In this document: piece by piece, positions 1-32,131 of the stretch | Numbering within the stretch: the first letter of the stretch is position 1 | Layout of the letters: every line of letters starts with the position of its first letter | From: Spirosomataceae bacterium | Lineage (GTDB): Bacteria > Bacteroidota > Bacteroidia > Cytophagales > Spirosomataceae | Length of the DNA: 32,131 bases | Reading direction: 5' to 3' | Assembly: GCA_025455795.1 (NCBI GenBank) | Contig: JALOLW010000033.1 | Location: 1 to 32,131 of the forward strand | The notes under the pieces: generated by a model | What the model was told of the DNA's origin: nothing | The model's database searches: none | What the model saw: the letters and a program-made list of their open reading frames with translations, nothing else | Translations under genes and position numbers: made by a program

Positions 1-16
1 AGATAAAGTTTTCCAT
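1..16 (-). CDS. Possible 5' end of a gene downstream of the BlaI-type regulator (possibly M56/BlaR1-like peptidase), cut by the window edge
   Basis: ATG at 16..14 (MENFI...) 13 nt after the regulator stop; product inferred only from the usual blaI-M56 pairing. Confidence 0.3.
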
Positions 17-29
17 CGGTTTGGGGCCC

Positions 30-401
30 TTACTGAGCGTTTTGAAGCATTTTGATAATCTCGTCGGCGTCGCGCATACTCAGATTTTTGTCTTGGACAA
101 AAAACGACACCAATTCTTTCAACGAACCATCGAAATAGTTGTTTACCAGTTTGTTGGCTTCGTAAGCGCGGTAGTCTTCCCGACTGATGAGCGGAAAATA
201 CTCGTAGGTTTTGCCGCTGAGTGCGCGGTGGTCTATAAAGCCTTTCTGCTCCAAAATGCGGATAAAAGTTGAAACCGTGTTGTAGGCGGGCTTGGGTTCG
301 GGCAGACGCTCTATCACGTCCCACACTACCCCCTGCTCTATGTCCCACAAGATTTGCATGATTTCTTCTTCTGCTTTGGTTAAATCTCTGATTGTGTCCA
401 T
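30..401 (-). CDS. BlaI/MecI/CopY family transcriptional repressor
   Basis: LTKAEEEIMQILW, PAYNTVSTFIRILEQKGF, YFPLISREDY, NYFDGSLKELVSFF family motifs; 123 aa. Confidence 0.93.
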   Translation of the reverse strand: MDTIRDLTKAEEEIMQILWDIEQGVVWDVIERLPEPKPAYNTVSTFIRILEQKGFIDHRALSGKTYEYFPLISREDYRAYEANKLVNNYFDGSLKELVSFFVQDKNLSMRDADEIIKMLQNAQ

Positions 402-427
402 TTTATGTTCATTTTTATAAGTCAGTA

Positions 428-460
428 CAAAGGTATAACTAATGAATTAGTTTTTGCAAA
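428..460 (-). promoter_or_regulatory. Bacteroidetes housekeeping promoter for the BlaI-type gene
   Basis: Minus strand TACCTTTG (435..428) fits TAnnTTTG; TTTG at 460..457 lies 21 nt upstream. Confidence 0.7.
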
Positions 461-483
461 TATTTTCAACTAATTTTTTAGTA
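437..483. promoter_or_regulatory. Two palindromic operators, likely bound by the BlaI-type repressor
   Basis: AACTAATGAATTAGTT (437-452) and AACTAATTTTTTAGTA (468-483), 31 bp apart, overlapping the promoter. Confidence 0.65.
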
Positions 484-507
484 ATACTTTACAAAGCCTG
501 TGCTTGC

Positions 508-590
508 GCGCGTTTTTAAACGCGCATCTCGTGAGGTTCACGTTTAAAACGTAAACCATCTAAATTGACAACTTTTTGAAAATTGTCAAT
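508..590. repeat. Cluster of three REP-like palindromes after proC
   Basis: GCGCGTTTttAAACGCGC (508-525), GGTTcACGTTTaAAACGTaAACC (535-557), ATTGACAActttttgaaaaTTGTCAAT (564-590). Confidence 0.6.
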
Positions 591-610
591 CCTACCAAAT
601 TTTTGAGAAG

Positions 611-1414
611 TTATCCTTTTGACAGTTCTTTGGCTCTGCGCTCGGCGGCCAGAATACCCGTTTGGAGCGTTTGAGAGAGATGCCCCCCCTCAAATTCGTG
701 CAAGGCAGCCTCGGTTGTGCCGCCTTTGGAAGCCACTGCTTTGATGAGGTCGTCGAGGCTTTTGTCGGCGTTGTTGATAAGGTGAAACGCCCCCAACATC
801 GTCTGCTTGACGAGCAGCGTAGCCATAGATTCCTCAAAACCCATCTGTTTGCCCGCTTCTACCATGCTTTTGACGATGTAATAAAAATACGCGGGGCCAC
901 TGCCACTCAACGCCGTGACGGCGTCGAGCATGGATTCGTCTTCCAAAAACACCGAGCGACCCGTGGCGTTGATGAGGTTGTCTATTTTGAGCAATTGGGC
1001 AAAACTCAGCTCTTTGGCCGCTGAAAAACCCGTGATGCCCATGCCGAGCATGGCGGGCGTGTTGGGCATGGCCCGAATCACCAAGCGGTGGTCGAGGGCG
1101 TCTTGGATGCGGGCTATCGGAATCCCCGCCATGATCGAAAGCACCACCTGCTGCGGCTGCACCACGGCCCTCAGTGCCTCACCGATGGCGTTGAAATCTT
1201 GCGGCTTCACCGACAGTATCACCACGTCGTAGTCACCCACGTGCGGACTGATGGTCTCGACCACCACGCCCGTGTTTTCGTCGCGGAGGGTCGTGGCGCG
1301 GTCGGCACTTTTTTCGATGAGCAAAAGATTGTCTTTTTTGACTAAATCATACTGCAAAAACGACTTGGCAAAGGCCATGCCCATGTTTCCGCAGCCTACG
1401 ATGGCAATTTTCAT
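611..1414 (-). CDS. proC: Pyrroline-5-carboxylate reductase
   Basis: GCGNMG Rossmann motif, SVKPQ, RAMPNTP, ALSGSGPAY, VASKGGTT. Confidence 0.97.
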   Translation of the reverse strand: MKIAIVGCGNMGMAFAKSFLQYDLVKKDNLLLIEKSADRATTLRDENTGVVVETISPHVGDYDVVILSVKPQDFNAIGEALRAVVQPQQVVLSIMAGIPIARIQDALDHRLVIRAMPNTPAMLGMGITGFSAAKELSFAQLLKIDNLINATGRSVFLEDESMLDAVTALSGSGPAYFYYIVKSMVEAGKQMGFEESMATLLVKQTMLGAFHLINNADKSLDDLIKAVASKGGTTEAALHEFEGGHLSQTLQTGILAAERRAKELSKG

Positions 1415-1423
1415 AATTGAGGT

Positions 1424-2170
1424 TTATCGCTCCATGTCGCGGAGGAGTTTATTGGCAAAAATAAATTCATTGAGTTCGGCCACCGACGACTGCGTGATGG
1501 TGCGGCTGTCGCCCTCCCAGAGTTTGTGGCCTTTGTAAAGAAACATCACCTTTTCGCCGATTTCGAGGACTGAGTTCATGTCGTGGGTGATGACCACCGT
1601 CGTGATTTGGTACTCGTCGGTGATTTCTTTGATGAGTTCGTCTATTTTGATGGAAGTGAGCGGGTCGAGGCCAGAGTTGGGTTCGTCACAAAACAAATAC
1701 TTCGGGTTCATCACAATGGCACGCGCGATGCCTACTCGTTTTTTCATTCCACCGCTGATTTCGGAGGGCATACGGTTGGCGGCGTGTTCGAGGCCGACCC
1801 GTGCCAAACAAAACATCACGCGCTCGTCACGCTCGCTTTCGCTCATGTTGGTGAGCATTTCGAGCGGGAAGCGTACGTTTTGAAATACCGTTTTGGAGTC
1901 AAACAACGCCCCACCTTGAAACAAAACGCCCATTTCACGGCGGATTTGTTTGCGTACTTCTTCGTCGCTGTTCCAAAAATCCCGCCCGTTGTAAAGCACC
2001 TGCCCGTTGTCGGGTTTGACGAGTCCAATCAGACACTTGAGCAGTACGCTTTTGCCCGTGCCACTGCCGCCAATAATCAGGCTGGTATCGCCCGGCTTAA
2101 ACGCCCCCGAGACGTTGTCGAGGACGGTGCGCCCGTCAAATGCCTTGGTGATATGGTCAAACTGAATCAT
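1424..2170 (-). CDS. ABC transporter ATP-binding protein, MlaF/Mkl-like
   Basis: Walker A GGSGTGKS, FQGGALFDS, ISGGMKKRV, CDEPNSGLDP, ITHD. Confidence 0.9.
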   Translation of the reverse strand: MIQFDHITKAFDGRTVLDNVSGAFKPGDTSLIIGGSGTGKSVLLKCLIGLVKPDNGQVLYNGRDFWNSDEEVRKQIRREMGVLFQGGALFDSKTVFQNVRFPLEMLTNMSESERDERVMFCLARVGLEHAANRMPSEISGGMKKRVGIARAIVMNPKYLFCDEPNSGLDPLTSIKIDELIKEITDEYQITTVVITHDMNSVLEIGEKVMFLYKGHKLWEGDSRTITQSSVAELNEFIFANKLLRDMER

Positions 2171-2185
2171 ACGGTGCGATGAATT

Positions 2186-3154
2186 TTACTGGTTTTGGCC
2201 ATAATCATACGGATTCCAAGGCTCGTGATAATCGTCGGAAGAGCTTGAGGTATTTGAATCAGTCGTGGGATTTGTTGAATTGGAAGTAGTCGAGTCACTG
2301 TTTGATTCATTTTCCAACAATTCATCATTTTTACGATTGCGCTCTACCCAAGCCGATACCCATATACTCACTTCGTACAACAAACTCAATGGCAATGCGA
2401 CCAACACTTGGCTCAACACGTCGGGCGAAGGGGTAATAATCGCTGCCAAAATCAAAATCACCACATAGGCATGGCGGCGATACGAGCGCATGAAGCGGGG
2501 ATTGAGGAAGCCGATTTTGGACAACACAAACGCCACCACGGGCAACTGAAACGTAAGCCCGCAAGCCAACGTCAGAATGGAGAGCAGCCCCACGTAAGAG
2601 GTGATGTCAAACTCGTTGCGAATCCGTGCGTCAAGTTGGAAATTGGCCAAGAAGTTGATAGCCAACGGTGAAACAATGTAGTAGCCAAAAAAGACGCCGC
2701 TCAAAAACAGGAACGTTACGTAAAATACCGCGCCGCGCGTGGCTTTGCGCTCCGAAGGTCTTAGGCCGGGCTTGACAAAACGCCACACTTCCCAAAAGGC
2801 ATACGGAAACGCAAACAGCAACCCGATAATCAAGGATGACAGCATGGCCATTGTAAACTGACCAGCCATTTCGCGGCTTTGCAAATCAAAATCCAGCTTG
2901 TCAATGCACAAACCGCTCGCTCCCGTGACTTCGGCGAGTTTGCAGGTCATGCGGTACGTCCAGAAATCGGGGCGCGAGGGCGCCAAAATGACTTTGTCAT
3001 AAATCTCTTGGATAAACACAAAAGCCGTGATGGTAAAAACCAAAATAGAGCCTACTGCTCTGATGATATTCCAGCGAAGTTCTTCAAGGTGTTCGATGAA
3101 AGACATTTCTGTCCCTTCCGAATTTTCTTCGTCAAATGCTTGGTCTAAAGGCAT
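2186..3154 (-). CDS. tatC: Twin-arginine translocase subunit TatC
   Basis: MSFIEHLEELR, WRFVKPGL, FQLP, ITPSPD, LYEVSI; multiple TM segments; S/T/D-rich C-terminal tail. Confidence 0.97.
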   Translation of the reverse strand: MPLDQAFDEENSEGTEMSFIEHLEELRWNIIRAVGSILVFTITAFVFIQEIYDKVILAPSRPDFWTYRMTCKLAEVTGASGLCIDKLDFDLQSREMAGQFTMAMLSSLIIGLLFAFPYAFWEVWRFVKPGLRPSERKATRGAVFYVTFLFLSGVFFGYYIVSPLAINFLANFQLDARIRNEFDITSYVGLLSILTLACGLTFQLPVVAFVLSKIGFLNPRFMRSYRRHAYVVILILAAIITPSPDVLSQVLVALPLSLLYEVSIWVSAWVERNRKNDELLENESNSDSTTSNSTNPTTDSNTSSSSDDYHEPWNPYDYGQNQ

Positions 3155-3178
3155 AATTTAAAATGTATTACGAGTCTG

Positions 3179-3186
3179 CAAAGATA
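3179..3186 (-). promoter_or_regulatory. -7 promoter element for tatC-mlaF-proC
   Basis: TATCTTTG on the minus strand, 25 nt upstream of the tatC ATG. Confidence 0.55.
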
Positions 3187-3288
3187 GACGCTAATGGTCG
3201 TTTGCATTACAATTTCTTTAAAAATTACGTTCAAGTTTGGGCGTTTAGCAGGTTTTTAGCATTTTTGAGAACGATTTGACGGCTTTAT

Positions 3289-3717
3289 ATGGCAGACATT
3301 CCCCAAAATATGTTGAGTTTTGATGAACCTTTTGGCGATACCAATGGCCGAAAAGTGGCATTGAAAGAAACTTCCGAGAGTTATCGTCAGCTTTTGGAAG
3401 ACAAAATTAATGATTTAAAAGGAGACGCCTCTCGTCTTGGCAAACAGGCTTTGGTGATAGGCGGGACGCTGGCGGCGGTGTATTTGCTGCTCGAAATTTT
3501 GATATCAGACGACGAACCCGAAGTTCAACCAAAAAATGATTCGTCCAATCCGATAGTGATTCAAGCTCCCAAAGAAAGTTCGTCGTGGTTTACCAAGGCG
3601 GCTACTTCCTACGCGGTCACGTGGGCACTCGGACTGGCGCGGGAAAAATTGATGGAATTTTTGGCAACGCAGACACAAAAGCATGAAGTCAACCATACAA
3701 ACGATACTTCAAAGTAA
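3289..3717 (+). CDS. Hypothetical membrane-associated protein
   Basis: 142 aa ORF with a coiled-coil-like N-terminal part and one hydrophobic segment (ALVIGGTLAAVYLLLEILI); overlaps the next gene. Confidence 0.7.
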   Translation: MADIPQNMLSFDEPFGDTNGRKVALKETSESYRQLLEDKINDLKGDASRLGKQALVIGGTLAAVYLLLEILISDDEPEVQPKNDSSNPIVIQAPKESSSWFTKAATSYAVTWALGLAREKLMEFLATQTQKHEVNHTNDTSK

Positions 3718-4444
3718 CCTTCAACAACAACGCAAGGCATTTGCGGTACTCCTCGACCCCGACAAGGTGGATTTGGTGGCGTTTCCGTTTTTTTTGGCGC
3801 AGTGTGTTCACCACGGCGTGGACTTTTTTTTCGTGGGCGGGAGTCTTATCACGCGTTACAGTGCCGACGAAATCATCGCGGCTATTCACCGTCACACGCA
3901 CATTCCTGCCATTCTTTTTCCAGGTAATAGCCTCCATATCGAGCCTTCTGCCGACGCTATTTTGCTACTTTCGCTTATTTCGGGGCGCAACCCTGAGCTT
4001 TTGATAGGTCAGCACGTGGTGGCCGCACCTTTGCTCAAACGCAGTAAGCTCGAAATCCTCCCCACGGGCTATATGCTCATCGAAAGCGGTCGCTCTACCA
4101 CCGTCTCGTACATCAGCAATACCACGCCAATTCCCCACGACAAACCCAGCGTGGCGGCTTGTACGGCCATGGCGGGCGAGTTGTTGGGGCTTCGACTCAT
4201 GTATTTGGATGCGGGCAGTGGCGCACAGCGGCCTGTGTCGGCAGCGACGATTGCGGCTGTGCGTAAGGCCGTCGAAACACCCATCATCGTAGGCGGTGGT
4301 ATCAACACCACGGCCAAAGCCCAAGCTGCCCTCGAAGCAGGCGCAGATGTCATAGTAGTGGGCAATGGCATCGAAGAAAACCCCGACTTACTACCCGAAA
4401 TCGCCCAAGTCGTCAAGTCTTTCAATGAATGTGTGGTTCGCTAA
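3683..4444 (+). CDS. Geranylgeranylglyceryl/heptaprenylglyceryl phosphate synthase (PcrB family, group II-like)
   Basis: LLDPDK, FVGGS, LFPG, LISGRNPELLIG, TGYMLI, YLDAGSGA, VGGGI, VVGN. Confidence 0.93.
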   Translation: MKSTIQTILQSNLQQQRKAFAVLLDPDKVDLVAFPFFLAQCVHHGVDFFFVGGSLITRYSADEIIAAIHRHTHIPAILFPGNSLHIEPSADAILLLSLISGRNPELLIGQHVVAAPLLKRSKLEILPTGYMLIESGRSTTVSYISNTTPIPHDKPSVAACTAMAGELLGLRLMYLDAGSGAQRPVSAATIAAVRKAVETPIIVGGGINTTAKAQAALEAGADVIVVGNGIEENPDLLPEIAQVVKSFNECVVR

Positions 4445-4501
4445 ATTGCACAAGTATCTATTCCGAATCATCCTTTTTTGTTTGAGTAGTCTAATTTTGT
4501 T

Positions 4502-4615
4502 TGGAACTCTGACAATTTTTGTGGCTAACCTCATCCCCATCCCTTCCGCGCGGGCGGCCCCGTCCTGCCAGGAGAAGGGGGCAATACATAGTCCCTCTAA
4601 AAATTGTCAGAGAAC
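4502..4615. mobile_element. MITE-like element with 14-bp terminal inverted repeats and an internal GC hairpin
   Basis: CTCTGACAATTTTT (4507-4520) / AAAAATTGTCAGAG (4599-4612); flanking 19-bp direct repeat TTTTGTTTGAGTAGTCTAA at 4476-4494 and 4617-4635; second copy at 19995-20075. Confidence 0.8.
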
Positions 4616-4698
4616 GTTTTGTTTGAGTAGTCTAAGTTTTCATCATGCTTGCGGTTAATTCGATTTTAAGGTAAATTTGTTCTAAAATTTTCAAACAA

Positions 4699-5310
4699 AT
4701 GGCATACAGCAAATTTACCCTCGAAATGGTTGTTGAATCTTTTGATTTAAAACTAAACTATATTCCAAGTATCTTTTTGGATGCGGTATCCACAGTTCCT
4801 GTAAGTGATATTTTAAGAAAAACATTAGAACGAAATACCATTAAAGCACTTCGGATAAATACAGAAAAGGCTCGTTCAGAGTTGATTGTAGCACCCATTT
4901 TAGTCGAATTACAAGAGATTTGCAATAACGAAATTGCTTTTTTTTCTGGAATTGCTTTTAATGTTGATAAACATAAAGGACTAATGGGAGCATGTGATTT
5001 TTTGATAAGTATAGACCGCAATCAAGGTTTTTTGACTGCACCGCTTATATCAGTAGTTGAAGCCAAAAATGACAATGTCAATTATGGTTTAGGGCAATGT
5101 ATTGCAGAGATGGTCGCTGCTCAACTTTTTAACGCCAATAAAAAACGAGAAATAAAAATCATTTATGGAGTTGTTACAAACGGAATTGCTTGGAAATTAA
5201 TTAAACTTATTGACAATCAAGTCTTTATTGAAGAAGGCGAGCGCTCTTATGACATTGATTCGATGGGAGAATTGTTGGGTATTTTCTTGAAAATGTTGGA
5301 TCAACATTAA
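4699..5310 (+). CDS. Hypothetical protein, PD-(D/E)XK / type I restriction HsdR N-terminal-like fold
   Basis: EKARSELIVAPIL, GACDF, VVEAK, GQCIAEM, YGVVTNGIAW; visibly AT-rich; TAAATTTG promoter element at 4672-4679. Confidence 0.7.
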   Translation: MAYSKFTLEMVVESFDLKLNYIPSIFLDAVSTVPVSDILRKTLERNTIKALRINTEKARSELIVAPILVELQEICNNEIAFFSGIAFNVDKHKGLMGACDFLISIDRNQGFLTAPLISVVEAKNDNVNYGLGQCIAEMVAAQLFNANKKREIKIIYGVVTNGIAWKLIKLIDNQVFIEEGERSYDIDSMGELLGIFLKMLDQH

Positions 5311-5398
5311 TTGAAGTGTTTGTAGTGCTTTTGGTATTCCTACCATTTCTGGCGTTCTCACCAACAACGACTAAAAAATCACCTTCAATCTTCACGCT

Positions 5399-5983
5399 AT
5401 GCTCACACTCAATAGGCCGCTGACGCTGGCCTCCAACTCACCACGCCGCAAGCAGCTCCTCCAAGAATTAGGGTTTCGATTTGAGGTAGAAGTGCGCCCT
5501 ACTGATGAGACTTTTCCCGATACCATGCCCGTGTCGTTGGTGCCGAGTTTTTTGGCAACCCAAAAAGCCATTCAATTCAGTTCAGACATCGCCCATCGGC
5601 TCATTCTCTGTGCCGATACGATTGTGGTAGTGGATCAAGAAATTTTGAATAAACCACAAGACACCACCGAAGCCTACACCATGCTCCGCAAGCTATCGGG
5701 CCGTGCCCACGAAGTGATGACGGGCGTGGCCCTGCTCTCTGGCGATGACTGTCAAACCGAAACAGACGTAGCAAAAGTACACTTCAAAACACTCTCAGAT
5801 GCCGAAATTCACCACTACATCGCCCATTTTCGTCCTTTCGACAAAGCGGGTGGCTACGGCATCCAAGAGTGGATAGGCATGATAGGTATTGAGCGTATCG
5901 AAGGCTCATTTTACACCATCATGGGCTTGCCCGTGCATCGGGTGTATGCGCTGTTGCAGCCTTATTTGGGTAACCCCACCTAA
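5399..5983 (+). CDS. maf: Maf family nucleoside triphosphate pyrophosphatase (YhdE-like)
   Basis: LASNSPRRKQLL, CADTIV, KP, LSGRAHEVMTGV, DKAGGYGIQ, IEGSFYTIMGLP. Confidence 0.95.
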   Translation: MLTLNRPLTLASNSPRRKQLLQELGFRFEVEVRPTDETFPDTMPVSLVPSFLATQKAIQFSSDIAHRLILCADTIVVVDQEILNKPQDTTEAYTMLRKLSGRAHEVMTGVALLSGDDCQTETDVAKVHFKTLSDAEIHHYIAHFRPFDKAGGYGIQEWIGMIGIERIEGSFYTIMGLPVHRVYALLQPYLGNPT

Positions 5984-6006
5984 ATCCTCCCCGACAGGGA
6001 GGACTT
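5972..6006. repeat. GC hairpin repeat / possible bidirectional terminator overlapping the maf stop
   Basis: CCCCACCTAAA-TCCTCCC cgaca GGGAGGA between convergent genes. Confidence 0.55.
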
Positions 6007-6022
6007 TCAATCCGAAATATCG

Positions 6023-7729
6023 CTAATACCGCCAACTTTTCAAATCAGCCCCTGCGGGAGCGGCGGCTTCGATGCGTTGGAGGATTTTGGGGATATACAT
6101 GGTGTTGTAGCGCAGGCGTGACACGTGGTTGGGTACGTTGGGGTCGCCGTTCCAGCAGTGTTCGAAGCGGTCGCCGTATTTTACTTCCCCGTCATAGTGC
6201 GGGTTTTTGGTTGTTTTCAAGAAATCTTCCATCACATAGACGGCATTGTTGAGGTAATAGTTGTCCATGTCGCCGCAGTAAATGTGGATTTTACCTTGCA
6301 GTTTTTTGCCCAACGTGGCCCACTGACGCTTCATAATGTGCATCAAATCGTAGTTTTCTGACCAATATTTGGCTACATCGTGGTCAATTTTGCCCGTGCG
6401 TTTGTCCCAGATAGGTTTGGGGTAGCCGTCAGCCCCCGCGGGCGAGTAGGTAGCTTGCCAGATGTCCCATTGGTCACCAGAGCGGGAGTTGTCGCCGAGG
6501 GCAAGTTCGCGCAAGTTGGCTTCTTCGAGGGTGCATTTGACGTGACCGAGGTAGTCGCGCTTGCCAGGGCGAGGCGTTTTTTTGAAATCGCTTGGCAAGT
6601 AGTAGGCGTTTTCGTCTTTGTAAATATTGACCACCGTGTAAGCCTCAAACGTGATGGGGTCGGGGCAGGCGGCAAAACAGCCATTGAACTCGTCAGGATA
6701 AAATACTTGAGCGGCCAATGCTTCCCAACCACCCGTGCTACCACCGTAAGTAAACCGCGCCCAACCTTTTCCGAGACCACGGAAACGCTTTTCGATTTCG
6801 GGAATCAATTCGTACATGATGGCGTCACCGTAGGGACCCATATTGGCCGAATTGACCGCGTAAGAATCGTCGTAGTAGGGCGTAGCGTGCTGAATTTCAA
6901 CGATAAGCATTCGTGGGAAGTCTTTGCTGGTCCATTTTTTGTAAAAATCGTAGGCTTCTTGTTGTTGGAACTTTTTGTACCCATACACCCCAAACCGCGC
7001 GATATAATCGGTGGTATCCATATCGGCGGGAGGAGGAGTTTCTCTGAAGCCGTCGAAGTCGGCAGGGAAATGCCCGTGAAATACGCAAAGTGGATAGCGC
7101 GCTTCTGGATGCTCGTCAAAGCCATGCGGTAGTAAGATGTGGGCGCCCAAGTACATCGGGCGTCCCCAAAACTCCGTCAGCAGTTTGCTTTGGATTTTGA
7201 TGTGCTTGATGTATTTGGTGTCTTTGGGTGGTTCGATGGGCGGATTTTCTTGGTCAAGCACGAGACTGACCACGTTTTTGGCTTTGGGGTCAAACTTGAC
7301 TTTCACGGGTTTGGAGTACAAATTGCCGGGCGCAGTACGGTAGTTTTGACCTTCGCCTCGGTCCATGGGTAGTTTGACGGTGTAGCCCGTTTTGAGTTTG
7401 AAAGTTTCGTATTTGTGCAACAGCACTTGTACCCAATACTCTCCCGCAGGAAAGTCTTTGAGCGACTGAATCGGGTAGCCAAAAGCCGTTGGCGCAACGA
7501 CGGTAGGTTGATTGGCCTTCCAACCGTCCACATTTTGCCCAAACACCTGCTGACTGTGGGCATCGTCGTGGACTTGGTTACGGGGTTCGGATTTGTTGTC
7601 TTTGGCCAAGAACAACATCAAACGTCCGTCATACACCGCGCCTTTGGACGCGGGAAATGTCACCGAAAACTGGGTTTGGGCAAAAACACTACTGCCCAAC
7701 AGCAAAAAGAAGTAGAGAAGGGATTTCAT
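6023..7729 (-). CDS. Secreted alpha/beta-hydrolase (putative esterase)
   Basis: Signal peptide; QSKLLTEFWGRPMYL, GGSTGG nucleophile elbow, GDMD, FEHCW. Confidence 0.8.
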   Translation of the reverse strand: MKSLLYFFLLLGSSVFAQTQFSVTFPASKGAVYDGRLMLFLAKDNKSEPRNQVHDDAHSQQVFGQNVDGWKANQPTVVAPTAFGYPIQSLKDFPAGEYWVQVLLHKYETFKLKTGYTVKLPMDRGEGQNYRTAPGNLYSKPVKVKFDPKAKNVVSLVLDQENPPIEPPKDTKYIKHIKIQSKLLTEFWGRPMYLGAHILLPHGFDEHPEARYPLCVFHGHFPADFDGFRETPPPADMDTTDYIARFGVYGYKKFQQQEAYDFYKKWTSKDFPRMLIVEIQHATPYYDDSYAVNSANMGPYGDAIMYELIPEIEKRFRGLGKGWARFTYGGSTGGWEALAAQVFYPDEFNGCFAACPDPITFEAYTVVNIYKDENAYYLPSDFKKTPRPGKRDYLGHVKCTLEEANLRELALGDNSRSGDQWDIWQATYSPAGADGYPKPIWDKRTGKIDHDVAKYWSENYDLMHIMKRQWATLGKKLQGKIHIYCGDMDNYYLNNAVYVMEDFLKTTKNPHYDGEVKYGDRFEHCWNGDPNVPNHVSRLRYNTMYIPKILQRIEAAAPAGADLKSWRY

Positions 7730-7797
7730 TATTTTTGAGTTTAAAAAGTTGAAAATTAGTGTTTTGTAGGGTGAAGAATTTTGTTCAGAACATTGTT

Positions 7798-7968
7798 TTA
7801 TTTCTGCACAACTTCTCCTCTCAATGTTTTGAAGAAATAGAGCAATTGAGCCACTGTACTTTTTCCAGAAGTCTGCTCTCCCACAAAAATCGTCATTTCC
7901 CTGATTTGAATAGGTACAGCATTGATATTTCTGATGGCCTTAAAGTTTTGGATGACGATTTGTTCCAT
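7798..7968 (-). pseudogene. Truncated AAA_15/AAA_21-type ATPase (56 aa N-terminal remnant)
   Basis: Translated by hand: MEQIVIQNFKAIRNINAVPIQIREMTIFVGEQTSGKSTVAQLLYFFKTLRGEVVQK*; Walker A GEQTSGKS; TAGATTTG element at 8000..7993. Confidence 0.7.
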
Positions 7969-8042
7969 TTTAGTCTGCTTTAATTTCTTTTACAAATCTA
8001 ACCTAAATGTATGACTTTCTACTGTTTGGATGGTTTGAAATG

Positions 8043-8074
8043 AAAAAAGCCACCTCACAAAAAGGCGGCTTTTT
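8043..8074 (-). terminator. Intrinsic terminator after the acyl-CoA dehydrogenase gene
   Basis: AAAAAAGCCACCT-loop-AGGCGGCTTTTT hairpin with a U tract on both strands. Confidence 0.7.
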
Positions 8075-8094
8075 GGTGTCGTTTTTCTGGTTTT

Positions 8095-9258
8095 TTATCT
8101 CAACAACTCCCTCGCTATCACCAATTTCTGAATCTCCGACGTACCTTCATAGATTTGGGTGATTTTGGCGTCGCGCATGAGACGCTCTACGTGAAACTCC
8201 TTCACAAAACCATAGCCACCGTGAATCTGTACGGCCTCGGTGGTAGCCCACATGGCCACATCAGAGGCGAAGAGCTTGGCCATAGCGGCGGCTTCTACGT
8301 AGTCTTTGTGTTCGTCTTTGAGGCGGGCGGCTTTATAGACCATCAAGCGGGCGGCTTCGATTTTGGTAGCCATTTCGGCGAGTTTGAACTGAATGGCTTG
8401 GTGTTCAAAAATCGGTTTGCCAAACGCCTTGCGCTCTTGGGAATATTTGAGAGCCAACTCAAAAGCCCCCGCTGCGATGCCCAACGCCTGCGCCGCAATA
8501 CCGATACGACCGCCGTTGAGGGTACTCATCGCAAACTTAAACCCAAATCCGTCGGCACCGATGCGGTTTTCTTTGGGGACTTTCACGTCGCCAAACATCA
8601 GCGAGTGCGTATCGGAGGCGCGGATGCCCATTTTGTCTTCTTTTTTGCCTACCACAAATCCTTCCCAACCTTTCTCCACGATGAGGCAGTTGATGCCACG
8701 GTGTTTGAGTTCGGGGTGCGTCTGTGCCATCACGAGGCACACCGACGAGATATTGCCGTTGGTAATCCAGTTTTTGGTGCCGTTGAGCAGATAATAGTCG
8801 CCCATGTCTTGGGCGGTGGTATGCTGAGAGGTAGCATCGGAGCCTGCTTCGGGTTCTGACAAGCAAAACGCCCCGACAATTTCGCCAGAAGCCAAAGGTG
8901 CCAAGTATTTGCGTTTCTGTTCTTCGGTACCGAAGGCTTCGAGGCCGTAGCACACCAGCGAGTTATTGACCGATACAATCACCGAGGCCGAAGCGTCTAT
9001 TTTGGAGAGTTCTTCCATGGCCAATACGTACGAAATCGTGTCCATGCCGCCGCCGCCGTACTCGGGTGCTACCATCATGCCCAAAAAACCCAGCTCGCCC
9101 ATGCGACGGAGTAGTTTGGGGTCAAATTTTTGTTCGTTGTCGCGCTCAATAACGTTGGGCAGTAGTTCATTTTGAGCAAAATCACGCGCCGCTTCTTTGA
9201 CGGCCAAATGCTCCTCGGTCAAGTTGAAGTTGATTCCTTGCAAGAGTTCAGTTGTCAT
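8095..9258 (-). CDS. Acyl-CoA dehydrogenase (short/branched-chain type)
   Basis: FCLSEPEAGSDA, GTKNWITNG, KMGIRAS, GRIGIAAQ, QIHGGYG, IYEGTSEIQ. Confidence 0.96.
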   Translation of the reverse strand: MTTELLQGINFNLTEEHLAVKEAARDFAQNELLPNVIERDNEQKFDPKLLRRMGELGFLGMMVAPEYGGGGMDTISYVLAMEELSKIDASASVIVSVNNSLVCYGLEAFGTEEQKRKYLAPLASGEIVGAFCLSEPEAGSDATSQHTTAQDMGDYYLLNGTKNWITNGNISSVCLVMAQTHPELKHRGINCLIVEKGWEGFVVGKKEDKMGIRASDTHSLMFGDVKVPKENRIGADGFGFKFAMSTLNGGRIGIAAQALGIAAGAFELALKYSQERKAFGKPIFEHQAIQFKLAEMATKIEAARLMVYKAARLKDEHKDYVEAAAMAKLFASDVAMWATTEAVQIHGGYGFVKEFHVERLMRDAKITQIYEGTSEIQKLVIARELLR

Positions 9259-9399
9259 GGGGATGAAGTGTTTGAAATTTGCCCAAAATTAACGTTTTTG
9301 ACAACTGTATGCAAGCAGACCATTGTGGGTTTCTTGCTATTATCTAATTCTTCCCCTACTTTCGCTTTGTAATACGCCCACCTTAATAACAAAATAACC

Positions 9400-11973
9400 A
9401 TGCCAAATGCCTACCGTGAGGTTGTTGTGACCAAGTACAACATCTTCAACAGCCTTTTTTTAAGCCTGCCTTTCCACGACATCTATCGCACGGGTACGCT
9501 CCTGCCAATGCTCGTACAAGCCTCCGAAAAGGGCTTTGAAGCGGGAGAAAACCCCCAGCAAATCATCGAATCGTTTTTTGAAGAATACGCCGAACACGCC
9601 ACCGAAGCCGAGCGGCGTGATTTGCTTTTCAATTTCATCAAATTCATTGAGCGTCAGGTGGTTTTGTTTGATTCGGTAGAAGATGCTGGTTTTGACCAAA
9701 CCCACGACCTCGCTGGGCAGGGGTCGGTCAATCAGCTTCTCAATCGGATTGACAGCGACGAAGCCCGCCAAAAATTACTCCAAAAACTCGAAGACTTCTG
9801 TGTAAGAATTGTGCTTACGGCGCACCCTACGCAGTTTTACCACGGGCGTGTGCTGGGCATCATCACCGATTTGGAAGAGAGCATCAAGAAAAACGATTTT
9901 ACGGAAGTCAATAACCTGTTGTTGCAGTTGGGCAAGACGGCTTTTATCAACAAAGCCAAGCCTTCGCCTTTCGACGAGGCCGTTTCGCTGTGTTGGTTTT
10001 TGGAAAATGTGTTTTACGAAGCCATCCCTGCCATTGTTCAAAAACTGCTGACCGGCCTTCAAATCCCGCTGCAATCGTGGCCGCACCTCAACTTGTTTCG
10101 ATTGGGATTTTGGCCAGGCGGCGACCGCGACGGCAACCCTTTCGTCACGCCCGACGTGACCCTCAAAGTGGCCGATCGCCTGCGGCAGATTTTGCTCAAA
10201 TGCTACTGGCGCGATGTGAAGTACCTCAAACGCCGACTCACATTCAGCGGGGTAGAGGAGTATATATCAAATGCCGAGCGCAAAATCAACAACGCCATCT
10301 ACTACCCTGACCAAGAACACTACCAAAATGTAGATGACCTATTGGGCGATTTGACCAATGCCCGCGAAATTCTCCTGCGCGACCACGATGGCTTTTTTGT
10401 CGAACTCTTAGACGAAGTCGTTCTGAAAATCAAACTGTTTGGATTTTTCTTTGCCAGCTTGGATATTCGTCAAGTGAGTCCCAAACACGCACTGGCGTGG
10501 GAAGAGATTTTGACCAAAATCGAAAAACAAATCCCTGTTTTTACCTACGCCGACTACCAAACTTGGGACGAAAAGCGCAAGATTGAGTTTTTGCTGTCGC
10601 TGCGCGTGGACATGCACGAAACAGATTTTCAAGACCCCATCACCCGCGACATTTACGGGTCGCTGTTGGCTATTCGCGAAATCCAACTCCGCAACGGCGA
10701 AGCGGGCTGTCATCGCTATGTCATCAGCAACTGCGCCAGTGCGCTCAACGTGATAGAGGTGCTGGCTTTGGCCAAAAATATCTGGAAAACAGACGCGCTC
10801 AACATAGACATTGTGCCGCTGTTTGAGACCGTGGACGACCTCGCCAACGCCGCCGACGTGATGAAACTCCTCTACGAAAACCCGCACTACCGCCAGCACT
10901 TGGCCAAACGCAAAGACCAGCAAACCATCATGGTGGGCTTTTCTGACGGCACCAAAGACGGCGGCTACCTGCGCGCCAACTGGTCTATCTTTACGGCCAA
11001 AGAACAACTCACCCGCCTCTCACGCGAGTACGACGTAAAAGTGACGTTTTTTGACGGGCGCGGCGGCCCTCCGGGGCGCGGTGGCGGCAACAACCACGCC
11101 TTTTATGCCTCGCTTGGCCGCGAAATCGAAGACCAAGAGATTCAACTTACCGTGCAGGGACAGACCATCAGTTCCAACTACGGCACTGTCCCGACGGCCA
11201 TGTACAACCTCGAAAGGCTCTTTACCGCAGGTTTGGAAAACCATTTGTTTACGTCCAAAAACGACAAAGACCAGCTCTCGCAAGCCGATAAAAACCTGAT
11301 GGAAGAACTGGCAAAAGAAGCCTACAAAGCCTATTTACAACTCAAAAATCATCCGACTTTTGTGCCGTATTTAGAAAAAATGACCCCGCTGCGGTTTTAT
11401 GGACAGACCAATATCGGCAGCCGCCCCGACAAACGCGGTTCGGGCAGTGCGCTACGGTTTGAAGACCTGCGCGCCATTCCGTTTGTGGGATCGTGGGCGC
11501 AAATGAAGCAAAATGTGCCAGGGTTTTACGGTTTTGGTTCGGCACTCGAAGCCCTCAAAAAAGCCAATAAAATGGACGCGCTCCGCAAACTCTACAAAAA
11601 GTCGTTGTTTGTGCGCACGCTCGTCGAAAACTCCATGCAGTCGTTGATGAAGGCATACTATCCCGCCACCAAGTACCTACAAAAACACCCAGAGTTTGGG
11701 GCTATCTGGAACATGATGCACGAGGAGTACGAGCGGAGCAAAAAGATGATGTTGGAGTTTTCGGGCGAGGCCGAACTGCTCAACCAAAACCCCGTCACGA
11801 AGGAGTCTATCAAGGTACGTGAGCGCATCGTTTTGCCCCTGATGACAGTCCAGCAGTATGCCCTCCAAAAACTCCACACACCCGACCTGCCACAAGCCGA
11901 AATAGATTTTTACAGCAAGCTCGTCATGCGGGCGATGTTTGGCATCATCAACGCCGCTCGTAACTCGGCCTAA
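9400..11973 (+). CDS. ppc: Phosphoenolpyruvate carboxylase
   Basis: VLTAHPTQ, GGDRDGNP, VPLFET, MVGFSDGTKDGG, GRGGPPGRGGG, LRAIPF, C-terminal RNSA. Confidence 0.97.
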   Translation: MPNAYREVVVTKYNIFNSLFLSLPFHDIYRTGTLLPMLVQASEKGFEAGENPQQIIESFFEEYAEHATEAERRDLLFNFIKFIERQVVLFDSVEDAGFDQTHDLAGQGSVNQLLNRIDSDEARQKLLQKLEDFCVRIVLTAHPTQFYHGRVLGIITDLEESIKKNDFTEVNNLLLQLGKTAFINKAKPSPFDEAVSLCWFLENVFYEAIPAIVQKLLTGLQIPLQSWPHLNLFRLGFWPGGDRDGNPFVTPDVTLKVADRLRQILLKCYWRDVKYLKRRLTFSGVEEYISNAERKINNAIYYPDQEHYQNVDDLLGDLTNAREILLRDHDGFFVELLDEVVLKIKLFGFFFASLDIRQVSPKHALAWEEILTKIEKQIPVFTYADYQTWDEKRKIEFLLSLRVDMHETDFQDPITRDIYGSLLAIREIQLRNGEAGCHRYVISNCASALNVIEVLALAKNIWKTDALNIDIVPLFETVDDLANAADVMKLLYENPHYRQHLAKRKDQQTIMVGFSDGTKDGGYLRANWSIFTAKEQLTRLSREYDVKVTFFDGRGGPPGRGGGNNHAFYASLGREIEDQEIQLTVQGQTISSNYGTVPTAMYNLERLFTAGLENHLFTSKNDKDQLSQADKNLMEELAKEAYKAYLQLKNHPTFVPYLEKMTPLRFYGQTNIGSRPDKRGSGSALRFEDLRAIPFVGSWAQMKQNVPGFYGFGSALEALKKANKMDALRKLYKKSLFVRTLVENSMQSLMKAYYPATKYLQKHPEFGAIWNMMHEEYERSKKMMLEFSGEAELLNQNPVTKESIKVRERIVLPLMTVQQYALQKLHTPDLPQAEIDFYSKLVMRAMFGIINAARNSA

Positions 11974-12021
11974 CTGCCTTATTGAGCATATTAATTAGGC
12001 TATTTTTGGAGCTATTTTATG

Positions 12022-12055
12022 CCCCCTTTGGTGATAAAACAAAGGGGGTTTTTTT
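12022..12055 (+). terminator. Intrinsic terminator after ppc
   Basis: CCCCCTTTG-loop-CAAAGGGGG followed by a T7 tract. Confidence 0.85.
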
Positions 12056-12184
12056 ATAACCTGCTGATAATCTTTTAGGTTTTTTCTTGGAAGTTGTACA
12101 ATTTTATACTAAGTTTGTATGAGTCTGCGTTTGCAGCTATGGAAAAGTAGCCATCGTTTTAGGTGTTTAACAACGTGCGCTACC

Positions 12185-13240
12185 ATGTTTAACTTAATCA
12201 TAATCAGTTTGAAAGCAAAAAAAATCTTTCTCATTTCGACACTTGCCTTGTCCAGTTTTGGGGCCTTTGCAGGAGGCTTCAATGAGGCTACTTGTATTCG
12301 TTTTTGTGATGAACCACTGCCCATTTATGACCACAAAATCTTGAAAAATTTTGAATCGGCCATGCTTCATACGGGCAGTATGCCACTGCTTCGCATCAAG
12401 CCACAAGCGGAGCGGTTTTTTAAAGTAATAGATCCTATCTTAAAGCAGTATCAACTGCCTCTCGATTTGAAGTACCTCGTGGTGGTAGAAAGCTCACTCA
12501 ACGCCAAGGCGATTTCGCACAAAGGCGCGTATGGCTACTGGCAGTTTATGCCGCATACCGCCCAAGCGATGGGCTTGGAAGTAAGCAACCAAAAAGACGA
12601 GCGCGAAGACCTCATTAAGTCCACCCACGCGGCTTGCAAATATTTCTTGAGTTTGTACCGAGAGTTGGGTTCGTGGTCGTTGGTAGCAGCCGCTTACAAT
12701 GCAGGTCCTACCAAAGTTAAAAATTATCTAAAAGCCCACGGACAAACAAGCTACTATCACCTCCGCATCAGCCGCGAAAACCAAAAATATCTTTATCGGG
12801 TGCTGGCTGCCAAAGAACTGCTCACTCGTGCCAACCTTTACACGGCAGTTATCGCCGAAGAGGTCAGCATGATTCGTTTTATGGCCAAAAGTGGCTTGGC
12901 GTTGGGGCTTATTCCTGCGCCTATCATCAAACGAAAAGCAATGGGTATCAAAGATTTCATGTTCAAAAACCTCCAATCTACGTTTGATGAAGCCTTGATT
13001 ACGGGCTTTGATGAAATCGTGCCTGTGACCTTCAAACGAGGCCAATTGCTGAGTTTTGTGCCAAAAACCAAAGAAATAGACTCGGAAGTGACGCACAATT
13101 CCGAAGAAAGAAAACGACTCGCACTCTGGCGCAATACGCTACGGACTACGCACACCCGCCGCAATGATTTGAAAGCGTTGCTGGCACAGCTCCAATCAAC
13201 AAAAACCGCCAAACAGTTTTTCAAAATGTTGGTGGCTTAA
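12185..13240 (+). CDS. Lytic transglycosylase (SLT domain, MltD-like) with an unrecognised C-terminal region
   Basis: VVESSL, GAYGYWQFMPHTA, AAAYNAG; start moved from 12119 because TAAGTTTG lies at 12110-12117 (ATG 12185 or TTG 12209 more likely). Confidence 0.85.
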   Translation: MFNLIIISLKAKKIFLISTLALSSFGAFAGGFNEATCIRFCDEPLPIYDHKILKNFESAMLHTGSMPLLRIKPQAERFFKVIDPILKQYQLPLDLKYLVVVESSLNAKAISHKGAYGYWQFMPHTAQAMGLEVSNQKDEREDLIKSTHAACKYFLSLYRELGSWSLVAAAYNAGPTKVKNYLKAHGQTSYYHLRISRENQKYLYRVLAAKELLTRANLYTAVIAEEVSMIRFMAKSGLALGLIPAPIIKRKAMGIKDFMFKNLQSTFDEALITGFDEIVPVTFKRGQLLSFVPKTKEIDSEVTHNSEERKRLALWRNTLRTTHTRRNDLKALLAQLQSTKTAKQFFKMLVA

Positions 13241-13262
13241 ACACACATCAAGCGTGTTTTTT

Positions 13263-13302
13263 ACCAATGCCAGCCTTCGTCGAAGGTTGGCATTGGTGTT
13301 TT
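13263..13302 (+). terminator. Long hairpin, probable terminator
   Basis: ACCAATGCCAGCCTTCG t CGAAGGTTGGCATTGGT followed by GTTTTT. Confidence 0.65.
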
Positions 13303-13418
13303 TGGGGCAATCATGGCAAAATTTTACCCCGCCCAAATAGTAACTCTCCCCCAACAAATAGCTTTTATAGATAATTTTCAAGACGACTTCTAAACTTCTC
13401 CTAAATCCTTGACAGACA

Positions 13419-14714
13419 ATGCAATCAGACTCTCGCCGTCAGTTTCTCAAAACCGCCGCCCTCGGTACTGCCGCTTTGGGTTTCCCTACGATTATCCCTG
13501 CGCGGGTGTTTGGCGCCAACGACCGCTTGCGCGTGGCCGTTATCGGTATCAATAGTCGCGGCAAAGACCATATCTCGGGTTTTCAAAAACTCGAAAATGT
13601 GGAGGTAGCCGCCCTCTGCGACGTGGACAACGTAGTGCTGCAAGCAGGGGCGAGTGATTTTGAGAAAAAATACAACAAGAAAGTTAAGACTCAACAGGAT
13701 TTGCGACGCATCTATGAAGACAAAGACATAGATGCCGTAAGCATTGCCACACCCAATCACTGGCACGCTTTGGCGGCGATTTGGGCGTGTCAAGCGGGCA
13801 AAGATGTGTATGTCGAAAAACCTGCTTGTCACAATGTCTTTGAAGGCCGCAAGCTCGTTGAAGCCGCCACCAAGTACAACCGCATCGTGCAGCACGGCGT
13901 GCAGTTGCGGAGTTCGGTAGCCATTCAAGAAGCCATCAAGCACCTCCGCGAGGGACTGATTGGCAATGTCTATATGGCGAGGGCGTTGATTTATAAATGG
14001 CGACCCGACATTGGCAACCACGCCCCCTCGCCCGTACCAGCAGGACTGGATTGGGATATTTGGCAAGGCCCCGCGCAAGCGCGTGAGTTTTCCAAAAATT
14101 ACGTTCATTACAACTGGCACTGGTTTTGGGATTACGGCAACGGCGATATTGGCAACCAGGGCGTTCACGAAACCGACCTTGCGATGTGGGGACTTGACGT
14201 AGGTTTGCCCGAAGAAATCACCTCGGCGGGGGGTAAGTTTTTGTGGAATGACTGCAAAGAAACGCCCGAAACACTCACCTCCACCTATATTTATCCCAAG
14301 CAAAAGAAAGTCATCGAAGTGGAAGTGCGCCCGTGGATGACCAACAAAGAAGACGGGGTAGAAGTGGGTAACTTGTTTTACGGCGACAAAGGGTACATGG
14401 TCATCAACGGCTACAACGACTACAAGACTTTCTTGGGCCGCGAGCGTACGCCTGGCCCCGCCCGCCGCGAGGGTGGCGACCATTACAAAAACTTTGTGGA
14501 AGCCGTGCGAGCGCGTGACCGTAAAATCTTGAACGGGCCGATTGAAACGGGACATTTGTCGTCATCGTTGGCGCATCTCGGCAACATCTCCTACCGCTTA
14601 GGACGCAAGCTAAAATTTGACCCGACGACGGAGAAATTTGTGGACGATAAAGCCGCCAACGTCCTGCTTACCCGCAAATACCGCGCTCCGTTTATAGTGC
14701 CAGAGCGGGTGTAA
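13419..14714 (+). CDS. Tat-exported Gfo/Idh/MocA oxidoreductase
   Basis: SRRQFLK twin-arginine signal, IATPNHWH, YVEKP, NQGVHETD. Confidence 0.93.
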   Translation: MQSDSRRQFLKTAALGTAALGFPTIIPARVFGANDRLRVAVIGINSRGKDHISGFQKLENVEVAALCDVDNVVLQAGASDFEKKYNKKVKTQQDLRRIYEDKDIDAVSIATPNHWHALAAIWACQAGKDVYVEKPACHNVFEGRKLVEAATKYNRIVQHGVQLRSSVAIQEAIKHLREGLIGNVYMARALIYKWRPDIGNHAPSPVPAGLDWDIWQGPAQAREFSKNYVHYNWHWFWDYGNGDIGNQGVHETDLAMWGLDVGLPEEITSAGGKFLWNDCKETPETLTSTYIYPKQKKVIEVEVRPWMTNKEDGVEVGNLFYGDKGYMVINGYNDYKTFLGRERTPGPARREGGDHYKNFVEAVRARDRKILNGPIETGHLSSSLAHLGNISYRLGRKLKFDPTTEKFVDDKAANVLLTRKYRAPFIVPERV

Positions 14715-14838
14715 AGGGCAATGGTTGGTAAAACACACGCATCTTCGGGGAGTTTTTGACGCAATTCGACCTGGCCTAACTTTCAAATGTACTGTAGTGC
14801 TGGTATTGACACTGATTTCGTTTTGGGAAAGATTTTAC

Positions 14839-16050
14839 TCATTCATTGGCCAAGCTTCCCTCCTCTGAAAGTGTTATTTGATGCTTCATGATCACCATAT
14901 TTTGGTTTTCTTTTTTGCTTTCGTAGGCCAATAAAAGTCCTTGCTTCGTGGCCAAAAGCACGGGGTAAGTAGCATTTTCAAAGTCGGGCGTAAGGTAAGA
15001 AGTACTGAGAATTTTGCCTTTTTTGTCCAACACTCTTAGGCCAATTTTGGTAAAAAAACGCCCTTCTTTTTCCATTGATTCGTCCCAAACTACCACCAAA
15101 TTTTCCCGATAAGACAACAATTGTGGGTGCTTGGCCCGAATGGTCAAGTGGTGCGTAAACAGGCTATCCCCTCCCATTTGCGCTACCCGAACGCCCGACT
15201 GATGCTGCGCCGAAGTGCCACTGAACCAACTCACAAACAGGTCGTTACCCACTTGCGCCATGCTCGGCCCCGTATGCGGACAGGCGGCCACCTGCCAGCC
15301 GTCTGGATACACCGAGCGGGGGTTTGAAAAGGTTTTTCCACCGTTGGTTGAGACCGCGTGCGCCATGTCGCGGATGTTGTCGGCGGCGAGGTCGCGGTAG
15401 GTGACGTGCAGGTGATTTTTGTTGTCTATAAAAAGTACCGTGCGGCAACACTGACAGGCGTTGGAGTCCACCACTACCTCATTGGAGAAACCGCCCTGGG
15501 GCAGCGTTTGCACAAATTTCACGCTGCGACCTTCGTAGTCCCCCATCTTTTCGTCGAGCCACACGATACCCAACTCACCATTGGGCAGACGGGCTATGTC
15601 GCTGAATGAGTGGCCTTTGCCCGCTGTGGCGTCGCGGTGAACAAACGCGGGCTGGCTCCACGTGTTGCCATTGTCTTTGGAAAAACTGTACAGCAAATCG
15701 CCCGCACGGGGCGCTTCTTTGGTTGGGCGACGACGCTCAAAAGTGGCGACAATCGTGCCGTCGGCTTTGAAGGCTACTTTGGGCATTCCTTCGGCATGAA
15801 CCGAAAAATCAGTAGGCGCATTGACCTTCACTTTGGGGCCGAAGGTTTGCCCGTCGTCGGTCGAAACGGCGAAGAAAAAATAACTTTTGTCACCGTCTTT
15901 TTCGGCCCAACTCAACACAGGATTGCCACGGTGGTCGGTGCTGAGGCGCGGCGTAGTTCCCGTCAAATTGGGATTTGAAATGGGTTGGGCATTGTTTTGG
16001 GGCATAAAACCCCAAAACAATGCTGGCAAAAATACGAGGAGATGTTTCAT
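14839..16050 (-). CDS. Secreted BNR/Asp-box (sialidase-like) propeller protein with CQCC and CPH motifs
   Basis: Signal peptide; Asp-boxes STDDGQTF, SKDNGNTW, STNGGKTF; NACQCCRT, ACPHTGP; starts 13 nt after the receptor stop. Confidence 0.8.
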   Translation of the reverse strand: MKHLLVFLPALFWGFMPQNNAQPISNPNLTGTTPRLSTDHRGNPVLSWAEKDGDKSYFFFAVSTDDGQTFGPKVKVNAPTDFSVHAEGMPKVAFKADGTIVATFERRRPTKEAPRAGDLLYSFSKDNGNTWSQPAFVHRDATAGKGHSFSDIARLPNGELGIVWLDEKMGDYEGRSVKFVQTLPQGGFSNEVVVDSNACQCCRTVLFIDNKNHLHVTYRDLAADNIRDMAHAVSTNGGKTFSNPRSVYPDGWQVAACPHTGPSMAQVGNDLFVSWFSGTSAQHQSGVRVAQMGGDSLFTHHLTIRAKHPQLLSYRENLVVVWDESMEKEGRFFTKIGLRVLDKKGKILSTSYLTPDFENATYPVLLATKQGLLLAYESKKENQNMVIMKHQITLSEEGSLANE

Positions 16051-16063
16051 GTTATTTTCTGAA

Positions 16064-18424
16064 TTATTTTTTTCCTACAAAATTGTATTGAATACCCATC
16101 ACGAAAGTACGTGGTGATCCTGGCGTAAAAGTAGCGCGGTCGGTGGCGGCGTTGCCTCGGGTCACGTTGTTGGTGTACAGTTCGTCGGTGGCGTTGAGTA
16201 CATTCACAAATACTTCCACCCCTTTCCACTCGTAGCCCGTTCGTATGTTGAGCAGGCTCATGCCTTGCAGGCCAAACGCCGTGCGGTCGTCGTAGCGCGA
16301 CGTATTGACTTGGTTGGTAAACCAGGGCGACAAGTACTGCCACTCGACAGCAACCCGAAAACCTTTGAACCAGCGGGGTTTGTAAAAAATCTCGGTGTTG
16401 GAGCGGAAACGCGGGGCCGAGGGCATATCAAATCCATTTACGTTTTTGACCACGTCGGCGGTGCGTTCTGACAGCACAAATTCCACAAATCGGTGAATAG
16501 AGTGCGCCCCACCTGCCCGCACGAGCCATTCTTTGTTGGGTTTATAGGTCAGCCCAAATTCTACACCACGGTGAAGTGTTCGGCCCGCGCTGCGGCTGTC
16601 GGTCGAGTTGTCGGGAAGGCGCACACTCAGGAGTTCGTCGTAGCCATTCATCTGATAAACCGCCGCGTCCACGTACAGTTTGTTGTTGAGCAACGACGCC
16701 CAACCACCCATCTCTACGTTGTCGAAACGAGCGGGTTGAAGGTTGTAAAAAAACAAGTCGCCGTTGGGGGCGGGCGTAGTGCGGCGACGAAAAACAGCCG
16801 TGACACTCGGCGGGGCAAATCCCTGTGAGTAGTTGGCATACAGCCCTTTGCCTTGCCCCAAATCGTAGGTAAGGCCAATTTTTGGGGTCAATTGTTGGTA
16901 GGCTCTTACACCCGAAGTATTGTCCAAAAAATTGGTATAATCAAAACTCATGCGGTCGAAACGCCCGCCCAATGTGAGCAACAACTGCGGCAAGGGGCGC
17001 ACATCCAACTGGGCGTAGTAGCCCGTGCTGAGGACGTTGGCCTCGTAGTTGCCTACTTTCAAATCGGGGCGTTCACGGACAAACTCGTAGCGTTCTACCG
17101 AGCGGCGGTCGGCCCTCAAAATGGGGTTGAGTTCGGTTTGATAGGCCAAATAATTCACGGGCGAATAGTCGGCAGTAGCTCCTACGAGTAGTTTTGAATT
17201 GAGAAAATCAAACTTTTGGCTGTGCTGGGCAATCAGGCCGTAACTACTGAAAATCGTGTTGTTGATTTCGCCTGCGGCGGTGGTAGCACCCGTGCGCCAG
17301 GTGATGCGAAACGTAGGCTGCATGGGGTAGTCGTTGTAGCGATAAAAACCCGTGACGGTGGTTTCGGAGCGGTCGTTCCAGCGGTGTTCGAGCGTGAGGC
17401 GGCTGCGAAGGGCCTTCACACGGCGGTAGGTAAAATCGGCCACGCTGCGGTACGTGCGGCTGTAATAGGCGATACTGTCCAGACTGCCCCCCATCTGTGA
17501 GTCGTAGTTGTTGTAGCTCCACGTATTGATGAGTTGGGTTTTATCGCTGATTTTGTATTCCAAACGGGCATTGAGGGCCGTTTTGTCAAAGTCCGTGGTC
17601 GTGAGCCAGGAGTTGCGCTGACGCGCCACAAATCCTCCCGCATACACACCGAAGTGTTTGGTGAGCATCCCGCCCGCGCTGTACTGCACCCGTTGGTAGC
17701 CAAACTGATCGGCTTGGAGACCAATTTTTGCGGTAGGTACTGCCGTAGGCCGATGCGTGATAAAATTGATAGCGCCACCTACTGCCTCTGGCCCATACAA
17801 CGACGACGCGGGGCCTTTGACCACCTCCACATTGCTAATGGCGAAGATGTTCTGTTCGATGAGGGCGTTGTGGTTAAAAAGTCCCATCGGACGAATCGGC
17901 ACGCCGTCTTCCATGTACAAAAAGTACGAATTGAGGGTCAGCGGCTGCCGAATACTCATGCCGTGTTGTTCGTTGTTGAGATTGAGCATCACCACGCCCG
18001 GGGCTTTGTTGATAAGCTCGTAAATATTGACGGGTTTGGTATCGTTGAGCAACTGGTTCGACAGTTTGGCGATGGCCACGGGGGCTTCGGTGCGTTTTTG
18101 GGCTTCGCGGCTGGCCGTTACGACCACCTGCTGCAACTCCGAAACCGAGGGTTCGAGAGCCACTTGGAGAGCGGTTTGAGCGGGAATTTCAACAGTTTGG
18201 TAGCCTATGGCCGATATGACGATGGTTGCTGTGGTGGAGGGTATCGAAAAAGCCCCCATGGCATCGGTGACAGTGCCGACGTTGCCATTTTTGATTTTGA
18301 CGGTGACGCCTACAATCGGCTCTTTGCTGTGAGCATCGAAGATTTTGCCTTTGATTTGTTGGGCAAAAAGTGGACTGCTGCCCATTACAAGGCACAATAA
18401 GCCCAATATGAAGTTGGATTTCAT
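16064..18424 (-). CDS. TonB-dependent receptor
   Basis: Signal peptide, N-terminal carboxypeptidase-regulatory-like domain, VVVTASR, VEVVKGPASSLYG..AVGGAINF plug, C-terminal GSPRTFVMGIQYNF. Confidence 0.95.
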   Translation of the reverse strand: MKSNFILGLLCLVMGSSPLFAQQIKGKIFDAHSKEPIVGVTVKIKNGNVGTVTDAMGAFSIPSTTATIVISAIGYQTVEIPAQTALQVALEPSVSELQQVVVTASREAQKRTEAPVAIAKLSNQLLNDTKPVNIYELINKAPGVVMLNLNNEQHGMSIRQPLTLNSYFLYMEDGVPIRPMGLFNHNALIEQNIFAISNVEVVKGPASSLYGPEAVGGAINFITHRPTAVPTAKIGLQADQFGYQRVQYSAGGMLTKHFGVYAGGFVARQRNSWLTTTDFDKTALNARLEYKISDKTQLINTWSYNNYDSQMGGSLDSIAYYSRTYRSVADFTYRRVKALRSRLTLEHRWNDRSETTVTGFYRYNDYPMQPTFRITWRTGATTAAGEINNTIFSSYGLIAQHSQKFDFLNSKLLVGATADYSPVNYLAYQTELNPILRADRRSVERYEFVRERPDLKVGNYEANVLSTGYYAQLDVRPLPQLLLTLGGRFDRMSFDYTNFLDNTSGVRAYQQLTPKIGLTYDLGQGKGLYANYSQGFAPPSVTAVFRRRTTPAPNGDLFFYNLQPARFDNVEMGGWASLLNNKLYVDAAVYQMNGYDELLSVRLPDNSTDSRSAGRTLHRGVEFGLTYKPNKEWLVRAGGAHSIHRFVEFVLSERTADVVKNVNGFDMPSAPRFRSNTEIFYKPRWFKGFRVAVEWQYLSPWFTNQVNTSRYDDRTAFGLQGMSLLNIRTGYEWKGVEVFVNVLNATDELYTNNVTRGNAATDRATFTPGSPRTFVMGIQYNFVGKK

Positions 18425-18430
18425 GCGAAT

Positions 18431-18452
18431 AGCCCCCTGCCCCGACGGGGAG
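18431..18452. repeat. Half copy of the GC hairpin repeat just upstream of the receptor ATG
   Basis: AGCCCCCTGCCCCGACGGGGAG resembles the clpB-internal arm GCCCCCCCCGCCCCCGAAGGGGGTG. Confidence 0.5.
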
Positions 18453-18536
18453 TTTTTTGGTGATACGAGGCGTTTGTTTTTGATTGAAAATAAGGCTGTT
18501 GAGTGACAAACAGCGAATCTTGCAGAACACAGATTG

Positions 18537-18620
18537 CCGCGGCGGCGGACCGTACAGATTGAACGGGTCTGAACGGATAAAAAACAGCTTCTGTTTCATC
18601 AGTTCAATCCGCCGCTGCGG
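18537..18620. repeat. Large imperfect stem-loop between the leader ORF and the receptor
   Basis: CCGCGGCGGCGGA (18537-18549) pairs with TCCGCCGCTGCGG (18608-18620); GATTGAAC (18557-18564) pairs with GTTCAATC (18602-18609). Confidence 0.65.
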
Positions 18621-18637
18621 TTTTCTATCAACGCAAT

Positions 18638-19030
18638 CTAAACAAACGCAGGAGGGCGTAGCAACGCGGGGGAGTAGTCGGTGAGTGGGCGCGACTGGTA
18701 GGAAAATAAAGTAGTAGTTTTTACTTCAAAAATTTTGCTTAGAAACAGGTCAAAAAGTTGGTCGTCAAAGACATCTTCCAGCACTTTTTTGATGTTGTGG
18801 CTTTGGCGTTCGGCTTCGTTTTGGGCTTTTTCTTCGGCTATTTTGGAGAGGGTTTTGGCCAGATAACATTTACCATCGCAGTGCAGCTCAGGCTTGAAGC
18901 GATTTTCGCAGAGATGCTGTACGATGTAGTCTTTGCGTAACTCAAAATCCAAATACACCACTGGCACGAGCAGCGTTTTGATGCTGACCAAGGCCAATAA
19001 AAGCAATGCTATGTGGTTTTTGAACGACAT
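18638..19030 (-). CDS. Small membrane-anchored Cys-motif protein with C-terminal RPP; candidate metal-sensing leader (CruR/CutF-like architecture)
   Basis: N-terminal hydrophobic segment, CENRFKPELHCDGKC, ends LLRPPAFV; first gene upstream of a TonB-dependent receptor; the ORF is well supported, the function is inferred. Confidence 0.65.
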   Translation of the reverse strand: MSFKNHIALLLLALVSIKTLLVPVVYLDFELRKDYIVQHLCENRFKPELHCDGKCYLAKTLSKIAEEKAQNEAERQSHNIKKVLEDVFDDQLFDLFLSKIFEVKTTTLFSYQSRPLTDYSPALLRPPAFV

Positions 19031-19050
19031 AATTGGGTGAAACCGTGTTG

Positions 19051-19095
19051 CAAATATAAACGAAATAGGTCAAATATAAATTGATTTCGGTCAGT
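19051..19095 (-). promoter_or_regulatory. Promoter of the leader-receptor unit with a Crp/Fnr-like box
   Basis: TATATTTG on the minus strand at 19058..19051 (duplicated at 19078..19071); TTGAT-TTCG-GTCAG at 19081-19094. Confidence 0.5.
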
Positions 19096-19098
19096 TTT

Positions 19099-19389
19099 TT
19101 ACCTAAACAACATCATCTTGAAATCAGTCAGGGCATTGACCGAATGTTGTTGTTTGGCCTTGAACGAAAGCCCGTCGCCTGGTGATAAAAATATGGCTTC
19201 GCCTTCCAAATTGAAGTTGGCGTTGCCTTCCAAGACGTAAATAAACGCATCGGTCGGCGAGGCGTGCGGGTCGAGTCGCTCGCCTTTTTGGAGGCTAATG
19301 AGCACCACCCGAAAATGCTCATTCGCCTCCAATTTTTTGGTTTTGACACCTTCGTAAGGCACCAAATCGGGTACGTTGTGTAACAGCAT
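19099..19389 (-). CDS. Cupin domain protein
   Basis: LQKGERLDPHASP, VLEG, LSPGD, QHSVNA. Confidence 0.85.
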   Translation of the reverse strand: MLLHNVPDLVPYEGVKTKKLEANEHFRVVLISLQKGERLDPHASPTDAFIYVLEGNANFNLEGEAIFLSPGDGLSFKAKQQHSVNALTDFKMMLFR

Positions 19390-19401
19390 GGCCGTAAGCG
19401 A

Positions 19402-19947
19402 TTATTTGGGAACTACCACCGCATCAATGACGTGAACGTAGCCATTGGAGGCCCGTACCGAAGCCAAAATCTTGGCATCGCCGATATAGACATCTTTGCC
19501 TTTCACTTTGAAAGTGGCGTTGGTGCCGTCCACCATGCCCATGCTTTGGCCGTCTTGAAAGAAATCGGCAGCCAGCGCAGAGGTCATCACGTGGTGTTCC
19601 AAAATGGCTTTGAGTTTGTCTAAATTTTCGGGTTTGAGCAAATCTTCCACCGTACCAGCGGGGAGTTTGTCAAAGGCCGCGTTGGTGGGGGCAAATACCG
19701 TAAACGGCCCCGCGTTGGAGAGGGCATCTACCAAGCCCGCTGCTTGCACGGCTTTCACGAGGGTGGTATGGTCGGGCGAGCCAACGGCCACTTTGACTAC
19801 GTCTTTCTGGGAGTCATCGTCTTGCACGCCCGACTGTCCTGCGGCGGGGGCTTCGGTAGTGGTAGTAGTTTGGTTGTCTGATTGTTGTGACGATTGGCAG
19901 GCCGCCATCAATACGACTACCGCCAAAGAAAAGAATTGAATTTTCAT
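19402..19947 (-). CDS. Fasciclin (FAS1) domain lipoprotein
   Basis: Lipobox MAAC; GPFTVFAPTNAAF, ASNGYVHVIDAV. Confidence 0.93.
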   Translation of the reverse strand: MKIQFFSLAVVVLMAACQSSQQSDNQTTTTTEAPAAGQSGVQDDDSQKDVVKVAVGSPDHTTLVKAVQAAGLVDALSNAGPFTVFAPTNAAFDKLPAGTVEDLLKPENLDKLKAILEHHVMTSALAADFFQDGQSMGMVDGTNATFKVKGKDVYIGDAKILASVRASNGYVHVIDAVVVPK

Positions 19948-19991
19948 TTTTTGGAAAGGTTTAAATTGTCAAAAAAATTGGTCGTGAAAAA

Positions 19992-21449
19992 TTATGGAAC
20001 TCTGACAATTTTTGTGGCTAACCTCATCCCCATCCCTTCTCCTGCCAGGAGAAGGGGGCAATACATAGTCCCTCTCCTGACAGGAGAGGGATACAAATCC
20101 TTTTTGCTAAAAATCCGCGTGGCTACGGCCACTGGCCAAGCGACCCAGACCAAAAGCACCGCTAACGCCACCAAAAGGCCGTATTGGGTACTGAAAAAAT
20201 CTTGGAAAACCGCCCCCGTGAAGCCCATCAACGCCGAAATGTCCATTTTCATCAGCACCATCACCCGCGCCAAATCAGTAGGGTTGAGGGCGGTGAGGAG
20301 CAGCATGGGTTTTTCGAGGGGATAATCGCTGAACGAAAACAAAATGCCCAGCACCAGCCCGTCATAAACCAGCGCAAAATAAAACCACAGGACCAAGGCC
20401 AGTCCGATGCCTTTGGCTTTGTCGCGGGTGACGACTGCCGCCAAAAACGCCAACGAAACGAAAGTAAGGGTAAGTAGCAACCCGCTGATAATCAGTACGG
20501 CACCGCGTTGGCTTCCGTCAAACAGCACCGTAGGCACGCCCAAGCCCACCAAAAACGCCAAACTCAACGAGGCCGCCACGCCCGCGTACTCGCTCAGAAA
20601 AATCCGCTGCCGACTTAGCGGCTGCGCCAGTAGCAGTTCGATAAATTCGTAGGAATTGTAAAAATGAATGGTCGAAAAAATGATGCTGACCAGCGGCACT
20701 ACCATCAAAATGATATTGAGCAGGCTCAAAAGCCCTTTGTTGGAGTCGGATTCAAACCCGAAAAAACTGAGCGTAATGGCCAGCAACAACGCGGTGTAGC
20801 CCAGCACGAAGCGGTTGCGAACAATGTCGTACAGGACGTATTTGGTGATTTTGTTCATTGTCTTTTCGAGGTCGTCTAAGTCGGCCATGACGTGGGAGGT
20901 AATCAAAATCAGCTTGCCTTTGGCGTGTTCGCGTTGGATTTTTTCTTTCAACAACTCACTCGCCAACGGGTCCAACCCCGCCGTGGGTTCGTCGAGAATC
21001 AGCACGGGCGGGTCAAACAAAAACGCCAGCGCCGCGCTTACTTTCTGTTTGGTTCCTCCCGACAGCGTGCCGAGGGCTTTGTCAAACATGGCTCGTAGTC
21101 CAAACGTGTCGAGCAGGTCTTCGTCGAGGGTATTGCTATTTCCTTTTCGCAAGTCCTTCATCATTTCAAACAACTGCCTGATTTTCAGATTGGCAGGGTA
21201 ATGCCCAATCTGCGGCATATAACCGATTTGGGTGCGGTACTGATACGCGCCTTGTACGGGTTGATTGTCAAAATAGACCGTTCCTGCATCGGGAATGACC
21301 AATCCCAAAAGGATTTTGATGAGCGTGGTTTTGCCCGAGCCATTGGGGCCAATCACGGCCACGGCGCGGCCTCGCTCCAAGCGCACGTTTACATCGCGCA
21401 AGACGGTCAGCTTGCCAAATGATTTGTGAATATGTTCGGTACGAATCAT
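19992..21449 (-). CDS. nosFY: NosF-NosY in-frame fusion (C-terminally truncated ABC ATPase + permease) with a repeat-derived 33 aa tail
   Basis: GPNGSGKTT, LSGGT, LDEPTAGLDP, ITSH, then MNKITKY (ATG 20858) permease with ELLLAQP, LNPTDLAR and KKDL; follows nosD. Confidence 0.85.
   Translation of the reverse strand: MIRTEHIHKSFGKLTVLRDVNVRLERGRAVAVIGPNGSGKTTLIKILLGLVIPDAGTVYFDNQPVQGAYQYRTQIGYMPQIGHYPANLKIRQLFEMMKDLRKGNSNTLDEDLLDTFGLRAMFDKALGTLSGGTKQKVSAALAFLFDPPVLILDEPTAGLDPLASELLKEKIQREHAKGKLILITSHVMADLDDLEKTMNKITKYVLYDIVRNRFVLGYTALLLAITLSFFGFESDSNKGLLSLLNIILMVVPLVSIIFSTIHFYNSYEFIELLLAQPLSRQRIFLSEYAGVAASLSLAFLVGLGVPTVLFDGSQRGAVLIISGLLLTLTFVSLAFLAAVVTRDKAKGIGLALVLWFYFALVYDGLVLGILFSFSDYPLEKPMLLLTALNPTDLARVMVLMKMDISALMGFTGAVFQDFFSTQYGLLVALAVLLVWVAWPVAVATRIFSKKDLYPSPVRRGTMYCPLLLAGEGMGMRLATKIVRVP
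19995..20090. mobile_element. Second, one-ended copy of the MITE-like repeat, overlapping the nosY 3' end
   Basis: 19995-20075 is identical to 4502-4598 apart from a 16-nt insert in the latter; continues into a second hairpin CCCTCTCCTGaCAGGAGAGGG. Confidence 0.85.
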
Positions 21450-22699
21450 CGGAGTCGGTTGGGTTTCATTTGAGGAGTTTCGTCTTTGAGGGCTTCGGGC
21501 GTGAAGCTCGGAATGATTTTTTCGATGCGGTCGAGCAGCATCACCGTAAAACTCCGCATCAGCATCATGGCTTGGGGTAGCCGCTCAATGACCGTGGCGT
21601 AAAGACTCACGGGCCGAAAAGGCACGTCGCCGATACCGTCGCGGTTGAGGTCGTAGCCTTCGTATTTGTCCCAGTAGTTGTGCGTCACTTTGTTGAGTAC
21701 CACGTCGCCGTTGGTGGCTACGTCGAAGGTATTGCCTCTGAAATTGCTGTAACTGAGGGTATTGTCGTCGCAGTTGGCTTGCACGCGCACGGCGTAGCCA
21801 TTTTCTACAAAATCATTTTTGGTAAAGACCGACCGACTGCATCCTTCCATATAGACCCCGATGGTGTTGGTCCGAAAGATATTTTGCTCAATGTGGCTGT
21901 CCGAAATGTCTTTCAAGAGTAGTCCGTAAGCCGCGCCACCCCAATTTCGCTCAAAGACATTGTGCTGCATGGTCACAAATTTGGTGTACATGACCGCCAC
22001 CCCCGCGCCATTTTGGTGGAAGTGATTGTAGCGATAGGCGTTGTTGTGCGAAAACATAAAATGCAGGCCGTAGCGGATGTTTTGGTGGCTGTCGTTGCGC
22101 TCAATGATGGAGTTGGTCACAAACTCAAAATAAATTCCGTCGCGGTGGCCTTGCACGTGGTTGTCGGTGATAAAGACGCTGTCGCACTTCCAAGCGTGGA
22201 TGCCATTGCCCGTATTTTGTTCTTCTTGCGGATTACCGCGCACGTCGTTGTTTTTGACCAAACAATGGTCAGAAGCCGACAGATAAATGCCAAAGTAGCA
22301 GTTGCGGAGGCGGTTGCCTACGACCCGCACGTAGCTCGATTCGAGAATTTTGATGGCTGCCCAATCAATCATACTTGTTACGCCTACGTTTTCAAATTGA
22401 ATGCCCTCGATGCTCACGCCGTCGGCTTTGATGGTAAAAATCTCACCTTTTTGCTGGATGTCCAACACGGGAAAGCCCCGTCCGATGACCGTCAGTGGTT
22501 TGTCAATGACGATGTTGCTGACGCGATACAAGCCCTTCTCAATCAAGACAGTATCAAAGGCACTGGCCGTGGCGATGACACGGGCGAGGTGTTGAGAAGG
22601 CGTTATTGTCCATACCTTGGCCCGTGCATTTGTTGCCATCAAACAGGCCAAAAAGAGCAGTAGGATTGTGGGACGATATTTCCAATCAAAAAAGCGCAT
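21446..22699 (-). CDS. nosD: Nitrous oxide reductase maturation protein NosD
   Basis: GNGIHAWK, RDGIYFEF, RYGLHFMFS, NYWDKYEGYDLNRDGIGDVP; start reassigned to ATG 22699 (MRFFDWK..., signal peptide). Confidence 0.95.
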   Translation of the reverse strand: MRFFDWKYRPTILLLFLACLMATNARAKVWTITPSQHLARVIATASAFDTVLIEKGLYRVSNIVIDKPLTVIGRGFPVLDIQQKGEIFTIKADGVSIEGIQFENVGVTSMIDWAAIKILESSYVRVVGNRLRNCYFGIYLSASDHCLVKNNDVRGNPQEEQNTGNGIHAWKCDSVFITDNHVQGHRDGIYFEFVTNSIIERNDSHQNIRYGLHFMFSHNNAYRYNHFHQNGAGVAVMYTKFVTMQHNVFERNWGGAAYGLLLKDISDSHIEQNIFRTNTIGVYMEGCSRSVFTKNDFVENGYAVRVQANCDDNTLSYSNFRGNTFDVATNGDVVLNKVTHNYWDKYEGYDLNRDGIGDVPFRPVSLYATVIERLPQAMMLMRSFTVMLLDRIEKIIPSFTPEALKDETPQMKPNRLR

Positions 22700-23726
22700 A
22701 TACTTCTTTCCAAGTGAGGAGTTTGGCATCGGCAAATTGGGCTTTGGTGGCCTCGGCAGCGGCGCGGTCGGCAAAAGCCGCCACATCGCCGCGCATGGGG
22801 CTGCGGAGTTCGCGGCTATTGACAAATACCGCCGTGCGCGCGTCAATCAGTTCGCCAGGGCGAGTGTAGTCGTTGACTACCAAAAATTTCAACGTGTTTT
22901 CGTCAATCGCGTTTGTTTTCAAGTATTTGACCGTACAACTTAGGTCATCGAACTTAAACGCCTTGCCTTTGTCAGAAACGATTTCGGCGGCAAATTTTTT
23001 GTCCATAATCGTCATCTTGCAAAACACGCAAGCATCTTGCCCGTAGCGAATAGGTTCGGGTCCCTCGGCGCAGCCAAAAGACATTGCGCCCAAGCCCATC
23101 ACTACGGCCACGGCGGCAGGGGCAAAAGTGCGCGGCGCGGCGCGGGTTGGTTTTTCTTTGCAAAAATAAAACTCACAAGCTACCGCCGTCGCTACCAAAA
23201 TCCCCGCGAAGATAAACACCCAGCCGCCCGTGTCGGGTATCGAATACGCCCCAAAGTTGAGCAATTCTTTGTAGCCAATGAGGGGCGGTTGGTATGACAT
23301 CCCCGGCACTTTGATGGCCGCGTCGGGGCTGAGGTTGTGGCCGTATTGATAACCCCACCGCCAAAAATCGTATAAGGCTACTACGCCCGCCAACACCATG
23401 AGAATCAGGTAGCTGACGAGCATTTTACGGCTTTTGAGCAAGGCCGTAAGCAACCCAAACACTATGTAAAAACCCACCGCGTAGGGCAGAATCTGGAACT
23501 CTGGAAACATCTCCTCCTTGATGTGCGCCATGCCGATGTAGTGGTTGAGACCGTTGATGATTTCGACATCACCCGAAAGTTTGTTGAGCCAGATGTACAT
23601 AGACAGTCCTTCGGGGTACTGCGGTGCCCAGAGGTCTATGCGCCACAGTGGCAGAAAGTAGGTAGCTATCAGCGACACCGAGACCGCGACGAGCATTCCA
23701 AGACTGAGTTTTTGGAGTGGTTTCAT
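22686..23726 (-). CDS. nosL: NosB-like membrane protein fused to a NosL copper chaperone
   Basis: PLWRIDLWAPQYPEGL, LNHYIGM, YGHNL, YQPPLIG (NosB-like); CVFCKMTI, FDDLSC, SPMRG (NosL). Confidence 0.85.
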   Translation of the reverse strand: MKPLQKLSLGMLVAVSVSLIATYFLPLWRIDLWAPQYPEGLSMYIWLNKLSGDVEIINGLNHYIGMAHIKEEMFPEFQILPYAVGFYIVFGLLTALLKSRKMLVSYLILMVLAGVVALYDFWRWGYQYGHNLSPDAAIKVPGMSYQPPLIGYKELLNFGAYSIPDTGGWVFIFAGILVATAVACEFYFCKEKPTRAAPRTFAPAAVAVVMGLGAMSFGCAEGPEPIRYGQDACVFCKMTIMDKKFAAEIVSDKGKAFKFDDLSCTVKYLKTNAIDENTLKFLVVNDYTRPGELIDARTAVFVNSRELRSPMRGDVAAFADRAAAEATKAQFADAKLLTWKEVYALF

Positions 23727-23751
23727 GTTATTTTCTTTTAAACTGCCCGTA

Positions 23752-23784
23752 AACTTCCCGAAAGTTCAAAACTTTCGGGAAGTT
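23752..23784. repeat. Perfect 15-bp-arm palindrome between nosZ and nosB-L
   Basis: AACTTCCCGAAAGTT caa AACTTTCGGGAAGTT. Confidence 0.85.
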
Positions 23785-23799
23785 AGAGTTAGTTTGAGG

Positions 23800-25839
23800 T
23801 TACTTCATCGCCAGTTTGGTGCCTTTGATTTTGGCGACATTAGCGGTTTTTTGTTCGGCTTCGGTCGTGGCGGTTTTGCCCGTGTGCCACGTGAGCGGTA
23901 CGTTGCTACCCGCAGGCGACACCCGCACGTAGCCTTGCATTTCTTGGTGCAGTGCCGAGCAGAAATCGGTGCAGTACATGGGTGTGACACCCACTTTGGT
24001 TGGTTTCCATTTGAGGGTTGAAGTTTCGCCGGGCATGATGAGTAGCTCGGCGTTTTGGGCACCGCGCACCGCAAAACCGTGCGGTACGTCCCAGTCTTGT
24101 TCGAGGTTGGTCACGTGGAAATATACCTCATCGCCCATTTTAACTCCTTCAATGTTATCGGGTGCAAAGTGCGAGCGGATGGCCGTCATATAGACGTGTA
24201 CTTCGTTTCCTTTCCGAACCACCTTGGTTTCTTTTTCACCTTTGGAAACGTAGGGGTGCTTATTTTCTTCGAGTTTGAAGATTTTGAGCGAATTTTTCTC
24301 GACCAATGACGCTGGAATCGCCTCGGCGTAGTGCGGCTCACCGATGGTCGGGAAGTCGAGCAGGAGCTTCATTTTTTCGCCCGTGATGTCGTACAACTGC
24401 GCCGATTGGGTCAATTCGGGGCCCGTGGGCAGGTAGCGGTCTTTGGTGATTTTGTTGTATGCAATCACGTATTTGCCGTGGGGCTTCATGGTAGGCCCGC
24501 CGGGGATACACAAGTGACCCACCGAATAGTAAGTAGGTACGCGGTCCACGACTTCGAGTTTTTCGATGTTCCATTTCACCAGTTCAGACGACACAAAAAA
24601 CGATGTGATGGCGTTGCCCTGTCCGTCAAACTCGGTATGGAGTGGCCCCAAGCCGGGCTTTTTGACCTCGCCGTGCAGTACGGCATCGTATTTCAAAACC
24701 GGAATGCCCGCAAAATCACCGTCAAAGGTTTTGGCCGAGATGGCTTGCTGCATTTTGTCAAACGAAAATACAGGAATCACCGCTGCCAACTTGCCCGAAC
24801 CTACGATAAACTTGCCCGTGGGGTCCACGTCGCAGCCGTGTGGCGACTTGGGGCATGGCATAAAATACAACATACCGGGGCAATCTTTGGGGTCGAGGGT
24901 CATCACCTCGTTGATAATGGTCGAAGTGGCCGAGTGGGTTTCGTCGCTATACACGTTGTGGGCAAACTTCGCCGCTTCTTTTTTGCCTTTGCCTTGGGCC
25001 AAAAACTCCTCGGCTTTTTTCCAATTGACCGCCAAGATGAAGTCTTTGTCTTTTTGGGAGGCGTTTACTTCCAGCAGTGTGTTGGCCTGCTCGGTGTTGT
25101 AGCACGAGAAGAAAAACCAGCCGTCTGAAGGCCCGCGCCCGCAGCGTGCCAAGTCGAAACTCACGCCTGGGGTTTTGATTTGGAACTTAATGCCGAGCCG
25201 TCCCGTGGTTTTGTCAATGTTGATAAAACTGATGTAGCCTTTGAAATTTTGTTTAAAACTGCTGATAGGCACGTCGGCGTTGGCATCGGGTGGTACCGAA
25301 AACCGCGAACTTGCTACGGCGTATTCGGTGTTGGCGGTAATAAACGGCGAGGAGTGGTTGCCACCCGAATTGGGGATTTCAATGATTTCTTCGGTGCGGA
25401 AAGTCGAAAGGCTAATCCGCGCAATCCGAGGTGTGTTGTTGCCATTGACAAACGCCCAACGTCCGTCGTGTTCGCCGTTGGTCATCGAAAGGGCGATGTG
25501 GTGGGAGTCGTCCCACGGCACAAATCCGTGCGAGGTATTGAGCATGGGCTTGGTTTCTTCGGTGTAGCCCCACCCGTTTTCGGCGTGTTGTGAAAACACG
25601 GGTATATTGCGAAACACCCGCCCCGAAGGCAGTCCCACGACCGATACTTGGCCGTTGAAACCACCCGAAACGATGTTGTAAAACTCGTCGTGCTTGCCCG
25701 GGGCAACATACACCTTCTCGGCGGCATCGCTCGCCATAGACGATTCGGCACTTGCTTTGCCCGCATTTTCGGGTTTGCAGGCCAAAAAGCCTCCTACCAG
25801 CACCGCCAACGCGATGCCACTAATGACATTGGTTTTCAT
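23800..25839 (-). CDS. nosZ: Clade II (Sec-dependent) nitrous oxide reductase
   Basis: CuZ His motifs DDSHH, GNH, SPHGC, GPLHTEF, VGHL, GEPHY; CuA VPHGF and CTDFCSALHQEM; no RR motif, lipobox-like FLAC; start reassigned to ATG 25839 (MKTNV). Confidence 0.98.
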   Translation of the reverse strand: MKTNVISGIALAVLVGGFLACKPENAGKASAESSMASDAAEKVYVAPGKHDEFYNIVSGGFNGQVSVVGLPSGRVFRNIPVFSQHAENGWGYTEETKPMLNTSHGFVPWDDSHHIALSMTNGEHDGRWAFVNGNNTPRIARISLSTFRTEEIIEIPNSGGNHSSPFITANTEYAVASSRFSVPPDANADVPISSFKQNFKGYISFINIDKTTGRLGIKFQIKTPGVSFDLARCGRGPSDGWFFFSCYNTEQANTLLEVNASQKDKDFILAVNWKKAEEFLAQGKGKKEAAKFAHNVYSDETHSATSTIINEVMTLDPKDCPGMLYFMPCPKSPHGCDVDPTGKFIVGSGKLAAVIPVFSFDKMQQAISAKTFDGDFAGIPVLKYDAVLHGEVKKPGLGPLHTEFDGQGNAITSFFVSSELVKWNIEKLEVVDRVPTYYSVGHLCIPGGPTMKPHGKYVIAYNKITKDRYLPTGPELTQSAQLYDITGEKMKLLLDFPTIGEPHYAEAIPASLVEKNSLKIFKLEENKHPYVSKGEKETKVVRKGNEVHVYMTAIRSHFAPDNIEGVKMGDEVYFHVTNLEQDWDVPHGFAVRGAQNAELLIMPGETSTLKWKPTKVGVTPMYCTDFCSALHQEMQGYVRVSPAGSNVPLTWHTGKTATTEAEQKTANVAKIKGTKLAMK

Positions 25840-25924
25840 TTGATTGGAATTTAGATTAAAAAGATTTTTTGAGGTCTGATTGTGGCTCGTTCGGGGCTGC
25901 CCGTGCGGCACGACAGCGCGATAC

Positions 25925-26389
25925 TTATTTCACACCGTCGTTTTTACGCATAAATTCCAGAATGTTGCGGGCTTCATCGGCACTTACATTTTGGTTAGGC
26001 ATCCGTACCAAACACTCTTCGAGGAGTTTTTGGGCTTCGGCATCTTCGGCGAGCATCATATCCACATTCGTAATCATGTTGATAATCCACTCGGGCTTGC
26101 GTTTGGTGGTTAGGCCCTTCCAACTGGGGCCTACGAGGCGTGGTCCATCAAGTTTGTGGCAGGCCGAGCATTTGAGGTCATAGACTTCGTTGCCCGCTTT
26201 GACCATTGCTGGGTCGAGCGGCGTGGAGAGCTTGACCTCGGTGACCTCCGTACCGTGAACTTCGGGCTGTTTTTCCAGCACGGAGTCATCGGTTTTGGGA
26301 GCTTCGGCGCGTTGTTCGGCCCCCTTACCGCAGCCATACACAGTTGCCACGAGAGTAGCAAGCAGTACGTAGAGAAAAATCCGTTTCAT
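25925..26389 (-). CDS. Monoheme cytochrome c lipoprotein (NosC-like)
   Basis: Lipobox VYGC; CSACH; VGP; MP axial Met; directly upstream of nosZ. Confidence 0.92.
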   Translation of the reverse strand: MKRIFLYVLLATLVATVYGCGKGAEQRAEAPKTDDSVLEKQPEVHGTEVTEVKLSTPLDPAMVKAGNEVYDLKCSACHKLDGPRLVGPSWKGLTTKRKPEWIINMITNVDMMLAEDAEAQKLLEECLVRMPNQNVSADEARNILEFMRKNDGVK

Positions 26390-26460
26390 TGTTGTGTTGC
26401 ATTATGTTTTGAGGAAGGTGAATTGTCAAAGATGGCTTATCTCATCTATTTTTGACAATA

Positions 26461-26506
26461 CAAACGTAGCAACACGATGGGTCAGAAGTTTATGGTTTGA
26501 ATCATA
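26461..26506 (-). promoter_or_regulatory. nos operon promoter with a Crp/Fnr-like box
   Basis: TACGTTTG at 26468..26461; TATGAttcaaaCCATA at 26506..26491. Confidence 0.6.
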
Positions 26507-26588
26507 AAGAGTTTGTGATTTATATTGGTTTTTGGATATAAACACTTACAAATATGATTCGTTGAAACAAAAAATAGAGTATTTATGC

Positions 26589-27188
26589 TTATTTTATTCT
26601 TAATACACGCTGTTGATGTAGTTGCAGTTCGCCCTTGTCGGCCAGTTGTTTTACTTTTCTAATGACCGTTTCTACGCGCAGTCCCGTCAAATCGGCCAGT
26701 GTTTGGCGCGTGAAAGGCACTTCGTAGGGTTGATTGGGGCCACAAGATTTGTTTTTGAAATGGTCAATGATGATCAGAATCAGGTCTTCGGGGCGTTGGG
26801 TGGTCATACTCGTTAAGATTTTGGTTTTGTAGCAAAGCCTTTTGCACAGCACCTGGGTCAGTTCGAGATGAATGACGGGATTTTCTTTGAGGAGTTGGAT
26901 AAAGTTGGCTTTTTTGAGTACCCATATTTTAGAATCAGCCAATGCCCGCGCGTCGGCAGGGTAGGGGAAATCGCCGAGCAGGGCGGGTTCGCCAAAACTT
27001 TCACCATTGGCAAAAAGGCCTTGGATAAAGTCACAAGTTTCGCCTGAATTGAACATTTTAACTGTTCCTTCTTCCAGCTGAAAGTAAAAATGCGCGGGTC
27101 TATCTTCGTGAAAAATGTATTCACTTTTGCGAAAATGATTGAGCGAAGCACCGTAGTGCTGCAGCAAAGATGGGGCGATGGAGTACAT
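26589..27188 (-). CDS. Crp/Fnr family transcriptional regulator
   Basis: cNMP-type domain GESFGE..YPADA; HTH TRQTLADLTGLRVETVIR. Confidence 0.93.
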   Translation of the reverse strand: MYSIAPSLLQHYGASLNHFRKSEYIFHEDRPAHFYFQLEEGTVKMFNSGETCDFIQGLFANGESFGEPALLGDFPYPADARALADSKIWVLKKANFIQLLKENPVIHLELTQVLCKRLCYKTKILTSMTTQRPEDLILIIIDHFKNKSCGPNQPYEVPFTRQTLADLTGLRVETVIRKVKQLADKGELQLHQQRVLRIK

Positions 27189-27450
27189 TGGGAAAGGATT
27201 TTAGGGCCAAAATCCTGAAAAACTGTATTCAAACAAATGAGGAAAGTCAGTAAATAGGAGAAGGTACTTTCGCGGTCAAATACTCCTCTCAAGTGTCAAT
27301 TTTACGTAGTAGCTCAAAATTTAGTATTTACGGCTTTGAAATGCCACTAAGACGTTAGAAAGACTACTCCTCTCACTCAAATCCGTCATTCTGTCTTGTT
27401 TAGATAGCCTTGTCTCTTTAAAAACTGCCATTTTTTCTGTTTTTTCAACG

Positions 27451-27465
27451 CGGCACAAAGGTTGT
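27451..27465 (+). promoter_or_regulatory. Possible sigma54-type -24/-12 promoter for clpB
   Basis: CGGCAC-AAAGG-TTGT versus consensus TGGCAC-N5-TTGC. Confidence 0.4.
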
Positions 27466-27514
27466 GAATAGTGCATTCGTAAATGCTTAAGTGCAGAAAT
27501 ATTGAATAATTACG

Positions 27515-27561
27515 CATTCCCTCATTCCCTCATTTTTCCATTCACACATTCACTCATTTTT
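27515..27561 (+). repeat. Degenerate tandem 8-mer CATTnnnn x6 in the clpB leader
   Basis: CATTCCCT CATTCCCT CATTTTTC CATTCACA CATTCACT CATTTTT. Confidence 0.7.
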
Positions 27562-27569
27562 CAATCGCC

Positions 27570-30227
27570 ATGAACTTCAATCAATACACCATCAAAGCCC
27601 AAGAAGTAGTGCAACGTGCGGTGCAGATTGCACAGGGCAACCAACAGCAAGCCGTTGAAACGGGGCATATTTTACAGGCTATTTTGGAAGATGACCCCAA
27701 CACGTCGCAGTTTTTGATGAAAAAACTCAATGTAAATGCCAACTTGCTCAATGAAAAACTAAAATCAATCAACAGCAAATACCCCAAAGTAGCAGGCACT
27801 GCCGCCACCGAATACATCAGCAATGACCTCAATGCAGCATTCCAAAAAGCCCAAAGCTACCTCAAAAGCATGGGCGACGAGTTTGTGAGTGTAGAGCTAC
27901 TGTTTTTGGGGCTCACTACTGGCAAAGATACCACCGCCCAACTCATGCGAGAAGTGGGTTTCAACGAAAAAGGCTTATTGGCAGCCATCAAAGAACTAAG
28001 AGGAAAAGACAACGCCGTGAAAGACCAAAACGCCGAAGCTAAGTATCGTTCGCTTGAACGGTACAGCAAAAACTTAAACCAACTCGCTCGTGCGGGCAAA
28101 ATAGACCCCGTCATTGGACGCGACGACGAAATCCGCCGGGTGCTGCAAATTTTGGCCCGTCGTACCAAAAACAACCCCATGCTACTCGGTGAGCCGGGTG
28201 TGGGCAAAACCGCTATCGTGGAGGGTTTGGCGCAGCGTATCGTACAAGGCGACGTGCCAGAGCAGTTGAAAGACACCGAAATTGTATCACTTGATATGGG
28301 TTTACTCATTGCGGGAGCCAAGTACAAGGGGGAATTTGAAGAACGCCTCAAAGCGGTCATCAAAGAAGTGACCGACTCTGACGGCCAAGTGATTCTGTTT
28401 ATTGACGAAATCCACACGCTCATCGGGGCGGGGGCAGGAGGTGAGGGCGCTATGGATGCCGCCAACTTACTCAAGCCTGCCCTCGCGCGGGGCGAATTGC
28501 ATACCATCGGTGCCACCACGACCAAAGAGTACCAAAAGTACATCGAAAAAGACAAAGCCCTGGAGCGGCGTTTTCAGGTAGTGACCGTGGATGAACCCAA
28601 CGAGGCCGATGCCATCAGTATTTTGCGCGGTATCAAAGACAAATACGAGCTTCACCACGGTGTGCGTATCCAAGACGACGCCGTGATTGCCGCCGTGGAG
28701 TTGTCGAGCCGCTATATTTCTGACCGCTTCTTGCCCGATAAGGCCATTGACCTCATGGACGAGGCCGCCGCCAAACTGCGCCTCGAAATGGACTCCGTAC
28801 CCGAAGAACTCGACGACCTCAACCGTCGTATCATGCAGCTCGAAATCGAGCGCGAAGCCATCCGCCGCGAGAATGACAAAGACAAAGAAGCGCGTTTGAG
28901 CAAAGAATTGGCCGACTTGAACGAAGAACGAACGGCTTTTAAAGCCCAATGGGAACTGGAAAAAGGAAAAATCAACGAACTCCGCGCCCTTAAAGAAGAA
29001 CTCGAAAAGCTCCGCCTCGAAGCCGAACAAGCCGAACGCGCAGGCGACTACGGCAAAGTAGCAGAGTTGCGATATGGCCGTATTCCTGAATTGGAACAAA
29101 AAGCCCCCCCCGCCCCCGAAGGGGGTGCTGATTCATTGGCATTTTCGGATTACACCCCCTTCGGGGGCTTGGGGGCCTGGGGGGCTGTCACGCCCGAAAA
29201 CATCGCGGAGGTGGTGGCCAAATGGACGGGAATCCCAGTCAGTAAAATGCTCCAAAGCGAGCGCGAAAAACTGTTGAATCTCGAAACCGAACTTCAAAAG
29301 CGGGTGGCGGGCCAAGAAGAAGCCATTGAGGCCGTAGCCGACGCGGTGCGCCGCTCGCGGGCGGGCTTGCAAGATCCTAAACGCCCCATCGGTAGCTTTT
29401 TGTTTTTGGGGCCTACGGGCGTGGGCAAAACCGAATTGGCCAAAACCCTCGCCAACTACCTTTTCAACGACGAAAACGCGATGGTGCGGATTGACATGAG
29501 CGAGTACCAAGAACGCCATACCGTAAGCCGATTGGTGGGTGCGCCTCCCGGCTACGTGGGCTACGATGAAGGCGGCCAACTCACCGAGGCCGTGCGTCGC
29601 AAACCGTACAGCGTGATACTGCTCGACGAAATCGAAAAAGCCCACCCCGACGTGTGGAACGTGATGCTCCAAGTGCTGGACGATGGCCGCCTTACCGACA
29701 ACAAAGGACGCTTGGCCAACTTCAAAAATACGCTCATTGTCATGACCTCCAACATCGGCTCTGACATCATCATGGAGAAGTTCAAGGAGGCGGGCAACAA
29801 ACTCGAAAAGGGTTGGAAACTCTATTTCAAAGAAGAAGCCAAGGAAAATGTTTTGACCTTGCTCAAACAAAGCGTACGGCCAGAGTTTTTGAACCGTATT
29901 GACGAAATCGTACTCTTTGACCCGCTTGGCAAAGACAACCTGAAACAAATCGTAAGGATTCAGTTCAACCTCATCAGAGAGCGATTGGCCGAGCAAGGCG
30001 TGACCTTGGACGCTACCGACGACGCCCTGCTCGCGTTGGCCGAAGAAGGTTATGACCCTGCTTTTGGGGCAAGGCCATTGAAAAGAGTCCTCCAAAAACG
30101 CATCTTGAACGAGCTTTCTAAACAAATCCTTTCCAACAAAATCACCAAAGACTCGGTCATTATGATGGAGTTGGACGAGGAAAAAAAGGTTGTTTTTGAG
30201 AATATAAGCGCCGTGGAAATAGCATAG
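27570..30227 (+). CDS. clpB: ATP-dependent disaggregase ClpB
   Basis: Two AAA+ domains ([16 protein letters not shown]), KYKGEFEER, coiled-coil M domain, [17 protein letters not shown]. Confidence 0.98.
29103..29186. repeat. Palindromic repeat embedded in frame in clpB
   Basis: GCCCCCGAAGGGGGTG (29112-29127) is the exact reverse complement of CACCCCCTTCGGGGGC (29153-29168), with further C/G runs outside. Confidence 0.85.
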
Positions 30228-30247
30228 AGCGTTGTAGTGCTTTCTTA

Positions 30248-31036
30248 CTACAAACTCCCAGTTTTGCCACCGTCCACGGGGATATTGATACCACTGATGG
30301 CAGCGGCAGCGGGGCTACACAAAAACGCCACCGCTGCCGCTACTTCTTCGGCTTCGGCAAAACGCCCCATCGGAATCTCCGCAATTAGTTGATTCTCAAC
30401 TTCCTCAACCGCTTTTCCTGTGGCTTGGGCGCGCATCTGATTGACCGTTTCCAGTCGTCCTGTTTTGGTGTAGCCCGGCAAGACGTTGTTGACTGTGATG
30501 CCCCATTTGCCCGTTTCCAACGACAGCGTTTTGGCCCAGCTTGCCACCGACCACCGAATCGTATTGGACACTCCCAAACCCACAATCGGCTGCTTCACAG
30601 AGGTAGAAATGATATTGACAATCCGCCCAAATCCCGCTGCTTTCATCGAAGGCACGACCGCTTGTGCGAGGATTTGATTGTTGATAAGGTGCATCTCAAA
30701 CGTCGCCAAAAACTGCGCGGGGGAGGCTTCAATGATGGGACCGCCGGCAGGGCCGCCTGTATTGTTGATAAGAATATGTACTGCTGGAAACTCGCCGAGG
30801 TACTGCTCAATGGCGGCTTTGACGCTGGCCGTACTCATAAAATCGGCCACGAGGTAGCGGTGCGTTTGGCCGTATGACGTGTCCAAAGTAGCCAACGTTT
30901 GTTGCAATGAAGCCTCATTTCGCGCCATGAGCGTCACATTGGCCCCCATTTGGGCGAGTTCGATGGCCGTAGCGCGGCCTATCCCTTGCGTACTGCCGCA
31001 CACGATGGCGGTTTTTCCAGTCAGATTTAGATTCAT
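30248..31036 (-). CDS. SDR family oxidoreductase (FabG-like)
   Basis: CGSTQGIG, NNTGG, GRIVNI, VNNVLPG, IPMGRF, VDGG. Confidence 0.92.
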   Translation of the reverse strand: MNLNLTGKTAIVCGSTQGIGRATAIELAQMGANVTLMARNEASLQQTLATLDTSYGQTHRYLVADFMSTASVKAAIEQYLGEFPAVHILINNTGGPAGGPIIEASPAQFLATFEMHLINNQILAQAVVPSMKAAGFGRIVNIISTSVKQPIVGLGVSNTIRWSVASWAKTLSLETGKWGITVNNVLPGYTKTGRLETVNQMRAQATGKAVEEVENQLIAEIPMGRFAEAEEVAAAVAFLCSPAAAAISGINIPVDGGKTGSL

Positions 31037-31114
31037 TTGGTTAAATTTTGTGAATGTTGCAATCTATTTTAGCGTTGTACGTGTATATATGAACAAAAAT
31101 CATTCTTTATCATT

Positions 31115-31873
31115 ATGAAATACGTCGCTTTTATCGCCTTGTTTACAGTGGCCTTGCTCGGCAACTGCACCACGACTCCTACTTCTACCGCCCCGCCCGT
31201 AGAACATACTGCGTGGGACAAACTTCTGAAAAAACACGTAAACGACAAAGGGTTTGTCAATTATACCAACTTCAAAAAAGATTATGACGAACTCAAAAAA
31301 TACTTGGACATGCTCAGTGCCAACGCGCCCAACAACAAGTGGACGCAAGAAGAGCAACTCGCGTACTGGATCAATGCGTACAATGCGTTTACGGTGCAGT
31401 TGATTTTGGACAATTATCCCGGTATCAGTAGCATCAAAGACCTCGGTTCAAAAGTCAAAATCCCTTTTGTGAGCGATGCTTGGACGATTAAGTTCATCAC
31501 GATTGGGGGTAAAAAAATGGATTTGAACAACATCGAACACGGTATCATTCGCAAAAAGTTTGACGAGCCACGGATTCACTTCGCGCTGGTATGCGCGGCC
31601 AAATCTTGCCCTCCGCTTCGCAATGAAGCCTTTGTAGCCGCCCGACTTGACACGCAACTCGACGACCAAGGACGCGATTTCTTGAACGATAAAACCAAAA
31701 ATAATGTCACGAAAGACAAAGCCGAACTTTCCAAAATTTTGTCTTGGTACGGAGGCGATTTTACCAAAAAAATGCCAATGGTGGACTGGGTCAACAAGTA
31801 TTCTGCCGTGAAGATTGACAAGAAAACCCCGATTTCGCACTTAGATTACGATTGGGACCTGAACGGGAAGTAA
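31115..31873 (+). CDS. DUF547 domain lipoprotein
   Basis: Lipobox LGNC; LAYWINAYNAFT, IEHGIIR, RIHFALVCAAKSCPPL, YDWDLN. Confidence 0.92.
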   Translation: MKYVAFIALFTVALLGNCTTTPTSTAPPVEHTAWDKLLKKHVNDKGFVNYTNFKKDYDELKKYLDMLSANAPNNKWTQEEQLAYWINAYNAFTVQLILDNYPGISSIKDLGSKVKIPFVSDAWTIKFITIGGKKMDLNNIEHGIIRKKFDEPRIHFALVCAAKSCPPLRNEAFVAARLDTQLDDQGRDFLNDKTKNNVTKDKAELSKILSWYGGDFTKKMPMVDWVNKYSAVKIDKKTPISHLDYDWDLNGK

Positions 31874-31908
31874 TCATTTGAGGGGGGCTTGCAAATTCCA
31901 GATTTTTA

Positions 31909-31984
31909 GGCACGGGTTACAAATCCGCGCCAGCAGATTTTGTCCCCTTTTTCCTTACAAAGGGGAAAGGGCCAGGGATAGGGG
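31909..31984. repeat. Two REP-like hairpins between convergent genes
   Basis: GGCACGGGTTacaAATCCGCGCC (31909-31931); CCCCTTTTTCCTtacaaAGGGGAAAGGGCCAGGGATAGGGG (31944-31984). Confidence 0.6.
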
Positions 31985-31992
31985 TTTGGGCA

Positions 31993-32130
31993 TCACATCT
32001 TAGGGCACTTCGTCTTCCCCCGCTGTCCACGCCCTGCGGTACGGTATTTGAGTTGATGACGGGTCTCCACGTAGCGGGACCCGTTGTTTTTGGCAACGAG
32101 GCCGTCATTTTTCATCGGGATAAAATCCAG
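31993..32130 (-). CDS. 3' end of an unidentified gene cut by the window edge
   Basis: Only frame open from the edge: ...LDFIPMKNDGLVAKNNGSRYVETRHQLKYRTAGRGQRGKTKCPKM*. Confidence 0.5.
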   Translation of the reverse strand: MDFIPMKNDGLVAKNNGSRYVETRHQLKYRTAGRGQRGKTKCPKM

Positions 32131-32131
32131 G

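Follow-up and report, generated by a model that had tools for sequence, protein, structure and literature searches.

A three-gene unit conserved in Bacteroidota, encoding a leader peptide, a TonB-dependent receptor and a BNR-repeat protein, likely imports scarce copper (probability about 0.7), and this copper is likely to serve all copper enzymes of the cell, including NosZ and two heme-copper oxidases. In the window, by which we mean the whole analysed stretch of 32,131 nucleotides, the following genes and promoter-like sites were located:

14839-16050, minus strand: BNR-repeat protein (propeller), 403 aa
16064-18424, minus strand: TonB-dependent receptor, 786 aa, unnamed Bacteroidota subfamily
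18638-19030, minus strand: leader ORF, 130 aa, unnamed Bacteroidota family, candidate copper-sensing translation-arrest peptide
19051-19058, minus strand: second TAnnTTTG promoter-like site by sequence, just 5' of the leader ATG
19071-19078, minus strand: first TAnnTTTG promoter-like site by sequence (-7 type)
19099-27188, minus strand: adjacent clade II nos cluster with a Crp/Fnr regulator, cytochrome c, nosZ, nosL, nosD, fused nosF-nosY, fasciclin and cupin genes

Three minus-strand ORFs are present where the sequence-only reading had placed three co-oriented genes downstream of nos, fasciclin and cupin. Upstream of the leader and on its strand lie nosZ (identified by TIGR04246 with 920 bits, cut-off 625), nosL, nosD, the nosF-nosY fusion and the fasciclin and cupin genes. 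Only 68 nt separate the cupin gene from the leader, and because a simple terminator scan listed no terminator between them, read-through from nos into the unit is possible. A promoter of its own had also been proposed for the unit, in agreement with the two TAnnTTTG sites, a motif which we take to be the Bacteroidetes promoter consensus (-7 type). By itself the motif says little since it occurs 35 times in 64 kb of both strands; a copy is present between -120 and +30 of 26 of 40 orthologous leaders. An Fnr-type box at 19081-19094 was rejected, as it is kept in one of eight nos-adjacent and two of 37 other loci.

The leader and its RNA

The leader and the interval that follows it contain these elements:

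18956-19012, minus strand: leader residues 7-25, a hydrophobic N-terminal segment predicted to act as membrane anchor or signal
18866-18910, minus strand: Cys motif C41-x9-C51-x-G-x-C55, candidate Cu(I) site
18660-18752, minus strand: C-rich, G-poor stretch in the leader 3' coding region, candidate Rho utilisation site (C-G skew +0.41)
18650-18661, minus strand: LRPP (IFHPP in the family consensus), candidate arrest motif with three residues left before the stop
18640-18649, minus strand: 5' arm of a long-range stem predicted in the RNA, adjoining the PP codons on their 3' side
18470-18479, minus strand: 3' arm of this stem, with its end 45 nt upstream of the receptor ATG
18428-18463, no strand assigned: short repeat-like element of dispersed type, located after the stem and ahead of the receptor start

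The hydrophobic segment has a Kyte-Doolittle mean of 2.58 over 19 residues. C41, C51, C55, P126 and P127 are invariant across 35 aligned members of the leader family, and in 53 of 54 measurable members the Cys motif precedes the xPP by 63-70 residues. With its 130 aa, hydrophobic residues 7-25, PP at 126-127 and a gap of 213 nt to the receptor gene (58-365 nt across 40 orthologues), the leader falls within the rule set for CutF-like proteins (PMC9973294). The Cys/RPP leader postulated earlier holds for the window copy, which carries the Cys motif and ends in LRPP, but the family motif is FHPP rather than RAPP or RPP: among 75 collected homologues, a set redundant for Larkinella, the C-termini read FHPP in 38, FQPP in 12, xRPP in only eight and RAPP in none. 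The family was matched in 134 of 201 genomes of the order. The leader is single copy in this genome, where a six-frame motif scan and tblastn gave no second one. PF11162 (DUF2946) matched none of the 35 aligned leaders at E up to 1, and the leader profile gives no score to the Ralstonia DUF2946 protein; similarity of the leader to an Atlas cluster named DUF2946 (0.88) is a lead only.

At the RNA level, an excess of C over G was detected in 35 of 40 orthologous leaders compared to 181 of 512 control gene ends, and was replicated in a second set (53 of 57 leaders). The region 18420-18680 yielded a folding z of -3.25, with a stem duplex of -16.6 kcal/mol, and in orthologues the 3' arm is often situated within about 10 nt of the receptor start. 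The cognate stem occupied one of the top two ranks in 14 of 40 cases versus 4/40 and 10/120 in the controls, the signal being weaker in the second set (9/57 versus 2/57). A simulated ribosome footprint left the predicted accessibility of the receptor start in this window unchanged (0.41 to 0.42). Matches to the repeat-like element, 28-36 nt long and 87-89% identical, occur on six further contigs of this genome.

From these features we infer the following control. The membrane anchor of the leader would enter Sec co-translationally and the ribosome would pause at (F/L)(H/Q/R)PP, when the three cysteines, owing to a spacer of roughly 67 residues that is long enough for it, should already have cleared the exit tunnel and probably face the periplasm. 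The paused ribosome may shield the putative Rho site in the C-rich stretch and open the stem joining the leader end to the region upstream of the receptor, so that receptor and propeller would be made. Binding of copper to the leader cysteines would end the pause and thereby shut the unit down, in the manner of CruR.

Receptor and propeller protein

Plug, barrel and CarboxypepD_reg-like domains (Pfam) were detected in the receptor, which scores below every family cut-off in Pfam and NCBIfam. Family-specific residues conserved among 41 non-redundant homologues are M146, H154, M156 and H185 in the plug and H618 and H644 in the barrel. Cys/His/Met motifs, which all three genes had been thought to carry, are found in the leader and the propeller as cysteines and in the receptor as His and Met, but the sole Cys of the receptor sits in the signal peptide, is kept in 15% of the 41 homologues and leaves the mature protein Cys-free. 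The structure nearest to the receptor model (pLDDT 87) is PqqU with 18% identity. H154 and H185 align to two PqqU plug loops bearing the ligand-contacting Q84 and Q121, in a profile alignment to 9c4o/6v81 whose register may shift by a residue or two at this identity. H401 and M667 are probably structural since they are common to PqqU. The PqqU signature Y99/R304/R365 is replaced by Leu or Met, by Asn and by an unconserved position, and NF041535 scored 88 (cut-off 1200). TIGR01778 (OprC/NosA) is absent from the best 25 of the 28 families matched by the receptor, the plug CxxxM is missing, and OprC ranks 46th by fold among the structure matches. Judged by sequence, the receptor belongs to an unnamed subfamily that is none of OprC, CrtA and PqqU, and it may bind Cu or a Cu chelate via plug H154/H185 with nearby Met. 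At the thresholds used it was found only in three Bacteroidota plasmids. One occurrence, outside the phylum by its label, is in a MAG labelled Akkermansia.

The third gene encodes a protein with a Sec signal peptide that is predicted to fold into a seven-bladed beta-propeller and to reside in the periplasm. Two motifs stand out:

15445-15456, minus strand: C199-Q-C201-C202, invariant in 32 aligned propellers (CECC in Ralstonia)
15274-15282, minus strand: C257-P-H259, with C257 and P258 invariant in the 32 and H259 in 74% of 38 homologues

The earlier description as a CQCC propeller is borne out by the invariance of all four cysteines. Seven blades were counted in the model (pLDDT 92.8), whose top fold matches, VIA hits, reached Z 29-31 as against Z 21-22 for sialidases; the pocket positions of propeller and receptor were derived from the order of secondary-structure elements and the alignment to PqqU. 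The protein carries BNR repeats and is named 'sialidase' or 'exo-alpha-sialidase' in databases. GH33 sialidases are defined by a FRIP motif and the six-bladed sialidase fold. This identity was rejected, given the seven blades of the model, the better fold scores of other propellers and the absence of [FY]RIP from all 32 members, the window copy included. A role as a surface lid is not favoured either, since the window copy has no lipobox and only 10 of the 32 members match a lipobox pattern, a simple one that misses some.

Homologues of the propeller occur in a Ralstonia DUF2946-receptor-propeller operon (E 1e-58), at the end of a copper-oxidase/cupredoxin cluster in Phaeobacter, and, in two further genomes that lack this receptor, downstream of nosY and a CopD-like gene. 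The propeller is probably a copper protein. No description of its role was found in the literature; it might receive, release or reduce copper in its Cys/His pocket and would fill the slot held elsewhere by the putative copper reductase PepSY_TM (CrpH-like).

Copper context and alternative explanations

The leader lies within two ORFs upstream of the receptor in 44 of 56 genomes, and the gene after the receptor alternates strictly, being the propeller in 22 genomes, PepSY_TM in 32 and both in none. A copper-related gene (nos, SCO, MbnP/H or heme-copper oxidase family) was detected within about 10 kb of 19 of the 56 receptors, compared to one of 35 other receptors of this genome, which lie on short contigs with a mean visible span of 10.7 kb. 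No tested copper marker was found near the other 37 of the 56. Among 64 leaders from 60 loci picked away from known receptor loci, 49 have an MbnP, MbnH or OprC-like (CxxxM plug) gene among the next three genes, 12 have none, and three show no co-oriented downstream gene within view. In other Bacteroidota, members of this leader family also precede true OprC-like receptors, which carry CPNRM. The sampled genomes are related and all these counts are therefore not independent. This genome possesses two heme-copper oxidase subunit I genes; neither MbnP, an OprC-like receptor nor nirK was found in it. PepSY_TM, Sco, MbnPH and OprC form the neighbour set published for CruR operons (PMC9426467). Both the copper reading and the analogy to CruR/CutF, first proposed from the letters alone, are supported by this independent context of leader, receptor and propeller.

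Import specifically for clade II NosZ, as originally suggested, proved too narrow. The unit adjoins nos in 8 of the 22 genomes that have both, spread over five families and seven genera and far above chance, and co-occurrence with nosZ is elevated in the order sample (13/37 versus 23/164, Fisher p 0.007). Together with the lack of a listed terminator after the cupin gene, this speaks for an accessory dedicated to maturing NosZ, which would be regulated together with nos and be the equivalent of NosA in Bacteroidota. However, 34 of the 56 receptor-positive genomes gave no nosZ match, and only 22 of 159 nosZ-positive genomes gave a receptor match and 137 none, these counts being lower bounds with five or two candidates scored per genome. 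Moreover, the enrichment is not significant in the phylum sample (p 0.09), and the Fnr-like box is kept in only one of the eight nos-adjacent cases. The unit is neither confined to nosZ genomes nor regularly located inside the nos cluster. As so many receptor genomes are without a nosZ match, dedication to NosZ is unsupported and such an accessory is quite unlikely, while the recurrent adjacency suggests that NosZ is one likely copper client.

It is improbable that the unit, though copper-related, is induced by an excess of copper and serves copper handling or detoxification. CutF stalls more strongly with copper, and the stalling opens a stem that covers the start of the next gene (PMC9973294), which would fit the stem found here, and propeller homologues are present in the Phaeobacter copper-oxidase cluster; the regulated gene, however, is an energised importer, OprC-like receptors are headed by the same leader family, and the C-rich segment has its counterpart in the Rho site of cruR. 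That leader and receptor react to a different metal (Zn, Ni, Co, Fe) or to more than one is likewise unlikely. His-rich sites bind Zn and Ni too, and at least four leaders stand ahead of siderophore-type receptors, which exceed the TIGR01783 cut-off or cluster with such a receptor, some with PepSY_TM, but the 49 leaders heading copper-linked families and the recurrence of SCO, MbnPH, heme-copper oxidases and nos beside the receptor argue for copper. Very improbable is an organic substrate, be it PQQ or a glycan cleaved by a true sialidase: PqqU/YncD is the receptor's best structural and profile match and the propeller has the BNR repeats and database name of a sialidase, yet the PqqU signature and score, the missing FRIP and the fold ranking all speak against it.

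Copper availability limits N2O reduction, and clade II nosZ was present in 134 of 401 sampled genomes of the phylum. The literature searched yielded no experimentally characterised copper importer for Bacteroidota with clade II nosZ; the unit names testable parts, namely the receptor subfamily, the widespread 'sialidase'-annotated propeller and the arrest-peptide family. A far-reaching version, which we put forward tentatively and at somewhat less than even odds, is that Bacteroidota have an arrest-peptide family of their own for copper supply, with a three-Cys sensor, an FHPP stall, a Rho site and a covarying stem. It would control a copper receptor of a new kind, with His and Met in its plug, and a periplasmic copper protein of a new class, i.e. 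a seven-bladed propeller with a four-Cys/His pocket that is misannotated as sialidase across several phyla and functionally replaces PepSY_TM. In this version, the unit was recruited repeatedly to the neighbourhood of nos, which would allow these N2O-consuming bacteria to keep their NosZ loaded when copper is low.

Comparison with known copper operons

The absence of any characterisation in the phylum, assumed in the sequence-only reading, applies to experiments, as none were found in the literature searched, but CutF-like leaders with TonB-type neighbours had been published in silico for Bacteroidota: by rule, 5,334 CutF-like proteins in 29 clusters, about 19% of them from Bacteroidota (PMC9973294). 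No RAPP/RGPP-type uORFs ahead of Cu-related genes were seen in Bacteroidota in a published study (PMC12992588), and the family described here would be missed by such screens.

OprC/NosA (TIGR01778) resembles the unit in that a leader-headed receptor lies near nos, but its plug has a CxxxM copper site which the receptor here does not possess. The Ralstonia operon of DUF2946, receptor and 'exo-alpha-sialidase' (CP076416.1) shares this architecture and has a propeller homologue in which CECC and CPH are present, whereas its leader belongs to a different family and its receptor to an unrelated subfamily (E 3e-7 to the receptor profile). With CutF of the Rhodobacter capsulatus cutFOG operon (PMC9973294) the leader shares a length below 150 aa, the N-terminal export signal, a Cys motif, PP within the last 15 residues, a co-oriented gene less than 1,000 nt away and a predicted stem near the start of this gene, although CutF activates a detoxifying oxidase when copper is high, unlike the importer unit proposed here.

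The cruR-crtA(bfrG)-crpH operon of Bordetella pertussis (PMC9426467, PMC12914433, PMC13038864) also begins with an exported Cys leader containing a C-terminal PP at fixed spacing and a C-rich segment, followed by a long intergenic region, a TonB-dependent receptor and PepSY_TM (32 of 56 genomes here), and has the same neighbour families. The leaders differ in that CruR is a DUF2946 protein with CXXC and RAPP at 45 residues, while C-x9-C-x-G-x-C and FHPP/LRPP are 63-70 residues apart here. PDB 9rvq, taken as CrtA by title and length, is matched only weakly and in part by the receptor (E 1e-26); CrtA has an invariant barrel His358 site, in a region that did not align, and no conserved Met, in contrast to the receptor here, which does not fall into the CrtA family. 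The third slot is, other than in B. pertussis, often occupied by the Cys-pocket propeller. As in CruR-type operons, the leader comes first, ahead of a long intergenic region and the receptor, PepSY_TM or copper genes, and by this comparison the unit is best classed as a predicted variant of the CruR/CutF-type copper operon.

Locus and distribution of the unit

Going by the names given to close homologues, the window derives from a Runella-like member of the Bacteroidota. Open reading frames and profile matches revealed on the minus strand the order Crp/Fnr gene, cytochrome c, clade II nosZ, nosL, nosD, a fused nosF-nosY, fasciclin and cupin. The leader begins 68 nt past the cupin gene on the same strand and is followed by the receptor and the BNR protein:

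18638-19030, minus: leader, 130 aa
16064-18424, minus: TonB-dependent receptor, 786 aa
14839-16050, minus: BNR protein (propeller), 403 aa

Two TAnnTTTG sites are located upstream of the leader. These sites and the reading frames (14839-19030, minus) bear out the sequence-only reading of three co-oriented genes with such sites downstream of nos-fasciclin-cupin. TAnnTTTG as such is frequent, with 35 occurrences in the window, yet a site lies near the leader in 26 of 40 orthologues. Cys/His/Met motifs had been ascribed to all three products; leader and propeller do possess cysteines, while the conserved residues of the receptor are His and Met, not Cys. The nosF and nosY genes are joined in a single 485-aa frame (19992-21449, minus), in which the NosF part is some 48 residues short at its C-terminus; the 368-aa gene that separates the two in the same-genus genome G011 is absent. 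Since the fused sequence is a singleton cluster, either a genuine deletion or faulty assembly may underlie it. In ClpB (27570-30227, plus), a short in-frame insertion-like stretch at about residues 510-540 resembles, by eye, a G/C-rich dispersed repeat.

Receptor matches were detected in 37 of 201 order genomes and 21 of 401 phylum genomes (56 distinct, one match partial), nosZ matches in 36 and 134 (159 distinct); all these counts are lower bounds since 5 or 2 candidates were scored per genome. Both genes occurred together in 22 genomes. In eight of them, including the source genome and representing five families and seven genera, they are at most about 10 kb apart, in seven they lie far apart on the same contig and in seven on separate contigs (one ambiguous at contig ends). 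A leader was present within two ORFs at 44 of the 56 receptor loci. Downstream of the receptor comes the propeller at 22 loci and PepSY_TM at 32; none has both and two have neither. The source genome contains a single leader and two heme-copper oxidases; neither MbnP nor an OprC-like receptor was found in it.

The leader family and its RNA features

The leader has a hydrophobic segment (residues 7-25), and C41, C51, C55 and P126-P127 are invariant in 35 aligned members, none of which matched DUF2946. Among 75 homologues gathered near receptors, a set redundant for Larkinella, the C-terminal motif was FHPP in 38, FQPP in 12, FRPP in seven, LQPP in six and RAPP in none. Of the Cys/RPP signature proposed from sequence, the cysteines and a proline motif hold, but the family motif is FHPP. 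The last Cys is 63-70 residues ahead of xPP in 53 of 54 measurable leaders.

Occurring in 134 of 201 order genomes, the family is far commoner than the receptor. Another 60 loci, picked from 150 listed matches with known receptor loci left out, yielded 64 leaders in 58 loci. The gene directly downstream was MbnP in 28 cases, MbnH in seven, an OprC-like receptor in four and YtkA followed by an OprC-like receptor in two. Within three downstream genes, MbnP, MbnH or an OprC-like receptor was present for 49 of the 64 leaders and absent for 12; for the other three, the visible sequence contained no downstream gene on the leader's strand. Genome G174 harbors eight copies, several in tandem MbnP-MbnH units (L161, contig C4; L157, contig C35). 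At some loci the leader precedes genes for T9SS-secreted proteins, each about 700 aa long (L176:2892-5111, L182, L194); one of them matches a sortilin-like propeller. Also found repeatedly in leader-headed operons and beside SCO is a candidate copper chaperone, an unnamed lipoprotein (about 150 aa) without Pfam match that carries VMxxHD and several Met (L031:7052-7492, L157:2931-3416, L067:13913-14353). At three loci (L177 in G178, L178 in G073, L179 in G121), the family heads OprC-like CxxxM receptors about 12 kb or less from nosZ, which look like genuine Bacteroidota equivalents of NosA; in G178, leader, YtkA-like gene, receptor and nosD directly follow nosZ. In G019 (L041:8715-10931), the leader N-terminus and the receptor seemingly form one continuous reading frame, which may be an assembly error.

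Upstream of the proline motif, the final 93 coding nucleotides are rich in C and poor in G in 35 of 40 leader-receptor pairs. Among control gene ends the same holds for 181 of 512, and among the leaders of a second set for 53 of 57. This stretch resembles the mapped Rho site of cruR (PMC9426467). Pairing of the 24 nt past the PP codons with the 40 nt upstream of the leader's own receptor gave a mean of -10.4 kcal/mol, versus -6.7 kcal/mol with the receptors of others. The cognate stem ranked first or second for 14 of 40 leaders; the corresponding figures were 4 of 40 when a window further upstream was used and 10 of 120 for ordinary gene pairs. Because this signal was weaker in the second set (9 of 57 versus 2 of 57), the 3' arm of the stem predicted in the window ends 45 nt 5' of the receptor ATG with a repeat-like element in between, and a simulated ribosome footprint did not open the receptor start region there, the predicted stem is suggestive, not established.

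Receptor and propeller

The receptor stayed under every NCBIfam cut-off shown. M146, H154, M156, H185, H401, H644 and M667 do not vary among 41 non-redundant homologues, 98% of which also retain H618. The model (pLDDT 87) is a standard plug and barrel, whose closest solved structure is PqqU/YncD (18% identity). H401 and M667 are probably structural, since the alignment places them in PqqU as well. H154 and H185 align to the PqqU plug loops bearing the ligand contacts Q84 and Q121 (PMC12124388). An assignment as PqqU was rejected as the signature residues named there do not recur in this alignment, and one as OprC as the plug lacks CxxxM. To 9rvq, the receptor showed a weak partial match only.

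The propeller was modelled with seven blades (pLDDT 92.8); its best fold matches reached Z 29-31, sialidases Z 21-22. H85, H147, C199/C201/C202, C257/H259 and H308 each lie at or just before the strand that opens a blade; given general propeller geometry, this would place them in a central top-face pocket. Homologues of the propeller were detected in other phyla and in 172 plasmid records. The Ralstonia homologue comes after DUF2946 and a receptor unrelated to the present one, while that of Phaeobacter is the last gene of a copper-oxidase/cupredoxin cluster. In G022 and G167, a paralogue lies downstream of nosY and a CopD-like gene without such a receptor. At L090:9670-11721 and L091:8130-10221, a paralogue is part of the nos operon itself, placed between nosY plus a CopD-like gene and a truncated globin, again with no receptor. 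A second paralogue of the source genome (L123, G000:C421:15929-16546) is apparently split by a stop into ORFs of 209 and 143 aa.

Proposed mode of action and relation to known systems

The unit is real and conserved and is a variation on a known copper-regulated operon type. The favoured reading, with a probability of about 0.68, is an uptake operon induced by low copper. Pausing of the ribosome at the proline motif would sustain expression of receptor and propeller until copper binds the cysteines of the exported leader and ends the pause. Cu or a Cu chelate would be taken up through the receptor, and the periplasmic propeller would handle it in place of PepSY_TM.

Copper-related genes were found near 19 of 56 receptors, compared to 1 of 35 other receptors of the source genome. 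That the unit is a copper-handling system induced by copper is unlikely. Another metal is an equally doubtful target. The exceptions among the 64 leaders include siderophore-type receptors downstream (L167, L169, L170, L159; PepSY_TM next in three), and two Spirosomaceae leaders of this group end in PPPC; they are possibly a subfamily with other metal specificity. An organic substrate, which PqqU and the sialidases bring to mind, appears highly improbable. Within the order, receptor and nosZ shared a genome more often than by chance (p 0.007); for the phylum such enrichment was not clear (p 0.09), and related genomes are not independent. Import specifically for clade II NosZ, as originally proposed, is too narrow a reading, with 34 of 56 receptor genomes lacking a nosZ match in this lower-bound search, and an accessory dedicated to NosZ is very unlikely. 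The attachment to nos is recurrent but non-obligatory.

No experimental study of the receptor, the propeller or the leader family was found in the literature covered, which is mostly open-access. The statement that no characterisation of such a unit is known in this phylum holds for experiments in that literature; in silico, PMC9973294 already reports rule-defined CutF-like proteins with TonB-type neighbours in Bacteroidota. The leader has the features of that rule set, and its family may already be among those given in File S1 and Fig. S6 of that paper. According to PMC12992588, RAPP/RGPP uORFs are widespread before TonB genes, with none before Cu-related genes in Bacteroidota, and bioRxiv 10.1101/072470 ties DUF2946 to copper uptake in Pseudomonas. 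The copper operon architecture has been defined by CruR, CrtA and CrpH (PMC9426467, PMC12914433 and PMC13038864). Compared to these systems, the receptor subfamily, the putative Cys-pocket propeller alternating with PepSY_TM and the repeated linkage to nos are new.
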